A stretch of DNA of 64,000 nt from the NCBI GenBank assembly GCA_965368975.1, contig CBDUPA010000001.1, forward strand, positions 288,001-352,000, read 5' to 3'. Source of the DNA: an uncultured bacterium. Its GTDB lineage: Bacteria; Acidobacteriota; Thermoanaerobaculia; Multivoradales; JAHZIX01. Within the stretch, counting starts at the first letter, position 1. Each line of letters starts with the position of its first letter. The notes below the pieces were generated by a model. That model ran no database searches and was not told the DNA's origin. It worked only from the letters and a program-made list of their open reading frames with translations. Below are positions 1 to 64,000 of this stretch, piece by piece. Made by a program: the position numbers and the translations under genes.

Positions 1-1
1 C

Positions 2-634
2 GTTGCCGGACTGCTGGCCGCGGCGCTCGTCGCTGTCTACTTCGGCTGGTTGCTCAGCGTCGCGGCCCTGTCCGTCGGGGCCATGACTTCGGGTATCGAC
101 GCGCCGCCCTGGCACACGCGGCACGCTCCGGCCGACCGGCTGCCGCAAGAGTTGACCGCACTGGTGGACGGTCGGCTTGCCGGCTACGAGACCTTCACGG
201 TCCCGGTCGCTCCGGAGGCAGGTGTGGCCGACACGGGCAGTTGTCGCCTGCTGGTGCCGAGCTCCGCGTTCCAGCGAGGGACTCGAGGACGGAGGGCGCA
301 GCTCTTGTGGTTCGGCCCCAGCCAGGGCGACGGCGTGCTGATCTGCCCTTGGCAGCCGCTGACACTCGACGTGCGCATAGCCTCGATCGATGGTGACGAG
401 CTGCCCGACGAACTCGAACTCGAACTCGACGCGGGCGCCGGCTCGGTGCGGATGGTCATCGACTCGCCAGCCGAGCGGCGCGGCGTACCACTGACGCTGG
501 CGCTGGGACCACCAGTGGCACAGCATCTCGATGGTGCCTTCTGCGGTGGCCCGGAGTACTACCAGCCGCTGCGCTTCCGTGCTGCCAGCCCGGCATCCGC
601 CTGGGTCGTGGTGATCGAGCTGGTGCCTCGCTGA
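2..634 (+). CDS. 5'-truncated membrane-associated hypothetical protein (C-terminal part), probably from a surface-glycosylation locus
   Basis: Frame is open from the window start (VAGLLAAALVAVYFGWLL, a hydrophobic helix) to TGA at 634; no recognised motif. Confidence 0.55.
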   Translation, partial: VAGLLAAALVAVYFGWLLSVAALSVGAMTSGIDAPPWHTRHAPADRLPQELTALVDGRLAGYETFTVPVAPEAGVADTGSCRLLVPSSAFQRGTRGRRAQLLWFGPSQGDGVLICPWQPLTLDVRIASIDGDELPDELELELDAGAGSVRMVIDSPAERRGVPLTLALGPPVAQHLDGAFCGGPEYYQPLRFRAASPASAWVVVIELVPR

Positions 635-644
635 GGCTTCGACG

Positions 645-1988
645 CTAGCCGTCGACCGCAGCGCGCCAGACGGCGAGCGTCTCGTCGGCGCAGCGCTGCC
701 AGCTGAAGCGCTCGACGTTGGTGCGCCCGCGCGCTGCCAGCTGTCGCCGCGCCTCCTCGGCGGTGTCGGCGAACCACTGCGCGACGGCCTGGGCCCAGGC
801 GTCGGCATCGCTGGCCGGCACGTAGACGGCACCTTCCCCGGCCACCTCACGCAGCACCGGGATGTCGCTGCACACCAGCGGAGCTCCCGCCGCCTGGGCT
901 TCCAGGGCGGGCAGGCCGAAGCCCTCGTAGAGCGTCGGGAAGAGGACCAGGCGGGCGCGCCGGTAGAGGGTGAGCAGCTGCGCGTCGGTGGTATAGCCCA
1001 GGCGCAGCAGCCAGCCTTCCTCCTGCGCCCGCTGCAGGCGCGGCAACAGAGCCTCGATCTTCCAACCCTCGCCGCCACACAGGACGAGGCGGGGGCGCGA
1101 CGGCAGGCGCTGCCAGGCGTCGAGCAGCACGCCCAGGTTCTTGCGCGGCTCGATCGTGCCGACGTGCAGCGCGAAGGGCTCCACGCCACCGCCGGGCGTG
1201 TGCAGCTCGAGCGGCAAGGCGGCGTCGATGTCGAGGTCGTGGCCCGTCCGAGCGTCGGTTTCGGCGTCACCTGCCAGGCTGCGCGAGCCCAGCTGGGCGG
1301 TGGCGATACGCTCGGCAGGGATCTGTCCGAGTGCCGCTAGCTCGTGGCGAACCTGGTGGCTGTCGGTGATCACCCAGGCGGTGCGCTGGAAGGTGCGCTG
1401 CAACTTGCCCTGCAGCTCCTCGAGCACGCTCGGCTTGAGGGTCTCCGGTACCTTGACGAAGCCGAGGTCGTGGATGGTGGCGACGCGGACACCACGGGCG
1501 AAGCGGAAGTGTGGAGGTAGCAGGTAGTTCGGGGCGTGTAGGACGTCGTTACGTTCGAGCCGCAGCAGCAGCTTCTGCAGCTTCTGCAGCAGCCACACCC
1601 AGCGCCACGGCGCCATGCTCAGCTCGTGCGGCGGCCGGTAGCAGACGTATTCGAGTGCCGGCCCGGTCGGCAGAGGGATCTGCGGCTCGGGCAGGCCCTC
1701 GTGCGTCGCGATCCAGGGGCCGTAGAGGCGAACGCGCACGTCGTCACGGTCGGCGAGGTGAATCAAGAGCTGGTAGAGGTACCAGCCGATGCCGGTGAGC
1801 GGCATCCACAGGGGGCAGATGTCGATGGCCACGGTGAGGCGAGCCTCGCCGCGCCGACGGCGTACGGAAGCCACGATCTCACCCAGCCATCGCCACGTGG
1901 CGCGCAGACGCCGAGGCCGCAGGCGCGCCAGTTTGCCGCGCAGCTGGTGCAGGCGGGACGTTGGCTCGGGGGGGCGGCGATCGTCCAT
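645..1988 (-). CDS. Glycosyltransferase family 4 (GT-B)
   Basis: TGIGWY, TIHD, VGTIEPRKN and PTLYEGFGLPALEA (E-x7-E) motifs. Confidence 0.92.
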   Translation of the reverse strand: MDDRRPPEPTSRLHQLRGKLARLRPRRLRATWRWLGEIVASVRRRRGEARLTVAIDICPLWMPLTGIGWYLYQLLIHLADRDDVRVRLYGPWIATHEGLPEPQIPLPTGPALEYVCYRPPHELSMAPWRWVWLLQKLQKLLLRLERNDVLHAPNYLLPPHFRFARGVRVATIHDLGFVKVPETLKPSVLEELQGKLQRTFQRTAWVITDSHQVRHELAALGQIPAERIATAQLGSRSLAGDAETDARTGHDLDIDAALPLELHTPGGGVEPFALHVGTIEPRKNLGVLLDAWQRLPSRPRLVLCGGEGWKIEALLPRLQRAQEEGWLLRLGYTTDAQLLTLYRRARLVLFPTLYEGFGLPALEAQAAGAPLVCSDIPVLREVAGEGAVYVPASDADAWAQAVAQWFADTAEEARRQLAARGRTNVERFSWQRCADETLAVWRAAVDG

Positions 1989-2030
1989 GTAGCACCGAGT
2001 GTAGCAGTGGAAGCTGCTAAACTACAGGGC

Positions 2031-3164
2031 ATGAATCCCTGGCGACGTCTGCGCTCTTCGCGGCGCCGGCGGACCCTCGTACCGCTCGCTTTGCCGGCAT
2101 TCCTTCTGGCCGCTGTGGCCGTACGCTGGCTGGCTTGTGGCGTCTCGCTCCGCGACCTGCTGCTGCCCGCGTCGCGTGACCTCGGCTGGCAGGCGCTGAG
2201 CTGGCTGAGCCTGCCGCCGGTGCTCACCGTGCTGGCCGGTGGCTTCACGGTGTGGCCGGTCTACCGGTTGACGCGACGCCTGGGCGGCACGCTGGCGGCG
2301 TGGGTCGCTTCGTGGTTGGTGGTGGTGTCGACGCTGTCCAACCTTGCGATGCGCGAGAGTGCCAGCACGGTGTGGGCGACTCTGCTGGTCGCTTGCTGCC
2401 TGGCCACCGCCGCTCGGCTCTTGGCGGGGGAGAGCCTGCAAGGCTACCTGCTGGCTGGTATCTGCGGGGGGCTGGCGGCGGCAGCCAGCTGGCCTGCCAG
2501 CCTGGTGTTGCTGGTGGTGCCGAGCGTCTGGCTGCGGGCTCGCTTGCGGGCGTCCGGCCGTCGCTGGCAGCTGTCCAAGCTGGCTTACCTACCGGCGTCG
2601 ATTCTGGCCGCGCTGCTGCCCTTCTTGCTGGCCTCTGCCGGGACGTCAGTGGATCTTTCGGCGGTCAGCGCCGGGGGGCAAGTGGCGATCCAACTCTATC
2701 TCGGTGCACTGCTCGACTCCCTGGGCCTACCAGCGCTGGTGCTGGCGGGTCTGGGCGCGTGGTTGATGTGGCCTGCCTGCCGCCGGAAGCGCATGGCCTG
2801 GTTGCTGCCGTTTCCGGCCGCTTTGCTGGCGTTCCTGCTGTTCACCGGAGCGGGCGAGCACCACGATTTGAGCTTGTTGGTACCGCTGCTGGCCGCCTTC
2901 CTCGGTGTCGGACTCGCTGGCCTGGTGCGCTGGATGCAGCAGCGCTGTCCGCTGTTCGCGGTGGGGACGGGCCGGGTTCGTGGCTGGCCGTGCAAGGTCA
3001 TGCCCTGGGCTGCCTTGATGGTCGCCCTCCTGCCGCCGACGTTGGCATCAGGGATCGACCTGCGCCAAGCAGCTGGATCTCAGCTCGCTGGATCTCAGCT
3101 CGAGAGCCAGGTCTTGGACAGGCACTCACCGCTGCAGACGATAGGCCGAAGCCAGGCGTCGTAG
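2031..3164 (+). CDS. Multi-pass membrane protein, ArnT/PMT-like GT-C glycosyltransferase
   Basis: About 10 hydrophobic helices; VYRLTRRLGG..AAWVASWL and LLAGICGGLAAA patterns; divergent from GT4; ATG at 2031 preferred over the ORF-track start at 1626. Confidence 0.5.
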   Translation: MNPWRRLRSSRRRRTLVPLALPAFLLAAVAVRWLACGVSLRDLLLPASRDLGWQALSWLSLPPVLTVLAGGFTVWPVYRLTRRLGGTLAAWVASWLVVVSTLSNLAMRESASTVWATLLVACCLATAARLLAGESLQGYLLAGICGGLAAAASWPASLVLLVVPSVWLRARLRASGRRWQLSKLAYLPASILAALLPFLLASAGTSVDLSAVSAGGQVAIQLYLGALLDSLGLPALVLAGLGAWLMWPACRRKRMAWLLPFPAALLAFLLFTGAGEHHDLSLLVPLLAAFLGVGLAGLVRWMQQRCPLFAVGTGRVRGWPCKVMPWAALMVALLPPTLASGIDLRQAAGSQLAGSQLESQVLDRHSPLQTIGRSQAS

Positions 3165-6100
3165 CTGGTGGTTGGCGACGGTCAGCGTTGCCAGATCGGG
3201 GCCGGTCTTGGCGCCGTGGGCCTCCTCCAGCACCTCGATCACCGGCTCGACTTCTTCGCGGTTCTGGTCCAGCCAGGTCTCGGTGGCGGTCCAGGCGTCA
3301 CCGTCCGGACTGCGCAGCGCCAGGTGGGTCAGGTCGCGCTGGTGGGCATAGAGGTCTTCCATCAGCGCCGAGATCGCGTCGCGCTGCATCGGCGTGTGGT
3401 GCTCCAGGGCCGCGGTGGCCTCGCGCAGCCACACCAGGTGGAAGCGTTCGCCAATCTGGAAGTACGCCTCGGCGACTTCGGGGATGCTACGGCCTTCGCG
3501 CGCGATGCGCACGATGTCGAAGGTCGAGATGAGGAAGCGCAGGCTGGCGATCTGGTGCGCCAGCTCGTCGGGCACGCCTTGCTCGCACAACTCGGTGGCG
3601 CGCGCTTCCAGGTGCTCGCGGCGGTTGGCGGGCAGGATCTGGTCCAGGTGCTGGCGCAGCGCCTCGACGCCCGGCGCCAGCTCGGTGACGGCGGCGGTGA
3701 TGTCGATGCTGCGGTTCTGGTGCAGGAGCCAGGCGACCGCCTGTTTGACGATCTCGCCGGTGTCGAGCAGCATGCGCAGCTGCAAGCGCGTGTCGACCTG
3801 GTTGTCCAGAGCCTCGATCTGCGACCACAGCGGCCGCATGCGAAAGGCGTCGCGCGCCACCAGGTAGGCGCGTGCGATCTGGCTGCCCGGCATGCCGGTG
3901 CTCTCCACCATGCGTGTGACGAAGGTCGGGCCGACGCGGTTGACCATGCTGTTGGTGGCGTGCGTGGCGATGATCTCGCGGCGCAGCCTGTGGTGCTCGA
4001 TCTGTGGCCGGAAACGCTGTTGTAGCGGCGTCGGGAAGTAGCGCACCAGGTCTTCGAGCAACAGCGGGTCGTCGGGCAGGTCGGAGTCGAGCAATTGTTC
4101 GAACAGCACCAGCTTGGAGTAGCTGAGCAGCACTGAGATTTCCGGTCGCGACAAGCCTTGACCGCCCTCGTGTTGGCGCCGGGTCAGGCTCTCCTCGTCC
4201 GGAAGGAACTCGAGTGCGCGGTCGAGCTTGCCGCTGCGCTCCAGCCGGCGCATCATGCGTCGCTGGTGGCTCAGCGCTTCCAGGCCGCGCGCCGCCTCGA
4301 CCGAGATCGCCTGACTCTGGAGATAGTTGTCGCGCAGTACCAGGTCGGCAACTTCGTCGGTCATCTCTTCGAGCAACTGGTCGCGATGCTTGATCGTCAA
4401 GTCGCCGTTGGCGACCACGCCACCGAGCAGGATCTTGATGTTGACCTCGTGGTCCGAGCAGTCGACGCCGCCCGAATTGTCGATGAAGTCGGTGTTCAGG
4501 CGGCCGCCGTAGCCACGGCCGTCGTCCTGGCGCGGGCCGCCGTGCAAGGCGTACTCGATACGGCCGCGCTGCGTCAGTCCGAGGTTGGCACCCTCGCCGA
4601 CGACGCGGCAGCGCAGCTCGATCCCGTTGACGCGCACCGCGTCGTTGGCCCGGTCGCCGGTGTCCGAGTGATGCTCGTTGCTGGCCTTGACGTAGGTGCC
4701 GATGCCGCCGAACCACAGCAGATCGATCTCGGCGGTGAGCAGCGCGCGGATCAGCTCGGTGGGGGTGATTTCGTCGAGTTCCAGCCCCAGCAGTTGGCGG
4801 ATCTGCGGTGTCAATTTCAGCGTCTTGGCCTGGCGATCGAAGATCGCGCCGCCGGGGGAGAGCAGCTTCGTGTCGTAGTCGAGCCAGGACGAACGGGGCA
4901 GCTCGAACAGGCGCTGGCGCTCGGCGAAGCTGGTCGCCGGGTCGGGGTCTGGATCGACGAAGATGTGCAGGTGGTTGAAGGCGCCGATCAGGCGCAGGTG
5001 CTTCGACAGCAACATGCCATTGCCGAAGACGTCACCCGACATGTCGCCGACGCCCACCGCGGTGACGCTCTGGTTTTGCACGTCGACGCCGAGCTCGCGG
5101 AAGTGACGCTTGACGCACTCCCAGGCGCCGCGCGCCGTGATCCCCATCTTCTTGTGGTCATAGCCGGCGGAGCCGCCCGAGGCGAAAGCATCACCGAGCC
5201 AGAAGTCGACCTCGGCGGCGACGCTATTGGCCAGGTCCGAGAAGGTGGCGGTGCCCTTGTCCGCCGCGACGACCAGGTAGGGGTCGTCGCCATCGTGCCG
5301 GACAACCGCGGGTGGGGGTTCGACGGCACCGTCGCGCAGATTGTCGGTGACGTCGAGCAGGCCTCGGATGAAGCCGCGGTAGCAGTCCTGCCCGGCCTGC
5401 AACTGCGCCTCGCGTTCGGCCGGCGGGTGCTTGACCACGAAGCCGCCCTTGGAGCCGACTGGCACGATCACCGCGTTCTTGACCATCTGTGCTTTCATCA
5501 GGCCGAGGATTTCGGTACGGAAGTCCTCCAACCGGTCCGACCAGCGCAGACCGCCACGCGCGACGCTACCGCCGCGCAGGTGGATGCCTTCGAAGCTCGG
5601 CGAGTAGACGAAGATCTCGAAGCGTGGGCGCGGCTTCGGCAGCTCACTGATCTTGCTGCAGTCGAACTTGAACGACAGGTAGCTCTTGGGACGCTCGACA
5701 CCCTGGTCGTCGTGCACGGTCTGGAAGAAGTTGGTGCGCAGAGTCGCCTCGATCAGCTCCCAGAACAGCCGCACGATGCGATCTTCGTCGACGTTCTGGA
5801 CCAAGTCGAGCGCCTGACGCTTCTTCCGTCGCAGCTCGCGGATCGCCTCGTCGCGGCTACCGTCGTTACCGTCCAGCGAAGCCTCTTGCAGCGAGCCCTT
5901 CTTCGGGCCACTCTTCAGCGAGCTGGGATGCGGGTCGAAGCGCAGATAGAAGAGCTCGATCAGCAGACGGGCGAGGTCGGCGTTGCGGCTCAGCGTGGCT
6001 TCGATGTAGCGCTGCGAGAAAGTGATTCCGATCTGTCGCATGTAGCGGCAGTAAGCGCGCAGCACCACCACCTGGCGGCTGGTCAGGCCGGCGCGCAGTA

Positions 6101-8099
6101 CCAGCTGATTGAAGCCGTCGTCTTCGATGCCGCCGGCCCACACCTGGCGCAGCGTCGCCTCGAAGCTCTCCTTGACCGCACCGACGTCGAAGCCGACGCC
6201 CTCGGCCTGGTGCAGGTCGAAGTCTCGGATCCAGACCGAGGCCGTGCTCCCACTGCCACTCAGCTGTGGGGCCTCGTCGTCTTCCAGCCACGGTTGTACT
6301 TCGTACGGGACCTCGCTGATCACGCGCAGCCCCATGCTCTCGAGCTTGGGTAGGACTTCGGACAGCGGTAGCGCGCGCCCGAGGTGATAGATCTTGAAGC
6401 GCGCTTCGTGCGCCTTGTCGGTCAGCTTGCGGTAGAGCGACAGGCCGAGGGGGCGACCGCTGAGAACCTCTTCGATGGTATCGATGTCGGCCAGCGCGGA
6501 TTCCGGCGGGAAGTTGTCGCGGTAGGCGACGGAGAAGGCGTCGCCATAGCGGCGTGCCAGCTCGCGGGCCTGTGCCTCGGGGCGCTTGTCGATCAGCACT
6601 TGTTGCAGGCGGTCCTGCCACGTACGGGCAGCGCTCGCCAGCTGCTCCTCGATCTGCCGCGGATCGTAGCGCGGGATGCGGCCGGCGGTGGTCTTGACCA
6701 CGAAGTGGACCTGCGCCAGGGGCAAGTCGGACAGCTGTGTGTAGAAGGCGGTGACCTGGCCGTCGAAGGCGGATTCCAGGATGCCTCGGATGTTGAGGCG
6801 CAGCTCGGTGTTGAAACGGTCGCGCGGCACGAAGACCAGGCACGAGACGAAGCGCTGGAAGGGGTCTTCACGCACGAACATCGCCAGGCGCTGGCGTTCC
6901 TGGATTCGCAGGATGCCGCGGCTGGTGCGCAGAAGGTCGTCCTCGGAGATCTGGAACAGTTCGTCTCGCGGATAGGTCTCGAGGATGTGCACCAGGGCTT
7001 TGCCGTCGTGGCTGGCGCCCTCGAAGCCGGCGCGCTCGACGGTGCGTGCCACCTTGCGGCGTAGCAGCGGGATCTTGCGCGCACTCGAATTGTAGGCGGT
7101 CGATGTGAACAGTCCGAGGAAACGCACCTCGCCGATCACCCGGCCATCGGGCGCGAAGCGCCGCACGCCGATGTAGTCCAGGTGCACCGGCCGGTGGACG
7201 GTCGAGCGGTGGCTGGACTTGGTGACCAGCAACAACTCGCGGCGTTGCGCGAAGTCGGCGCGCGTCTCTTCCAGCAGTTGCGGTCCCGAGTAGTGCTCCA
7301 GCGTTTCGGGTTTTCTCAGGATGCCCAGGCTGGTGTCGAGCAGGGCGCGCAGCGAGTCGCCTTGGTCGTCACTCTCGATCACCGCCTCACGGTAGCCCAG
7401 GAAGGTGAAGTTGTTGTCGTCGAGCCAGCGCAGGAACTGTGTACCTTCGGCGCAGTCTTCCTCGGCCAGCGGTGGCGGCGTGGTCTCCAGCTCCTCGAGC
7501 AACCTGTGCAGCTGTGACCGCATGGCCTGCCAGTCTTGGACTGCCAGCCGCACATCTTCGAGCACGCTATGCAAGCGGTCGGCCAGAGCCTGCAAGGCTG
7601 CCGCGTCGGCGACCAGGTCGAGTTCGATATGGATGAACGACTCGGCTCGGGCGTCTTCGGTGTCGCGCGGACACACTTCGAGCAACTGGCCGTCGGCGTC
7701 GCGACGGCAGTAAATCACCGGGTGGATGACCTGGTGCAGCGTCAGGTCGGCCTCGTTGAGCGCCGCCGACAGCGAGTCGACCAGGAACGGCATGTCGTCG
7801 TTGACCGCTTCGAGCACCGTGTGCCGACTCTGCCAGCCGTGCTCGGCGAAGTTCGGATTGTAGAGGTGCAGCTTGGGAGCCTCGGCGGTGCGCTGCTGGC
7901 CGAGCGTCCAGAGAGCCAGGACGGCACCGAGCAGAGACTCCGGCGGCGCCGACAGGACCTCGTCGGGCAGCACCGTCGAGTAGTAGCTGCGCAGGAAGCG
8001 CTCGGCCTCCGGAGCCCGGTCGGGGGCGACCCGCTCGCGCAGTCCCTCGGTCAATTCGTCCAGGAGTTTCGCCTTCAACGCTTCGGCCGTGGAGTTCAT
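3126..8099 (-). CDS. gdhB: Large NAD-specific glutamate dehydrogenase
   Basis: 1657 aa; RGGLRWSDR, NAVIVPVGSKGGF, VVAADKGTATFSD, GVGDMSGDVFGNG, DNSGGVDCSDHEVNIKI. Confidence 0.95.
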   Translation of the reverse strand: MNSTAEALKAKLLDELTEGLRERVAPDRAPEAERFLRSYYSTVLPDEVLSAPPESLLGAVLALWTLGQQRTAEAPKLHLYNPNFAEHGWQSRHTVLEAVNDDMPFLVDSLSAALNEADLTLHQVIHPVIYCRRDADGQLLEVCPRDTEDARAESFIHIELDLVADAAALQALADRLHSVLEDVRLAVQDWQAMRSQLHRLLEELETTPPPLAEEDCAEGTQFLRWLDDNNFTFLGYREAVIESDDQGDSLRALLDTSLGILRKPETLEHYSGPQLLEETRADFAQRRELLLVTKSSHRSTVHRPVHLDYIGVRRFAPDGRVIGEVRFLGLFTSTAYNSSARKIPLLRRKVARTVERAGFEGASHDGKALVHILETYPRDELFQISEDDLLRTSRGILRIQERQRLAMFVREDPFQRFVSCLVFVPRDRFNTELRLNIRGILESAFDGQVTAFYTQLSDLPLAQVHFVVKTTAGRIPRYDPRQIEEQLASAARTWQDRLQQVLIDKRPEAQARELARRYGDAFSVAYRDNFPPESALADIDTIEEVLSGRPLGLSLYRKLTDKAHEARFKIYHLGRALPLSEVLPKLESMGLRVISEVPYEVQPWLEDDEAPQLSGSGSTASVWIRDFDLHQAEGVGFDVGAVKESFEATLRQVWAGGIEDDGFNQLVLRAGLTSRQVVVLRAYCRYMRQIGITFSQRYIEATLSRNADLARLLIELFYLRFDPHPSSLKSGPKKGSLQEASLDGNDGSRDEAIRELRRKKRQALDLVQNVDEDRIVRLFWELIEATLRTNFFQTVHDDQGVERPKSYLSFKFDCSKISELPKPRPRFEIFVYSPSFEGIHLRGGSVARGGLRWSDRLEDFRTEILGLMKAQMVKNAVIVPVGSKGGFVVKHPPAEREAQLQAGQDCYRGFIRGLLDVTDNLRDGAVEPPPAVVRHDGDDPYLVVAADKGTATFSDLANSVAAEVDFWLGDAFASGGSAGYDHKKMGITARGAWECVKRHFRELGVDVQNQSVTAVGVGDMSGDVFGNGMLLSKHLRLIGAFNHLHIFVDPDPDPATSFAERQRLFELPRSSWLDYDTKLLSPGGAIFDRQAKTLKLTPQIRQLLGLELDEITPTELIRALLTAEIDLLWFGGIGTYVKASNEHHSDTGDRANDAVRVNGIELRCRVVGEGANLGLTQRGRIEYALHGGPRQDDGRGYGGRLNTDFIDNSGGVDCSDHEVNIKILLGGVVANGDLTIKHRDQLLEEMTDEVADLVLRDNYLQSQAISVEAARGLEALSHQRRMMRRLERSGKLDRALEFLPDEESLTRRQHEGGQGLSRPEISVLLSYSKLVLFEQLLDSDLPDDPLLLEDLVRYFPTPLQQRFRPQIEHHRLRREIIATHATNSMVNRVGPTFVTRMVESTGMPGSQIARAYLVARDAFRMRPLWSQIEALDNQVDTRLQLRMLLDTGEIVKQAVAWLLHQNRSIDITAAVTELAPGVEALRQHLDQILPANRREHLEARATELCEQGVPDELAHQIASLRFLISTFDIVRIAREGRSIPEVAEAYFQIGERFHLVWLREATAALEHHTPMQRDAISALMEDLYAHQRDLTHLALRSPDGDAWTATETWLDQNREEVEPVIEVLEEAHGAKTGPDLATLTVANHQLRRLASAYRLQR

Positions 8100-8265
8100 G
8101 AACTCGAACCTCTTGCAGTCAGGGGGTGGCCCTGCTCAGTACAGAGTTGCACTTCTTGAAATCATCATAGAGAAAGCTGAACCATTATGTCCCGAGTCGG
8201 GGGCATGTGGGGGACCCTCGAAGAGATCTGTCGATCGGCGCCCGGTGGGGGGATCAGCAGACGGG

Positions 8266-9660
8266 TCAGTCGTCGAGCGCCGGCTGCAGCCGTTCCTGCA
8301 AGGTGCGCATCCAGGCGCCGTCCCACCACTCCTTCGGATCGACCGCCAGGCCGCGGAGCATCAGCGTGAAGTGCAGGTGGTCGCCGCCCGCCATGCCGGT
8401 GGCCCCGGTGCGGCCGACGTCCTGCCCGCGCTCGACGGTGTCGCCGACGGCGACATCGATGCCCGACAGGTGGGCGTACAGGCTCATGACACCGTAGCCG
8501 TGATCGAGCACGACGGTGTTGCCGTAGATCCCGAAGTACTCGGCCAGCACCACGCGGCCGCTGTTGGCCGCCGGGACTGGCGCTCGCCGCACCGACGCCA
8601 GGTCGTAGCCCAGGTGGTCCTGGGTATCGACCGGCCGGCCCTGGTACTCGTACGTGCGGCGCGCCGCGAAGGGCGACATGACGGCGCTGCGCGGCAGCTG
8701 CAGGAAGCGCCCCTGCCACAGCTGCTCCGGCACCGAGTTCTTGCCCAAAGCCTGGAGCTGCTCTGCGTTGCGGGCGCGCAGTTCGCTGTTCATCTTCAGG
8801 TAGTCGGCCAGCAGGTCACCCGTGCCCGCCATTTCTGGTGTCGCGGCCAGAATCGCCGGCACGACCTTGGCCAGGAAGGCGTCGTCGAGCCGGATGTTGC
8901 CGGTCTGCAGCGGCCGCGGTCGGAAGCTGTCGACGAACGGGATCGACACCCGATTGCCCAGCGCGTCCTCGGCCACCAGGCGTAGCTGCGCCGTGCCGTC
9001 GAGGTCGTAGGGTAGGCCGAAGAGCGCGAATTTCTCTTCACCCGGCCGGTCGCGACCGGGGGCATCGTAGCCCGGGAACCACCAGTCGCCGGCCTGCACA
9101 CCATGCAGCGTCGCCGTCGGCCCCACGCGGTAGGTGACCAGTGCGCTACCGCCCTGGATGCCACTGGTGTTGCCCGAGGTCACCGCGATGCTCGGCGGCG
9201 TCAAATGCACGTGCGTCTCGTGTCGCTCGAGGGCTGGCGCCGGCCGTCGCAGCCAGGTCCCTGCCGTCTCCGCCTCGACCACCAGCACCGCCGGTCCTTC
9301 CACCAATCCCGGTAGGGTCTCCTTGCCCACTTCGACCTGCGTCGACCACGTGCGCGTGCCGGTAGCCCAGAACGCCCAGAACGAGGTTGGTTCGAACGCT
9401 TCCGACACCAGTTCGTACGTCGTGTCCTGCTGTTCGAGCCACACTCGCACCGGTCCCAATCCACGCTTGCCGGCGGTCGCGGTCACCTGCACTTGCGTGC
9501 TCGGTCCGATTCCGGGGCGGTCGAGCTGCAGATCGAGGGTCGGCGTCTGTCCGACCAAGAACCAAGCCGCGAGGCCGACCACGGCGAGCACGAGAATGAG
9601 CCGAAAGACGAGCGCACGGGGAGAGCGCCGCCGGTGGTCGCGGATCAGGGTACTGGACAT
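8266..9660 (-). CDS. M23 family metallopeptidase, membrane-anchored
   Basis: N-terminal TM helix; HLGYD (HxxxD), YGNTVVLDHG, LYAHL and GDHLHF (HxH). Confidence 0.92.
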   Translation of the reverse strand: MSSTLIRDHRRRSPRALVFRLILVLAVVGLAAWFLVGQTPTLDLQLDRPGIGPSTQVQVTATAGKRGLGPVRVWLEQQDTTYELVSEAFEPTSFWAFWATGTRTWSTQVEVGKETLPGLVEGPAVLVVEAETAGTWLRRPAPALERHETHVHLTPPSIAVTSGNTSGIQGGSALVTYRVGPTATLHGVQAGDWWFPGYDAPGRDRPGEEKFALFGLPYDLDGTAQLRLVAEDALGNRVSIPFVDSFRPRPLQTGNIRLDDAFLAKVVPAILAATPEMAGTGDLLADYLKMNSELRARNAEQLQALGKNSVPEQLWQGRFLQLPRSAVMSPFAARRTYEYQGRPVDTQDHLGYDLASVRRAPVPAANSGRVVLAEYFGIYGNTVVLDHGYGVMSLYAHLSGIDVAVGDTVERGQDVGRTGATGMAGGDHLHFTLMLRGLAVDPKEWWDGAWMRTLQERLQPALDD

Positions 9661-9837
9661 CGTCGTAGACCTGTCTTGCTTGTCGTGGTGGCGGGAGGGA
9701 ATGCCGGTGCGTTCGGCCTGAGTGTCGAGGGCGTTTGGGAGGCGGTGGTGGGGCGCTTCGGAGGGTCGCGGGCGCCTTGATTGGCGCGGCTAGAGTATAG
9801 CATCGGCTTGTGCTGGCGGTGATAGCTTGCGCTCACA

Positions 9838-10725
9838 ATGTTGCGTGTCCTCGAACTATTCTGTGGCATCGGTGGTTGTGCTGCGGCGGTGCATGCCTGG
9901 GCACAGGAGTCGGAGGTCGTGCACGCGCTGGATGTCAATCCCATCGCACTCGACGTCTACCGGCACAACTTCGACCATCCCGTCCAGGCTCGGCTGCTCG
10001 ACCACCTACCGATCGCCGAGCTGGCGGCCTTCGACGCCGACCTGTGGTGGCTGTCACCGCCCTGTCAGCCCTACACGCGCCGCGGCTTGCAGCGCGATGA
10101 CGAAGACCCGCGCGCCAAGACGTTGCTGCGCCTGTTGACGGCGATCGAGACACTCCAGCCCCGCCTTCTGGCTTTGGAGAACGTTCCGGGCTTCGACGGT
10201 TCCCGCACGCACGCGCGTCTGCGTCTGATTCTCGAGGCAGCCGGCTACGACCTGCGCGAGCAACTGCTGTGCCCGACGCAGCTGGGTATCCCGAACCGGC
10301 GCCAGCGTTTCTACTTGATCGCGTCGCGGACCCGTCTGGCACCTGCGATGGCGCTCGAACCAAGGCGCCGGTCGCTGTCCGGCTTCGTCGATCACTCGCT
10401 CGACGACGACCCCCGCCTGCACGTCGACGCCGACCTGCTGCGTCGCTATGAAGGAGCCTTGCACCTCGTCGAAGCGCAAGATCCGGACGCTGTCACCAAC
10501 TGCTTCACCTCCGCCTACGGCCGCTCGCCAGTCCGCAGCGGTTCTTATCTACGCCTACCGGAGGGCCGCGTGCGCCGGTTCGCGCCGTCCGAGATCGTGC
10601 GCTTGCTCGGCTTCAGTGACACCTTCCGCTGGCCGGACCAGGTGTCCTTGGCCAACGCCTGGCGGCTCGCGGGCAACAGCCTGTCCGTCGATGCGGTGCG
10701 GGTGGTGTTGGGACAGCTCTGGTGA
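9838..10725 (+). CDS. Cytosine-C5 methyltransferase, Dnmt2/TRDMT1-like
   Basis: LELFCGIGG, SPPCQPYTRRG, ENV, GIPNRRQRFY, CFTSAYG, RFAPSEIVRLLGF, GNSLSV. Confidence 0.85.
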   Translation: MLRVLELFCGIGGCAAAVHAWAQESEVVHALDVNPIALDVYRHNFDHPVQARLLDHLPIAELAAFDADLWWLSPPCQPYTRRGLQRDDEDPRAKTLLRLLTAIETLQPRLLALENVPGFDGSRTHARLRLILEAAGYDLREQLLCPTQLGIPNRRQRFYLIASRTRLAPAMALEPRRRSLSGFVDHSLDDDPRLHVDADLLRRYEGALHLVEAQDPDAVTNCFTSAYGRSPVRSGSYLRLPEGRVRRFAPSEIVRLLGFSDTFRWPDQVSLANAWRLAGNSLSVDAVRVVLGQLW

Positions 10726-10737
10726 ATGGAGCCGGTG

Positions 10738-10945
10738 AGGGCGCACGTCCGTGCGCCCCTACATCCCACCCGTTCCCCCGACTCGCTTACGCATGGCATG
10801 GGCGTGCCGGTGTCTGGTCCTTTCGTCGGGCCGCACAACACCGGTAGTAGATCGTAAGAATGCGTTTCTGTGCCGGGTTGTTTGTCCGTATGCGCAACGA
10901 GATGGGGGCCAGGGCGGGGGGTAGGGGCGCACGGACGTGCGCCCT
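10738..10945. repeat. Inverted GTAG-type REP pair (REPIN-like)
   Basis: agggcgcacgtccgtgcgcccctac (10738-10762) is the exact reverse complement of gtaggggcgcacggacgtgcgccct (10921-10945); same architecture as the REPs flanking the RAYT. Confidence 0.85.
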
Positions 10946-10964
10946 TCCGGATCTGGATCCGCGC

Positions 10965-12572
10965 CTAATCCACCATCCGCGCCAACCGTTTCGCCACCGT
11001 CTTCAACACCTCGACGCGCGCGAAGCGCTTGTCGTTGGCGGGAACCAGGTGCCAGGGGGCGAACTCGCTGCTGGTGCGGGCGATCATCTCGTCGGCGGCG
11101 AGTTCGTAGTCCGCCCAGCGTTCGCGGTTGCGCCAGTCGTCGGGGGTGATCTTGTAGTTCTTGTAGTCGACCTGCTCGCGCTCGCGGAAGCGACGGAGCT
11201 GTTCTTCCGGGTCGATGTGCAACCAGAACTTGAGCAGCAGGATGCCGTGATTGCACAGCTGTTCTTCGAAGTGGTTGATCTCGTTGTAAGCGCGACGCCA
11301 TTCGGGCTCCTCGGCGTAGCCCTCGACGCGCTCGACGAGCACGCGTCCGTACCAGCTGCGGTCGAAGATGGTCGTGTGCCCGGCGCGTGGCAGGTGACGC
11401 CAGAAGCGCCAGAGATAGTGGTGCGACAGCTCGACGGCGTCAGGGGCACCGATGGGGATGGCGCGGTAGTAGCGGGCGTGCAGGGCGCGGGTGAGCCGGC
11501 GGATGGCGCCGCCCTTGCCGCCGGCGTCCCAGCCTTCGAACACCAAGATGGTGGAGATACCGCGTCGGCGCGCTTCCAGACTGGCGCCGCGCAGCAGGCC
11601 CTGGTACTTGTCGCGTCGACGCCGGTACTTGCCTTTCGACAGGTGCTGGCTCAGGTCGAGGTGGCTGAGGACCGTCGGCTGCGACGGTAGAAGTGGGGAA
11701 AGCACCAGAGTCGGGGGCTCTTTGCGTTCCAGGAGATCGGGCTCGTCGCTGGCGGGCTCGTCGCTGGCGGGCTCGTCGCTGGCGGGTGCTGGCGGTGCTT
11801 CGGGTGGTTGGTTCTCGGGTGGTTGGGCGTCGAGGCCACTGGTGAGGGCCTCCAGGACCAGGCGGCCGACGGTCAGGTTGCGGTAGCGCTCGTCGCCGCT
11901 CTCGACCACCTGCCAGGGAGCTTCAGCGGTGCTGGTGCGACGCAGAATCCGCTCGGCGACCCGGATGCCGTGGTCATAGTCCTCGGTCACCCAGCGGTCG
12001 AAGGCGGACAGCTGCCAGTCGCGCGCGCGCCAGTCGTCGCCGTCCAACGTCTCGCCGTCGACGTGCTCGCCGTTCTCCAACTCCTCGAGGTGCCGACGGT
12101 GCTCTTCGCGACTGCGGTGGAGCCAGACCTTGAGCAGCACGAAGCCATCGTCGGCCAGCATCGTTTCGAAGCGGGAAATGTCCTCGGTGGCGCGGTCGAG
12201 CTGGCTGTCGTCGATGCGCTTGTGGACGTGCTCGACCACGGCACGCATCGACCAGGCATCGACGAACACGCCCATGTGGCCATCGGCGGGCAGGCAGCGC
12301 CAATACCGCCAGTACTCGGGACGCTCTTGCTCTTCGTCGGTCGGGGTGTCGAAGGCATGGACGGCCAGAAACTTGGCGTCCATCCAGTCGTGCAGCTCGT
12401 TGAGCACCTGGTTGACGCTTTCGCGGTCGTCACCGGCGAGCAACAGGAGTACCGGGAAATCGGCCTTGCGCAAGCGGTGCTGGGCTTGCACCAAGGCCGT
12501 GCGCAAGGCCGGCACGGCTTCGCGGTAGGACTCTTTGTCGATCGTTCGACCCAATTCGGCAGCTTCAAACAT
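10965..12572 (-). CDS. pap: Polyphosphate:AMP phosphotransferase (two-domain PPK2)
   Basis: MFEAAELG start; degenerate N-terminal PPK2 domain; C-terminal domain with FEGWDAGGKGG, FDRSWYGRVLVERVEG and LLKFWLHI. Confidence 0.92.
   Translation of the reverse strand: MFEAAELGRTIDKESYREAVPALRTALVQAQHRLRKADFPVLLLLAGDDRESVNQVLNELHDWMDAKFLAVHAFDTPTDEEQERPEYWRYWRCLPADGHMGVFVDAWSMRAVVEHVHKRIDDSQLDRATEDISRFETMLADDGFVLLKVWLHRSREEHRRHLEELENGEHVDGETLDGDDWRARDWQLSAFDRWVTEDYDHGIRVAERILRRTSTAEAPWQVVESGDERYRNLTVGRLVLEALTSGLDAQPPENQPPEAPPAPASDEPASDEPASDEPDLLERKEPPTLVLSPLLPSQPTVLSHLDLSQHLSKGKYRRRRDKYQGLLRGASLEARRRGISTILVFEGWDAGGKGGAIRRLTRALHARYYRAIPIGAPDAVELSHHYLWRFWRHLPRAGHTTIFDRSWYGRVLVERVEGYAEEPEWRRAYNEINHFEEQLCNHGILLLKFWLHIDPEEQLRRFREREQVDYKNYKITPDDWRNRERWADYELAADEMIARTSSEFAPWHLVPANDKRFARVEVLKTVAKRLARMVD
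11738..11786. repeat. 15-bp tandem repeat x3 (PASDE) in the PAP interdomain linker
   Basis: cgggctcgtcgctgg x3. Confidence 0.9.
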
Positions 12573-12679
12573 GATCCCTGCACGCTAGCGTCAAAGCAGC
12601 GGGAGGGTCAAGGAGAGCCGTAGAGTAGAGCCGCAGCGACCCGCCTCCGCCGTGACCCCCTGAATCCACGGCCCGGCGG

Positions 12680-14353
12680 TTGACGAAGACCGCCATGGAC
12701 CCTATTCTTCTGAGGATTCCTACAACCATGAGCACCCCCCACCGCTCCCTCGACAGCTGTCCCACTCGTGCTGCGCGCCCTCCGCGTGTTCCGCGCCCAT
12801 GGAAACCAGGCCTGGTGGTGCTGGCGGCACTGCTCGCAGGGGCTTTGTGGGTGCCACCGGAGGCCGAGGCCGCGGGGCTCAGTCAACGCCAGTTGCAGGT
12901 CGAAGGTCGTATCCTCTACGTCGTTCCCGCCAACCTCGACGACGATCCACGACGCGACCTGGTCGTCTTCCACATCAGCGGTCAAGGCCGTCGCGCGGTG
13001 CGCCGAGCATCCGTCTTCCGGCATCGCGTCGGTGGACAGTTCAGCGCCGTGCCGGACATCACGTGGACTCTCGACCCCGGTGTCGTGGCGGTCGATATCT
13101 ACGAGCCCCCCGTGGTGCCCCCGCGGTCCCCGGAGGGAACACGGGACGGGCAGGCCAGCGCACCGCGGGCGCAGCTCTTCTCGCTGCGTCCGGACGGGGT
13201 CTACCGCCACGAGTTCACCGGCCACCGCACGCCGCCGCGGGCCCGCCGTGTCGCGACGGCGGCGTTGGGGCACCTGCAACCGGCACCCGACGATCTCGTT
13301 CTCTTCGACTTCGCGGCTGACTTCGATCCCACGACCGGTGTGCCCGGGACCCCCGAGTTTCTGCTGCCGACGGTGCCCAACTTCACGCTGCTGCGCCAGG
13401 CGCCGAACGCTGGCGACGAGCTGGCCCGCATCGAAGTACCTGTGCGGCCACAGGCGAGCTACGGCACGCGCAGCCTGTGGGATGCCCCCGCCGCTTCGGT
13501 GATCGGACGCCTGAGCCTGCCTCTGCCCACCGCCGCCGACCAGAACGGCGACGGCGGCAGCGATCTGATCTTCCTGCGCCACGAGCGTCTGATTGTCGTC
13601 CACCTCGACCAGGTCGACGCCCAGGGTCGTGCCGCCGCGGACGTCTTCGAAGTCGACATCCTCGACCCCGAGGCCGCGGACGAAGCGCCATTCACCGTGC
13701 TGCACCGCCTGGTCGACCTACAAGGCGACGGCCGCGTCGACCTGGTCGCCGCCGTCTTCCGCGACGCCGGCCTGTTCGAGCCCGAAGGTCGCATCATGGT
13801 CTTCCGCGGCCGCGCCGATGGCACCTTCGCCGCGCAGGCCGACCAGCAGCTGGCCGTCGACAGTGGCCAGTACTTCCTGACGCTGATCGAAGACCTCACC
13901 GGCAATGGCCGGCGAGAGATCCTGATGCCCGCCGCCAAGATCGGTGTCTTCGGTCTGATCAAACTGCTGACTGGTCGCAAGTTGTCCTTCACCTTCGTCA
14001 GCTTCGATCCCAAGGCCGACGGGGCCTACGATACCGGACGCGACACCCGCACCTCACTGCGCGCCCTGATCTCGGAGCGCAACGACGTCTCGGTGGTGTT
14101 CTTCGCGGATGTCGACGGAGACAGCGTGCTCGATCTGCTGATCGGTTCTCAGGACGACGCGGTATGCGTCCATCAAGGGAGCGTCGAGAACGGGCGCTGG
14201 GAGTTTCCGTCGCGGCCCTCGGAGTGCATCCCTGAAAGCCCCTTCGCCACCTTCCTGCATGCGGACCTGGACGGAGACGGCCGGGAAGACTTGATGTCCT
14301 ACGGCGTGCGGGGCAAGGCGTCGAAGACGCTGACGGTGACGTTCGTGCGCTGA
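12680..14353 (+). CDS. Secreted FG-GAP/VCBS repeat protein (start may be ATG 12728)
   Basis: Signal-like helix; DQNGDGGSDL, DLQGDGRVDL, DLTGNGRREI, DVDGDSVLDL, DLDGDGREDL. Confidence 0.85.
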   Translation: MTKTAMDPILLRIPTTMSTPHRSLDSCPTRAARPPRVPRPWKPGLVVLAALLAGALWVPPEAEAAGLSQRQLQVEGRILYVVPANLDDDPRRDLVVFHISGQGRRAVRRASVFRHRVGGQFSAVPDITWTLDPGVVAVDIYEPPVVPPRSPEGTRDGQASAPRAQLFSLRPDGVYRHEFTGHRTPPRARRVATAALGHLQPAPDDLVLFDFAADFDPTTGVPGTPEFLLPTVPNFTLLRQAPNAGDELARIEVPVRPQASYGTRSLWDAPAASVIGRLSLPLPTAADQNGDGGSDLIFLRHERLIVVHLDQVDAQGRAAADVFEVDILDPEAADEAPFTVLHRLVDLQGDGRVDLVAAVFRDAGLFEPEGRIMVFRGRADGTFAAQADQQLAVDSGQYFLTLIEDLTGNGRREILMPAAKIGVFGLIKLLTGRKLSFTFVSFDPKADGAYDTGRDTRTSLRALISERNDVSVVFFADVDGDSVLDLLIGSQDDAVCVHQGSVENGRWEFPSRPSECIPESPFATFLHADLDGDGREDLMSYGVRGKASKTLTVTFVR

Positions 14354-14386
14354 GGGTGGGGACTGGGGGGTAAGATTGCGTAGCTC

Positions 14387-17300
14387 ATGAACAAGAAACT
14401 ACGTGTTTTACACCTGTCAGATTTTCACTTCATCGCGCGCCCGAGCGGCTCAGAAGACAACGCTACACGCGATGAACCTCCGCTTCGCGAATGGCAACGG
14501 CGCGCCACGCTGACGGCGCTGTTGGCCAAGCTAAGAGAGCTGAAGGCGGAAGGGCTGGGACCGGATCTCGTCTGTCTGACCGGGGACATTGCCAACCACG
14601 GCAAGCGTGAGGAGTTTCAGGAAGCCGAGCGCTACTTCCATAAAGTTGCCGAAGTTCTGGAACTGGAACCGCGCGAGCGATTCTTCGTGGTTCCGGGCAA
14701 TCACGACGTGGATCGAAGCAAGGTCACGCTGGGCGATACAGCGATCCAGGCGGCACTGACGGATTCGGAGAGCGTCGCAAGCATACTGGACGATCGAGGT
14801 GTGATGACGGGCGTACTAGGGCGCCGGCTCGAAGAGTTTTATGCTTTTACTGAGCGCCTGTGCGGCTCGGCGCGGGCTTGGCCGTTGAACCGGCCGTGGC
14901 ATGTTGTTGTGCCTCAGGTCAATGGTATTCGTGTCGGCATGGTTCAGTTGAATTCTGCATGGACCTCAGGACAGGCTGGCGAGGATGGGAGCTTAGTGAT
15001 CGGGGAGGTTCAGGTCTATGAAGCACTACAAGAGGCTGAGGATGCGCACGTTACGTTCGTGCTAGTGCACCATCCACTGGAAGCGTTGCAGAGTTGGGAC
15101 CGGTTGGGAATTCGACGTCTGATGATGGGGCCGATGGGAACTCACTTTCTGTTTCGGGGGCACTATCATGAGAATGAGGTGCTTGATTTTCGGGTGCCAG
15201 GAGGCGAAGGCTATACGGAACTGGCGGCGGGTGCTACTTACCCAGGAACTGGTTGGAGAAAGCATTTCTATTTATTATCTCTGGACTTCGAGGCAGGTAG
15301 CGGGAAACTGCGAAGTTTCGAGTACAGCTCTGGAGACGGAGGCTTCTGGGCGCCTGATACCCGAAGTCATCGTGCGTTTAGGAGCGGAGGTTGTGTCTTC
15401 GCCTTGCCAGGGAAGAAGATGGTGGCCGAAGGCAAAAGGAACTATGACGGTATGACGATAGGGAAAGTTCGATTTGGTGTAGCCGTGAAGCACTATCGTG
15501 CTGCTGTCGCAGCAGTCCATGGGGCAGTACGTTTTGTTGGCTTTGGTGACAGCAGCCCCCGGCCCAATGTTCAGGTAGAACAGCTCTTTGTACCAATGAG
15601 GCTTGTCTGGCGCGGTGCTGCAAGGCAACATGATTTGAGTACGCAAGAATTGCTCTCTCGGCTCTTGACCTCTCGCAGACCGAATCGGCTCGTAGTACTG
15701 GGCGACCCCGGAAGTGGAAAGACAACTCTCTGCCGCTTCCTGGCCAGTGCGATTGCAGGAGGTGTCCCCGGTCTTCAGAATCGCAGCGTGTTTGATGACT
15801 CCGAACTACTGCCGCTTTTCTTGCCCTTCCGAGACTATGTGCGCGAGCAGCGCAAGGATAGTAGTCTGAGTCTGGTAGATTACCTATATAGGCAAGCTAC
15901 TGGGCATCTACAAGTGCCGTTGCCGAATATGTTTTTTCAGCAAATACTCGTAAATGGCGGCGCTGTCATGCTCCTCGACGGTCTAGACGAGGTCGGCTCT
16001 GCAGGAGAGAGGGAGGAGATGAGAGTTCGGGTCGTGGCATTCTGCCGGCTATACGAACGTGTACCGGTTCTCGTCACAAGCCGGATTGCTGGCTATGATC
16101 AAGCACCACTGCAGAGTAGTGATGGGATGTTTCCTGCGCTGCAGCTCGCCGCCTTCTCGAACGTTGATTTGAAGTTGTTTGTTCGTAATTGGTATAGATT
16201 AGTTGAGGCAGGGGATGTGCGGGCTCAGGATGAGGGGGCTACTGAACTCCTAGCAGCCTTCGCAGCGGATCCGCGCGTTCAGGAACTGGCGCGAAATCCA
16301 ATGTTGGCGACCCTGATAGCGTTGGTTCATAGGTATGAGGCACATCTTCCGGGGGAGCGGGCCAAGCTTTATGAACTGTGTGTCAAGACGATGTTGGAGA
16401 CGTGGCCCGCAGCTCGGCGCATGCAATTTTTAGATATCGATGAAGGCCTGCAGAGATTTCTCTTGGAGCAGCTAGCATTCCGGATGCAGGAGCGCCGTTC
16501 ACACGGTGATGATGGTGAGGTCTCCACGACAGAGGAACAATTAATATTAGATCTCACGGAAATCGCGAGTGAGCTACTTGATGTTGGGAGTTATCCGCCG
16601 GGCCACCGCCATCTGGTCAGGCGGTGGGTTCGATTCCTGCAAGAAGGTACTGGGTTGCTCGTTGAGCAGCAATTGCACGTATTCTCCTTTTTTCATTTGT
16701 CCTTGCTTGAGTATCTTTCTGCTTGCGGCTTGGAGCGCCAAGCTTATCAAGCTAGTCAGGAGCTTGCACGAGAAGTTGCTGCACGTTTTGTTGATCCGGT
16801 ATGGCGGGAGGTGTGTCTGTTGACAGTCGGAGTTCATGCGGTAGACAAGGGTTTTTTGGACAACCTTTTTGAGGAGGTAGCAGGGCGCTCAGGTAGTTGG
16901 AGTTTTCTGCTTGCCTGCCTACGGGAGGAGGCGAACTTCTCTGCTAGCCAGCGTTCCAAGATTTTGGATGGTGCAGCGAGAGACCTTTTGGACCGTGATG
17001 TAGGCACTTGGGAGATGGAGCAGCGCATGTTCGACGAGTTGCTCCGCTTCTCTCGTCGACACCATGCGGCAGCGAGAGCCTGGTTAGCGCACCAGATGGA
17101 GAGAAGGGAGGCCAGTCTGATTCAGGGTGCCATCGCACTTCGTCTTCACCGCCGGTCCGAGACTCTGGCAGAACTCCAAGTGGTTGCCAAACCAGAAGTG
17201 ATTGCACCGGCGTTGCTGGACTTCTGGCCCAGCGAGCTAGGGCGTTGGGCTACCAATGTCCTGCCAACCGAGGAGGTACTACAGTGGGCGTACCAAGGTC

Positions 17301-18448
17301 CACCGGAACTTGCAGTGCACCGATCTCTTACAGCACTTGCAATGGGAAGTGTTGGCAAGTCTTGCTATGCGCCCCTAGCAGTCTCAATCATTCGTAGATC
17401 TCTAGCAGGGCTTCTGAGTTCGCTCAGGAGCACTGATTGTTTACGAAATGATCTGGGGGGGAATGGTACTCGTCTACCTGCCGCTTTCCGGCTGAGTAAC
17501 GAGAGCATCGACCTGGTAGTAGTGCCTTCTTGGCCAAAAACTGCAGCTAACTGCAGGCCAGCAGATGACGAGTACTTCGAGCGGCCACTTGCAAGACATG
17601 TATTATGGGAGTCGTTCGACTATTGTTCATGGTTGGGTTATGAATCTGCCCGAGTCAGTACTTTTGAGCGGTTCTTGTTGGACGCTTTTCCGAAGTATTT
17701 TTCCGCTGCCTTTGGCCGGAATTTCAGACTGTGGTTTGAAGAGTATTTTTTGATGGATCATGAGACAATCTTGTCCAGCGAAGTGGCCCACCGCTTTGCA
17801 TGTGACTTCATGCGCTATTTCGCGGGGCAATTTGGACGCTACTTCACTAGATATAATGAAAAGAGATTTCGGCTAGAGTTTTTGAATGATAGAGATAATA
17901 TATTGGTAGAGCCAGCTTCTGAGTCCCGTTCCGCAGAGCTGGAGATTCGGGAAGGAGCGTGTAGGCTTGAAGGAAAGGACTCTGCGGAAGGTCGCCATGC
18001 CGGTGTGGTCTTAACTCGTCTGGCGAGTGAGGCGTGGCTTGCCATGGTAGCTACTCATGATGAGCAAGATCGCTACCGCCTGATGTTTATTCACTATCGG
18101 GTTTTCAATTGCTGGCTACTCACTATCTGGCACCGTGTAGACGTGCTGAGAGTTAGAGTTCCTCAAGCGTATTCCTGGACCGACGACGCGACCGCCCTCT
18201 ACCTCGCCCTCGGCTGGACCCAAGCCACCACCACCCACCAATGGCCCGCCACTGACACCTGGATCGAACAAGTCTCCCAGCGTCCCGACCACTGGTTCCC
18301 GCGCTCCCAGTGGCACCTCTGCTACCTCCTGCACAACCCGGACGACCCAGAGCACCAGGAAGGCTATCGTCAAGCGCTGGCAGAAGGCGAGTCGGACAAA
18401 GAGCGTCCGGGATTGGCGGGGATACTACGGGAGTTGGTGCCGGTGTAG
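14387..18448 (+). CDS. Metallophosphoesterase-NACHT (STAND) NTPase, NLR-like, putative defence protein
   Basis: LHLSDFH, TGDIA, PGNHD, HHP and GHYH calcineurin-like motifs; Walker A GDPGSGKTT, Walker B LLDGLDEV, VTSR, NPMLATL; visibly AT-richer than flanking DNA. Confidence 0.9.
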   Translation: MNKKLRVLHLSDFHFIARPSGSEDNATRDEPPLREWQRRATLTALLAKLRELKAEGLGPDLVCLTGDIANHGKREEFQEAERYFHKVAEVLELEPRERFFVVPGNHDVDRSKVTLGDTAIQAALTDSESVASILDDRGVMTGVLGRRLEEFYAFTERLCGSARAWPLNRPWHVVVPQVNGIRVGMVQLNSAWTSGQAGEDGSLVIGEVQVYEALQEAEDAHVTFVLVHHPLEALQSWDRLGIRRLMMGPMGTHFLFRGHYHENEVLDFRVPGGEGYTELAAGATYPGTGWRKHFYLLSLDFEAGSGKLRSFEYSSGDGGFWAPDTRSHRAFRSGGCVFALPGKKMVAEGKRNYDGMTIGKVRFGVAVKHYRAAVAAVHGAVRFVGFGDSSPRPNVQVEQLFVPMRLVWRGAARQHDLSTQELLSRLLTSRRPNRLVVLGDPGSGKTTLCRFLASAIAGGVPGLQNRSVFDDSELLPLFLPFRDYVREQRKDSSLSLVDYLYRQATGHLQVPLPNMFFQQILVNGGAVMLLDGLDEVGSAGEREEMRVRVVAFCRLYERVPVLVTSRIAGYDQAPLQSSDGMFPALQLAAFSNVDLKLFVRNWYRLVEAGDVRAQDEGATELLAAFAADPRVQELARNPMLATLIALVHRYEAHLPGERAKLYELCVKTMLETWPAARRMQFLDIDEGLQRFLLEQLAFRMQERRSHGDDGEVSTTEEQLILDLTEIASELLDVGSYPPGHRHLVRRWVRFLQEGTGLLVEQQLHVFSFFHLSLLEYLSACGLERQAYQASQELAREVAARFVDPVWREVCLLTVGVHAVDKGFLDNLFEEVAGRSGSWSFLLACLREEANFSASQRSKILDGAARDLLDRDVGTWEMEQRMFDELLRFSRRHHAAARAWLAHQMERREASLIQGAIALRLHRRSETLAELQVVAKPEVIAPALLDFWPSELGRWATNVLPTEEVLQWAYQGPPELAVHRSLTALAMGSVGKSCYAPLAVSIIRRSLAGLLSSLRSTDCLRNDLGGNGTRLPAAFRLSNESIDLVVVPSWPKTAANCRPADDEYFERPLARHVLWESFDYCSWLGYESARVSTFERFLLDAFPKYFSAAFGRNFRLWFEEYFLMDHETILSSEVAHRFACDFMRYFAGQFGRYFTRYNEKRFRLEFLNDRDNILVEPASESRSAELEIREGACRLEGKDSAEGRHAGVVLTRLASEAWLAMVATHDEQDRYRLMFIHYRVFNCWLLTIWHRVDVLRVRVPQAYSWTDDATALYLALGWTQATTTHQWPATDTWIEQVSQRPDHWFPRSQWHLCYLLHNPDDPEHQEGYRQALAEGESDKERPGLAGILRELVPV

Positions 18449-18530
18449 GTACGCCCACCTGGAGCGCTACCACCGCCCCGACCTTGAATTCTCTTGTTGC
18501 CGGCGGTACATCTCCGCTATCCTGCCCCGC

Positions 18531-19235
18531 ATGCTCGACACGAAGAGGCTCGGGGCGGCGCTCCGGCGGTTGCGGGTGCAGCGTGGGTGCACGCGCGCGC
18601 AGTTGGCGCGGCGCTTGAAAGTCGACGCCTACTACCTGCGTGGCTGGGAGCGAGGCGAGCCGATGCAGTTGCACAAGTTGGGCGAGGTGCTCGACGCGTT
18701 GCAGTGCAATCTGTGTGACGTCGAGCTGGCGCTGGCGGTGGCGGACGCTGGGGTAGCGGAGGAGGACGAGCTGGAGGCCGCGGCGCGGGAGTTCATCGGG
18801 GAGGCGCAGTTGCGCGACCCTTGTCCCTCGATGCTCGGCGACGCGGCGCGCTGTGGCCGGGCGCTGCGCTGGCTTCGCGAGGCGCGGGGGCAGAGCTTGC
18901 GGGAGCTGGCGGAGCGAACGGGGATGAAGCTGCAGCAGATCTCGGTCTACGAGAAGGCGAGCAGCCGGCCGATGGTGGGCAAGTTGGTGGAGCTGTTGAC
19001 AGCGCTCGGAGCGGGGCTCGGCGACTTGCACGAAGCGTTGATCTTGACGGCCGCACAGCCGCCGAGCCAAGACTGGCAGCGCTCCGAGCTGGACGAGTTG
19101 CGCCTGGCGCTACTCGGTCTCGGGCACGCGCGGCCGTCGGCGCGGCAGGAGGAGAGGCTGTTCGAGATTCTCGACGACTGCCGGCAGCAACTGGACGCGT
19201 CGGTGGCGCGAAGGCGTGCGGACGAGGACGCCTGA
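18531..19235 (+). CDS. Tandem XRE-family HTH transcriptional regulator
   Basis: Two HTH_XRE-like units: LGAALRRLRVQRGCTRAQLA..WERG and GRALRWLREARGQSLRELAERTG..ISVYEK. Confidence 0.85.
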   Translation: MLDTKRLGAALRRLRVQRGCTRAQLARRLKVDAYYLRGWERGEPMQLHKLGEVLDALQCNLCDVELALAVADAGVAEEDELEAAAREFIGEAQLRDPCPSMLGDAARCGRALRWLREARGQSLRELAERTGMKLQQISVYEKASSRPMVGKLVELLTALGAGLGDLHEALILTAAQPPSQDWQRSELDELRLALLGLGHARPSARQEERLFEILDDCRQQLDASVARRRADEDA

Positions 19236-19297
19236 CGGCCCGGGCGAGAACAACGCCTGACGGCACGGGCGAGTACAACGCCTGACGGCACGGCGAG
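19228..19297. repeat. 25-bp tandem repeat x~2.8 spanning the XRE stop codon
   Basis: acgcctgacggc(c/a)cgggcgag(a/t)aca at 19228, 19253 and 19278 (partial). Confidence 0.9.
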
Positions 19298-19304
19298 CCG
19301 GGGG

Positions 19305-20882
19305 TCAGGTGCGGATGGGCAGCGGCAGGACTTCGGTCGGCACGAGCAGGGAGGCGGCGTCGGGTGCGGGCATGTCGGGGGTGGTCCACAGGCAGCCATC
19401 GCGCGCGGCATGCCAGGGGCAGCTGGGGTAGTGCTGCCACCGTTCGAGGTCGGCACGCAACTGCTGGATGGAGGCGCTCGGGGCGCTGGCGTCGCGCAGT
19501 CGCGGCACGAGAGCGCACCAGCGACGTTGCAGCTCGGCGGGGGCGCCGTCGAGGTGGGCCCGGCTGGTTTCGTCGTCCAGCCAGCGTGCCGGGTCTGGGC
19601 GTGGCCAGGGCATGGCTGCTTCCAGCTCGACCAGGTCGAGAGTGATGGCGAAGAGGCTCCGGGGGAGAGGAAGAGTGCAGCCTTGTGCCGTCTCAGCAAT
19701 CCCCTGCGCTGCCGGCATGTCGTCTGCGCCTTCCTGTGCGGCGGACGTGCGCGCGCGCTGCAGCCACAGCCGGGCACTCTTGGGGTTGTCCATACCCAGG
19801 AACAGAAAGCCCTGCGCGGCCTCGACGCCGCTGCGCGGGCTGCCGGGAGTGGTGCGTGCCAGCTCCAGTTCCTGCGAACCCTGCACGATGTTGCCGGCTT
19901 CCAAGTGCAGCAGGGCGAGCTCGAGACTCAGGCGTCCACGTAGCTCGGGTTCACGCCGCAGGTCGAGGACTTGGAGCGCCGCGTCGAGCCGCACGGCAGC
20001 TTGACGCGGTAGCCCGTTCCAGGCGGCGAGCTGGGCCAGCTGGCGATACTGCAGACCGGCGGCGAAGAAGCTGCTGATGTCAAAGTAGAGTTCGGCGGCG
20101 TCGAGCCAGAGGTCGCGAGCGTGGTCCAGGTAGCCATAGGCGGCGTGCGTCGCCGCGCTGCAGCTGAGCCACAGCGCGTGGCTACGGATCGGCAGGTGGA
20201 CGCGGCGTGGTGGTTGCACGGTGCCGTCGCTGCCGCGGCCCCAGCACTGCAAGCGGCGGCGCGTTCGTAGGGTGTCTTCGGCGCGACGAAGCAGGCGTAA
20301 GGCTTCGTCGAGCTGGCCCTGCAGAGCGGTGATCAGGCCACCGACGCTGTCGATCTCGGCTTGCACCACGCGCAGGGTCGACCGCTCGCCGCGCCGTCGT
20401 TCGCTCAACTCTTGGAGGATGAGTTCGGCCAGGCCGAGCAGCTGACGCGCCGGCTCGAGATCCTTCCCGGAAGTGGCGAGGAAGGCAGCCTCGGCGCAGC
20501 ACAGGTGGGCGAGTTGCGGTCGCAGGACTTCGCTGTCCATTCGCGACAGCCGTTTGGGGAGGGTGGCCGGATCACCCTGCAGCAGCGTGTCGAGCTGGGC
20601 CCCGGTGCTGCGTGGGAAGTCGCGGTAGTTCGGTTGGCTCAGACGCTCGGGGGCCAACGTGTGGCGCAGCAGGTGCAGGCGCCGCTTCCCTTCGACTTGC
20701 CGAGGGGGACGGGGAAATCCAGTGTGCTGGCTGTACTCTTCCCAGCCGCGGATCCAGTTCGAACCTTGCTCCAACAACTCGTCCAGGGCCAGCAGGAAGA
20801 TCAGCTCCGGTTCCGACTCGGCGCCGATCTTGTGGCGCAGGGTCTGGGTCTGTCCCCACTCGGACTCGGAGAGACGGTGCAA
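19305..20882 (-). CDS. Alpha-helical TPR-like hypothetical protein
   Basis: 525 aa with TPR-like segments (GQLDEALRLLRRAE, LELALLHLEAGN); TTG start with an AGGAG SD upstream. Confidence 0.65.
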   Translation of the reverse strand: MHRLSESEWGQTQTLRHKIGAESEPELIFLLALDELLEQGSNWIRGWEEYSQHTGFPRPPRQVEGKRRLHLLRHTLAPERLSQPNYRDFPRSTGAQLDTLLQGDPATLPKRLSRMDSEVLRPQLAHLCCAEAAFLATSGKDLEPARQLLGLAELILQELSERRRGERSTLRVVQAEIDSVGGLITALQGQLDEALRLLRRAEDTLRTRRRLQCWGRGSDGTVQPPRRVHLPIRSHALWLSCSAATHAAYGYLDHARDLWLDAAELYFDISSFFAAGLQYRQLAQLAAWNGLPRQAAVRLDAALQVLDLRREPELRGRLSLELALLHLEAGNIVQGSQELELARTTPGSPRSGVEAAQGFLFLGMDNPKSARLWLQRARTSAAQEGADDMPAAQGIAETAQGCTLPLPRSLFAITLDLVELEAAMPWPRPDPARWLDDETSRAHLDGAPAELQRRWCALVPRLRDASAPSASIQQLRADLERWQHYPSCPWHAARDGCLWTTPDMPAPDAASLLVPTEVLPLPIRT

Positions 20883-21205
20883 CGATGAACTCCTTCTGAC
20901 TGCCTGGACCTCTGTTGGGATATGCGTATCGACGTATGTGAACCGACTCCTTGGAAAGCAAGCTTCTCTGTTCGAAGTATCCGCTTCGACATGTCTCGAC
21001 CGTAGGCCAACTTTCGAGGTGTAACCCTCGTTCGACCAAGTAGTTGGAAGCGGCTACCATGGAAACTCAAAGACACCGCGCCGGGAAGACGATTGCCAGC
21101 GCTGCCGCGGCGCGGTTGGAGGACAAACAAATCTCCAGCCTAGGGAGATCAAGGTGGCTCATGGACCTTTCGGCCCTGAGCCATACACGCAGTCTACATC
21201 GTGAA

Positions 21206-21227
21206 GCTTGATATTTCAATATCAGGC
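21206..21227. promoter_or_regulatory. Palindromic operator candidate
   Basis: gct-TGATATT-tc-AATATCA-ggc, an AT-rich dyad in the divergent intergenic region. Confidence 0.5.
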
Positions 21228-21341
21228 AGGCTTCCCCCCAGAGTCGCACCGGCACGCATCGCCGGTGCGCCAAGCAAACCCGCGGCGTTCTTCCGGGCCG
21301 TGGTGGTACCGGTGGAGCGTCGCTCGCATGGAGGAAATGTC

Positions 21342-21494
21342 ATGAGTGAGCAAGCGACGCTGGGCAATCGAGCGACCGTACCGAGTACCCGACAGCACAC
21401 AAGAAGGGCGCGGGGAGCGTGGATGGATCCTGTCGGCAGTCCAAACCTGTGTGGCCGCGGCAGCGGATCAAGAGGGATCCTCGCGGCTATCTGA
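21342..21494 (+). CDS. Putative 50-aa peptide (contains GAWMDPVG)
   Basis: GGAGG at 21330-21334, 7 nt upstream of ATG 21342; MSEQATLGNRATVPSTRQHTRRARGAWMDPVGSPNLCGRGSGSRGILAAI. Confidence 0.35.
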   Translation: MSEQATLGNRATVPSTRQHTRRARGAWMDPVGSPNLCGRGSGSRGILAAI

Positions 21495-21662
21495 GGTAGC
21501 GAGGCTCTCCGGGCCGCGGTAGGTGCCGCGGCCCGGTTGGGCTTGTGCCGGCAGAGCTCGGGCCACCGGGAGCGATCAGTTGCACTGGCGGCAGGGCCGG
21601 TATAGCATCTCAGACATCGTAGTGAATTCCGGCGTTTCGCGAGCCGATTCGGAGGAGCCAGC

Positions 21663-22994
21663 ATGGAACCAGCCGCCCTGGACGCAGCCCTGATCGATCC
21701 CATTTCCGCGCCCCCGGCAGCCGACGGCCCGGAGGTTTCGATGCATGCGATCGCGGACTTCTTGGAGGTGGTCACCGAACACGGCAGTTTCACCGAGGTG
21801 ATGTTGCCCTTGCTGGTCGACCATCCACGCTTCCGCGACGCCTACGCCGAGTACCTGGCGCTGGAGCGGCGCTTCTGCCACCCGCACCGGTCGGTCCTGC
21901 GCTGGGAGTTGCAGGGCCTGGAAGAGGATGTGCGTTGGCTGCTGGATCTGTCGCCCGACGAGCGAGATGTGTACCTCGCCCAGCCGGAGGCCGAAACGCT
22001 CTACAGCTGGAGCTTGTGCGTGCGGTTGCTCGAGCTGGCCCTCGATCTCGTGCACCGGCAGCCGGCGTCGGCACGGCGGCTGGCGCGGCTGGCCATTCGC
22101 CTCGCCGATGGGCTGCCGGCGCAGGACTTTACAGCCGCTGAGCGGCGTCAGCTGACAGCGTTGGCGCGGGCGCACGTCGGCAATGCGTACCGCGTCGAGG
22201 GGCGGCTGCGCCAGGCCGAAGAATGCTTCGAGGACGCGGACTCGGCGGTGTTCCGGGGGGGCTGGACGCTGCTCGGCCTGGGTGCCGAAGTCAGCGTGTT
22301 GCACTCCTACTTGCTGCGCGACCAGCGGCACTTTCAACGTGCTTGCTCGTTGGCCAGTGAAGCCCGCCGCCTGGCCCGGCGCGGGCAGCGGCCGAAGATC
22401 GAGGTCTGGGCGTCGATGAACCTGGCGTCGATCCACTTCTTCTCCGGCCACCCAGGCCAGGCTCTCGAGGAACTGGACCGTTGCATGCCGGTGCTGCAGG
22501 GGCTACAGCGCAGTGAGCAGAACGAACAATGGTATGTGCAGGCGCTGGGCAATCGCGCGATGCTGCTGGCACAGTGCGGTGCGCCCGAGAAAGCGCTGCA
22601 GGCGCTGCGCGACGCTCGGCCAGCGATCCGCCAGCACGGCAGCCCGGCGGACCAGGTGCGCTCGATCTGGATCGAGGCCGGTGCCTGGCAGCAACTCGGC
22701 GAGTGGACGCAGGCGCGTCAGGGCTACCAGGCGGTGATCGATGGCTTCCTGGGCTTGGCCCGGGCTTACGACGTGGCGCTGGTGACGCTGGAGCTGGCGA
22801 CGTTGCTGCTGCAGCGCGGCGAGACGGCGGAGGTGCGGCGGCTGGCGTCGCACATTCTGCCGGTCTTCCAGCAGCAGGGTGTCGACCGCGAGACACGCGG
22901 CACCCTGGAGTTGTTCCAGCGTGCGGCTTTGACGGAGCAGTTGTCGCTGCTCCAGGTATCGTCCTGGTTGCAGCAGCTGCGCGCGGTGAGCTGA
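21663..22994 (+). CDS. TPR-like helical repeat protein
   Basis: ARAHVGNAYRVEGRLRQAEECF, GHPGQALEEL, YDVALVTLELATLLLQRGETAEV; GGAGGAG SD. Confidence 0.8.
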   Translation: MEPAALDAALIDPISAPPAADGPEVSMHAIADFLEVVTEHGSFTEVMLPLLVDHPRFRDAYAEYLALERRFCHPHRSVLRWELQGLEEDVRWLLDLSPDERDVYLAQPEAETLYSWSLCVRLLELALDLVHRQPASARRLARLAIRLADGLPAQDFTAAERRQLTALARAHVGNAYRVEGRLRQAEECFEDADSAVFRGGWTLLGLGAEVSVLHSYLLRDQRHFQRACSLASEARRLARRGQRPKIEVWASMNLASIHFFSGHPGQALEELDRCMPVLQGLQRSEQNEQWYVQALGNRAMLLAQCGAPEKALQALRDARPAIRQHGSPADQVRSIWIEAGAWQQLGEWTQARQGYQAVIDGFLGLARAYDVALVTLELATLLLQRGETAEVRRLASHILPVFQQQGVDRETRGTLELFQRAALTEQLSLLQVSSWLQQLRAVS

Positions 22995-23057
22995 GTCGCG
23001 GTTCCAGGGCTGCCTACGGCCCCGAGCCGTCCCACAGCTCAGGGATTGGAGGCTGTT

Positions 23058-24500
23058 CTACAGCTGGATGTGCCCGGCGGTCTTGAGCCGCCAGAACAGG
23101 ATCAGCGCCTCGGTCTCGTCCATCGGTGAGATCTTGAGGATCGACTTGATGTCGTAGCGGCCGTCGAGTCGCGACAGGATGAAGCCTTCCTGCGCCGACA
23201 CGTCGAGCTTGGTCAGCTGGTCCATGGTGACTGCCAGCTTGGGCACTGCCCTGAGGTTGACGCCGTCTTTCTCCAGCGAGGAGCGCAGCAGACCCTCGAC
23301 GTGCTGGATGGTACTGGCCAAGGTCTTGTCGTCGGGGCGTAGACCTTTGGCCGAGCGCAGGTACTTGAGCGCCTTGTCGAAATCCTTGTTGCCGATGCGT
23401 TCGGACGCGGCGTTGAGCAGCGAGTCGGGGTCGAGCGGGGAGACGCCACCAGCTGCGCCTCCGTCGCTGTTGGCGCCCTGCTGGGGCATCTGTGGCTGCT
23501 GCTGCGGATAGCCGCCGGAGCCTGGCTGACCACCATAACCTTGCGGTGGTCCCTGAGGGTAACCTTGAGGCATCTGATATCCCTGAGGCGGCATCTGATA
23601 TCCCTGAGGCGGCATCTGGTATCCCTGCGGCGGCATCTGGTATCCCTGTGGCATCATCGGCTGCTGGTGCTGCTGGCCCCCGTTCTGGTGTTGCTGCTGC
23701 TGGTGCTGCTGGCCCCCGTTCTGGTGTTGCTGCTGCTGGGGTTGCTGCGGCTGGTTCTGGTCTTGTGCCGGTGTCTCGACAGGGACTTCGATGCGGATGA
23801 TGCGCGGCTTGATCACCTTGATGCGATGGGCGTTGAGGAGGCCGTAGAGCACGCTGCAGACGTGGAATTCGCTGGAGTGTGTCTGCAGGCGGATCTCTTC
23901 CACCGTGCGCTCGTCGTTGATCGCCATCATGACGGTCCGCGAGGCGGGGTCGAGGTCCGGGTCCTGCGGGTCGCTGACCAGCACCGGGACGCAGTGCTTG
24001 TTGGAGATGCGCTCGCGGATGCGGTGCCACTCGTCGACGCGGCGCGCCCCCTCCATGATGATGCCGGTGACGTCGAGGTTGAGCGGCACCATGATCTTGT
24101 CGGGCACTTCGTCGTCGATGAAGCGGAACTCGCCCTCGGACCAGGTGAAGATGTCGTAGATACTCTCTTCGGCCTTGAGGCGCAGGAGCTTCTGCAGTTG
24201 CGCTTGCTCGACAGCGCCCTGGTCGACCAGGATCTTTCCCAGCAGCTGCTTCTGCACTTCCTGCTGCTGGATGGCGGCGTTGAGTTGCTCTTCGGAGATC
24301 AAGCCCTGCGAGACCAGGAAGTGCCCCAGGTACTCGTTGGGATCGGTCGAGGCGGAGGACTCCAGCTTGCCGCCCTTGAGGAAGATGCGCTTCTCGACTT
24401 CACCGCTGTGAATGACCAGAGTTCCGGTCTTCTGCCCCTGGGACAACCACTGCAGCAGCTCGGCGAGCTGCATGGTCTTGAGGTTGCCAGTGATGCTCAT
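23058..24500 (-). CDS. DUF4388 (PatA-N-like) domain protein with Q/P-rich linker and C-terminal TPR
   Basis: MSITGNLKTMQLAELLQWL..KTGTL, LGHFLV, LGKILV, IFTWSEGEFRF, MEGARRVDEW. Confidence 0.88.
   Translation of the reverse strand: MSITGNLKTMQLAELLQWLSQGQKTGTLVIHSGEVEKRIFLKGGKLESSASTDPNEYLGHFLVSQGLISEEQLNAAIQQQEVQKQLLGKILVDQGAVEQAQLQKLLRLKAEESIYDIFTWSEGEFRFIDDEVPDKIMVPLNLDVTGIIMEGARRVDEWHRIRERISNKHCVPVLVSDPQDPDLDPASRTVMMAINDERTVEEIRLQTHSSEFHVCSVLYGLLNAHRIKVIKPRIIRIEVPVETPAQDQNQPQQPQQQQHQNGGQQHQQQQHQNGGQQHQQPMMPQGYQMPPQGYQMPPQGYQMPPQGYQMPQGYPQGPPQGYGGQPGSGGYPQQQPQMPQQGANSDGGAAGGVSPLDPDSLLNAASERIGNKDFDKALKYLRSAKGLRPDDKTLASTIQHVEGLLRSSLEKDGVNLRAVPKLAVTMDQLTKLDVSAQEGFILSRLDGRYDIKSILKISPMDETEALILFWRLKTAGHIQL
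23520..23760. repeat. Coding tandem repeats: MPPQGYQ (21 bp, x~4) and QQQHQNGGQQH (x2)
   Basis: ggcatctg(a/g)tatccctg.ggc units and tgctgctggcccccgttctggtgttgc units. Confidence 0.9.
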
Positions 24501-24553
24501 GCCGTGGTGCTCATGCGGTGGTGTTGCCCTGGGTGGCTGGCTGGGTCGGGGGA

Positions 24554-25042
24554 TCAGGAGCGCGCGCGCGTCGTGCCCGTCTGTCCCTGGTAGTGGCTGG
24601 AGGAACCCGGGGCCCCGTAGGGCACTTCAGGCTCGGCTTCCATGGAGATGAAGATCAGCTGCGCAATGCGCCGGCCGGCTTCGAGCACGAACGGCTCGGG
24701 GCCGAGGTTCTGCAGCTCCAGCGTGATGTTGCCTTCGAAACCGGGATCGCACCAACCCGCCAGGCTGTGGTTGATCCAGAGCCGCCCGAGGGTCGATTTC
24801 AGCTTGAGGTCGCACGCTACGTCCTTGGGGATACGGACGTACTCGAGCGTGGACGCCAGCACGACCTCGCCAGGAAACAGCTTGATGTGTGGCGCACTGA
24901 ACTCTTCCGGGTCGCGGGTCGGGCAGATCCAGTGCTCACTGACCCGCACGTCGAAGCTGGCGGAGTTCACCTGCTCGGGCGCGAAAGGGGCGGCTCCACC
25001 TTGTTCGCCCCAGCGCCGGATCCAGCGATCAGGCTTGATCAT
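24554..25042 (-). CDS. dcd: dCTP deaminase
   Basis: MIKPDRWI start; [41 protein letters not shown]. Confidence 0.92.
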
Positions 25043-26016
25043 AGCTTGACGACGCCCTCGTCGGTATCGCGGTGGATCGTGTCGACAAAGCGGATGATAC
25101 GGCGCGACAGGGACATGAACAGCGTGTGGGTGCGGCTGCCGGTGCCGAAGAAGCGGGCGCCGCGCAGCAGCTCGCCGTCGGTGACGCCGGTGCAACTGAA
25201 GATCAGGTGCTCCCCGGGTGCCAGGTCCTCGGTGCTGTAGATGCGGTCACGGTCGGTGATGCCGAGGTCGGTGAGGCGCTGCTCCTGGGCGTCGCTGAGC
25301 GCTTTCAGGCGTGCCTGGATCTCGCCTCCCAGGCAGCGCATGGCGGCTGCTGACAGCACACCCTCGGGTGCGCCGCCGGTGCCCATCACCGCGTGCACGC
25401 CGGTGCCGCGGACGGCGGCCGCGATGCCCGCGGAGAGGTCGCCGTCGCGGATCAGGCGGATGCGCGCGCCGGCCGCGCGAATGTCGGCGATCAGCTGACG
25501 GTGGCGGTCACGGTCGAGCACCATGATCGTCAGGTCGGAGACCTCGCGGTCGAAGGCGCGCGCGATGTTGCGCAGGTTCTCGGCCACCGGGGCGTCCAGA
25601 TGGACGTGGCCGCGCGCCGTCGGTCCGACGATGATCTTTTCCATGTAGGTGTCGGGCGCGTGCAGCAGGCCGCCGCTCTCCGACGCCGCCAGCACCGCCA
25701 CCGCGCCGGCCGCGCCGCTGGCACACAGGTCGGTGCCTTCGAGCGGATCGACCGCGATATCGACGCCGTCTTCTTCACGGTTCTTGGACGCGCCCAGTTC
25801 TTCGCCGATATAGAGCATCGGCGCTTCGTCGCGCTCACCCTCACCGATCACTACGCGGCCGGCGATCGGCATGGCGCCGAGTTCCTGGCGCATCGACTCC
25901 ACCGCCACGCGGTCCGAGTGCTTGGCATCGCCGAAGCCCATGGTCTGCGCGGCGGCCAACGCGGCACGTTCGGTGACCTGGATGAAGCCTTGTTCGAGGA
26001 ATGCATTCAAGGGCAT
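25039..26016 (-). CDS. glpX: Class II fructose-1,6-bisphosphatase
   Basis: [45 protein letters not shown]. Confidence 0.95.
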
Positions 26017-26219
26017 GGAGGGCTCCTCTTCGTCTGGCCGCTTCGTCTCGTCGCTTCTTCTGGCCGAAGATGGCCGATCGGACCCGGGCCGTGGAATTGC
26101 GTGTTCAGATCTTGCGTCCCGGGCGGTCACGGTCGACGCCCGGGCCTTCGGTACTTCGAGCCGGTGGGCAGGGCTAGTTCGTGCCTCGGCCCGCGTGCCT
26201 CGATCTGCTGGCTAGAGAT

Positions 26220-27413
26220 CTAGGCCTTGTTCGACAGCTGCGGTGCGTTGAACGCTGGTATGCCGGTGACCGCCTCGCCGATGATCAAGGCGTGGATGTC
26301 GTGCGTGCCCTCGTAGGTGAACACGGACTCGATGTTCAGCATGTGGCGGATCACCGGGTAGTCGTCGACGATACCGTTGGCACCCAGGATCTCACGCGCC
26401 AGGCGAGCGCACTCGCGTGCCACCCAGACGTTGTTCCGCTTGCCCATCGAGATCTGGTAGTGCTTGATCTTACCGGCGTCCTTGAGCTTGGCCATCTGGA
26501 AGGCGAGCAGCTGTCCCTTGGTGATCTCGGTGATCATCCAGGCCAGCTTCTCCTGCACCATCTGGTGGCAGGCGATCGGCTGACCATTGAACTGGATGCG
26601 CTCGCCAGCGTAGGTCAGTGCCGTATGGTACGTCTCCATGGCCGAGCCGATGCCGCCCCAGGCGATGCCATAACGCGCCTGGTTGAGGCACATCAGCGCG
26701 TTCTTCAGGCCGACCGTCTTGGGCAGCATGTTGTGCGCCGGAATGCGGCAATCCTGGAAGCCGAGTTCCGAAGTCACCGACGCGCGCAAGCTGAACTTGC
26801 CGTGCTGGTCGGACGAGGTGTAGCCGGGCGTGCCCTTCTCGACCAGGAAGCCGCGGACGCCGTCGTCTGTCTGCGCCCACACCACCGCGACATCGGAGAC
26901 CGAGCCGTTGGTGATCCACTGCTTGGAGCCGTTGAGCACCCACTCGTTGCCGTCGCGGCGGGCGGTGGTGCGCATGCCGCCGGGGTTGGAGCCGAAGTCC
27001 GGCTCGGTGAGGCCGAAGCAGCCGATCGCTTCGCCGGAGCCGAGTGCCGGCAACCAGCGCTCTTTCTGCTCGTCCGAGCCGAAGGCGTAGATCGGGTACA
27101 TGACCAGCGAACTCTGCACCGAGACGAAGCTACGCAGGCCTGAGTCGCAGCGCTCCAGCTCCTGCATGATCAGACCGTAGGCGACGTTGTTGAGGCCGGG
27201 CAGGCCGTATTCGTCGATGGTGGCGCCGAACAGGTTCAGTTCGCCCATCTCACGCGCCAGCTCCATCGGGAAGGTGGCTTCGCGGTGACACTCTTCAATG
27301 ATGGGCATGACCCTGTCGTCCACGAAGTCGCGGACGGTCTGGCGCACCAAGCGCTCTTCGTCGGTCAGCAGGGTATCGAAGTCGATGAAATCCACACCGG
27401 GAAAGCGGCTCAA
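26220..27413 (-). CDS. gcdH: Acyl-CoA dehydrogenase (glutaryl-CoA dehydrogenase-like)
   Basis: ELERCDSGLRSFVSVQSSL, GCFGLTEPDFGS, LNQARYGIAWG, YEGTHDIH. Confidence 0.88.
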   Translation of the reverse strand: MSRFPGVDFIDFDTLLTDEERLVRQTVRDFVDDRVMPIIEECHREATFPMELAREMGELNLFGATIDEYGLPGLNNVAYGLIMQELERCDSGLRSFVSVQSSLVMYPIYAFGSDEQKERWLPALGSGEAIGCFGLTEPDFGSNPGGMRTTARRDGNEWVLNGSKQWITNGSVSDVAVVWAQTDDGVRGFLVEKGTPGYTSSDQHGKFSLRASVTSELGFQDCRIPAHNMLPKTVGLKNALMCLNQARYGIAWGGIGSAMETYHTALTYAGERIQFNGQPIACHQMVQEKLAWMITEITKGQLLAFQMAKLKDAGKIKHYQISMGKRNNVWVARECARLAREILGANGIVDDYPVIRHMLNIESVFTYEGTHDIHALIIGEAVTGIPAFNAPQLSNKA

Positions 27414-27584
27414 AACGGGATCCTCCGGGAGGGTAGGGTCGGGGTATTTCAGTCAGGGTTTCGGGACGAGCCCTGGAACAGGCGAGATCGCGGCACCCGA
27501 TCGAGACGAGCTTGGGGCCGAGGGGAGATCATAGCATGGGGCAGGCGCCTTCTAGGCAGGGATTTCGCGGTAACATCGGCGGCC

Positions 27585-28643
27585 ATGGACACCGACTTCA
27601 GCACGATCCGCATGCTCGCCGCTCTTCTTGCCGCCATTGGTTTCACCGCCTGGGTCGTGGAGCGTTCGAAGGGGCGGCTGGCAGCGCCAGGGCTGCAGGA
27701 TCCGGGTCGCCGGCTGGTGGCTTTCGCGCTGCTGTGCTGCATGCTGCTGCTGGCGTGTTTCTACCCGCTGGTGTACTGGGACCAGCCACCCGACATCGAT
27801 CCGGAACAGCTCTGGATTCCGTCCCTCTTCCTGGTGCAGACGCTGCTGCTGCTGACGGTCGCCGGCTGGTTCCTCGCGGCCTTCGCTGGGTGGCCCGCAA
27901 CCCGGCGCGTGTGGGTGCGGCCGCGTTCCGTAGAAGATTCGGTTATTGAGCTCTTGGGTGGCGAAGATCTTCGCGCTGAGGGGGCTGAGCCCGAGGAAGT
28001 TGTGGTTTCTGGCGCGGAATCCGTGCAGACTTCGGCGACGGAAGATGCCGATGAGCCGGTCGAGGTTCTGGAACGGGTGCATCAAGGCTGGTGGCGTGAG
28101 CTGCGACGTCAATGTGGCCTGGAGGCGGAGCGTCCAGGCCACGAATTGCTCCTGGGCATCGGGCTCGGAGTGGGCGTCTGGTTCGCGCTGATGGTGACGC
28201 TGATGGTCTTGGGAGGCCTCTTCGTGCTGCTCTTCGGCCCCGACGCGCTACCGGAGCAGGGGGCGGCCGAGGGCGTGATGCTGATCGTCGGCCTGCCGGT
28301 GTGGGTACGCATCGCGCTCAGCGTCGCGGCTGGGGTGAGCGAGGAGATCTTCTTCCGTGGCTTCTTGCAAGCACGCGTGGGGATCTTGGTGGCGTCGTTG
28401 CTCTTCGCCTGCGCCCACTTGAGCTACGGTCAGCCGACCATGCTCATCGGGCTGACGATGCTGTCCTTCGCCTTCGCTTTCATCGTTCGCTGGCGCGGCA
28501 ATGTGCTGGCGGTGATCGTGGCGCACGCCGTTTTCGATCTGATTCAGATGCTGGTGATGATCCCGCTGTTCACGGAATTGCAGGAGATACTGCCGGAGTT
28601 GGAAGAGCTGAGTGGTGCCGCGGTGTTGCTCCTGGGAGGATGA
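27585..28643 (+). CDS. CPBP family (CAAX/Abi) intramembrane glutamic endopeptidase
   Basis: EEIFFRGFLQ, FACAH, HAVFD; multiple TM helices. Confidence 0.88.
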   Translation: MDTDFSTIRMLAALLAAIGFTAWVVERSKGRLAAPGLQDPGRRLVAFALLCCMLLLACFYPLVYWDQPPDIDPEQLWIPSLFLVQTLLLLTVAGWFLAAFAGWPATRRVWVRPRSVEDSVIELLGGEDLRAEGAEPEEVVVSGAESVQTSATEDADEPVEVLERVHQGWWRELRRQCGLEAERPGHELLLGIGLGVGVWFALMVTLMVLGGLFVLLFGPDALPEQGAAEGVMLIVGLPVWVRIALSVAAGVSEEIFFRGFLQARVGILVASLLFACAHLSYGQPTMLIGLTMLSFAFAFIVRWRGNVLAVIVAHAVFDLIQMLVMIPLFTELQEILPELEELSGAAVLLLGG

Positions 28644-28803
28644 CTTCCGGGCGGGATTCGGTAGGTGTGCGCTCGGAGACCGAATCTGGCCAGAGGCTTC
28701 GGTCTGGCAAGTGGGGGCGATCTGGTAAACTACGTCGCCGGCTCGTCACGATGGCTCCAGCGCTCCAGCGGCCTGACGCGACGCCCAGCAAGCGAAACGA
28801 AAC

Positions 28804-29265
28804 ATGACAACGGCACGGTCACAATTCCAGCTCAAGATCGGCAGTCGCTTCGAGAACATCGATCTCGTGCAGGTGACGCTCGACGACGCCCTGCGAGAGA
28901 TGGGGCTCGACGAGGACGCCCGTCACTGGATCGACTTGGCGGTGCGCGAGGCGGTCGCCAACGCCATCAAGCACGGCAACGGCCAGGATGCTGACAAGCA
29001 AGTACGCGTCACCTGTGAGTTGCAGGACGGTCACCTGGTGATCGAGGTGCACGACGAAGGCGAAGGCTTCGATGCCTCGCAGCTGCAAGATCCGCTGTCG
29101 CCGGAAAACCTGCTGCGTCCGAATGGTCGCGGTATTTTCTACATGCGCAACTTCATGGACGCCATAGACTTCGGCACCTCTCCGAAGGGCGGCACCATCG
29201 TGACGCTGCGCAAGAATCTGGAAGGGCTGACCGACAGCGAAAGCGAGTCGGACGATGCCACGTGA
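28804..29265 (+). CDS. rsbW: Anti-sigma factor Ser/Thr kinase (RsbW/SpoIIAB-like)
   Basis: LAVREAVANAIKHGN, DEGEGFD, GRGIFYMRNFMD. Confidence 0.9.
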   Translation: MTTARSQFQLKIGSRFENIDLVQVTLDDALREMGLDEDARHWIDLAVREAVANAIKHGNGQDADKQVRVTCELQDGHLVIEVHDEGEGFDASQLQDPLSPENLLRPNGRGIFYMRNFMDAIDFGTSPKGGTIVTLRKNLEGLTDSESESDDAT

Positions 29266-29349
29266 CCTTCGATCAGCCAACCTATAGAACAGCCAACAAC
29301 GGGGCGCCCACCGGAGCCCCTCGACCCTAGTTACGGAGGAAGTGGATTC

Positions 29350-29685
29350 ATGAAGATTGACGTGCACCAGAAGGGCGGGGTCACCGTGTTGGCTCCCAAG
29401 GGCAAGGTGACCATCGGCCAGGGCGACGTGGCTCTGCGCCAGGCGGTTCACGAGGCGCTGGAAGCCGGCGGGCGCAACCTGCTGATGGACCTCGGAGGCG
29501 TCTCGACGATGGATTCCTCCGGCATCGGTGAACTGGTCAGCGCCTACACGACGGTGACCAACCGCGGTGGCAAGCTCAAGTTGCTCAACATGCCGTCGAA
29601 AGTGGCGGACATCCTGCAGATCACGCAGCTGATCACGGTCTTCGAGGTGTTCGACAACGAAGCCGAAGCCATCGCGTCGTTCTAA
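29350..29685 (+). CDS. rsbV: STAS-domain anti-anti-sigma factor (RsbV/SpoIIAA-like)
   Basis: MDSSGIGELV; GGKLKLLN; LQITQL. Confidence 0.9.
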   Translation: MKIDVHQKGGVTVLAPKGKVTIGQGDVALRQAVHEALEAGGRNLLMDLGGVSTMDSSGIGELVSAYTTVTNRGGKLKLLNMPSKVADILQITQLITVFEVFDNEAEAIASF

Positions 29686-29720
29686 GGTCCATTCGTGACC
29701 AAGCGCGGCCGTGCTTGTCC

Positions 29721-29780
29721 AGTGACGGGACTGACCTAGTGACGGGACTGACCTAGTGACGGGACGTACCCAGTGACGGG
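29721..29780. repeat. 17-bp tandem repeat x3.5 ending in the start codon of the polyprenyl synthase
   Basis: agtgacgggactgacct at 29721 and 29738, variant at 29755, partial copy at 29772 containing GTG 29773. Confidence 0.9.
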
Positions 29781-30663
29781 GCTCGCCGCATGGACACGGG
29801 CGGTCGAAGCCCGCTTGCCAGAGATCCTTCCGCCGGCCGCTGAGCGGCCGGCGGTTGTGCATGAGGCGATGCGCTACGCCTTGCTGTCGCCGGGCAAGCG
29901 GCTGCGTCCGGTCTTGACGCTGACCGTCGCCGAGTTGCTGGGGGGTGGCTTGAGTCGCGGCCGTGGAGAGTGCACGCTCGATCTGGCCTGTGCCGTCGAG
30001 ATGGTGCACGCCGCGTCGCTGGTGCTCGACGACCTGCCGTGCATGGACGACGCCCATCTGCGTCGCGGCCGTGCGACCACCCACCGGGAGTTCGGCGAAG
30101 ACATGGCCTTGCTCGCCGCTTTCGGCCTGCTCAACCAGGCCTTCGCCACCGTCGCCGAGAACGGGCCCAAGCTCAAGCTGCGTCGCTACACCACCGAGGA
30201 CATGGTGCACCACCTGGCGCAGGCGGTCGGCACCCGTGGCCTGATCGGCGGGCAGGCCCTCGACCTTCGTGGTGACCTAGCCGCGATGGACCTGGAGCAG
30301 CTCGAGTACATCCACAGCCACAAGACCGGCGCGCTGTTCATCGCCGCCGGGGAACTCGGCGCCATGGCCGCCGACGCTCGCCGCCGCGACCTCGAATTGA
30401 TCAGCCGCTACGCCAAGAACCTGGGCCTGGCCTTCCAGATCTCCGACGACCTGCTCGACGTCACCGGAAGTGTCGAGGAAACGGGCAAGGACGCCGACCA
30501 GGACCGCGACAAGGTCACCTTCGTCAAACTGCTCGGCGTCGAGGGGGCGCGTACTCTCACCACCGAACTGCTCGGTTTCGCCGTCGACTCGCTGGAGCCA
30601 CTGGGCCCGCGTGCCGAACCGCTGCGCGTTCTCGCCGACTACGTGCGCACGCGCAAGCGTTGA
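29773..30663 (+). CDS. ispA: Polyprenyl (FPP/GGPP) diphosphate synthase
   Basis: [50 protein letters not shown]. Confidence 0.92.
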
Positions 30664-30713
30664 GTTCCGATCCTGGCGCACACCAAGAGGGCCGGTGGTC
30701 CTAATATAGAAGG

Positions 30714-32609
30714 ATGAGCCAAGCATCCGCGCCGCGCGACGACGAAGGTAACTCCCAGGCCCCTCGAGCGCTCGACCAGGTGCGCGCCGAGTTGAAGCGC
30801 TTCGGCTACCTGGATCACGGACTCGAGCGCATGCTGCTGCAGGACGCTCTGCGGCCCCGTCACCTGGCCGGGACCCTGGTCGAATTGCTGTGGAAGGTGG
30901 TGCTCGCCGGCGGCCTCGCCGCCGCTCTGAGCGCGGCTCTGCTGCTCGCCGCGCACAACATCGGCGTCAGTGGACCGCTGCTCACCGAAGCACCGCTCGA
31001 TGTGCTGCCGCTGTGGCTGCATCTCGTGCCGCCGGCCGGCTTCGGTGTCGCCCTGCTCTTCTTGCTGCTCGCGGCCGTGCTGACGTTGACGCTGCGTCGC
31101 CGTTACGTCGAGCGCGAAGAGCGGCTGTGCCTGGCGCTCGCGATCTTCGGCGTCGCGGGCGTGGTGCTCGCCTTGCTCAGCGGTCCGGATGGCATCCTCT
31201 CGACCGTGCGCGACTTCCGTGCCCTCGGCACCTCGGCCTTGGTCATCCTCGCCCTCACCCTGCCGCCGCTGCTCTACCTGCTGCTCGACCTGCTCTACTC
31301 GGGGCTGCTGGCGCTGGCCATCAAGCTGACCGACGAAGCCCCGCACCATCGTCAGCGCACCGGCGCCTGGATCGCCGCCGCCGTCCTGCTCGGCTGCGGT
31401 CTGCTCGTCCTGCCCGCGTGGCTGACGGCCCGGCCCCACGTCGAGACCAGTAGCGCCAAGCGCTCTTGGCCGGCGGTGCCCGGTCAGCGCGTGCTGCTGC
31501 TCGGCATTGATGGGGTGCTGCCAGGTGAACTCGACTATCTACTCCAGCGTGGCGAGCTGCCGACGCTGCAGGCCTGGCTCGCCAGCGGCGAAGCCGCGGT
31601 GGGGCACTACCCTCACCGGCGCCAGGAACCCGCCGTCTTCTGGACCTCCGTCGCTACCGGCCTGCCGGCCAGCGAGCACGGCGTCGCCGCGCTCGACAGC
31701 TTCCGTCCCCTGGGCGTCTCGACCCCGCTCGCCGAGAGCGGCCCCGTCCGGGCCTGGTGGCGCATCGGCCAAGCGCTCGGCGTCGTCGAGCATCGACCCA
31801 TCCTGGCCAACCGTCGCCGTGCCTTCACCGCCTGGGAGCTCGTGGCTCGGGGGGGACGGCCGGTACTCGCCGTCAACTGGTGGTCGACCTATCCCGCCGA
31901 GCCGCTGCCCGGCCTGGTCGTCGCCCATGGTGCCTACCAGCTGCTCTCACACAGGGGCGCGGGTGCTGTCGCCTCCAGTGCCGCGGAACCCACCGCCGCC
32001 GCCGAAGTCTTGCACGCCGATCTGGCGGCGCGCCCCCTCGGGCACCTGACTCTGCCCGGCATGGCTGAAGCCGAAGGCCAGGAACTCTACGCCCACGCCG
32101 TGCGTCCCGACGACTACTACCTCGCCGTCTTCGAACAGGCTCTGAATCTGCAACCCCGCGTCGCTGCGCTGTACCTTCCCGGTCTCGACATCATCGCCGC
32201 CGAGTGGCGCCAGGGTGGAAACGATCAAGGCTCCCTCGCCTACGGTGATCTCGTGCGTCGAACGCTGAGCCAGGTCGACGACCTGCTGAACCGGCACGCG
32301 GAGAGTTTCGAAACGGTCGTCCTGGTGCTCGACCCCGGCCGTCGCGAGAGCGCGGAGGGGCGGATCCTCGTGCACCGCCACGACGAGGCGTGCGCCGCCG
32401 CCGCGATCAACCCCGAATCCGCCGCCGCCGCCGTCGTGCGCGCGTCCGGTTTGCCGCAGAGTCGCGAGCTGCCCGATCCACCGTCGCTGTGCCCGTGGCC
32501 GGATGCGTCGGATGTGCTGGAGAGCTTCGGGGCACGGGAAGCGGAGACCGGGAGGGATACGGAAGACGCGGAGTACCTGGAGAATCTGCGGTCTTTGGGG
32601 TATTTGTGA
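30714..32609 (+). CDS. Membrane-bound alkaline phosphatase/phosphodiesterase superfamily protein
   Basis: N-terminal TM helices; LLLGIDG, WTSVATG..EHGV, C-terminal ENLRSLGYL. Confidence 0.75.
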   Translation: MSQASAPRDDEGNSQAPRALDQVRAELKRFGYLDHGLERMLLQDALRPRHLAGTLVELLWKVVLAGGLAAALSAALLLAAHNIGVSGPLLTEAPLDVLPLWLHLVPPAGFGVALLFLLLAAVLTLTLRRRYVEREERLCLALAIFGVAGVVLALLSGPDGILSTVRDFRALGTSALVILALTLPPLLYLLLDLLYSGLLALAIKLTDEAPHHRQRTGAWIAAAVLLGCGLLVLPAWLTARPHVETSSAKRSWPAVPGQRVLLLGIDGVLPGELDYLLQRGELPTLQAWLASGEAAVGHYPHRRQEPAVFWTSVATGLPASEHGVAALDSFRPLGVSTPLAESGPVRAWWRIGQALGVVEHRPILANRRRAFTAWELVARGGRPVLAVNWWSTYPAEPLPGLVVAHGAYQLLSHRGAGAVASSAAEPTAAAEVLHADLAARPLGHLTLPGMAEAEGQELYAHAVRPDDYYLAVFEQALNLQPRVAALYLPGLDIIAAEWRQGGNDQGSLAYGDLVRRTLSQVDDLLNRHAESFETVVLVLDPGRRESAEGRILVHRHDEACAAAAINPESAAAAVVRASGLPQSRELPDPPSLCPWPDASDVLESFGAREAETGRDTEDAEYLENLRSLGYL

Positions 32610-32623
32610 GGTGGATCGGACCG

Positions 32624-32784
32624 CCAGCCACCCTCAGAGGGCGCAGACCCCTGCGCCCCTACAGACCCTCGCCCCCGCCCGAACGTTACGCATGGCACGA
32701 GTGTTTTCACTGTTGCGTACGTTTCCGCCTGCGTACCGTTCGGGGGTTTGGGTGGGGCCGTAGGGGCGCAAGGCATTGCGCCCT
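32624..32784. repeat. Left REP doublet flanking the RAYT
   Basis: agggcgcagacccctgcgcccctac (32638-32662) and gtaggggcgcaaggcattgcgccct (32760-32784); 32624-32700 is identical to 33354-33430. Confidence 0.9.
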
Positions 32785-32809
32785 CCGGGGTGGGTGGTAA
32801 ATTCCAGGC

Positions 32810-33322
32810 ATGTATCCTCGACCTGGGCGCCATTCCACCAGGCTGCGTGGTTATGACTATGCTGCTGTAGGTGGTTACTTCGTGACGATCTGCACCTTCG
32901 AGCGCCAGTGCGTCCTTGGCAACATCACTGAGGCCGGAGTTGCCCTGTCGTTGTTCGGCAAGATCGTTCAGGAAGAATGGTTCGCTTCTGCACGTCTGCG
33001 GCGGGAGATCGAACTGGATGCGTTCGTCATCATGCCCAACCATGTTCATGGAGTTCTGTTCTTGTTGGGACAGCCACCGCTTCCCCCTGAAGGACCCCAG
33101 CGTAGACCTCGGTCCTTGAGCACGTTTGTCAGTGGATTCAAGAGTGCCTGCTCTCGCCGAATCAACGCCCTGCGTGGCACGCCGGCTGGCCCAGTCTGGC
33201 AGCGCAACTTTCACGATCGGATCGTACGAAACCAGGATGAACTCCAGGCAATCCGGAGATACATCGAGGAGAATCCGCTCCGTTGGGCCGTCGATTCGGA
33301 GAACCCGGCATTGAATCCTTGA
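32810..33322 (+). mobile_element. REP-associated tyrosine transposase (RAYT, IS200/Y1 HUH family)
   Basis: RLRGYDY..YFVTICT, IMPNHVHG (HUH), WQRNFHDRIVR, YIEENP; flanked by GTAG-REPs. Confidence 0.92.
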
Positions 33323-33353
33323 ATTTGCGCGGATGTTCCGCGTAGGGACCGTC

Positions 33354-33569
33354 CCAGCCACCCTCAGAGGGCGCAGACCCCTGCGCCCCTACAGACCCTC
33401 GCCCCCGCCCGAACGTTACGCATGGCACGAATGTTCCTGTGCATCTAACGTTGTCAGGGTCGGGCACAGACGAGATTCACGCCCGAACGTTCCGCATGGC
33501 ACGACCGTTTCTGCTCACGTATCGTTCGGGGGTTGGGTGGGGCCGTAGGGGCGCAAGGCATTGCGCCCT
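33354..33569. repeat. Right REP doublet flanking the RAYT
   Basis: The same two REPs at 33368-33392 and 33545-33569; internal gcccgaacgtt.cgcatggcacga is duplicated. Confidence 0.9.
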
Positions 33570-33596
33570 CTGGGGATGGGCGGGTGTTTGGTCTGC

Positions 33597-35144
33597 TCAC
33601 CGCCACCAAACCGACCGCAACCCCAACAACTCCCCGCTCGGATAGTTGACATACCCCTCGACGTCGGCCGGCATGACCGCGAAGTTCACGCGCGTATACA
33701 GGCTGATGTAGGGCAGGTCCTCTTTCAGGATCTCCTGCACCTCCAGGTAGATCGGCATCCTTTCTTCCGGCAACGTCAACCGTGCCCCTTCTTCGACCAG
33801 CGCGTCGAAGCGTGCATTCCGGTAGTGGCCGCGATTCTGCCCATTCGGTGGTAGTGCGTCCGAGTGCAGCACCAGGCGGTAGATGTTGGGGTCGATGATG
33901 CCGGTGCGGATTAGGGAGAAGAGCTGGAAGTTGCCCTTGCGTACGTCGTCGTAGAAGGTGGCGAATTCGTAGGAACGGATCTCGATGCCGATCCCGGCTT
34001 GCGCGGCCATGGACTGCAGGATCTGCGCTTGCAGCACATAGGGCTCGCTGGTCGACGTCTTGTAGGTCACCGTGAAGCGCATCTCGGGCCCGTCGCCGTC
34101 CGGGTCGGGATAGCCGGCTTGGTCGAGCAGGCGCTTGGCGGTCTCGACGTCGTAGGGGATGGGTTCGAGGTCCGGGTGCCGTGCCCACAGGCCGGGGGGG
34201 ATCATCGTCTCGCCGACCACGCCGAGGCCGTTCCACAGCGTGTCGACGAGCTTCTGCCGGTCCAGGCTGAGCGCCAAGGCGTGCCGCACTCGAGGGTCGC
34301 CGAGAATCGGGTCTTCGAGGTTGACGCCGAGATAGGCGTAGTTGGCGCCCGGGCTCTCGACGACCTGGAAGTGTGGGTTGCGGCGGAAGAGCGGCACGGC
34401 GTCAGTGGAGAGGTCGTTGACCACCAGGTGGACGGAGCCTTTGAGCAGTTCGAGCGCGCGCACAGTGGCGTCGGGGACTTCGCGCAGGAGGACGCGGTCT
34501 AGATGCGGGCGGCCTTGCCAGGCGGCGTCGAAGGCGGCGAGTTCGACTGTCTCGGGGGTGCGCGAGACGAAGCGGAAAGGGCCGGTACCGATGGGGTGAT
34601 CGTTGAGCTGTCCGGAAGTGCTGCCGGCGGGGATGATGCCTTGACCCGGGGTGAATTCCGGCAGCAGGGCGCCGAAGGGTTCGCGCAGGAAGACATCAAC
34701 CGTCAGCTCGTCCACGGCTTCCAGGCGCTCGACCGTTTCGAAGCTGGCGCGCTTGGTGGTGGCGACGGTGTCGTCGAGGATGGAGCCGTAGGTCCACACG
34801 ACGTCCGCAGCGCTGAACGGGCGCCCGTCATGGAAGGTGACACCGGGACGCAAGTAGAAGCGGTAGCGGCGACCGTCGTCGAGGATCTCCCAGGCGGTGG
34901 CGAGGTCGGGGACCAGGTTGCCGGCGGGATCCTTGGTGACCAGGCCGTTGTAGATCAGCTGGAATACTCGTGCGGACGCCTGGTCGGCACCGACGCGCGG
35001 GTCGAGATGCAGGGGAGCGGAGGACTGGGCGACGACGAGACGGTTGTCGATCGGGGGCGCGGGACGGCGATCGTCGAGGCAGGCGGTGGTCAGGAGGGTG
35101 AGGAGGACGAGGGAGGCAGCGACGAGGGACGTTGAGGTGCGCAT
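33597..35144 (-). CDS. Peptide/nickel-type ABC transporter substrate-binding lipoprotein (family 5)
   Basis: Lipobox LTTAC; PDLATAW, LRPGVTFHDG, IGTGPF, VRHAL. Confidence 0.9.
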   Translation of the reverse strand: MRTSTSLVAASLVLLTLLTTACLDDRRPAPPIDNRLVVAQSSAPLHLDPRVGADQASARVFQLIYNGLVTKDPAGNLVPDLATAWEILDDGRRYRFYLRPGVTFHDGRPFSAADVVWTYGSILDDTVATTKRASFETVERLEAVDELTVDVFLREPFGALLPEFTPGQGIIPAGSTSGQLNDHPIGTGPFRFVSRTPETVELAAFDAAWQGRPHLDRVLLREVPDATVRALELLKGSVHLVVNDLSTDAVPLFRRNPHFQVVESPGANYAYLGVNLEDPILGDPRVRHALALSLDRQKLVDTLWNGLGVVGETMIPPGLWARHPDLEPIPYDVETAKRLLDQAGYPDPDGDGPEMRFTVTYKTSTSEPYVLQAQILQSMAAQAGIGIEIRSYEFATFYDDVRKGNFQLFSLIRTGIIDPNIYRLVLHSDALPPNGQNRGHYRNARFDALVEEGARLTLPEERMPIYLEVQEILKEDLPYISLYTRVNFAVMPADVEGYVNYPSGELLGLRSVWWR

Positions 35145-35246
35145 GACGTGGCGGGATGCTAGCACTCCAGCAAATCCACCTAGCCCCCGCCGCCGTACCC
35201 AGATAGGATCAGCCACACGTATCCCGCAATCCGATTCTGGAACCCG

Positions 35247-35987
35247 ATGACGCACGCTTTCGACTCCGCTCCTGCTCGCCACCGCCCCGCCCGCCGGGCC
35301 GTGCTGCTCTTTGCCCGCCGGCCGGGTGAGGAGGCGCGCCGCAAGCACTTGACGCGGGGCAAGCGGCTGTTCGAGCTGGGACGCGACCGGGTCTTGACGG
35401 CGGCGGCGCAGCTACCGGACGTGACACCGGTGTTGCTCGGCGATCCGGGGGACGCGACATTGCCCGCCGGGACGCTCGTGCTGGCGCAGCGAGGCCGTGG
35501 CTTCGGGGCGCGGCTCGGCAACGGGCTCGAGGATGCCTTCGCGCTCGGCTTCGACGAGGTCGTGGCCGTCGGTCTCGACGCGCCGTCGCTGTCGGACGAG
35601 CATCTCGACGCGGCGTTCCGTGCGCTGCGCGAGGCGCCGGTGGTGCTCGGGCCTGCCGCGGACGGTGGCGTCTATCTGCTCGGCCTCCGTGCCGAAGCGG
35701 ATCGGGTCGCGCTCTGGCGTGGCGTGCGCTGGCAGACGCGTTTCGTCCTGCGGCAACTGCAGCTCAACGCGCCAGCTCGAGTGCTGCCGCAAGTCTTGAC
35801 CGATGTCGACCAGCGCGCCGACGCCCAGCGTCTCGCCCGTTTCCTGGTGCGCGACTTCGAGTTGCGTGTGGTCTTGGAAGCGCTCTTGGCGCGGCCGTGG
35901 ACCCCGGCTCTCTCTTTCCTGCCGGCGCCGCTCTGGTGCCCCCACCTGCCGCTCTCGCGACGCGGACCTCCCGCGCGGGTTGCCTGA
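35247..35987 (+). CDS. DUF2064 (TIGR04282-like) GT-A/nucleotidyltransferase-fold protein with C-terminal RGPP
   Basis: QRGRGFGARL, VGLDAPSL, VLGPAADGGVYLLG, VRWQT, LTDVD; ends ..LPLSRRGPPARVA. Confidence 0.85.
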   Translation: MTHAFDSAPARHRPARRAVLLFARRPGEEARRKHLTRGKRLFELGRDRVLTAAAQLPDVTPVLLGDPGDATLPAGTLVLAQRGRGFGARLGNGLEDAFALGFDEVVAVGLDAPSLSDEHLDAAFRALREAPVVLGPAADGGVYLLGLRAEADRVALWRGVRWQTRFVLRQLQLNAPARVLPQVLTDVDQRADAQRLARFLVRDFELRVVLEALLARPWTPALSFLPAPLWCPHLPLSRRGPPARVA

Positions 35988-36049
35988 ATCCGCGCTGTTT
36001 CGACCGTCTGACGCATTCCCTCTTTCCGCTATCCGTCGACCTGGAGGTC
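35965..36049 (+). promoter_or_regulatory. Putative anti-SD/SD translational switch for the TonB receptor
   Basis: gacctcc (35965-35971, within the G-P-P codons) is the reverse complement of SD ggaggtc (36043-36049). Confidence 0.45.
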
Positions 36050-36054
36050 TTCCC

Positions 36055-39042
36055 ATGCTCGCATCCGTGGGCCGTCCGGCCCTTCGTCTCGCCCTGTCGT
36101 CTCTCCTGACTCTCGCCGCTATCCTGCTGCTCAGTGTGCCAGCCATGGCGCAAGCTAATCTCGAAGTCACCGTGGTCGACGCCGCCGACGGCGCACCGCT
36201 GCCCGGCGTTGCGGTCGCCCTGTTCAACGATGCCACCGGTTACCGCGTCGAGCAGGTGTCTAATGTGCAGGGCAAGACGCGGTTCTCGGCCTTGACCACC
36301 GGTGATGGCTACCAGCTGGTGACGCAGCCGTTCGACGGCTATCGCGAGGCGCGCGCGGAGGCGATCACGTTGCGCACGAACTTTGACAGCGCGGTGACGT
36401 TGCGGCTGCCGCGGGTCGAGACCTTCAGCGACGACGTGCTGGTGACCGCCGAGCGCCAGCTGGTGGCGATGAACACGGTCAACGCGGAGGTGTCGTCGAC
36501 GCTGGTGTCGGAAGAGCTGGAGCTGCTGCCCATCGAGGGCCGGGACTTGACGCGCTCGCTCTACCGGCTGCCCAACGTGACGCAGGCGACCGGCTTCTAT
36601 CCGGAGGCGCCGAACGTGTCGATCAACGGCGCCAACTCGTTGTTCACCAACTACCTGATCGACGGTCTGGACAACAACGAGAACTTCCTCGGCGGTCAGA
36701 AGTTCGCGCTGCCGCTGGGTGCGGTGCAGGACGTGACGGTGCTGACCAGCACTTACAGCGCCGAGTTCGGGCGCACCGGCAATGGTGTCTTCAACGTCAC
36801 CAGCCGTTCGGGCAGCAACGATCTGCGCGGTGAGGCGTTCTACCTCAGCCGGCCCGGTGCCAAGTGGGATTCGTCGTCACCGTTCGCCGGGCGCGACCTG
36901 AGCGGCAATGCGGTGAAGGACGGTTTCCGTCGTGATCAGCTGGGCTTCTCGCTCGGTGGTGCGCTGACCCAGGACCGCACCTTCTTTCATCTCAACGTGG
37001 AAGGCACGCGCGACGAGAAGGACAACCTGCTCAACGTGCCGGCGCTGGGTGTCAACGAGACGGTGCCGGGCGAGAACGAGTTCCTCTACGCCTCGGCACG
37101 CTTCGACCACCGTCTCACCGAGTCGTTGCAGACGTCGCTGCGCGTCAACTGGGGTGATGTCGACATCGAGCGCCAGGGGGGCGGGCTCGACGGCGGCGTG
37201 ACGTTCCCGTCGGCCGGCAACTTCCAGGACCGCGACTCACTGCTCGCCGCCTTTCGCACCAGCTGGGTGGGTCGTGACTTCGTCAATGAGGCGAATGTGC
37301 AGTTCAGCCGCTTTCGCTGGAACTATGGCCGGCCGATCGACGAGGGACCGCAGGTGACGGTGCTCGGGGCCGATGGCCAGACGGTGGCGGTGCTCGGGCA
37401 TCCGGGCTACATCTTCGACGACATCGAGGAGACCTTCCAGGTACAGGAGAAGGCGTCGTTCCTGCTCGGCAATCACACGCTGAAGCTGGGGGCGGAGCTG
37501 ATCTCGTCGGACTTCGAGCTGACCGGTGGTGGCAACGTCAACGGCAACTACCTGGTGCAGCTGAGCGCCGCGCAGGAGGCGGCGCTGCGGGCGCGGAACC
37601 TGGGCTCGTCGCTGAACGTCAACGACATCCCGTCGAACGTCGACGTGCTGCGCTACGACGTCGAGCTGCAGCCGAAGGCGTTCGGCGAGCGGCAGGACTA
37701 CTGGAGCGCCTACGTCGAGGACCTGTGGTCGGTGTCGCCGCGCCTGAATGTGACGCTCGGCCTGCGCTACGACTACGACAGCCTGAGCGAGGGCGGTGGT
37801 GCCAGTGGCGATTCCGACAACTTCGCGCCGCGGCTGGCGCTCAACTACCAACTCGATGACCGCTCGACGCTGCGCGCCGGCTTTGGCGTTTTCTACGAGA
37901 AGGTTGCCTATGCGATCTACAGCGATGCGCTGCAGCAGAACTCGACGTCGGCGGGCTTCCAGTGGCAGGTGCAGCAACTGATCGACCTCGGCTTGCTGCC
38001 GGCGGGCACGAATCTGGGCGACGTGCTGTTCAACGGCAACCTGGTGGCCAGCTTCGACGACGTGCCCTACCTCGGTGGTCCGACACCGGCCGAGGTGCAG
38101 GCGCAGCGCGAGGCCGTGTTCAGCAATGAGCGGCGTATCCTCAACCCGAACGGCTACGACAACCCGGTGACCGAGCAGTACTCGCTCGGCTACCAGCGGC
38201 GGTTGCGTTCGGACATGCTGTTCTATGTCGACCTGATTCACACGCGTTCCTACAACCTGCTACGCCTGCGCAATCTGAACGCGGCGGCGCCGTATCCGCT
38301 CGACGATCCGAACAATGTGGTGGTGCGCACGCCGGCCGAGGCGGACGCGACGCGACCGGTGCCGCTGGTGGACGGTGGTGCACGCAACATCGTGATGACG
38401 GAGTCGGAAGGCGAGGCGCGCTACAAGGCAGCGACGTTCAGCTTCCTGAAGGACCGCACGTCGAAGAGCCCGTTCAGCGTCCGCTTGTCGTACACCTGGT
38501 CGCAGCTGGAGAACGACACGGACGACATCAACTTCCGGGCCCAGGACGCCAACAATTACGCCGCCGAGTGGGGGCCGTCGGTGAATGACCGCGAGCACGT
38601 GGTCAGCGGTTTGTTGCAGTACTACGTGACGCCGGATCTGTCGGTGTCGTTGGCGGGGCTGTGGCAGAGCGGTCAGCCGATCAACCGCATTCCGGACGCG
38701 CGTCTGTACGGCACGACGGACTTGAACGGCGATGGTCGCTCGTTCGGTGACGCCTATGTGGGCAACAGCGACCGCTACCCGGGAGCGTCACGCAATGTCG
38801 ACCGGCTACCGTCGTCGGAAGTGTGGGACCTGGGTATCCAGTACCGGCTGCCGATGGCCGGCAAGCGGATCGAGCTGCGGCTGGATGTGTTCAATCTGTT
38901 CAACGAGACGAATCTCTCGGGCTTCAGCAACAATGCGACGCAGAGCAACCAGATCCAGATCGGGCCGCCGGGGTCGGGGATCGAGTTCAAGAATGCGGGG
39001 CCGCCGCGGCAGTTCCAGATTGGGGTGTCGTATGCGTTCTGA
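36055..39042 (+). CDS. TonB-dependent receptor (Oar-like, N-terminal carboxypeptidase-regulatory-like domain)
   Basis: Signal peptide; NYLIDGLDNN, YSAEFGRTGNGVFNVTSRSG, LGLRYD, NFAPRL; C-terminal Phe. Confidence 0.92.
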   Translation: MLASVGRPALRLALSSLLTLAAILLLSVPAMAQANLEVTVVDAADGAPLPGVAVALFNDATGYRVEQVSNVQGKTRFSALTTGDGYQLVTQPFDGYREARAEAITLRTNFDSAVTLRLPRVETFSDDVLVTAERQLVAMNTVNAEVSSTLVSEELELLPIEGRDLTRSLYRLPNVTQATGFYPEAPNVSINGANSLFTNYLIDGLDNNENFLGGQKFALPLGAVQDVTVLTSTYSAEFGRTGNGVFNVTSRSGSNDLRGEAFYLSRPGAKWDSSSPFAGRDLSGNAVKDGFRRDQLGFSLGGALTQDRTFFHLNVEGTRDEKDNLLNVPALGVNETVPGENEFLYASARFDHRLTESLQTSLRVNWGDVDIERQGGGLDGGVTFPSAGNFQDRDSLLAAFRTSWVGRDFVNEANVQFSRFRWNYGRPIDEGPQVTVLGADGQTVAVLGHPGYIFDDIEETFQVQEKASFLLGNHTLKLGAELISSDFELTGGGNVNGNYLVQLSAAQEAALRARNLGSSLNVNDIPSNVDVLRYDVELQPKAFGERQDYWSAYVEDLWSVSPRLNVTLGLRYDYDSLSEGGGASGDSDNFAPRLALNYQLDDRSTLRAGFGVFYEKVAYAIYSDALQQNSTSAGFQWQVQQLIDLGLLPAGTNLGDVLFNGNLVASFDDVPYLGGPTPAEVQAQREAVFSNERRILNPNGYDNPVTEQYSLGYQRRLRSDMLFYVDLIHTRSYNLLRLRNLNAAAPYPLDDPNNVVVRTPAEADATRPVPLVDGGARNIVMTESEGEARYKAATFSFLKDRTSKSPFSVRLSYTWSQLENDTDDINFRAQDANNYAAEWGPSVNDREHVVSGLLQYYVTPDLSVSLAGLWQSGQPINRIPDARLYGTTDLNGDGRSFGDAYVGNSDRYPGASRNVDRLPSSEVWDLGIQYRLPMAGKRIELRLDVFNLFNETNLSGFSNNATQSNQIQIGPPGSGIEFKNAGPPRQFQIGVSYAF

Positions 39043-40375
39043 GATCTTGCTGGGCCGCCGGAGGGGGAGTGCTGCGGGCGGTGCTCCAACTCACGGCGCT
39101 GCGCGCCGCTCAAACAGAAGCGCTCCGTCCTCACACTCCCTCTCCGGCTCCTCACTTCTTGGGGTGATCACTGGGATTCTGCTGTCGACTCTCGTGCTGG
39201 CTTGCGGCCCAGCTCAGGATGAGGGGTTGACGGGGGAGGACGTCTTGGGGCTGCCTTGGGAGCAGGTGGTGGAGGAGGCGCGGGGGGCTTCGCTGACGCT
39301 GGGGATGTGGACGGGGGATCCGTACATCAACGCCTACATCCAGGACTACGTCACACCGGCGCTGCGCGCGCGCTATGACATCGAGCTGGACGTGGTGAGT
39401 GCGCAGGGCAACGAGGTCGTCAACCTGCTGTTGACCGAGATCGAGGCGGGCAAGGCGACGAGTGAGCTCGACTTCGTGTGGATCAACGGCGAGACCTTCT
39501 ACCAGCTGCGCCAGATCGATGCGCTGCTCGGGCCGTTCACGGACAAACTGCCGTCGGCCCAGTACATCGACTACGACAACCCGTTCATCGGCACCGACTT
39601 CCAGCAGCCGATCGAGGGCTACGAGGCGCCGTGGGGCAATGTGCAGCTGGCCTTGATCTACGACGCTGAACGCGTCGAGACGCCGCCGCGCGACGCCGAG
39701 GAACTGGCCGCGTGGGTGCAGGCGAATCCAGGACGCTTCACCTTCGATACCTCCTTCACCGGCATGACCTTCCTGAAGTCGCTGCTGATCGACTTCGCCG
39801 GTGGCCCCGGGTCGATGGACGGGCCGTTCGACGAGGCCACCTACCAGCGGGCGAGTGCACAGTTGTTCGCCTACCTGAAGGAGCTGCAACCGTTCCTGTG
39901 GCGCGAAGGCTCGACCTTCCCGGCGCAGGTGGCGGAGCTGCACCAGCTGTTCGCCCATGGCGAAGTCGACTTCACGATGAGCAACAACGACGGCGAGGTG
40001 GACAACAAGGTGCTGCAGGGACTGCTGCCGCTGTCGTCGCAGGCGTACGTGCTCGACTCCGGGACGATCCAGAACAGTCACTACTTCGGCCTGGTGCGTC
40101 GTGGTGGCAGTACGGCGGCGGCGTTGGTGGCGATCGACTTCCTGCAGTCCCCGGAGGCCCAGTACGAGAAGCTGAAGCCGGCGGTGTGGGGGGACGGCAC
40201 GGTGCTGGACGTCGAGCGCTTGCCGCCAGAGTGGCAGGAGAAGTTCCGCAACGTACCGCAGCGCGAGCGCGCACCGCGGCGCGAAGAGATCCGCGAGAGG
40301 GCACTCGAGGAACCGGCGGCGGAGGTGATGATCCGACTCTACGACGACTTCCGCCGCGAGCTACTGGGGGCCTGA
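39032..40375 (+). CDS. YnjB-like ABC transporter substrate-binding lipoprotein (start uncertain)
   Basis: LVLAC lipobox; DFVWINGETF, EAPWG, FTGMTFLK, IDFLQSPEAQYEK. Confidence 0.85.
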   Translation: MRSEILLGRRRGSAAGGAPTHGAARRSNRSAPSSHSLSGSSLLGVITGILLSTLVLACGPAQDEGLTGEDVLGLPWEQVVEEARGASLTLGMWTGDPYINAYIQDYVTPALRARYDIELDVVSAQGNEVVNLLLTEIEAGKATSELDFVWINGETFYQLRQIDALLGPFTDKLPSAQYIDYDNPFIGTDFQQPIEGYEAPWGNVQLALIYDAERVETPPRDAEELAAWVQANPGRFTFDTSFTGMTFLKSLLIDFAGGPGSMDGPFDEATYQRASAQLFAYLKELQPFLWREGSTFPAQVAELHQLFAHGEVDFTMSNNDGEVDNKVLQGLLPLSSQAYVLDSGTIQNSHYFGLVRRGGSTAAALVAIDFLQSPEAQYEKLKPAVWGDGTVLDVERLPPEWQEKFRNVPQRERAPRREEIRERALEEPAAEVMIRLYDDFRRELLGA

Positions 40376-40380
40376 CTCCG

Positions 40381-41274
40381 TTGGCGTCGCGCACTCAATC
40401 TCGCAACGGGTCGCGCAATAGGGCTCGAGCGCTCGCCGTCCCGGATGTCGTGGGACTTGGGCTGCTCGGGGTCGTGGTGGCGGCGCCGGTGGTGTTCAGT
40501 CTGGTCTACGCAGCGCTGTACAGCCTGGGTTTGACGGGACTGCTGAGTCAGGGCTTTACCCTGGAGCATTGGCGGGCAGTGCTGGGCAGCGGCGAGATCT
40601 GGGCGGCGTTCGGCCTGTCGCTCTACGTGGCGGTGAGCACGATGGTGCTGACGTTCGGCCTGGCGCTGGCGTTGGCGCTCGGTTTGCGCGAGCCGCTGCG
40701 CCACGGGCCGTTGTCGACCTTGATCTACCTGCCGCTGGCGTTGCCCGGGGCGGTGGCGGCGTTCTTCACGCTGCAGATGCTGTCGGGTGGTGGCTTGCTG
40801 GCGCGGTTGCTGGCGGCGGTCGGGGTGGTGGAGGAACCCTCGGCGATGGTGTCCCTGGTGCACGATCGGTTGGCGGTCGGCATCGTGGTGGCGCACGTGA
40901 TCGCGGCGGTGCCGTTCTTCACGCTGCTCTTCGTGCAGCTCTACGATACCGAGCGGGTGGGGGAGTTGCGACGCCTGGCGGTGTCGCTGGGAGCCAGTCG
41001 CTGGCAAACGGTGCTACGCGTCGCGATGCCGGTATTGCTCTATCGAGCGTCGACCAACCTGGTGCTCTACTTCATTTGGGTCTTGGGGTCGTTCGAGATT
41101 CCGTTGCTCTTGGGTCGTCAAGCACCGCAGATGCTGTCGGTCGTCACCTACCGCAAGTTCTCGATGTTCGACCTGATGGAGAAGCCACAGGCCTACGTCG
41201 TGGCTCTGCTCTACACCCTGCTGGTGTTCGTGATCCTGGGAACAGTGTTCGGCCGCCAGGAAGCCCGTTCGTGA
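40381..41274 (+). CDS. ABC permease (YnjC N-half-like)
   Basis: TM helices; FTLEHW, LAVSLGASRWQTVLRVAMP, SFEIPLLLG. Confidence 0.85.
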   Translation: MASRTQSRNGSRNRARALAVPDVVGLGLLGVVVAAPVVFSLVYAALYSLGLTGLLSQGFTLEHWRAVLGSGEIWAAFGLSLYVAVSTMVLTFGLALALALGLREPLRHGPLSTLIYLPLALPGAVAAFFTLQMLSGGGLLARLLAAVGVVEEPSAMVSLVHDRLAVGIVVAHVIAAVPFFTLLFVQLYDTERVGELRRLAVSLGASRWQTVLRVAMPVLLYRASTNLVLYFIWVLGSFEIPLLLGRQAPQMLSVVTYRKFSMFDLMEKPQAYVVALLYTLLVFVILGTVFGRQEARS

Positions 41275-41422
41275 GGCAGAACCCCGCTGGCGGCGCCGCG
41301 ATGGTAGGAGCGGGTCATCGTGGCAGATGTTGCAGATATTGCCATGTTGGCTTGGGCGTGCCATGATTTGTTGGGCGTGGATTTTGCTCGCAAAGAAGGA
41401 TCACTTGAGAATGGAGGCCAGT

Positions 41423-41689
41423 ATGATCGGCGCAACATCCCACCAAGTTCGTCTGAGCGGCCAGGGCCGAATTGTCATTCCCTCGGAGCTGCGGCGTCAG
41501 CTCGACCTGGAAAAAGGAGAGACGCTCGTCGCCCGTGCCGAGAGCGGCAGGTTGATCCTGGAGAAGCGTGGCAGTATCCTGCAGCGTCTCAAGGCACGCT
41601 TCAGGGCTGTGCCGGCGGATATCCGTCTCTCCGAAGAACTCATCGCCGATCGACGGCAGGACGCCGCACGGGAGCGTGAGGATGGTTGA
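41423..41689 (+). CDS. vapB: AbrB/MazE-type antitoxin (VapB-like)
   Basis: LSGQGRIVIPSELRRQLDLEKG; SEELIADRR; GGAGG SD. Confidence 0.88.
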   Translation: MIGATSHQVRLSGQGRIVIPSELRRQLDLEKGETLVARAESGRLILEKRGSILQRLKARFRAVPADIRLSEELIADRRQDAAREREDG

Positions 41690-42089
41690 AGTCGCTGCGG
41701 ATCGTGAGCGCGTCTACGTCCTCGATGCATCCGCGCTTCTAGCCATGCTGCGGGAAGAACCCGGAGGCGAGATCGTCGAGGCCGTTATCGAGAACTCCTT
41801 GCTCTGCGCCGTCAATTGGTCCGAGGTCGTCCAGAAGGCGATCGCCTACGATCTCGATGCGGAGGCAATCCGGGCCGACCTCGAAGCGCTTGGGTTGCAG
41901 ATCGTTCCTTTTACCGCAGAAGACGCCGAGACCGCCGCCGAGCTTTGGCGGGTGACGCATACCCACGGCCTGTCGCTCGGTGATCGGGCTTGTCTCGCGC
42001 TCGCCGGGCGTCAGAAGCTGCCCGCGTTGACGGCCGACCGAGCGTGGGGCGGCCTGCCGATCGATCTGTCGATCGAGTGCTTGCGTTGA
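41682..42089 (+). CDS. vapC: VapC PIN-domain toxin
   Basis: VLDASALLA, VNWSEV, LSLGDRACLALA, LTADRAW; overlaps the antitoxin gene. Confidence 0.9.
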   Translation: MVEVAADRERVYVLDASALLAMLREEPGGEIVEAVIENSLLCAVNWSEVVQKAIAYDLDAEAIRADLEALGLQIVPFTAEDAETAAELWRVTHTHGLSLGDRACLALAGRQKLPALTADRAWGGLPIDLSIECLR

Positions 42090-42931
42090 CCTCGACCTCC
42101 GACGGTGGGGGTCACAGAGGACGGAGTAGCAAGAAGTTTCTTCCCATCCGTTCCGCCTCTTCGTGGCTTGTAGGTGCACTGTGCATCTTCCCCCTCCTCT
42201 TCCTGGCCGCCCTCTCCCTGTCCCATCGCTGGCAAGTCCCCCACATCCTGCCCACCGGCTTCGATCCCAGCCGCTGGCAAGAAGTCCTCACCGGCCAAGG
42301 CCAGCTGGGTGAAAGCTTGGCGCTCTCCCTGACCCTCTCCCTCAGCGTCGCGACCCTGAGCACCGTCGCCGGCTACCTGACCTCGCGCGCCATCGCCTAC
42401 TCCCCGCACCGGCGTCAGCTCTTGTTGCTGGCCTACATCCCCTTCGCCTTCTCCCCGGTCATCCTCGGCACCTGCCTGCTCTTCCTGTTCATCAAGCTCA
42501 ACCTCGCCGGCACCGTCCCCGGCGTCATCCTGGCGCAGACCCTCTTCTCCTACGGCTTCGCCATCGTCTTCTTCATGAGCTTCTGGACGCCGCAGAAGAA
42601 GGCCTACGAAGACCTCGTGCATACCCTCGGCGGCAGCACCTGGGACGCCTACCGCCACGCGCTGTTACCCTTGTCCACCGGTATGCTCCTCGTCTGCTTC
42701 TTCCAATGCTTCCTGATCTCCTGGTTCCACTACGGCATCACCCTGCTCGTCGGTTCCGGCAAGATCAAGACCCTGCCGCTCAAAGTCTTCGACAGCATCC
42801 GCGAAGCCAACCCGTACTACGCCGCCCTCGCCGCCTGCCTGCTCGTCCTGCCGCCCTTCCTCCTGCTGCTGGTCAACAAACACTTCCTGCCCGAACCTCT
42901 GCGTGACCCTGGGGAAGGGGCCCGAGTATGA
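42086..42931 (+). CDS. ABC permease (YnjC C-half-like)
   Basis: TM helices; YEDLVHTLGGS, TLLVGSGKIKTLPL; TTG start overlaps the vapC stop (start uncertain). Confidence 0.82.
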   Translation: MTSTSDGGGHRGRSSKKFLPIRSASSWLVGALCIFPLLFLAALSLSHRWQVPHILPTGFDPSRWQEVLTGQGQLGESLALSLTLSLSVATLSTVAGYLTSRAIAYSPHRRQLLLLAYIPFAFSPVILGTCLLFLFIKLNLAGTVPGVILAQTLFSYGFAIVFFMSFWTPQKKAYEDLVHTLGGSTWDAYRHALLPLSTGMLLVCFFQCFLISWFHYGITLLVGSGKIKTLPLKVFDSIREANPYYAALAACLLVLPPFLLLLVNKHFLPEPLRDPGEGARV

Positions 42932-43701
42932 GCGAGCGCGTCCTGCTGTGCGTCGACGGCCTGCGCAAGGCCTTCGCCGGCCAAGGTAGCAACGCGAGTG
43001 AAGCTGTGTTGCACGACGTCACCTTCGACCTGCACCAGCACGAGACCCTCGCCGTCGTCGGTCGCTCGGGCAGCGGCAAGACCACCCTGCTCAGAATCCT
43101 CGCCGGCCTCGAAGCTCCCGACGCCGGCAGGTGTGTCCTGGGAGGGCGCGACCTGGCAGGGGTAGCACCTCAGCAGCGTGGCGTGCTCTATCTCTACCAA
43201 GAGCCCCTGCTCTTCCCCCACCTCGACGTGCGCGCCAACCTCGCCTTCGGCCTGCGCTTGCGCAAGGTGCCCGCTGCCGAGGCACGCCAGAGAGTCGACG
43301 CCATGCTGCGCGAGCTCGACCTCAGCGAGCATGCGGCCAAAGCCCCGCACCAGCTCTCCGGCGGTCAGCGCCAGCGCGTCTCCTTCGGTCGCGCGCTGCT
43401 CGTCGAGCCGCGCCTGCTGCTGCTCGACGAGCCCTTCGGTGCCCTCGACGCCGACACCCGCACCCGCATGCAAGACCTCTTCCGCCGCATCGCCGAGCGG
43501 TACCGCATCTCGGCCCTCTTCGTCACCCACGACCTCAAAGAAGCGATCCTCATGGGCGACCGCGTCGCGCACCTGCAAGCCGGCCGCCTGCGCCTCTTCG
43601 AACACCTCGAAGAGATGGTCGCCGACCCCGACCTCGGTGTGCGCCAAGAACTCGACTTCTGGACATCCCTACCTCGACCGACGCAAGGAGACGCACCATG
43701 A
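42928..43701 (+). CDS. ABC transporter ATP-binding protein
   Basis: GRSGSGKTT, LSGGQRQR, LLLDEPF, VTHD. Confidence 0.93.
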   Translation: MSERVLLCVDGLRKAFAGQGSNASEAVLHDVTFDLHQHETLAVVGRSGSGKTTLLRILAGLEAPDAGRCVLGGRDLAGVAPQQRGVLYLYQEPLLFPHLDVRANLAFGLRLRKVPAAEARQRVDAMLRELDLSEHAAKAPHQLSGGQRQRVSFGRALLVEPRLLLLDEPFGALDADTRTRMQDLFRRIAERYRISALFVTHDLKEAILMGDRVAHLQAGRLRLFEHLEEMVADPDLGVRQELDFWTSLPRPTQGDAP

Positions 43702-45110
43702 CCGCTGCCCTCGAGTCCTCGTCCGCAACTCGGCTGACCGCTGTCGTCGTCGCCAACGGTCTCGAGGGGCTGCGGGAGTGCTTTCCCTGTTACGGGATTC
43801 CGGCTGCGGCGGGCGGGCAGACTCTGCAGGTGGACTACCGCTTCCAAGAAGTCGAGGCCGGCTTCCGTCTCGACCTCACCGGTGCTGATCTGCTGATCGT
43901 GCCCAACGGTAGCGACCACGTCGCGATGCTCGGTGTACGCGACCAAGTGCGCGCTTTCCTCGACGCTGGCGGTGCCGTCTTCTGCTTCGACGGCTGGTTC
44001 ACCGACTGGGTCCCCGGCCACCGCTGGCGTCACGACAACAGCAAGGCCACCCGCGACATCCGCTACCGCGTTGCCACCGACCGTCACGGCCTGTTCGATG
44101 GCATCGACCTCGACCCCTTCATCTTCCACCACGGCATCAGCGGCTGGTGGGCCTGTGGCGCCATCGAGCCGGCCGGAGGCGCCGACGTGCTGCTCGAAGA
44201 CACCTGGGGCCGCGCCATGGTCGTGCTCGACGAGACCACCACCCCCGGCTTGCTCGCGCTCACCGCCAGCGGTCCCCTGGCCGGCGCCCTGACCGACGAC
44301 GTGGGCGGTCCGGCTTTGGTGCCGCTGTATCACCGACTGTTGCACCGGGTCGCCGCGCACCGCGCCCGGCTCGATCACTGTCCGGGGGACCAGGTGCCCT
44401 CGCGGCCGGCGCGCGATGGTGCTTCCGACACCGACCCGTCCGCCAGGATCAACCACGACGCTCGTATCGGCGTGCTGTTCAACGGCGTCTGGTCGCAATA
44501 CGCCTTCGCCACCGCGCCCAAGTATCGCGGCCTCTACGACCTCGTCTACGTCCACGACCTGAGCTACGAACGCATTCGCCACCTCGACGCCCTCGTGGTC
44601 CCCTTCCAGAGCCACCAGCCGGCCATCACCGCGCGTCGAGAGGCGATCTACCGCTTCCTCGCCGACGGCAAGAAAGTCGCCGTCTTTGGTGATTCCGATA
44701 GCGACTGGATCGACGCCACCTGGGAGAGCCGCCCCGTCGACAACTACTGGTGGGTCACAGACCCGACGTCGCCGCCGATCAGCGATACCGACTACAGCCA
44801 CCCCGTCTATACCGGCCTGATCCCGCGCCATGCCTGCTGGCACGTGCACGGCGTCTACACGCAGGTGCCCGCCGAAGCCCGCGTCATCCAGCGCAACGAA
44901 GAAGGCGAATCGATCACCTGGCAGACCGAGGCCCACGGTGGCGTCCTCTTTGCCTCCACCCTCGACCCGATCGTCGAGCACGGCATCCAGCAGATCCGCC
45001 ACCTCGACAACTACTGCGACCGTCTCACCGCCTGGCTGTGCGGCACGACGCCTGGCGGTGCCTTCGCGCTCGACCCGGCCGTCTATGGCGTCGATCGCTT
45101 GGCCCTCTGA
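43698..45110 (+). CDS. Hypothetical protein with two tandem class I glutamine amidotransferase-like domains
   Basis: Parallel halves: DLLIVPNGSDH..VRAFLDAGGAV..HGLFDGI and DALVVPFQSHQ..IYRFLADGKKV..HPVYTGL..WHVHG..STLDP; ATG overlaps the ATPase stop. Confidence 0.65.
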   Translation: MTAALESSSATRLTAVVVANGLEGLRECFPCYGIPAAAGGQTLQVDYRFQEVEAGFRLDLTGADLLIVPNGSDHVAMLGVRDQVRAFLDAGGAVFCFDGWFTDWVPGHRWRHDNSKATRDIRYRVATDRHGLFDGIDLDPFIFHHGISGWWACGAIEPAGGADVLLEDTWGRAMVVLDETTTPGLLALTASGPLAGALTDDVGGPALVPLYHRLLHRVAAHRARLDHCPGDQVPSRPARDGASDTDPSARINHDARIGVLFNGVWSQYAFATAPKYRGLYDLVYVHDLSYERIRHLDALVVPFQSHQPAITARREAIYRFLADGKKVAVFGDSDSDWIDATWESRPVDNYWWVTDPTSPPISDTDYSHPVYTGLIPRHACWHVHGVYTQVPAEARVIQRNEEGESITWQTEAHGGVLFASTLDPIVEHGIQQIRHLDNYCDRLTAWLCGTTPGGAFALDPAVYGVDRLAL

Positions 45111-45164
45111 TCTGGCCCTCTGCTCTGGCCCTCTGACTAGGCCCTCTGACTAGGCCCTCTGACC
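45100..45164. repeat. 13-bp tandem repeat x5 starting on the stop codon
   Basis: (t/a)ggccctctg+3 nt at 45100, 45113, 45126, 45139 and 45152. Confidence 0.9.
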
Positions 45165-45184
45165 TGGTACGCTGAGACCCAACC

Positions 45185-46234
45185 ATGAACGATCCCTTGG
45201 CAGTCCACCTAGCAGTCCAAACCGGCCCCTCCAAACTCGAACAGGCTGACTACGACCACTGCGAGTCGGTCTACTGGGTGTTCACCCAACTGTGCAACGA
45301 CGAGTGCGATCACTGCTACAACCTCAGCGGCCCGCGCGGCGCGACCCTCACGCTGGAGGAATGCCTGGCCATCGTCGCCAACCTGCCGTCGCGCATCGAC
45401 CGCCTGATCCTCTCCGGCGGCGAGCCACTGGCCGAGCGCAAGAAGCTCTACGCCATCCTCGACGCTGTGCGCGAGCGCTACGGCGACGCCACCCAGGTCA
45501 TGTTGCAGACCAACGGCGACCTGCTCAACGAGCAGCGCCTAGACGAGATCCTAGAGCGCGGCGTCACGCGCATCGACATCGCCTCCATCGACCGCTACCA
45601 CAAGAAGCAAGGCGAGCGAAGAGCGGACCTCGAAGCCCTCTTTCGCTCGCGCGGCATGGTCGACGACAACCCCGATCCGCTGATCACCAAGGACGACTAC
45701 CTCAAGCCCGACGCCGCCAGCTTCGGCTTCTGGGGCGCCACCGAAGACATGTGGCTGGGTGGCAACTGGGCGCGTGGCCGCGCGATGGAGACGGGGATCT
45801 GGAAGCGCGACGGCAGTCACAACTTCTGCGCCATCCTCAGCGGCGGCCGCGGCTTCCTCGGCGGCACCGACCTGCCGCAGGAGATCTCGATCCAGCTCTG
45901 GCGCATCAACCCGTGCTGCCCCGGCACCAAAGAGCCGATGGGCGATGCGCGCGTCGAGAAAGTGAGTGACGTGCTGCGCCGGGTGGCCCAGTCGCCGGTG
46001 TTCCAGAAGCTCAACACAGGCGATGCGTACGCACTCGGAGAAGCGCTCGAGAAGAGCGATGGCGTCGATCGTGCCTACGGCCTGCGCCGCGCGCTCGAAC
46101 TTGGCAACGTCTGCCTGTGGTGCGACGAGTTCTTCGACCGTCACTTCGACATGGCGACGCTCGCCGAGAAACCCGCCGCACCGATCCCGGAGGGGCAAGT
46201 GGTGGCGAAGCCGGTGCTACCCGTCCTCCGCTGA
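45185..46234 (+). CDS. Radical SAM enzyme with Cys-rich C-terminal (SPASM/twitch-like) region
   Basis: CNDECDHC, SGGEP, QTNG; C-terminal NFC..NPCC..CLWC. Confidence 0.9.
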   Translation: MNDPLAVHLAVQTGPSKLEQADYDHCESVYWVFTQLCNDECDHCYNLSGPRGATLTLEECLAIVANLPSRIDRLILSGGEPLAERKKLYAILDAVRERYGDATQVMLQTNGDLLNEQRLDEILERGVTRIDIASIDRYHKKQGERRADLEALFRSRGMVDDNPDPLITKDDYLKPDAASFGFWGATEDMWLGGNWARGRAMETGIWKRDGSHNFCAILSGGRGFLGGTDLPQEISIQLWRINPCCPGTKEPMGDARVEKVSDVLRRVAQSPVFQKLNTGDAYALGEALEKSDGVDRAYGLRRALELGNVCLWCDEFFDRHFDMATLAEKPAAPIPEGQVVAKPVLPVLR

Positions 46235-47737
46235 AGCGTCCTCCGCTGAAGCGTCACCGGCTTCCTTGGCCGGACCCACGCGCTCCAGGATCCACGCCGT
46301 CACCGTGTCCAGGACTTGCGGCGCGATCGTCGTCTCGATCTCGGCGTACTCCTGGGCGCTTCCGGTCTTGGCCGGTTGCATCAAGTGATTGATTCCGGCG
46401 ACGGTCAGGATCGTCGCGTCGTCGTTGCCGGCGGCTTCGAGCGCGGCCTGAATCGCGGTCAAGTTCTGTTCGGCGTCGACCTGTGAGTCGAGATTGCCGT
46501 TGACGGCGAGCACAGGCGACTTGACCTGGCGTAGGGCAGGGGCCGGATCGTAGGCGATGAAGTGGCGGTACCAGGGAGTGAGCAGGGGCTGGATCTGGGC
46601 CGCCGCGGCCTCGGCGCCGATGAAGGGCGTCAGCTTGTCGATCAGCTTCTGCCGCAGCACGGCTTCGTCGGCCTCGCTCTCCATCAGGTCGAAGATCTGC
46701 CGCTGCAGCGCGGCGTTCTGCGACGCGACCTGCGGCGGCAAGCCGGCGGCCAGGTTGAGGCGCTCGACCTGGCGCACGATCAGGTCGTCGCCGGGCACGC
46801 CAGGAGCACCGAAGAAGACGTAGAAGGCGACCGAGACGCCGTACTTCTCGTGGAAGCGCTGAGCGGCGAGAGGGGCGATCAGGCCGCCTTCGCTGTGGCC
46901 CAGGATGCCGATCCGGGAAGTGTCGATCTCGAGCCGGCTCATGAGCGCATGCAAGCTGAGCGCGGCGTCGTCGGCGAAGTCGAGAATGGTGGCGTTGTCG
47001 AGCGGTCCCTCGGACTCACCGACGCCCCTGTCGTCGACGCGCAGGACGGCGATGCCGGCGCGAGCGAAGTGGTCGGCGAGCACCAGGAACGGCTTGTGTC
47101 CGAACAGAGTCTCGTCGCGATCTTGCTGGCCGCTGCCCGAAAGTAGCAGGATAGCGGGGTAGGGACCTTTGCCGTGGGTCTCCTCGTCGGGCAGCGTCAG
47201 CGTGGCGGCGAGGGTGACGGGGCCGTTGCTGGTGTCGTGGCCGTAGACGAGATCCTGGCTGCGATACGGGAAGGGTGGCTCGGGCGTCTGTGGACGCACG
47301 GGTGCGGCCGGTGCGGGCGCTGCGGGATCGGGACGCTGGAAGGTCAAGGGCAAGCTGGCGCCGCCCTGGTGAAAGGTGCCGACGATCTCGCCTTCCTGCA
47401 GGCTGCCTTCGAAGCGTGGCTCGCCCATGCCGGGCAGGGTGAAGCGCAGTTGGTCGCCCTCGACCTGGACGCTCGGCAGCGCCACGCCCTGGGCGCCTTG
47501 CTGCGGTACGTCGACGGTGCCGCTCCAGCTGCCGTCCTGCGCATCGAGGTGGATGTGGAAAACCAGGCTGCCGCCGGGAATCTCCAGCGTGCCCTTCCAG
47601 GAACCGTTCGCCCAGGTATCGTTGGTCTCCTGGCTTGCGGTGGGTGGTTCGTCTGTCGCAGGCCAGGGTGCGGCGATCAGCGGCACGCTCAGCAGAGCGA
47701 GGAGCAGGGGAGCGAGCAAGGCGATACGGGTTTTCAT
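46217..47737 (-). CDS. Secreted alpha/beta hydrolase
   Basis: Signal peptide; SGSGQQDRDE, DDRGVG, GHSEGG, D..QV, NHLMQ. Confidence 0.88.
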   Translation of the reverse strand: MKTRIALLAPLLLALLSVPLIAAPWPATDEPPTASQETNDTWANGSWKGTLEIPGGSLVFHIHLDAQDGSWSGTVDVPQQGAQGVALPSVQVEGDQLRFTLPGMGEPRFEGSLQEGEIVGTFHQGGASLPLTFQRPDPAAPAPAAPVRPQTPEPPFPYRSQDLVYGHDTSNGPVTLAATLTLPDEETHGKGPYPAILLLSGSGQQDRDETLFGHKPFLVLADHFARAGIAVLRVDDRGVGESEGPLDNATILDFADDAALSLHALMSRLEIDTSRIGILGHSEGGLIAPLAAQRFHEKYGVSVAFYVFFGAPGVPGDDLIVRQVERLNLAAGLPPQVASQNAALQRQIFDLMESEADEAVLRQKLIDKLTPFIGAEAAAAQIQPLLTPWYRHFIAYDPAPALRQVKSPVLAVNGNLDSQVDAEQNLTAIQAALEAAGNDDATILTVAGINHLMQPAKTGSAQEYAEIETTIAPQVLDTVTAWILERVGPAKEAGDASAEDASAEDG

Positions 47738-47768
47738 AGGTTTTCCATTCTACGGTGGGTGGCGCGTC

Positions 47769-48089
47769 TCAGGCGTCTTCGACCACGACCGCGGTGCCGT
47801 AGACCATCAGCTCGGCGGCGCCCTGGGCCACCATGGAGGTGGAGAAGCGGACTTCGAGGATGGCGTTGGCGCGCAGGCCGCGAGCTTCATCGACCATGCG
47901 GTCGAGAGCCTGTTCACGCGATTCGGCGAACAGCTTGGTGTACTCGCTGACTTCGCCACCGACCAGGTTGCGCAGTCCAGCCAGGATGTCGCGGCCGACG
48001 TGGCGGGCCCGGATGGTGTTGCCGCGCACCAGGCCGAGGGTGCGGGTGATGCGTTTGCCTTCGATGTGATTCGTGGTGACGATGATCAT
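47769..48089 (-). CDS. YbjQ/UPF0145 family protein
   Basis: MIIVTTNHIEG, LRNLVGGEVSEYT, ANAILEVRF, YGTAV. Confidence 0.92.
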   Translation of the reverse strand: MIIVTTNHIEGKRITRTLGLVRGNTIRARHVGRDILAGLRNLVGGEVSEYTKLFAESREQALDRMVDEARGLRANAILEVRFSTSMVAQGAAELMVYGTAVVVEDA

Positions 48090-48580
48090 TTCTGAACCTC
48101 CCGGTAGCGATCGTGCTTCAAGGTGCGGATGCGGTCGAGGATGACGGAGAGCAGCAGTAGGACGCCGCCGGTGAGGCCACTGACGATCAGCAGCTTGGGC
48201 AGCAGCGGTCCCGGCTCGTGCAGCAGTTGCCACAGGCCGAAGCCGGTACTGATGAAGAACCAGAGGGCGACGAGCCACCAGCCGAGGTGACGGGACAGGT
48301 GGCTGAGTCTGCCGCGCGGTGCCTCGTCCCACTGATCGTCGGGCGGAAGGTCGAAGTGTGTGCTCATGGTGGTTTCTCGCAAGTGGGTCAGATCGTGGAG
48401 CAGGGTGCGGCAGGCGGCGCAATCTTCGAGATGAAGGCGCACGCGTTGCTCGTCCTGCTGGGTGAGAACACCATCGAGATAGCCGGACAGCAGGGCTTCG
48501 TCGAAGCCGCGCCGGCAGCTGGAGGTTGCCGTGGATGCTGCGCGCGTCGGAACTGGGGGCGGTGTCGAGGTCTCACGCAT
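48086..48580 (-). CDS. zf-HC2 membrane anti-sigma factor
   Basis: LLSGYLDG..HLEDCAAC; two TM helices. Confidence 0.88.
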   Translation of the reverse strand: MRETSTPPPVPTRAASTATSSCRRGFDEALLSGYLDGVLTQQDEQRVRLHLEDCAACRTLLHDLTHLRETTMSTHFDLPPDDQWDEAPRGRLSHLSRHLGWWLVALWFFISTGFGLWQLLHEPGPLLPKLLIVSGLTGGVLLLLSVILDRIRTLKHDRYREVQK

Positions 48581-49199
48581 GGTCGTCTCCTTGCAGCTCC
48601 TGGCGCAGGCACTGCCGCGCGGCGTGCAGTCGCGACATGACGGTGCCCATCGGAATGCCCAGGACGCGCGCGATCTCGGCGTAGCTGAGGTCGTGGAAGT
48701 CCCGCAGTACCAGGATCTCGCGCTTGGCTTCGGGCAGCCTGGCCAGCGCTCGCCACAGCTGGCGGCGCAGTTCTGCCCGCTGCGCCGCGGCCTCGGGGTC
48801 TTCGGTGCCCGCGACGGGCTCGAGCAGCTGGCTGCTCAGTGCGTCGTCGAGCGACTCGGCGCGCCGCCGCTGCCGGCGCCGCCACAGGTCGTGGACGCGG
48901 TTGCGCACGATGCGCAGCAGCCAGGGACGCACCGGCCGTGCGGCGTCGAAGCGGTGCAGGGTGTGGAAGAAACGCAGCATGGCGTCCTGCGCCACGTCGA
49001 GCGCGTCGTCGCGGTTGCCGAGCAGCTGCAGGGCCAGCAGGTAGGCGTCGCGGCGATGATGCTCGGCCAGGGTCTCGCATGCCTGGGCCTGGCCCGCGCG
49101 TGCCTGCTCGACGAGCTGACGTTCGGTAGTCTCCCGCTCGCAGGGTTCGAGCTGCGCGGCAAGGCGTGGAGGAGTGGCCAGGGCCATCTCGGTGTTCAT
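48573..49199 (-). CDS. ECF RNA polymerase sigma factor
   Basis: DALDVAQD, WLLRIVRN, LSYAEIARVLGIPMGTVMSRLHAAR. Confidence 0.93.
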   Translation of the reverse strand: MNTEMALATPPRLAAQLEPCERETTERQLVEQARAGQAQACETLAEHHRRDAYLLALQLLGNRDDALDVAQDAMLRFFHTLHRFDAARPVRPWLLRIVRNRVHDLWRRRQRRRAESLDDALSSQLLEPVAGTEDPEAAAQRAELRRQLWRALARLPEAKREILVLRDFHDLSYAEIARVLGIPMGTVMSRLHAARQCLRQELQGDDHA

Positions 49200-49359
49200 A
49201 TCTCAGCCTACGCACCAGGGCCGGAGTTTATTCGTGCGAAGTGTTGGAGGAGTGGTCGAATCGTAGCACTTCTGCCGCTGCCGCTTCGGACCGCGGGTAG
49301 GGGAGCGCGTGATATCGTCGCTGGGTTCAGTGAGTTGCAACCCACGAAGCGAAGGCGGT

Positions 49360-52300
49360 ATGGCGTCAACAGCAAGAGGCGCATCGACATCCGGGAATGT
49401 GGTCGCGGCCGAGCGTGAGCCGGTGGCGGAGCTGCGGGAGCACGAAGCTCGTGAGGAGCCTGCCGAGGGCGAGCAGCGATTTGACGACGACCCGCACGCC
49501 GATCCTCGCAGTGCCAGCTTGCCGACCTCGGCGCCGACTTTCCTAGAGGTCCCGCCGGCGAGTGCTGGCTCGCGAGCTGCCAACCCCGGAGCCTTTCGAG
49601 CCGGGCGCCGCGAGCGCGTGCCGGCGCTGGCGTACGGTGACAGCCTCGCCGACGACCTTCCGGACCCGTACGATCAGGAACCCGACGCGCGTGCTGACAG
49701 AGCCCGTCCGGGTGCGCGACCACCAGCTGCCGCACCTGTGGCTAGTGCACCGATGGCTAGTGCACCGACGGAATCTTTGGCGGCGGCTCCGGAAGATCTG
49801 GTACCAGGAGCGACACTTGGCCAGTATCGCTTGATCGAGCAGCTCGGCGCTGGCGGTATGGGCGAGGTCTACCGGGCGCACGATACCGAGCTGCAGCGCG
49901 ACGTGGCGCTAAAAGTGGTGCAGGCGTCGCTGGCCAGCAACAGCGCGGCCATGACCCGCTTCCGCCGCGAGGCACGGCTGCTGGCGAGCGTCAACCACCC
50001 GAACATCGCCACCATTCACGGCTTCGAAGAGACGTCCGCAGGCGTGCGCTTCCTGGTCATGGAACTCGTCGAGGGCGAGACGCTGGACGCCCGCTTGCGC
50101 GGCGGTGGTCCGCTGCCGGCCGGCGACGCGATCCGCATCGGCGGTCAGATCGCCTCGGCGCTGGCGGCGGCGCACCGACGCGGCGTCATCCATCGGGATC
50201 TCAAGCCGGGCAACGTCATGCAGTCGCCGGAAGGCTGGGTCAAGGTTCTCGACTTCGGTCTCGCCAAGGCCCTCGGTGCCAATGTACGGGGTGCTGACGT
50301 GCGCGGCACCGACGTGCGCGGCGAGGCGCTGAGTTCGCTCACCGAAACCACCGACTCGCTACTGGTCACCGTCGAAGAATCGCTCACCGTCGGCCAGATG
50401 GGCACAGCGCCCTACATGAGCCCGGAGCAGATCCGCCAGGAAACCATCGACTCGCGCAGCGACATCTGGGCCTTCGGCTGCGTCCTGTTCGAGATGCTCA
50501 CCGGCCGCCGTCTGTTCACCGGTCGCAACCGCTTCGACACCTTCACCTCCATCCTGACGCAGGAACCGCTCTGGGAACTGCTGCCGCCGCGGACCCCCGA
50601 GCCGCTCAAAGAGCTTCTGCAGGCGTGCCTGCAGAAGGACCCGGCGGACCGCCCAGCGTCGATGAACGCGGTGCGCGACAAGCTGCACGAGATGGCCCAG
50701 CTGACGCCGCCGTCCGGCCTGGTGGTCACCGACGCCCCCTGGCAGTCGGCCGATGGCGTGGTCACCGGCCTCGGTGCCTCGGCCAGCTTCGTGCCCCCGA
50801 CCCCGATCCCGCGACGTCGTTGGTTCGCCGCTGCCCTCGTTGCCGCCATCGTGCTGACCGCCCTCGTCGTGGTCGCCGTGCTGCGCGGCTGGTTCGATGG
50901 CGGCAGCACTGGTGCCGGCTTCACGAACGTCGACTCGGTGGTGGTCATGCCCAGCCGCCTGCTCAACATCACGGAAGCTCCCTACCTGGCCGACGCCATC
51001 CCGCACACCATCTCCGGCCACCTGAGCCGCGTCCAGGGGCTCGAAGCCAAGCTGCCGCCCACCGCCTACGACATCGAACGCCTGGGCGGCGACGTCTCAC
51101 GCGTGGCGCGGGCCTACGAAGCCGAGACCATGGTGCTGTCGACCACCAGCATCCAGCAAGGACGCCTGGTCCTGGATCTGCAGCTGGTCGAGACCGGTAC
51201 CCGCAACCTGCTGTGGAGCCAGGTCTACCAGGGGGACCAGGAGGCCTTCCTCGACCTCGCCCGGCGCGCTGCCGAGGGCTTGCAGCAAGCTCTGCGTCCC
51301 GGCGCCGGCGGCCTGCGCTTCGATGCGCCGGTCGATCCAGGCGTCGAGATGCAGCTGCAACAGGGCCGCTACTACGCCAACCTCTACCGCAACCTGGGAC
51401 GCGAGAGCGACATGGCGCAGGCGCTGGCCGCCTACGAGCGGGCGCTCGAACTCGACCCCCGGCGTGCCGACACCGCCGGTGAGATCGCCGTCTTGCACAC
51501 CTTCAGCCTCGACCGTGGCGTCGCCATCGCCGAGGTGCAGGCGGAAGTCGAACGCTGGGCGCGCAAGGCCCTCGATCTCGACCCCAACTGCTCGAAGGCC
51601 TGGGCTGCCCTCGGTGAGATCGAGCCCGGCATTGATGACGAAAGCATGCGTCGCAAGCTCGAATACCTGCTGCGCGCCGCCACCTACGCCCCCTCGGACG
51701 GCTACGCCGCCAACCGACTGTCGGCGCCGCTCGCCTACCTCTCCTTCACTCTCGCCCTGGCTTCCAGTCGCGAAGCCTCGTCCGTCGACCCGCTGGTGCT
51801 GACCGCCCAGGTCTTCGAGGCCATGTGCCTGAGTGCCCTGGGCAACCAGCAAGGCGCCCTGGCGCGCGTCGAGCACGCGCTGAGCATCGAACCCGGTCTG
51901 CCGCTCGGCCTGCTCATCCGAGGCATGCTGCTCAGCTTCAACCGCCGCGACCAGGATGCCCTCGACTTCGTCGGTAGCGAACTCGAACCGCTGGTGGCGC
52001 AAGGCACGCTGAGCAAGGAATGGGTCGACTTGACTCGCGACCTCGCTCTCTTCGGCCAGGCTTCCGCCAACGGCGCCACCGCCACCGCCGACGCCGCCGC
52101 CGCGCGCCTGATCGCCATGGCCCGAGGCGAGGTGCCGTTCGCCCGCTGGCAGGGCGGCACCATGCAGGTCGCGGCGCACCTGGCGCGCTGGGGCCGTCAC
52201 GAAGACGCCGCCGAACTGCTGCGCTACCGCAGTCGCATGGACATCTTCCAGCCCTACGACTACCTGCTGCTGCTGCCCGAATTCGAACCCATCCGCGACA

Positions 52301-52461
52301 ACCTCATCTTCCGCGAAGCCCTCGCCGAGTCCCAAGCGCGCTTTGAGGACGCGTTGGCGATCCTCGAAGCAGCGCGCGCGCAGGGCGAGATGCCGGCCTA
52401 CCTGGAAGTACCGCTGTCCGACCTGATGCAGCGTATCGACGAGGCGGAGGTCGGCGTCTAG
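49360..52461 (+). CDS. Hanks-type Ser/Thr protein kinase with TM helix, TolB-like and TPR C-terminal region
   Basis: LGAGGMGEVY, VALK, HRDLKPGN, DFGLA, GTAPYMSPEQ, DIWAFG. Confidence 0.93.
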   Translation: MASTARGASTSGNVVAAEREPVAELREHEAREEPAEGEQRFDDDPHADPRSASLPTSAPTFLEVPPASAGSRAANPGAFRAGRRERVPALAYGDSLADDLPDPYDQEPDARADRARPGARPPAAAPVASAPMASAPTESLAAAPEDLVPGATLGQYRLIEQLGAGGMGEVYRAHDTELQRDVALKVVQASLASNSAAMTRFRREARLLASVNHPNIATIHGFEETSAGVRFLVMELVEGETLDARLRGGGPLPAGDAIRIGGQIASALAAAHRRGVIHRDLKPGNVMQSPEGWVKVLDFGLAKALGANVRGADVRGTDVRGEALSSLTETTDSLLVTVEESLTVGQMGTAPYMSPEQIRQETIDSRSDIWAFGCVLFEMLTGRRLFTGRNRFDTFTSILTQEPLWELLPPRTPEPLKELLQACLQKDPADRPASMNAVRDKLHEMAQLTPPSGLVVTDAPWQSADGVVTGLGASASFVPPTPIPRRRWFAAALVAAIVLTALVVVAVLRGWFDGGSTGAGFTNVDSVVVMPSRLLNITEAPYLADAIPHTISGHLSRVQGLEAKLPPTAYDIERLGGDVSRVARAYEAETMVLSTTSIQQGRLVLDLQLVETGTRNLLWSQVYQGDQEAFLDLARRAAEGLQQALRPGAGGLRFDAPVDPGVEMQLQQGRYYANLYRNLGRESDMAQALAAYERALELDPRRADTAGEIAVLHTFSLDRGVAIAEVQAEVERWARKALDLDPNCSKAWAALGEIEPGIDDESMRRKLEYLLRAATYAPSDGYAANRLSAPLAYLSFTLALASSREASSVDPLVLTAQVFEAMCLSALGNQQGALARVEHALSIEPGLPLGLLIRGMLLSFNRRDQDALDFVGSELEPLVAQGTLSKEWVDLTRDLALFGQASANGATATADAAAARLIAMARGEVPFARWQGGTMQVAAHLARWGRHEDAAELLRYRSRMDIFQPYDYLLLLPEFEPIRDNLIFREALAESQARFEDALAILEAARAQGEMPAYLEVPLSDLMQRIDEAEVGV

Positions 52462-52463
52462 CG

Positions 52464-53006
52464 CTAGTTCGTGCTCAGCCGCACGCTCTTGGGCTTGAAC
52501 GGTGCGGTGGGCTTGAACGGTGTGGGCTCGACGGTCGCGCTCGGGCTCGAGGGCCCGCCGCGACCAGGCTGCTGCGCCGCGGTGGGCTCCGCAGCCTGTT
52601 GACCGCGACGGTAGAGGAACTTGACGGCGCGGACTTCCTTGCCCGTGCTCGTCGTCTTCACTTCGACACGGTCCATGAGCCCGAAGAGCAAATTCTTCTG
52701 GCCGCACGGGCGCGTGAGCGGGCTTCCCGGTCCCTGTCGGTCACTGCGGATGGTGACTTCCAGGCGGTCGACGTAGAGGTGGACGCGCACTTCGGCGTCG
52801 CCGTTGACGTCCGTGCTGCGACGACCGGGGCGTAGCGTGTAGTGGAGGGCCTCGCGCAGGAACACTTCGAAAGTGTGGCGCTGCGTGCGGCTCAGTTGCA
52901 GGGTCTTGTGGATCCTGTGCATGGCGGCTACGGGCAGCGCTCGTTGCGGGGCGTAGCCGTCCACCTGGACTGTGACGTGAGGGGTCGGGAGGGGTGGGTA
53001 CGACAT
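52464..53006 (-). CDS. Degenerate RsbW/HATPase-like protein
   Basis: Aligns by eye to the RsbW at 28804 (LREAL.., LTRPCG..GLMDRVEV..EVRAVK) but lacks the N-box Asn and the GRG. Confidence 0.6.
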   Translation of the reverse strand: MSYPPLPTPHVTVQVDGYAPQRALPVAAMHRIHKTLQLSRTQRHTFEVFLREALHYTLRPGRRSTDVNGDAEVRVHLYVDRLEVTIRSDRQGPGSPLTRPCGQKNLLFGLMDRVEVKTTSTGKEVRAVKFLYRRGQQAAEPTAAQQPGRGGPSSPSATVEPTPFKPTAPFKPKSVRLSTN

Positions 53007-53278
53007 ACTGCTACTTATAGCTGCTTGTGAATATCTTTGCAAGCCATGCGCGAATCGAATCGAGGGCAGGAGTGGAGAGGCGCGGCTATGCGCCCTTCAG
53101 AGCAAGAATGCGCCTCCAGGAGGGGGCCAGCTTGTCGAGTTCGTCGGTGTGCACCTGCACGCTGATCCGGTGCACCCTGCCTACGATCTTTGGGCGGAGG
53201 GCGGAGCGCCACGGCAAGCGGGCATGGGGTGGCGATGGTCGAAGTCCGGCAGTGGCGGCAAAGTACGCGATGGAGGAT

Positions 53279-53755
53279 CTAGTGGCTGAAGTCCCCTTGC
53301 AGCAACCTGCGCAATAGCTGGGGTGCCACGCGGAAGTTTGTTTGCCGCAATCGCTCTACCACGGTTGGCAGGTCTACCCATCCTCCCATCGCTGCCTGCC
53401 CGAGAATGCCCACCAGACCTACCATCTGCAAGCCCAGTGCACGAGCTGCCCGGCGTGCTGCCTTTTCGTCAAGCGCCGCCGTCGCCGATAGCACGGCAGC
53501 TAACTCGATCACCGCCCGCTCACCGTCGTGCAAGTTCTCCAATCCCGGTAGCTGAGACTCGGGGTTTGGGTAGATCTCCAGCCACGGAGGCGGAGCAGCG
53601 ATCCACTTGGCCGTCGCGGCCGGGGCATGTGGGTGCAGCAGCTCTAGGTGGACAGCTTCCGGGATCAAGACGCGGGAGAAGAGCCGAGGCAGGATTTCGA
53701 TCGTGTCGATCGCACAGAGATTGGAAATCACCGAGGTGTCGAAGACACCGATCAT
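53279..53755 (-). CDS. DUF3368 PIN-like toxin
   Basis: VFDTSVI, IPEAVHLEL, LHDGERAVI, LDEKAARRAA, GLVGIL. Confidence 0.88.
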   Translation of the reverse strand: MIGVFDTSVISNLCAIDTIEILPRLFSRVLIPEAVHLELLHPHAPAATAKWIAAPPPWLEIYPNPESQLPGLENLHDGERAVIELAAVLSATAALDEKAARRAARALGLQMVGLVGILGQAAMGGWVDLPTVVERLRQTNFRVAPQLLRRLLQGDFSH

Positions 53756-54018
53756 GCCGACGCGGCGGCCCGGAAGGTCGCCAAGTCGGCTTGTAGGTCG
53801 TCCTCGGTGTAGTCGAGATGGGCTCCGGCCTCCTTCAGAAAGGCTTCCAACTCGAAGCGCGACGCCAACCCTAGTGCCCGCTGGACCTGGGCAGCGGTGA
53901 TCACCCCACGGCGGTACGCGTCGACGGTCAGAGCCTCTAGAGCGTGACGAGCGAGGTCACGCCACTGGTCAGCGAGCTGGTGGGCGATGTCGTCGGGTAG
54001 GGAGATGGAAACGTTCAT
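53752..54018 (-). CDS. UPF0175 family antitoxin
   Basis: LEALTVDAYRRGVIT..LGLASRFELEAFL..LDYTEDDLQAD; overlaps the toxin gene. Confidence 0.88.
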   Translation of the reverse strand: MNVSISLPDDIAHQLADQWRDLARHALEALTVDAYRRGVITAAQVQRALGLASRFELEAFLKEAGAHLDYTEDDLQADLATFRAAASA

Positions 54019-54217
54019 GGGACCTCCTGTTGCAGGTTAGTGTACCAGTGGCCAGGCGCAGGAGGCCCCTACATGCAGAAGTCAGCTCCCTGTCACCGGG
54101 TACGGTGTTGCAGCTGCAAGCCGTCATCTCCTCTCCCATCCCTCAGCCTCTGCTAGCATGCTCGCACTTCGATCTCGGACTCAACGCCTGATCACAGGCG
54201 ACAGGGAGGAACGCGCG

Positions 54218-55327
54218 GTGCCGAAGAAGACTCCACCTCAGCCGGAAGCGCAGCAGATGCCGAATCAAGTTCCCGGGCAGATGCCCGGCATGCCTCAGAT
54301 GCAACCGGGTATGCAGCCCGGTATGGGTGGCAACCCGATGATGCAGATGATGCAAATGATGCAGATGATGATGGGGGGCGGCGGCATGCCCTCGATGGCG
54401 GTGGATCCGTCGTCCTTGCCCTTCGCGGGGGGTGGTCAGCAGGCGGTCGATGATAGGGACCCGGGGCTGGAAGCGGAGATCATCCGGCCGGCGACGCTGA
54501 CCGAGCGGATCCGCACCCAGCAGGCGCTGACGCTCGGCTCGGTGCTTGATCGATTGTGCCTGACCGAGGACGGCTCGACGTCGCTCGGCGGCGTGCCGAT
54601 GGGCTGCACGATGGCGTTCGCGGGACCGCCGGGCAAGGGCAAGACGCGCAGCGCGCTGGCGGCGCTGGTCAACGTGGCGCTGGCGGGGCACAAGGTGGCC
54701 TTCGTGGTGGCCGAGGAGGGCTTCCACAGCGACGAAGACTTCGGCCGCGACGACCTCTGCTCGCGGCTGGTCAAGCTGGGCATGCAGGTCTCGGGGCTGA
54801 AGGAGAAAGCCTTCGCGGACAAGGTACTGGCCAACATGTACGTGCTCGAGAGCCAGTACCACAAGAGCCAGACCTGGGACGACTTCATCCACCGCTACCG
54901 CTACCTGGTGGAAAAGGAAGAAATCGACTTCGTGGTCATCGACTCGCTCAACATGCTCGACCCGAGCAAACAGCGCACGGCCGACAATCTGGCGGCGCTC
55001 AAGACCTACAACCACGACCACGGTGTGACCTGCATCTGCATCGGCCAGATCCGTGACACCGGCTCGCCGGTGGGGGGCGAGGCGTTGCAGCACACGGCGG
55101 ACGCGGTGTTCCTGATCGAGGAGCTGAGCCTGACGTCGAAGGACATGGCGGAGCAGTGGGGCGGCAAGTACCGCGAGAAGATCGAGGTGATCCGCGCGGT
55201 CAAGAGCGTCACGACGCCGATTTTCCCGCACCCGCTGCGCGTGGCGCAGGATCCGGCGAACGGCGTGCTGCAGCCGCACGAGGCGCAGCCGGAAGAGTAC
55301 GCGCTACCGCCGGTCGCCAAGGGCTGA
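54218..55327 (+). CDS. Single-domain KaiC/RAD55-like RecA-superfamily ATPase with Q/M-rich N-terminus
   Basis: GGAGGA SD with GTG start; LGGVP, GPPGKGKT, VAEE, VVIDS, GQ, GGEALQHTADAV. Confidence 0.85.
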   Translation: MPKKTPPQPEAQQMPNQVPGQMPGMPQMQPGMQPGMGGNPMMQMMQMMQMMMGGGGMPSMAVDPSSLPFAGGGQQAVDDRDPGLEAEIIRPATLTERIRTQQALTLGSVLDRLCLTEDGSTSLGGVPMGCTMAFAGPPGKGKTRSALAALVNVALAGHKVAFVVAEEGFHSDEDFGRDDLCSRLVKLGMQVSGLKEKAFADKVLANMYVLESQYHKSQTWDDFIHRYRYLVEKEEIDFVVIDSLNMLDPSKQRTADNLAALKTYNHDHGVTCICIGQIRDTGSPVGGEALQHTADAVFLIEELSLTSKDMAEQWGGKYREKIEVIRAVKSVTTPIFPHPLRVAQDPANGVLQPHEAQPEEYALPPVAKG

Positions 55328-55343
55328 AGGGCAGCGGGTAGCA

Positions 55344-57311
55344 ATGGCGCCAACGGCGACAAGCCCACGGCTGCAACAGGTCGGCCTGGAGCAGATCCGG
55401 GGCTGGTACCGGGGTCTCGATGGCCTGGAACGGCTGCGCCGTGGCGGTGTGGGGCGACGCGTGCCCGACGAGCACTTCCTGGCCGACGAGCTCAAGGTGC
55501 CGCCGCACGTGGCGTTCCTGGTGCAGCAGGCGCCTGAACTCGACCTCGAGACGCTGGCGTCGATCCCGTTCTACAGCCTCTGCCGTGGCCTGCTGCTGCC
55601 GCTCTCTGGCCTGACACTGGAGCGCAGCGCCGCCTTCTTCGGCTTGCAGGCGCCGGCACCGCCGAGCACGTCCGAGCGCGAGGAAGTGCTGCGACGCTTC
55701 CTGCAGCGCGACCTCGGCTTGACGCAGCTGCAGAAGCTGGCCTGCCTGCTGGGCGATCCGTTCGAGGGCAAGCCGCCACGTCTGCGCCGCGACAGCCTGC
55801 TGCGCTTGTTGCAGTCCGAGGGGCTGGTGACGCGGCGCGAGTTGCTCGATCAGCTGACCCTGGTCGGCGACGTCGCGGTGCTGTTCGCACGCAGCCGTCC
55901 CGCGCTCCGGGCCGACCCCCAGCTGACGGCGGCGGAAGTGCTCGAGACTCTGCGCTGCCTGCCGGACGCTCGCCGCACGGTTCAGTTCGAGTTGCTGCGC
56001 TCGTTGCTCGAACGCTGCGGCAAGCTGGAGGCGTATTTCTTGGCACGGCTGATGGAGCGCCGCGCCGGGCTGCGCTACGAGAGCGAGCTGTTGGCGCGCC
56101 TGGTGGGCGAGCAGTTCGGCGTCGAGCCGGAAGCCGTCAGTCACGCGATGGCGCTTACCGACGCCTTCCACGTTGTGCGCCTGCTGCAACAGGACGGCGT
56201 CGAGGGCCTGCGGTCGATCCAGCTCCAGCCGCTGGTGCCGGTGCGGCCCGCCCTCGCCGGAGGCGAAGTCAAAGGAAGCGGCGCTAGTGGTGGCACCGAG
56301 TCGATCAAGCGCTTCCCCGTGTGGGTCGAGCGCAAGTACGACGGCATTCGCATGATGCTGCACAAGACCACCGACGCGCTCGGCTCAGTGCTGTGCGGCG
56401 CCTACAGCCGCAACCGGCGGGACTACCTGGAGCTGGTGCGCGGCCTCGACGCGGTGATCAAGATGCTGCCGGTGCGCTCGGCGATCGTCGACGGCGAACT
56501 CTACGGCACTATCGTCGACCTGCACGGTGCGCGACCGGCGCAGGTCTACGAGCTGTTCAGCGTCATTCAGGGCGACCTCAGCAGACCCGTGCAGCTGCGC
56601 TATGCGGCTTTCGACCTGCTCTACCTCGACGGCCACGACCTCACGGGGCTGCCGCTGTCCGAGCGTCGGCAGTACCTGTCCAACCTGATCGCGCCACTGG
56701 CGGTGTCGAGCTGGTTGCCGGTGCCGGTGACGCTGGCCGAAGGACAGATGGTGTCCGGCGGTGACGACGTCAAGCGTCTCTACCAGCACTTCCGCGCCCA
56801 GGGCTACGAGGGCATCATCAGCAAAGACCTCGACGCCCCCTATCGCCTGGCCAGTCGCGACCCGTCGTGGCTCAAGAAGAAACCCGAGATCACGCTCGAC
56901 CTGGTCTTGCTGGGCGCCGTGCTGGCGGTCACCACCAAAGAGAAGACCGGCATGTTCGGCTCCTACATCATCGCCGCACGCAGCGCTGAAGTCGGCTTTC
57001 TCGACGTCGGTGACGTCGCCGGTGTCGATTGCGAGCGCGACGCCCAGATCCAGCAGCTGATCATGAGTGAGGGCCTGCTCACCGGCCAACGCATCGAGCG
57101 CAAGGGCGCCGGCGGCGTGCGGCCGGGATTCGAGCTGATGCCGCACATCGTCGTTACCGTGCGCTTCGACGGCATCGTCAAGGATTCCACCACCGGAGTC
57201 CTCAGTCTGCGCGATCCCAAGCTGGTAGTGATCCGCCCGGACAAGACCGCCTTCGAAGCCGACACCGTCGAGTCGATCGAGCAGCTCTTCCTGCGCGAAC
57301 GGATGGGGTAG
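55344..57311 (+). CDS. ATP-dependent DNA ligase with N-terminal helical DNA-binding-like domain
   Basis: ERKYDGIR, VDGE, AFDLL, EGIISK, WLKKK, LDLV, LRDPKLVVIRPDK. Confidence 0.9.
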   Translation: MAPTATSPRLQQVGLEQIRGWYRGLDGLERLRRGGVGRRVPDEHFLADELKVPPHVAFLVQQAPELDLETLASIPFYSLCRGLLLPLSGLTLERSAAFFGLQAPAPPSTSEREEVLRRFLQRDLGLTQLQKLACLLGDPFEGKPPRLRRDSLLRLLQSEGLVTRRELLDQLTLVGDVAVLFARSRPALRADPQLTAAEVLETLRCLPDARRTVQFELLRSLLERCGKLEAYFLARLMERRAGLRYESELLARLVGEQFGVEPEAVSHAMALTDAFHVVRLLQQDGVEGLRSIQLQPLVPVRPALAGGEVKGSGASGGTESIKRFPVWVERKYDGIRMMLHKTTDALGSVLCGAYSRNRRDYLELVRGLDAVIKMLPVRSAIVDGELYGTIVDLHGARPAQVYELFSVIQGDLSRPVQLRYAAFDLLYLDGHDLTGLPLSERRQYLSNLIAPLAVSSWLPVPVTLAEGQMVSGGDDVKRLYQHFRAQGYEGIISKDLDAPYRLASRDPSWLKKKPEITLDLVLLGAVLAVTTKEKTGMFGSYIIAARSAEVGFLDVGDVAGVDCERDAQIQQLIMSEGLLTGQRIERKGAGGVRPGFELMPHIVVTVRFDGIVKDSTTGVLSLRDPKLVVIRPDKTAFEADTVESIEQLFLRERMG

Positions 57312-57321
57312 GATCCGAGCG

Positions 57322-57780
57322 ATGCGGCGCAAGACTCAACAACGAACCGCCATCCTGCAAGCCCTGGAAGACGCTGACCGTCCGCTGAGCCCGCAGGAGA
57401 TCCTCGATTCGGCACGCGAAGACACCCCGACGCTCGGCATCGCTACTGTCTATCGCAACATCCGCGTCCTGGTCGACGAAGATCACTTGCACGCCGTCGA
57501 TCTCCCCGGCGCCCCCAGCCGCTACGAACTGGTTGGCAAGGGCCACCACCACCACTTCCACTGCCGCCGCTGCGACCGCGTGTTCGAAGTCGAGGAGTGT
57601 CCCGGTCAGCTGTCCGACCTGCTGCCAGCCGGCTTCGAGCTGGAAGAGCACGAGATCATTCTCTACGGCCGCTGCCCGGACTGCGTGACGGGTGCCAGTG
57701 ATGCGAATGCCAGTGATGCGACTGCCAGTGATGCGAATGCCAGTGATGCGACTGCCAGTGATGCGGCCGCGTCGGCATGA
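57322..57780 (+). CDS. Fur family transcriptional regulator
   Basis: TQQRTAIL, LGIATVYRN, HHHHFHCRRC, LYGRCPDC. Confidence 0.92.
   Translation: MRRKTQQRTAILQALEDADRPLSPQEILDSAREDTPTLGIATVYRNIRVLVDEDHLHAVDLPGAPSRYELVGKGHHHHFHCRRCDRVFEVEECPGQLSDLLPAGFELEEHEIILYGRCPDCVTGASDANASDATASDANASDATASDAAASA
57693..57765. repeat. 15-bp coding repeat x5 (alternating ASDAN/ASDAT)
   Basis: tgccagtgatgcga(a/c). Confidence 0.92.
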
Positions 57781-59321
57781 GCGTCCCCGAACTGCGCCTG
57801 CGCACCGTCCACGACGCCCCGGCGCGCCCGGACGGAGACTTCGTCCTCTACTGGATGATCGCCCACCGGCGCCTGGGCTGGAATTTCGCCCTGCAGCGGG
57901 CGGTCGACGAGGCGTCACGCTTGGACAAGCCGCTGGTGATCCTGGAAGCGCTGCGCTGTGGCTACCGCTGGGCCAGCGACCGTCTGCATCGTTTCGTTAT
58001 CGACGGCATGGCCGACCACGCACGTCAGCTCGACGGAAGTGAGCGGCAAGGGGTCGTCTATTACCCCTACCTGGAGCCCGAGGCGGACGCCGGCAAGGGA
58101 CTCCTGGAAGCGCTGGCCGAGCGGGCCGCGCTGGTCGTCACGGACGACTTCCCGTGCTTCTTCTTGCCGCGCCTGGTCGAGGCGGCCGGTCGCCAGCTAG
58201 CCCGTCTCGAGCCAGGCGGCTTGGCGGAGGGCACCGGTGTGCGCCTGGAAGCCGTCGACGCCAACGGTCTGCTACCGCTGCGCGCCGCCGACAAGGTCTT
58301 CGCCCGCGCCTTCGACTTCCGTCGCTTCCTGCAGAAGAACCTGCCCAGTCACCTGGGTGACCTGCCGCGTGTGGACCCTCTGTCCCTGCAAGACGGCGGT
58401 CCTGGCCTGCCGCCCCTCGACGCGCACCAGCTGGACGGAATCGAGCAGCGCTGGCCGCCGACGCCGCGCGACGTGCTCGACGCCCCCGCGGACCTGCTCG
58501 CCCGCCTGCCGATCGACCACGATGTGCGTCCCTGGGACGGCCTGCGCGGCGGCGACGGCGAAGCGGCCATGGCGCTGCAGCGCTTCCTCGACGAGCGTCT
58601 CGCCTCCTACGGTGACGGTCGCAACCATCCCGACGACGACGCGGCCAGTGGCTTCTCACCCTACCTCCACTTCGGCCACCTCGGCGCACACCAGGTGTTC
58701 ACCGCCCTCGCCGAGCGCGAAGGCTGGACGCCGCAGCGGCTGAGCGACACCACGCGCGGTCAACGAGAGGGCTGGTGGGGCATGAGTGCGTCTGCCGAGT
58801 CCTTCCTCGACGAGCTCGTCACCTGGCGCGAAGTGGGCTACAACATGTGCTGGCAAGAGCCCGCCTACGACCGCTACGACAGCTTGCCCGACTGGGCGCG
58901 CGCAACTCTCGCCGAGCACCAGGGTGACGAGCGTGAGCATGTCTACACCCTGGAGCAGTTCGAGCGCGCCGAGACCCACGACGAGCTGTGGAACGCCGCC
59001 CAGCGTCAACTGGTCAAAGAAGGTCGCATGCACAACTACCTGCGCATGCTGTGGGGCAAGAAGGTCCTGCACTGGACCGAAGATCCACGCACCGCCGTCG
59101 ACATCCTGGTCGAGCTGAACAACAAGTACGCCCTCGATGGTCGCAACCCGAACTCGTACAGCGGTATCTTCTGGGTCTTCGGCCGCTACGACCGCGCCTG
59201 GGGTCCCGAGCGTCCGATCTTCGGCAAGATCCGTTATATGACCTCCGACAGCACCCGCCGCAAACTGCGCCTGACGCAGTACCTGCAGCGCTACGGCTCG
59301 GCCAACCGGTCGCTCTGGTGA
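57777..59321 (+). CDS. phrB: Class II CPD DNA photolyase
   Basis: VLYWM, SPYLHFGHL, MHNYLRMLWGKK, LDGRNPNSY, ERPIFGKIRYM. Confidence 0.92.
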   Translation: MSVPELRLRTVHDAPARPDGDFVLYWMIAHRRLGWNFALQRAVDEASRLDKPLVILEALRCGYRWASDRLHRFVIDGMADHARQLDGSERQGVVYYPYLEPEADAGKGLLEALAERAALVVTDDFPCFFLPRLVEAAGRQLARLEPGGLAEGTGVRLEAVDANGLLPLRAADKVFARAFDFRRFLQKNLPSHLGDLPRVDPLSLQDGGPGLPPLDAHQLDGIEQRWPPTPRDVLDAPADLLARLPIDHDVRPWDGLRGGDGEAAMALQRFLDERLASYGDGRNHPDDDAASGFSPYLHFGHLGAHQVFTALAEREGWTPQRLSDTTRGQREGWWGMSASAESFLDELVTWREVGYNMCWQEPAYDRYDSLPDWARATLAEHQGDEREHVYTLEQFERAETHDELWNAAQRQLVKEGRMHNYLRMLWGKKVLHWTEDPRTAVDILVELNNKYALDGRNPNSYSGIFWVFGRYDRAWGPERPIFGKIRYMTSDSTRRKLRLTQYLQRYGSANRSLW

Positions 59322-59710
59322 TGGGCACGAGCCTGGGGCACCACCTGCTGGTCGACGCCAGTGGCTGCGACGCACGAGCCCTCGACGACCCGGACCGCGT
59401 CCGTGCCGCCGTCCAAGCCGCTGTCGACGCCGCCAACGCCACCCTCCTGGACCTCCACGTCCACCGCTTCGCCCCCCACGGCGTCACCGCCACCGCCACC
59501 CTCGCCGAAAGTCACATCGCCGTCCACACCTGGCCCGAACACGCCTACTTCGCCGCCGATATCTTCTTCTGCGGCGACCGTGACCCGCGCCCGGCGGGAG
59601 AAGTGCTGGCGTCGCGGCTGGGGGCCGGGGAGGTGCGGTATCGTCAGGTGGAGCGGGGGATGGGACCGCTCCCGGCGGGATCAGGCTCAGGGCCCCTTGT
59701 CCACCCTTGA
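59321..59710 (+). CDS. speD: S-adenosylmethionine decarboxylase proenzyme (class 1b)
   Basis: LGHHLLVD, HRFAPHGVT, LAESHIAVHTWPE, DIFFCG; TGATG coupling to the photolyase. Confidence 0.88.
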   Translation: MGTSLGHHLLVDASGCDARALDDPDRVRAAVQAAVDAANATLLDLHVHRFAPHGVTATATLAESHIAVHTWPEHAYFAADIFFCGDRDPRPAGEVLASRLGAGEVRYRQVERGMGPLPAGSGSGPLVHP

Positions 59711-59840
59711 AGCTCCCGACCGCCCCTGGCCAGAAGGTCGTCCTGTCAAGTCCGAAAGTACGTGTGTGGTAACATGTCGATGATCGTACATTTTCTGTGC
59801 CGCAAGATGACTCGAACGTAGTGCTTCCAGGAGATCCCGG

Positions 59841-60971
59841 GTGAATATCAAAGATGGTGCCAGGGTTGTGTGTTGTCTGCTGGTGTCGGCACTGGCGTGG
59901 GTTCTGCCGGCGGCCGGACAGGTGGAGCTGGACGTTCGGATGCCGGACGGCACCGCGGTTCTCGTGCAACTGGCACAGAATCAGGACATCCAGTTGCAAG
60001 ACGAACTGACAGGCACCGTCTACCGCCTGCGTCTCGAAGAGGGAGCGGAGGCCGGATCGCGAGTCGGGCTGTTGCTTCTCGACGGACAAGATCAACTCGT
60101 GCAGCGCGTCGAGCTGGCCGGAGGCGAGCGGACGACTGCGGGACGCGACGGCCAGTTCATCGAGATCGCCCGACCTGAGGCGTCGCAGGCCGTACGGAAC
60201 GAGCGCCCGGATGCGGACTCCGGCATGGTACGTCTGGAAATCGATTGGGGCCTCGGGGACACTCCGGCGGTCGCTCTGGCGATGCCGGGCGAGCCGGTAC
60301 AGCTGAGCCGCGGGGAGGCCGTGCTGCGAGCCACGGTCGCCGGTGGCTTGCCAGGTAGTTTGACTGAGGTGGTGATCGAGCGCGCTGGGCGCTCTGCTCG
60401 GTACGCGCTGCCACTGGGGGCTCGACTGAGCGTGCCGGCGGTCGGTGATGTACCGGCGATGGCTCTGAGTGCGACGGCGCACACGCCGAACCCTGGCCAG
60501 GCTTACACGGTTGCGACCTCCGATGCGCTGATAGGACTTTGCATTACGTTGCAGGACGGCGAGAGCATCAGGGGGGTCGTGCAGGAAGGTGAACTCTTCC
60601 GGCTGAGTACGGGGGAAGAAGGGCCGGTCTTGGGATTGAGCGCACACCACGATGCGCAGGCCGACTCGGTCTCGCTCCAGGTGTTCGAGATTCATTTCCT
60701 GGGGAACGGTCGCGAGGGGCTCGAGCACCTACAAGCGTTCGAGTCGACCGCCGATGCCGGTGTTCGCCTGGACGTGGACGGCGCGGTCGCCGATGTGCGT
60801 GCGACTCGCTTGCAGCCGAATGCGGAGAGCCCGGACAAAGCAAGTATTTGCTGGTTGGGCTGTGGCACCTGGACGGCCTGTGGTTGCGCGGTCTCCTGTA
60901 ACGGCACGTCGTGCTGCGTCGGAGATTGCTGCGACGGCGACGGCAGTGGGCCGTTTCAGCAGTCGCCGTAG
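59841..60971 (+). CDS. Secreted hypothetical protein with Cys-rich C-terminus
   Basis: Signal peptide; terminal CWLGCGTWTACGCAVSCNGTSCCVGDCC. Confidence 0.7.
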   Translation: MNIKDGARVVCCLLVSALAWVLPAAGQVELDVRMPDGTAVLVQLAQNQDIQLQDELTGTVYRLRLEEGAEAGSRVGLLLLDGQDQLVQRVELAGGERTTAGRDGQFIEIARPEASQAVRNERPDADSGMVRLEIDWGLGDTPAVALAMPGEPVQLSRGEAVLRATVAGGLPGSLTEVVIERAGRSARYALPLGARLSVPAVGDVPAMALSATAHTPNPGQAYTVATSDALIGLCITLQDGESIRGVVQEGELFRLSTGEEGPVLGLSAHHDAQADSVSLQVFEIHFLGNGREGLEHLQAFESTADAGVRLDVDGAVADVRATRLQPNAESPDKASICWLGCGTWTACGCAVSCNGTSCCVGDCCDGDGSGPFQQSP

Positions 60972-61090
60972 CGGGATTGTCGGAACTCTCGCTGGGTTTT
61001 CGAGCGCCTCTGGAACGAGGTAGGAGCGCCGCGAGGTAGAGTGTTGGCCTGTGCCGCGTCGACCCGCAACCTCCCGCCCGGAGACCCTCC

Positions 61091-62116
61091 ATGTCCCTAC
61101 TCCAAACCCCGCTCACCGACCACCTCGGCATCGACGTCCCCCTGATCTGTGGCGCCATGTATCCGTGCTCCAATCCGGAGCTAGTGGCGGCCGTGTCGGA
61201 AGCGGGGGGTATCGGGGTGATCCAGCCGCTGTCGATGGTCTACGTGCACGGGCACGACTTCCAGGAGGGCATGCGGCTGATGCGTAGCTTGACCTCCAAG
61301 CCGGTGGGCATGAACGTGATCGTCGAGAAGTCGTCCAAGGTGTACCAGGAGCGCATGGAGCGCTACACCGACCAGGCGATTGAAGCGGGGGTGCGGTTCT
61401 TTGTCACGTCGCTGGGCAATCCGCGTTGGGTGGTGGAGAAGGCGCACGCGGTGGGGGGGCACGTGTACCACGACGTCACCGAACGCAAGTGGGCACTCAA
61501 GGGGCTCGAAGGCGGAGTCGACGGGCTGATCGCGGTCAATCGACGCGCCGGTGGCCACGCGGGGGCCAAGAGTGCCCGCGAGCTGCTCGACGAGATGGGC
61601 GATCTCGGGGTGCCGGTGGTGTGTGCGGGTGGCATCGGTGACGAGCAGGACTTCGTCGAGGCACTGCGCATGGGCTACGCGGGGGTGCAAATGGGCACGC
61701 GCTTCATTGCCACCACCGAGTGCAGCACGCACCAGGACTACAAGCAGGCGGTGGTCGATGCGCAGGAGGACGACATCGTGCTGACCGAGCGCATCACGGG
61801 GGTGCCGGTAGCGGTGATCAAGACGCCCTTCGTCGAGAAGCAAGGCACCAAGGCCGGGCCGATCGCACGCTGGATGCTGCAGGGGCGGCGCACCAAGCAC
61901 TGGATGCGCATGATCTACTCGCTGCAGTCGCTGTGGAAGCTCAAGCGCTCGTCGCTGCGTTCGTTCTCCTACAAGGACTACCTGCAGGCGGGCAAGAGTG
62001 TCGCTGGCGTGAAGGCGATCGAGCCGGCGGGGGACATCGTGCGTCGTTTCGCCGCCGCCGCGAAGTCCGCCGACGGTGCCTCCACGAGTGTCTCCAAGAG
62101 TGACGCCGCAGGCTGA
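61091..62116 (+). CDS. Nitronate monooxygenase/FabK-like flavin oxidoreductase
   Basis: ELVAAVSEAGGIG, AGGHAG, VVCAGGIG, GVQMGTRFIATTE. Confidence 0.88.
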   Translation: MSLLQTPLTDHLGIDVPLICGAMYPCSNPELVAAVSEAGGIGVIQPLSMVYVHGHDFQEGMRLMRSLTSKPVGMNVIVEKSSKVYQERMERYTDQAIEAGVRFFVTSLGNPRWVVEKAHAVGGHVYHDVTERKWALKGLEGGVDGLIAVNRRAGGHAGAKSARELLDEMGDLGVPVVCAGGIGDEQDFVEALRMGYAGVQMGTRFIATTECSTHQDYKQAVVDAQEDDIVLTERITGVPVAVIKTPFVEKQGTKAGPIARWMLQGRRTKHWMRMIYSLQSLWKLKRSSLRSFSYKDYLQAGKSVAGVKAIEPAGDIVRRFAAAAKSADGASTSVSKSDAAG

Positions 62117-62149
62117 CGGAGGCGTGGCGAGGAAATTCGAAGGCAAGTC

Positions 62150-62179
62150 TTGCATCGTTCCTGCGGTGTGTGCTAGCTT
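62150..62179 (+). promoter_or_regulatory. Sigma70-like promoter candidate
   Basis: TTGCAT (62150), 18-nt spacer, TGc-TAGCTT (62174). Confidence 0.4.
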
Positions 62180-62394
62180 CCTCAAACCGGTGACGGTACA
62201 CAACTCGATTCGCAGTCCATGAGTACCGTCGCGGCTTCCTTTCTATCTCATTCCACACACAAAGGGTCCACGGCTTCAACTTAGGTTGTACGTCAGCAGT
62301 ATTTCTATGCTCGTCTACCAGACGCCGGGCGAGCAGATTACTGCCTTTTATAACCATACATTCGGAATCGTAAGTCCGAGAGGAGAGAGAAACT

Positions 62395-64000
62395 ATGCGT
62401 TCGACCCCATTGTACGTGGCCCTGCTGGGCCTGCTGATCCTGGGCCTGGTGGCCCTGCCCGCCACGGCACAGCGTGATGCCCATCAGTCGGCCAACGACA
62501 TCGAGGTCTATGAAGATGGAAGCCTCATGGTCAACGGCCTGTGGTTCGAGGACAACCTCGCCTGGCAGCTGTCTGACGAGTTCAAGCAGGGTGGCCACCG
62601 TTGCGCCACCGAGAACAGCCGTAACAACCGTAGCGAAGCTGCGCTGTGGGGCGAGAAGGCCGCCTCGGATTGCTCGATGAGCTCGACCACCATCCAGTCG
62701 CAGTTCGTGCCGTCCAACGGCTCGGTGCTGACCATCCCGGTGGTGTTCCACATCATCAGCCAGACCGGCGGTACCGGCAACATCTCTGACAGCCTGATCA
62801 ACAGCCAGATCGACATCCTCAACGAGGACTTCCGGGCCCTTTCCGGCACCCCGGGTGCCCCGGGTGTCGACACCCGGATCCAGTTCGTGCTCGCCAGCAC
62901 CGATCCGAACGGCAACGCCACCACCGGTATCAACCGTGTGACCAACAATGCCTACTTCACCGATCCGGGCCCGGGCGCGTACAACGACATGAAGGATGCC
63001 CTCAACTGGGATCCCACGGACTACCTGAACGTCTACACCAACGACGCCGCTGGCAACCTCGGCTACGCCACCTTCCCGGCGCAGGACGCGGGCACCTACC
63101 TGGACGGCGTGGTCCTGCTGCACTCGTCCGTGGGTCGTAACTCCCCGGGCGGCGGCATCTACAACCAGGGTCGTACCGCCACTCACGAGGTCGGTCACTA
63201 CCTGGGCCTGTTCCACACCTTCCAGAGCGGCTGCGGCTCGGCCAGCTCGCCGTACACCACCGGTGACCTGATCTCTGACACCGCCCAGAACTCGGCGCCC
63301 AACTACAACTGCCCGACCAGCGCCACCTCCTGCGGTAGTGCGGACCCGATCCGCAACTACATGAACTACACGCAGGACACCTGCATGAACCAGTACACCG
63401 CCGAGCAGGCCAACCGTGCGCGTTGCTCGCTGGACGCCTACCGTTCGGGTCTGGTCGACGGCACCCACGGCGGCAGCGGTGGCGGCACCGGTGGTCCGAC
63501 CGCGCTGACCAACGGCGTGGCCCAGACCGGTCTCTCCGGTTCCACGGGTTCCGAGCAGTTCTTCACCCTCGACGTGCCCTCCGGCGCCACCAACCTGAGC
63601 TTCGTCATGAGCGGTGGCTCGGGTGATGCCGACCTCTACGTCAAGTTCGGCAGCGCGCCGACCACCTCCAGCTGGGACTGCCGTCCCTACGCTGGTGGCA
63701 ACAGCGAGAGCTGCCCGATCAGCCCGGCGCAGACCGGCACCTACCACGTCATGATCCGTGCCTACAGCACCTTCAGTGGTGTCTCCCTGACCGGCAGCTA
63801 CACCGCTGGCGGCGGTGGCTCCAGCCCCTGCACCGGCGGCGCCAGCTGCGAAGCCTACTCCGGTAGCCTGACCGGCACCGGTGACAGCGACGCGCATCCG
63901 AACGGCACCTACTACCAGTCCACCGTTTCCGGCACCCACCAGGGCTGGCTCGAAGGCCCCGGTTCGGCCGACTTCGATCTGGAACTCTACAAGTGGACCG
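62395..64000 (+). CDS. Secreted M43 (ulilysin/pappalysin-like) zinc metalloprotease with PPC domains; 3'-truncated and absent from the ORF track
   Basis: AGGAG SD; MRSTPLYVALLGLLILGLVALPATA signal; GHRCAT Cys-switch, IPVVFHII, THEVGHYLGLFHTF, NYMNYT; GDADLYVKFG PPC domain. Confidence 0.92.
   Translation, partial: MRSTPLYVALLGLLILGLVALPATAQRDAHQSANDIEVYEDGSLMVNGLWFEDNLAWQLSDEFKQGGHRCATENSRNNRSEAALWGEKAASDCSMSSTTIQSQFVPSNGSVLTIPVVFHIISQTGGTGNISDSLINSQIDILNEDFRALSGTPGAPGVDTRIQFVLASTDPNGNATTGINRVTNNAYFTDPGPGAYNDMKDALNWDPTDYLNVYTNDAAGNLGYATFPAQDAGTYLDGVVLLHSSVGRNSPGGGIYNQGRTATHEVGHYLGLFHTFQSGCGSASSPYTTGDLISDTAQNSAPNYNCPTSATSCGSADPIRNYMNYTQDTCMNQYTAEQANRARCSLDAYRSGLVDGTHGGSGGGTGGPTALTNGVAQTGLSGSTGSEQFFTLDVPSGATNLSFVMSGGSGDADLYVKFGSAPTTSSWDCRPYAGGNSESCPISPAQTGTYHVMIRAYSTFSGVSLTGSYTAGGGGSSPCTGGASCEAYSGSLTGTGDSDAHPNGTYYQSTVSGTHQGWLEGPGSADFDLELYKWT

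What the first reader, a model, noticed from the sequence alone, without database searches (positions are those of the whole stretch)
35247..36057. Enzyme-fold leader with RGPP arrest motif overlapping an anti-SD: candidate ligand-sensing ribosome-stalling switch for a TonB operon
Seen: the DUF2064 protein has a Pro-rich tail ending RRGPP-ARVA (RGPP at 35961-35972), 67 nt before the TonB receptor ATG. The G-P-P codons contain gacctcc, exactly complementary to the receptor SD ggaggtc. The N-terminal PGxVKTRL motif typical of TIGR04282 enzymes is replaced by PGEEARRKHL. Known: RAPP/RGPP C-terminal motifs cause elongation arrest (ApdA/ApdP), and the DUF2946 leader CruR with such a motif controls a downstream TonB transporter operon in Bordetella. 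Inference: a whole GT-A-like domain acts as a co-translational metabolite sensor. A stalled ribosome would mask the anti-SD and switch on import genes, and ligand-induced folding would release it. I know of no description of this arrangement for DUF2064.
Basis: partly seen in the sequence, partly recalled or inferred. Interest (0 to 1): 0.85.

Follow-up and report, generated by a model that had tools for sequence, protein, structure and literature searches.

The report
Enzyme-fold protein ending in ribosome-stalling motif
A full-size, cytoplasmic, enzyme-like protein encoded just upstream of an outer-membrane importer ends in the four-residue sequence RGPP, known to stall ribosomes, and this tail is kept at a fixed distance from the folded domain in over a hundred relatives, so the protein probably acts as a translation-stalling switch for the genes behind it.

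Summary
ORF 35247-35987 is a DUF2064 protein ending RRGPP-ARVA. GACCTCC inside the G-P-P codons is the exact complement of the receptor's Shine-Dalgarno (SD) site.

The main new result is comparative. Of the 150 nearest 50%-identity cluster representatives, 111 carry R[AG]PP in their last 25 residues and 23 more carry RPPP, RSPP, KAPP, HAPP, KSPP, KGPP or KGSP. The second-position residues are the ones mutagenesis found to permit arrest.

The 24 residues before the motif are unconserved, yet the distance from the domain's DxD to the Arg is 52 residues (range 47-57). Canonical DUF2064 proteins, including a paralog in this genome, keep PGxVKTRL and lack the motif.

The family is cytosolic and occurs in Acidobacteriota and Bacteroidota. 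It sits 50-120 nt upstream of same-strand genes. In 17 of 57 loci these are TonB-dependent receptors. Elsewhere they are ArsM-like methyltransferase, radical-SAM, AhpD-like, porin-like or binding-protein genes.

The anti-SD pairing is predicted in this window but is neither conserved nor above shuffled controls across 34 loci. Ligand sensing is untested.

Verdict: a new variant of the CruR/ApdA arrest-leader class, with a folded enzyme-like sensor domain. I found no description in print.

The parts
35147..35246 (.). Divergent intergenic region; presumed promoter of the DUF2064-led operon
   Evidence: The upstream gene (SBP_bac_5) is on the minus strand. Its lipoprotein-like start (MRTSTSLVAASLV...) is read at 35146-35144 from the ORF translation. 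No sigma-70 consensus was found. The promoter is inferred only.
35247..35987 (+). DUF2064-fold leader/sensor ORF, 246 aa, ending RRGPPARVA*
   Evidence: Closest solved relative is 3CGX (profile E 1.7e-32; Foldseek E 6.2e-16).
35295..35888 (+). Folded nucleotidyltransferase-like (GT-A/MobA-like) domain, residues 17-214
   Evidence: AlphaFold2 model with mean pLDDT 91.2. Blocks covering residues 11-210 score 91-98, and the last helix is 204-214. Structural neighbours are 3CGX, FbiD/CofC Rv2983 and 3-phospho-D-glycerate guanylyltransferase.
35889..35960 (+). Unconserved 24-residue tether (residues 215-238) between the last helix and the Arg of RGPP
   Evidence: pLDDT 63-66 with no secondary structure. 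No residue reaches 0.28 frequency at positions -24..-1, yet the length is fixed: D188 to R has a median of 52 and a range of 47-57, n=117.
35961..35972 (+). RGPP arrest core (cgc gga cct ccc). Expected stall has Pro241 (35967-69) in the P site and Pro242 (35970-72) in the A site
   Evidence: Sequence. Conservation. The stall register is taken by analogy with ApdA/ApdP/CruR toeprints reported in PMC12992588. It was not measured here.
35964..35971 (+). GGACCUCC, complementary to the receptor's SD region
   Evidence: The minimum-free-energy (MFE) and centroid folds of 35930-36075 pair 35964-71 with 36043-50 (8 bp). This is not significant against shuffles.
35973..35995 (+). 9-bp GC-rich hairpin spanning the ARVA codons, the stop codon (in the loop) and the start of the intergenic region
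   Evidence: Predicted in the MFE and centroid folds. Its 5' arm would lie inside a ribosome stalled at RGPP. It was not flagged as a terminator. Its function is unknown.
35988..36054 (+). 67-nt intergenic region, 39% C and 21% G
   Evidence: There is no Rfam match at E<=1 in 35000-36300. The C>G skew would fit a Rho-utilisation site as in CruR, but the family-wide skew (0.09) equals that of the upstream coding sequence (0.08).
36043..36049 (+). Shine-Dalgarno GGAGGTC of the receptor gene, 5 nt before the ATG
36055..39042 (+). TonB-dependent receptor (CarboxypepD_reg + Plug + OMP_b-brl_4 barrel), 995 aa with a signal-like N-terminus
   Evidence: Orthologs at 51-72% identity lie downstream of motif-bearing DUF2064 genes in 7 other loci from two phyla.
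39047..43701 (+). ABC importer: YnjB-family binding protein (PRK11622, 380 bits), two permeases and an ATPase. Start codons were not refined
   Evidence: The same order, TBDR then YnjB-like binding protein then permease, occurs in L021.

Best explanation
The 246-aa protein is the first gene of an import operon and most likely works in cis as a translation-arrest leader with a large sensor domain.

Shown here:
- It is a cytosolic nucleotidyltransferase-fold (DUF2064) domain, residues 17-214.
- A disordered, unconserved tether of fixed length follows.
- Then comes the conserved core R-[G/A]-P-P, then 1-15 arbitrary residues and a stop.
- A same-strand gene follows 50-120 nt later in GC-rich genomes.

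Inferred by analogy with ApdA, ApdP and CruR:
- The ribosome stalls with Pro241 in the P site and Pro242 in the A site.
- At that moment about 27 residues separate the peptidyl-transferase centre from the end of the last helix. The C-terminal helix or helices of the domain are therefore still in the exit tunnel.
- Completion of folding would pull on the nascent chain and release the arrest. A ligand bound at the remodelled N-terminal site (E29/K33 in place of G-x-x-K-T-R) may be needed to stabilise that folding.
- While the ribosome is stalled, the downstream TonB receptor and ABC importer genes are expressed. After release and termination they are shut off.

How the stall is transmitted is open. 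In this window it could free the SD from the GGACCUCC:GGAGGUCU helix, or it could block Rho on the C-rich spacer as shown for CruR.
For: Motif conservation:
- 111 of 150 nearest representatives have R[AG]PP in the last 25 residues (67 RGPP, 44 RAPP). Of the rest, 7 have RPPP, 4 RSPP, 6 KAPP, 2 HAPP, 1 KSPP, 1 KGPP, 3 KGSP, 2 LPPP and 1 PAPP. Twelve have no motif, and 7 of those are under 200 aa.
- The second-position spectrum (Gly and Ala dominant, Pro and Ser minor) matches the arrest-permissive spectrum from systematic mutagenesis and random screens (PMC12992588 section 7).
- On a quick tree built without the last 45 residues, RGPP and RAPP interchange at least 30 times while the motif persists.
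- RGPP and RAPP are roughly threefold depleted in this genome's crude ORF set: 11 RGPP against 49 AGPP, and 28 RAPP against 106 AAPP.

Ruler:
- The distance from D188 to the Arg has a median of 52, a 5-95% range of 48-55 and a full range of 47-57 (n=117). The 24 preceding positions are unconserved.
- CruR shows the same kind of fixed spacing, and there it matters functionally (PMC9426467 passages).

Structure and localisation:
- The model has a confident domain at 17-214 and a disordered tail.
- No N-terminal hydrophobic segment was found in 0 of 111 family members.

Leader position:
- The upstream gene is divergent.
- 51 of 55 motif loci have a same-strand ORF of at least 100 codons starting within 260 nt.
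- Canonical DUF2064 paralogs keep PGRVKTRL, lack the motif, and their stop codon is followed at once by the next gene's start.

SD masking in the window:
- An 8-bp helix appears in the MFE and centroid folds.
- CCT at the first Pro occurs in 10 of 44 GC-rich loci against an 8% local background (p=0.002, kin not independent). At the second Pro it occurs in 2 of 44.
Against: - No stalling, ligand or regulation has been measured for any member.
- Published mutagenesis found the Arg irreplaceable, so the KAPP, HAPP and NKGSP clades either stall by other rules or do not stall.
- RAPP alone is reported to be insufficient without a suitable upstream context (PMC12992588 discussion).
- Footprint-to-RBS pairing over 34 loci equals shuffled controls (mean 2.30 against 2.04), and no locus beat the shuffles. 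In the window the values are 8.5 against 4.4, with 6 of 25 shuffles reaching the observed value.
- The mean unpaired RBS probability rises only from 0.38 to 0.44 when the footprint is blocked.
- The fold of 35930-36075 is not more stable than shuffles (z -0.85).
- No alignable or conserved intergenic structure was found.
- The intergenic C>G skew is no higher than in coding sequence across the family.
- Most active-site-like residues of the fold are retained (Q81, R82, G83, D111, P113, D139, G140, G141, D186, D188). The protein may therefore also, or instead, be a working enzyme.
- A fixed-length tail could also serve an intramolecular docking role.
Confidence: 0.6

Rival explanations
1. Arrest is real, but it is transmitted by Rho-dependent termination in the spacer, as shown for CruR, and not by SD unmasking. 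A ribosome stalled at RGPP keeps Rho off the C-rich RNA so that RNA polymerase reads into the receptor gene. Release then lets Rho terminate.
For: The CruR mechanism is described in PMC9426467 (abstract and discussion passages). The window spacer is 39% C and 21% G. This route needs no SD, which would suit the Bacteroidota members. Direct SD pairing is not conserved.
Against: Across 51 loci the spacer C>G skew (mean 0.09) equals that of the upstream coding sequence (0.08). Spacers of 48-120 nt are shorter than CruR's 162 nt. Nothing was tested.
Confidence: 0.3
2. Arrest or pausing is real but constitutive. It slows the end of translation so that the domain can fold, assemble or stay coupled to the downstream genes. 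No ligand is sensed.
For: No ligand site has been demonstrated. The downstream genes are very diverse, which is hard to reconcile with a single ligand. The motif and the ruler would both be kept under this model too.
Against: Under this model the arrest would give no regulatory benefit, and I see no reason for it to be kept only in leader-positioned paralogs. The subfamily has a conserved, remodelled N-terminal site (E29 at least 90%, K33 invariant). That points to a specific binding function different from canonical DUF2064.
Confidence: 0.2
3. The tail acts at the protein level only. R-x-P-P would be a docking, autoinhibitory or degradation signal of a working enzyme of the arsenosugar-type pathway. 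Any stalling would be incidental.
For: Core residues of the fold are retained. Gene neighbourhoods rich in ArsM-like, radical-SAM and TIGR04169 genes match the context after which NCBI names TIGR04282. 28 of 111 tails end in Ala-Ala, against 67 of 2901 (2.3%) in the genome's crude ORF set, which hints at a proteolysis signal. A fixed tail length would also fit intramolecular docking.
Against: The tail is modelled as disordered at pLDDT about 63-66, with no docking. The allowed second-position residues are those that permit ribosome arrest. RGPP is reported as the most excluded tetrapeptide across phyla, including Acidobacteriota and Bacteroidota (PMC12992588). The residues after the motif vary in number (1-15) and in sequence.
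Confidence: 0.12

Closest known systems
CruR (DUF2946) of Bordetella pertussis, leader of the bfrG TonB-dependent transporter operon (PMC9426467: abstract and passages read; arrest shown in vitro in PMC12992588 section 14)
   Same: It is the first gene of an operon with a TonB-dependent transporter. It has a C-terminal RAPP a few residues before the stop. The spacing between the sensing element and RAPP is conserved. The proposed release is by ligand-induced co-translational folding, and the stall keeps the downstream genes on.
   Different: CruR is a 145-aa exported protein with a CXXC copper site. Here the sensor is a 215-residue cytosolic nucleotidyltransferase fold with no signal peptide and a single, unconserved Cys. 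There is no DUF2946 match. The partner operons differ, and the coupling route is unknown.
ApdA / ApdP / ApcA RAPP-type arrest peptides and SecM (PMC7897499 and PMC10951233 seen as search listing and abstract only; PMC12992588 sections 7, 14, 15 read)
   Same: They share the R-A/G-P-P core near the C-terminus, a variable adjacent sequence, and a regulated gene downstream.
   Different: Those are small secreted or membrane 'monitoring substrates' released by the Sec or YidC pulling force, and they control localisation machinery. This family has no localisation signal.
RAPP/RGPP-containing small proteins upstream of TonB-dependent receptors, surveyed in PMC12992588 (section 13 passages)
   Same: The survey covers proteins under 300 aa with C-terminal RAPP/RGPP and a TonB receptor downstream. 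This family would fall inside its search space.
   Different: The paper states that almost all such TonB-linked uORF products have signal sequences. Its main text contains no 'DUF2064', 'arsen', 'methyltransferase', 'radical SAM' or 'glycosyltransferase'. Its supplements could not be opened and may list members.
Canonical DUF2064 / TIGR04282 proteins and PDB 3CGX
   Same: They share the fold and most core motifs: QRG..G.R, G.D.P, GP..DGG, W, and D.D.
   Different: Canonical members keep P..G.VKTRL and have no R[AG]PP. In this order, the start of their next gene follows the stop codon at once. The window protein scores below the TIGR04282 cutoff.
Arrest-peptide force-profile experiments, in which a folding domain tethered about 25-40 residues from an arrest motif releases the stall, in some cases only with ligand (recalled from the von Heijne laboratory literature; not read here)
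   Same: The geometry is the same: about 27 residues from the last helix to the P site.
   Different: Those are engineered constructs. This would be a natural system built on the same principle.

Membership tests
RAPP/RGPP-type ribosome arrest leaders (ApdA/ApdP/CruR class) | R-[A/G]-P-P core within a few residues of the C-terminus | tested here: met
   RGPP at residues 239-242 of 246. In the family, 1-15 residues follow the motif, most often 3-6.
RAPP/RGPP-type ribosome arrest leaders (ApdA/ApdP/CruR class) | Core conserved among homologs while the adjacent upstream sequence varies | tested here: met
   111 of 150 representatives have the core. Positions -24..-1 have a maximum residue frequency of 0.28.
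RAPP/RGPP-type ribosome arrest leaders (ApdA/ApdP/CruR class) | Encoded directly upstream of, and on the same strand as, the regulated gene(s) | tested here: met
   The window has a 67-nt spacer before the receptor. 51 of 55 motif loci have a same-strand ORF of at least 100 codons starting within 260 nt.
RAPP/RGPP-type ribosome arrest leaders (ApdA/ApdP/CruR class) | N-terminal signal peptide or transmembrane segment (typical, not universal) | tested here: not met
   Hydropathy of the first 45 residues: 0 of 111 members reach 1.8 (15-residue window). The window protein's value is -0.17. No dedicated signal-peptide predictor was available.
RAPP/RGPP-type ribosome arrest leaders (ApdA/ApdP/CruR class) | Elongation arrest with the third residue in the P site, abolished by Arg-to-Ala | not testable with these tools
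   This needs in vitro translation or toeprinting, or ribosome profiling. No RNA run was listed for the locus.
DUF2064 (Pfam PF09837) | Score above the Pfam gathering threshold | tested here: met
   80.3 bits against 25.8, E 1.3e-22.
TIGR04282 'arsenosugar biosynthesis glycosyltransferase' (NCBIfam) | Score above the curated cutoff | tested here: not met
   84.4 bits against 134. Only profile positions 71-188 of 189 match.
TIGR04282 'arsenosugar biosynthesis glycosyltransferase' (NCBIfam) | N-terminal P-x-x-G-x-x-K-T-R-L nucleotide-binding-type motif | tested here: not met
   The motif is replaced by PGEEARRKHL. The subfamily consensus is AR.P..EA..K.L. That the canonical motif binds nucleotide is recalled, not tested.
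CruR / DUF2946 | DUF2946 domain with a CXXC copper-binding motif | tested here: not met
   No DUF2946 hit in Pfam. The sequence has one Cys (C230) and no CXXC.
SecM/MifM-type SD-sequestering mRNA switch | A stem between RNA covered by the stalled ribosome and the downstream SD, conserved among homologs | tested here: inconclusive
   The window has an 8-bp helix in the MFE and centroid folds. However, 6 of 25 footprint shuffles pair as much, and the 34-locus mean equals shuffles. CCT at the first Pro is enriched only in a subset.

The most novel reading that the evidence does not exclude
A large bacterial family (at least 130 clusters at 50% identity, spanning Acidobacteriota and Bacteroidota) has turned a complete nucleotidyltransferase-fold domain into a co-translational metabolite sensor. 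The domain is held on a tether of about 27 residues from an R[A/G]PP arrest site. Ligand-dependent completion of its folding would pull the nascent chain and release the ribosome, switching off whatever operon lies behind it. Those operons encode TonB receptors, ABC importers, porin-like proteins, or ArsM-like, radical-SAM and AhpD-like enzymes. The released sensor may then be cleared through an Ala-Ala C-terminus. This would be a natural counterpart of engineered arrest-peptide force sensors. It would also be the first cytosolic, enzyme-derived source of the pulling force that PMC12992588 names as an open question.
Probability: 0.35. Interest if true: 0.9.

Novelty: new variant of a known kind. 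Interest (0 to 1): 0.75.

Why it matters
Known RAPP/RGPP arrest leaders are small exported or membrane proteins. The latest survey (PMC12992588, discussion) explicitly asks what supplies the releasing force when the regulated genes are unrelated to protein export.

This family offers a concrete case. It has a confidently modelled cytosolic domain, a tether of fixed length, the strongest known arrest cores, and hundreds of natural sequence variants.

It also re-annotates part of DUF2064. Members that automated pipelines would label as putative arsenosugar glycosyltransferases may be cis-regulatory sensors.

It links TonB receptors, YnjB-type and PhnS/PstS-type importers, and ArsM-like/radical-SAM clusters under one control element. 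This gives a handle on their unknown substrate.

Finally, the KAPP and NKGSP clades may reveal arrest cores outside the rule that the Arg is irreplaceable.

Tried and rejected
- Conserved SD masking. I folded the region from 45 nt before the P site to 18 nt past the start in 34 loci, with and without the ribosome footprint blocked, and with 25 footprint shuffles each. There was no enrichment, so I rejected it as a family-wide mechanism and kept it as a possibility for this window only.
- Conserved intergenic structure. RNAalifold on 13 of the 14 ArsM-linked spacers gave no alignable signal and 0 predicted pairs. The other gene groups listed were not run.
- Rut-like C>G skew as a family feature. 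The spacer mean of 0.09 matches coding sequence at 0.08, so it is not distinctive.
- Known RNA families. There were no Rfam matches at E<=1 in 35000-36300.
- Promoter and terminator scan. No promoter-like site was found. One terminator-like site inside the ORF (35893-35909) is no more than the shuffles give.
- The TonB receptor as the universal partner. Rejected: it is first downstream in 17 of 57 loci.
- ArsM-like, radical-SAM(L026-type) and 378-aa proteins elsewhere in this genome. tblastn found none at E 1e-8.
- Expression data. No RNA holder was listed for 34900-37400.
- Careful phylogeny. Only the quick tree finished within the time limit, and many forks have low support.
- Literature. 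Full-text searches for 'DUF2064' found 0 papers. Searches for 'TIGR04282', 'arsenosugar biosynthesis glycosyltransferase' and 'selenodomain-associated transferase' found 4 papers, 3 listed, and none concerns arrest by title or abstract. Supplements of PMC12992588 and PMC9426467 were closed and may list family members.
- Rows dropped. L034 gave no tblastn hit and was not analysed. L040 and L077 are duplicates of L021 and L022. L050 runs off its contig. L081 looks frameshifted or divergent. Only 32 of the 80 matches had their tails read.

Full report
THE OBSERVATION

The + strand ORF 35247-35987 encodes 246 residues ending LPLSRRGPPARVA. RGPP is encoded by cgc gga cct ccc at 35961-35972, and the stop is at 35985-87. 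After a 67-nt spacer comes GGAGGTC (36043-49) and then the ATG (36055) of a 995-aa TonB-dependent receptor with CarboxypepD_reg, Plug and barrel domains. GACCTCC at 35965-71 is the exact complement of the SD heptamer.

The ORF is a genuine DUF2064 member (PF09837, 80.3 bits). It falls below the TIGR04282 cutoff (84.4 against 134), and only the C-terminal two thirds of that profile match. The one slip is that the 67 nt run from the stop codon, not from RGPP.

IS RGPP CONSERVED?

Yes. A word-indexed search gave eight relatives down to 42% identity, and all eight end in RGPP plus 3-7 residues. The canonical DUF2064 proteins in the same list have no such tail and keep P..G.VKTRL.

An exhaustive HMMER search of 1.84 billion cluster representatives gave 11,005 hits at E<=0.001, and the best 150 were returned. 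Their tails break down as follows:
- 111 of 150 carry R[AG]PP in the last 25 residues (67 RGPP, 44 RAPP).
- 27 carry a related core: RPPP 7, RSPP 4, KAPP 6, HAPP 2, KSPP 1, KGPP 1, KGSP 3, LPPP 2, PAPP 1.
- 12 have none, and 7 of those are shorter than 200 aa and probably truncated.

Only the top 150 could be inspected, so the share of all DUF2064 proteins that carry the motif is unknown.

The second-position spectrum (Gly and Ala dominant, Pro and Ser minor) is the spectrum that systematic mutagenesis of ApdA/ApdP and random screens found to permit arrest. The same work found the Arg irreplaceable (PMC12992588, section 7).

A quick maximum-likelihood tree was built after removing the last 45 residues. 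It needs at least 30 RGPP/RAPP interchanges and places the 15 canonical sequences together. This was the quick search only, and many forks are weak.

In this genome's crude set of 2,901 long ORFs, RGPP and RAPP are about threefold rarer relative to AGPP and AAPP than the Arg/Ala ratio predicts: 11 against 49, and 28 against 106.

A MOLECULAR RULER

The AlphaFold2 model was built from an alignment of 35 motif-bearing members that I had selected. Its mean pLDDT is 91.2. The fold is confident through helix 204-214, and the tail from about 218 is at pLDDT 63-66 with no secondary structure.

Across 124 representatives of at least 200 aa with an [RKH][AGSP]PP tail, the 24 positions before the Arg show no residue above 0.28 frequency. 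Yet the distance from the conserved Asp (D188) to the Arg has a median of 52, a 5-95% range of 48-55 and a full range of 47-57 (n=117). The number of residues after the motif is free (1-15).

With Pro241 in the P site, about 27 residues separate the end of the last helix from the peptidyl-transferase centre. The domain's C-terminal helix or helices would therefore still be in the exit tunnel at the stall. In engineered systems this is the geometry in which folding pulls on an arrest peptide (recalled, not read here). CruR shows a similarly fixed CXXC-to-RAPP spacing whose alteration impairs regulation (PMC9426467).

WHAT KIND OF PROTEIN IS IT?

The closest solved structure is 3CGX, a DUF2064 'putative nucleotide-diphospho-sugar transferase' (profile E 1.7e-32; Foldseek E 6.2e-16). 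Next come FbiD/CofC-type guanylyltransferases that act on phospho-acids.

The subfamily retains QRG, G.D.P, GP..DGG, W162 and D186/D188. It replaces the N-terminal G..KTRL with a conserved E29...K33. There is no signal-like segment in 0 of 111 members.

The same genome has a canonical paralog on contig C18 with PGRVKTRL and no R[AG]PP.

WHERE THE FAMILY OCCURS AND WHAT FOLLOWS IT

Among 61 genomes of the same order, 56 have a DUF2064 match. I read the tails of 32 of the 80 matches. Eighteen carry R[AG]PP, so at least 19 genomes carry it when the window's own genome is counted. Fourteen are a second type with a CPRT..LL..W tail, in which the next gene starts at or just after the stop codon.

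A scan of species-representative genomes added 48 loci. By their record titles these come from:
- Acidobacteriota: Thermoanaerobaculia, Polarisedimenticolia and Holophagales.
- Bacteroidota: Flavobacteriaceae, Chitinophagales, Saprospiraceae and Hymenobacter.
- One 'Deltaproteobacteria' MAG.

In 57 non-redundant motif-bearing loci, the first downstream gene is as follows:

| First downstream gene | Loci |
|---|---|
| ArsM-like SAM methyltransferase | 14 |
| Radical-SAM protein (two are radical-SAM/ArsM fusions) | 9 |
| Receptor of the window's type, 51-72% identical across two phyla | 8 |
| SusC/RagA-type TonB receptor | 9 |
| TIGR04169 AhpD-like protein | 7 |
| Unannotated secreted protein of 378 or 413 aa, followed by a PhnS-like binding protein | 7 |
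| PstS-family binding protein | 1 |
| PhnS-like binding protein | 1 |
| Unresolved | 1 |

The ArsM-like proteins score below the NCBIfam cutoffs (346 of 500, and 210 of 263). TonB receptors are therefore frequent partners (17 of 57) but not the defining ones. Of the 20 TonB-linked loci, 17 have R[AG]PP, one has RSPT, one has NKGSP and one is unclear.

In the window, the receptor is followed by a YnjB-family binding protein, two permeases and an ATPase. The same order occurs in L021. The window genome has no ArsM-like or L026-type radical-SAM gene. The upstream neighbour is divergent, so the DUF2064 gene heads its transcription unit.

HOW WOULD A STALL BE TRANSMITTED?

In the window, the MFE and centroid folds of 35930-36075 pair GGACCUCC (35964-71) with GGAGGUCU (36043-50). 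They also place a 9-bp hairpin across the stop codon. A ribosome stalled at 35967-72 would cover both 5' arms.

The evidence for this route is weak:
- The fold is no more stable than shuffles (z -0.85).
- Shuffling the 30-nt footprint gives as much pairing to the RBS in 6 of 25 trials.
- Over 34 loci with an SD-like start picked by rule, footprint-to-RBS pairing averages 2.30 against 2.04 for shuffles.
- Only 13 of 55 loci have CCT at the first Pro.
- In GC-rich loci, CCT at the first Pro (10 of 44) exceeds the 8% local background (p=0.002, relatives not independent). At the second Pro it is 2 of 44. This suggests that an anti-SD-like CCUCC is favoured in a subset.
- The spacers do not align and give no consensus structure.
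- There is no Rfam match.

The CruR route, in which the stalled ribosome blocks Rho, fits the C-rich window spacer (39% C, 21% G). However, the family-wide skew is no higher than in coding sequence. The coupling step is therefore unresolved.

COMPARISON WITH WHAT IS KNOWN

RAPP/RGPP arrest peptides (ApdA, ApdP, ApcA) and the CruR leader of a TonB transporter operon are established.

A 2025 survey reports C-terminal RAPP/RGPP in small proteins upstream of TonB receptors, copper genes and other genes. It states that nearly all the TonB-linked ones have signal sequences. It lists the source of the releasing force outside secretion as an open question. Its main text does not mention DUF2064, arsenic, methyltransferases or radical SAM.

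Full-text searches for DUF2064 and TIGR04282 found nothing relevant. Supplements could not be opened, so individual members may already be tabulated there.

I therefore class this as a new variant of a known kind. It has the same arrest core and leader logic, but the sensor is a complete cytosolic enzyme-fold domain on a fixed tether.

VERDICT

- That this is a conserved arrest-type leader family is well supported by sequence evidence. I put it at about 0.6 as a functional regulator.
- Ligand-dependent folding release is plausible but untested (about 0.35).
- The anti-SD mechanism is possible for this locus and is not general.

Noticed in passing
Family tails (proteins). Not in the window's own tail, which ends ARVA: 28 of 111 motif-bearing representatives end in Ala-Ala, often LAA or AAA. 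This compares with 67 of 2,901 (2.3%) crude long ORFs of this genome. The ending resembles an ssrA-like ClpXP degradation signal (recalled). It may mean that released sensor protein is removed. Relatedness was not corrected for.
   Followed up: partly
P0094, P0100, P0107, P0108, P0114, P0142 (…[FY]QKAPP); P0130, P0148, P0156 and loci L053, L064, L066, L069 (…[FY]NKGSP): Two lineage-specific tail variants replace the Arg with Lys, at the same position relative to the domain. On the quick tree, KAPP falls within a 99%-supported group and KGSP forms one group with 83% support. Published mutagenesis found the Arg irreplaceable, so these may be new arrest cores or decayed ones.
   Followed up: partly
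Window 36055-39042 and loci L056, L058, L059, L065, L068, L074, L081, L049, L021: The receptor is 51-57% identical between Acidobacteriota and Bacteroidota copies, and each copy sits behind a DUF2064 gene. This suggests that leader and receptor travel together, possibly by horizontal transfer.
   Followed up: no
L022, L047, L055, L061 (378 aa); L039, L045, L048 (413-429 aa): A secreted protein family with no Pfam or NCBIfam match lies directly after the leader and before a PhnS-like binding protein. From its sequence pattern it may be a porin, but that is a guess.
   Followed up: partly
L052:3778-6267 and L073 (about 830 aa): Single ORFs fuse a radical-SAM/SPASM-like domain with an ArsM-like methyltransferase, directly after the leader.
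   Followed up: no
L059, about 2192-2764 on the minus strand: A second DUF2064-like match lies divergently, just upstream of the RSPT-tailed copy.
   Followed up: no
Window 45185-46234: A radical-SAM ORF of 349 aa follows the ABC importer after an unannotated ORF 43131-45110 that may be spurious. It gives only weak NCBIfam matches and is not the L026 type.
   Followed up: no
G000 contig C18:15368-15850 (minus strand): The canonical DUF2064 paralog (PGRVKTRL, CPRT..LL..W tail) is followed right after its stop codon by a gene beginning KVLSAEAM..VD..A. The same arrangement was seen in 14 relatives. The next gene looks like an NAD(P)H-hydrate repair enzyme, but that is from memory and was not tested.
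   Followed up: no
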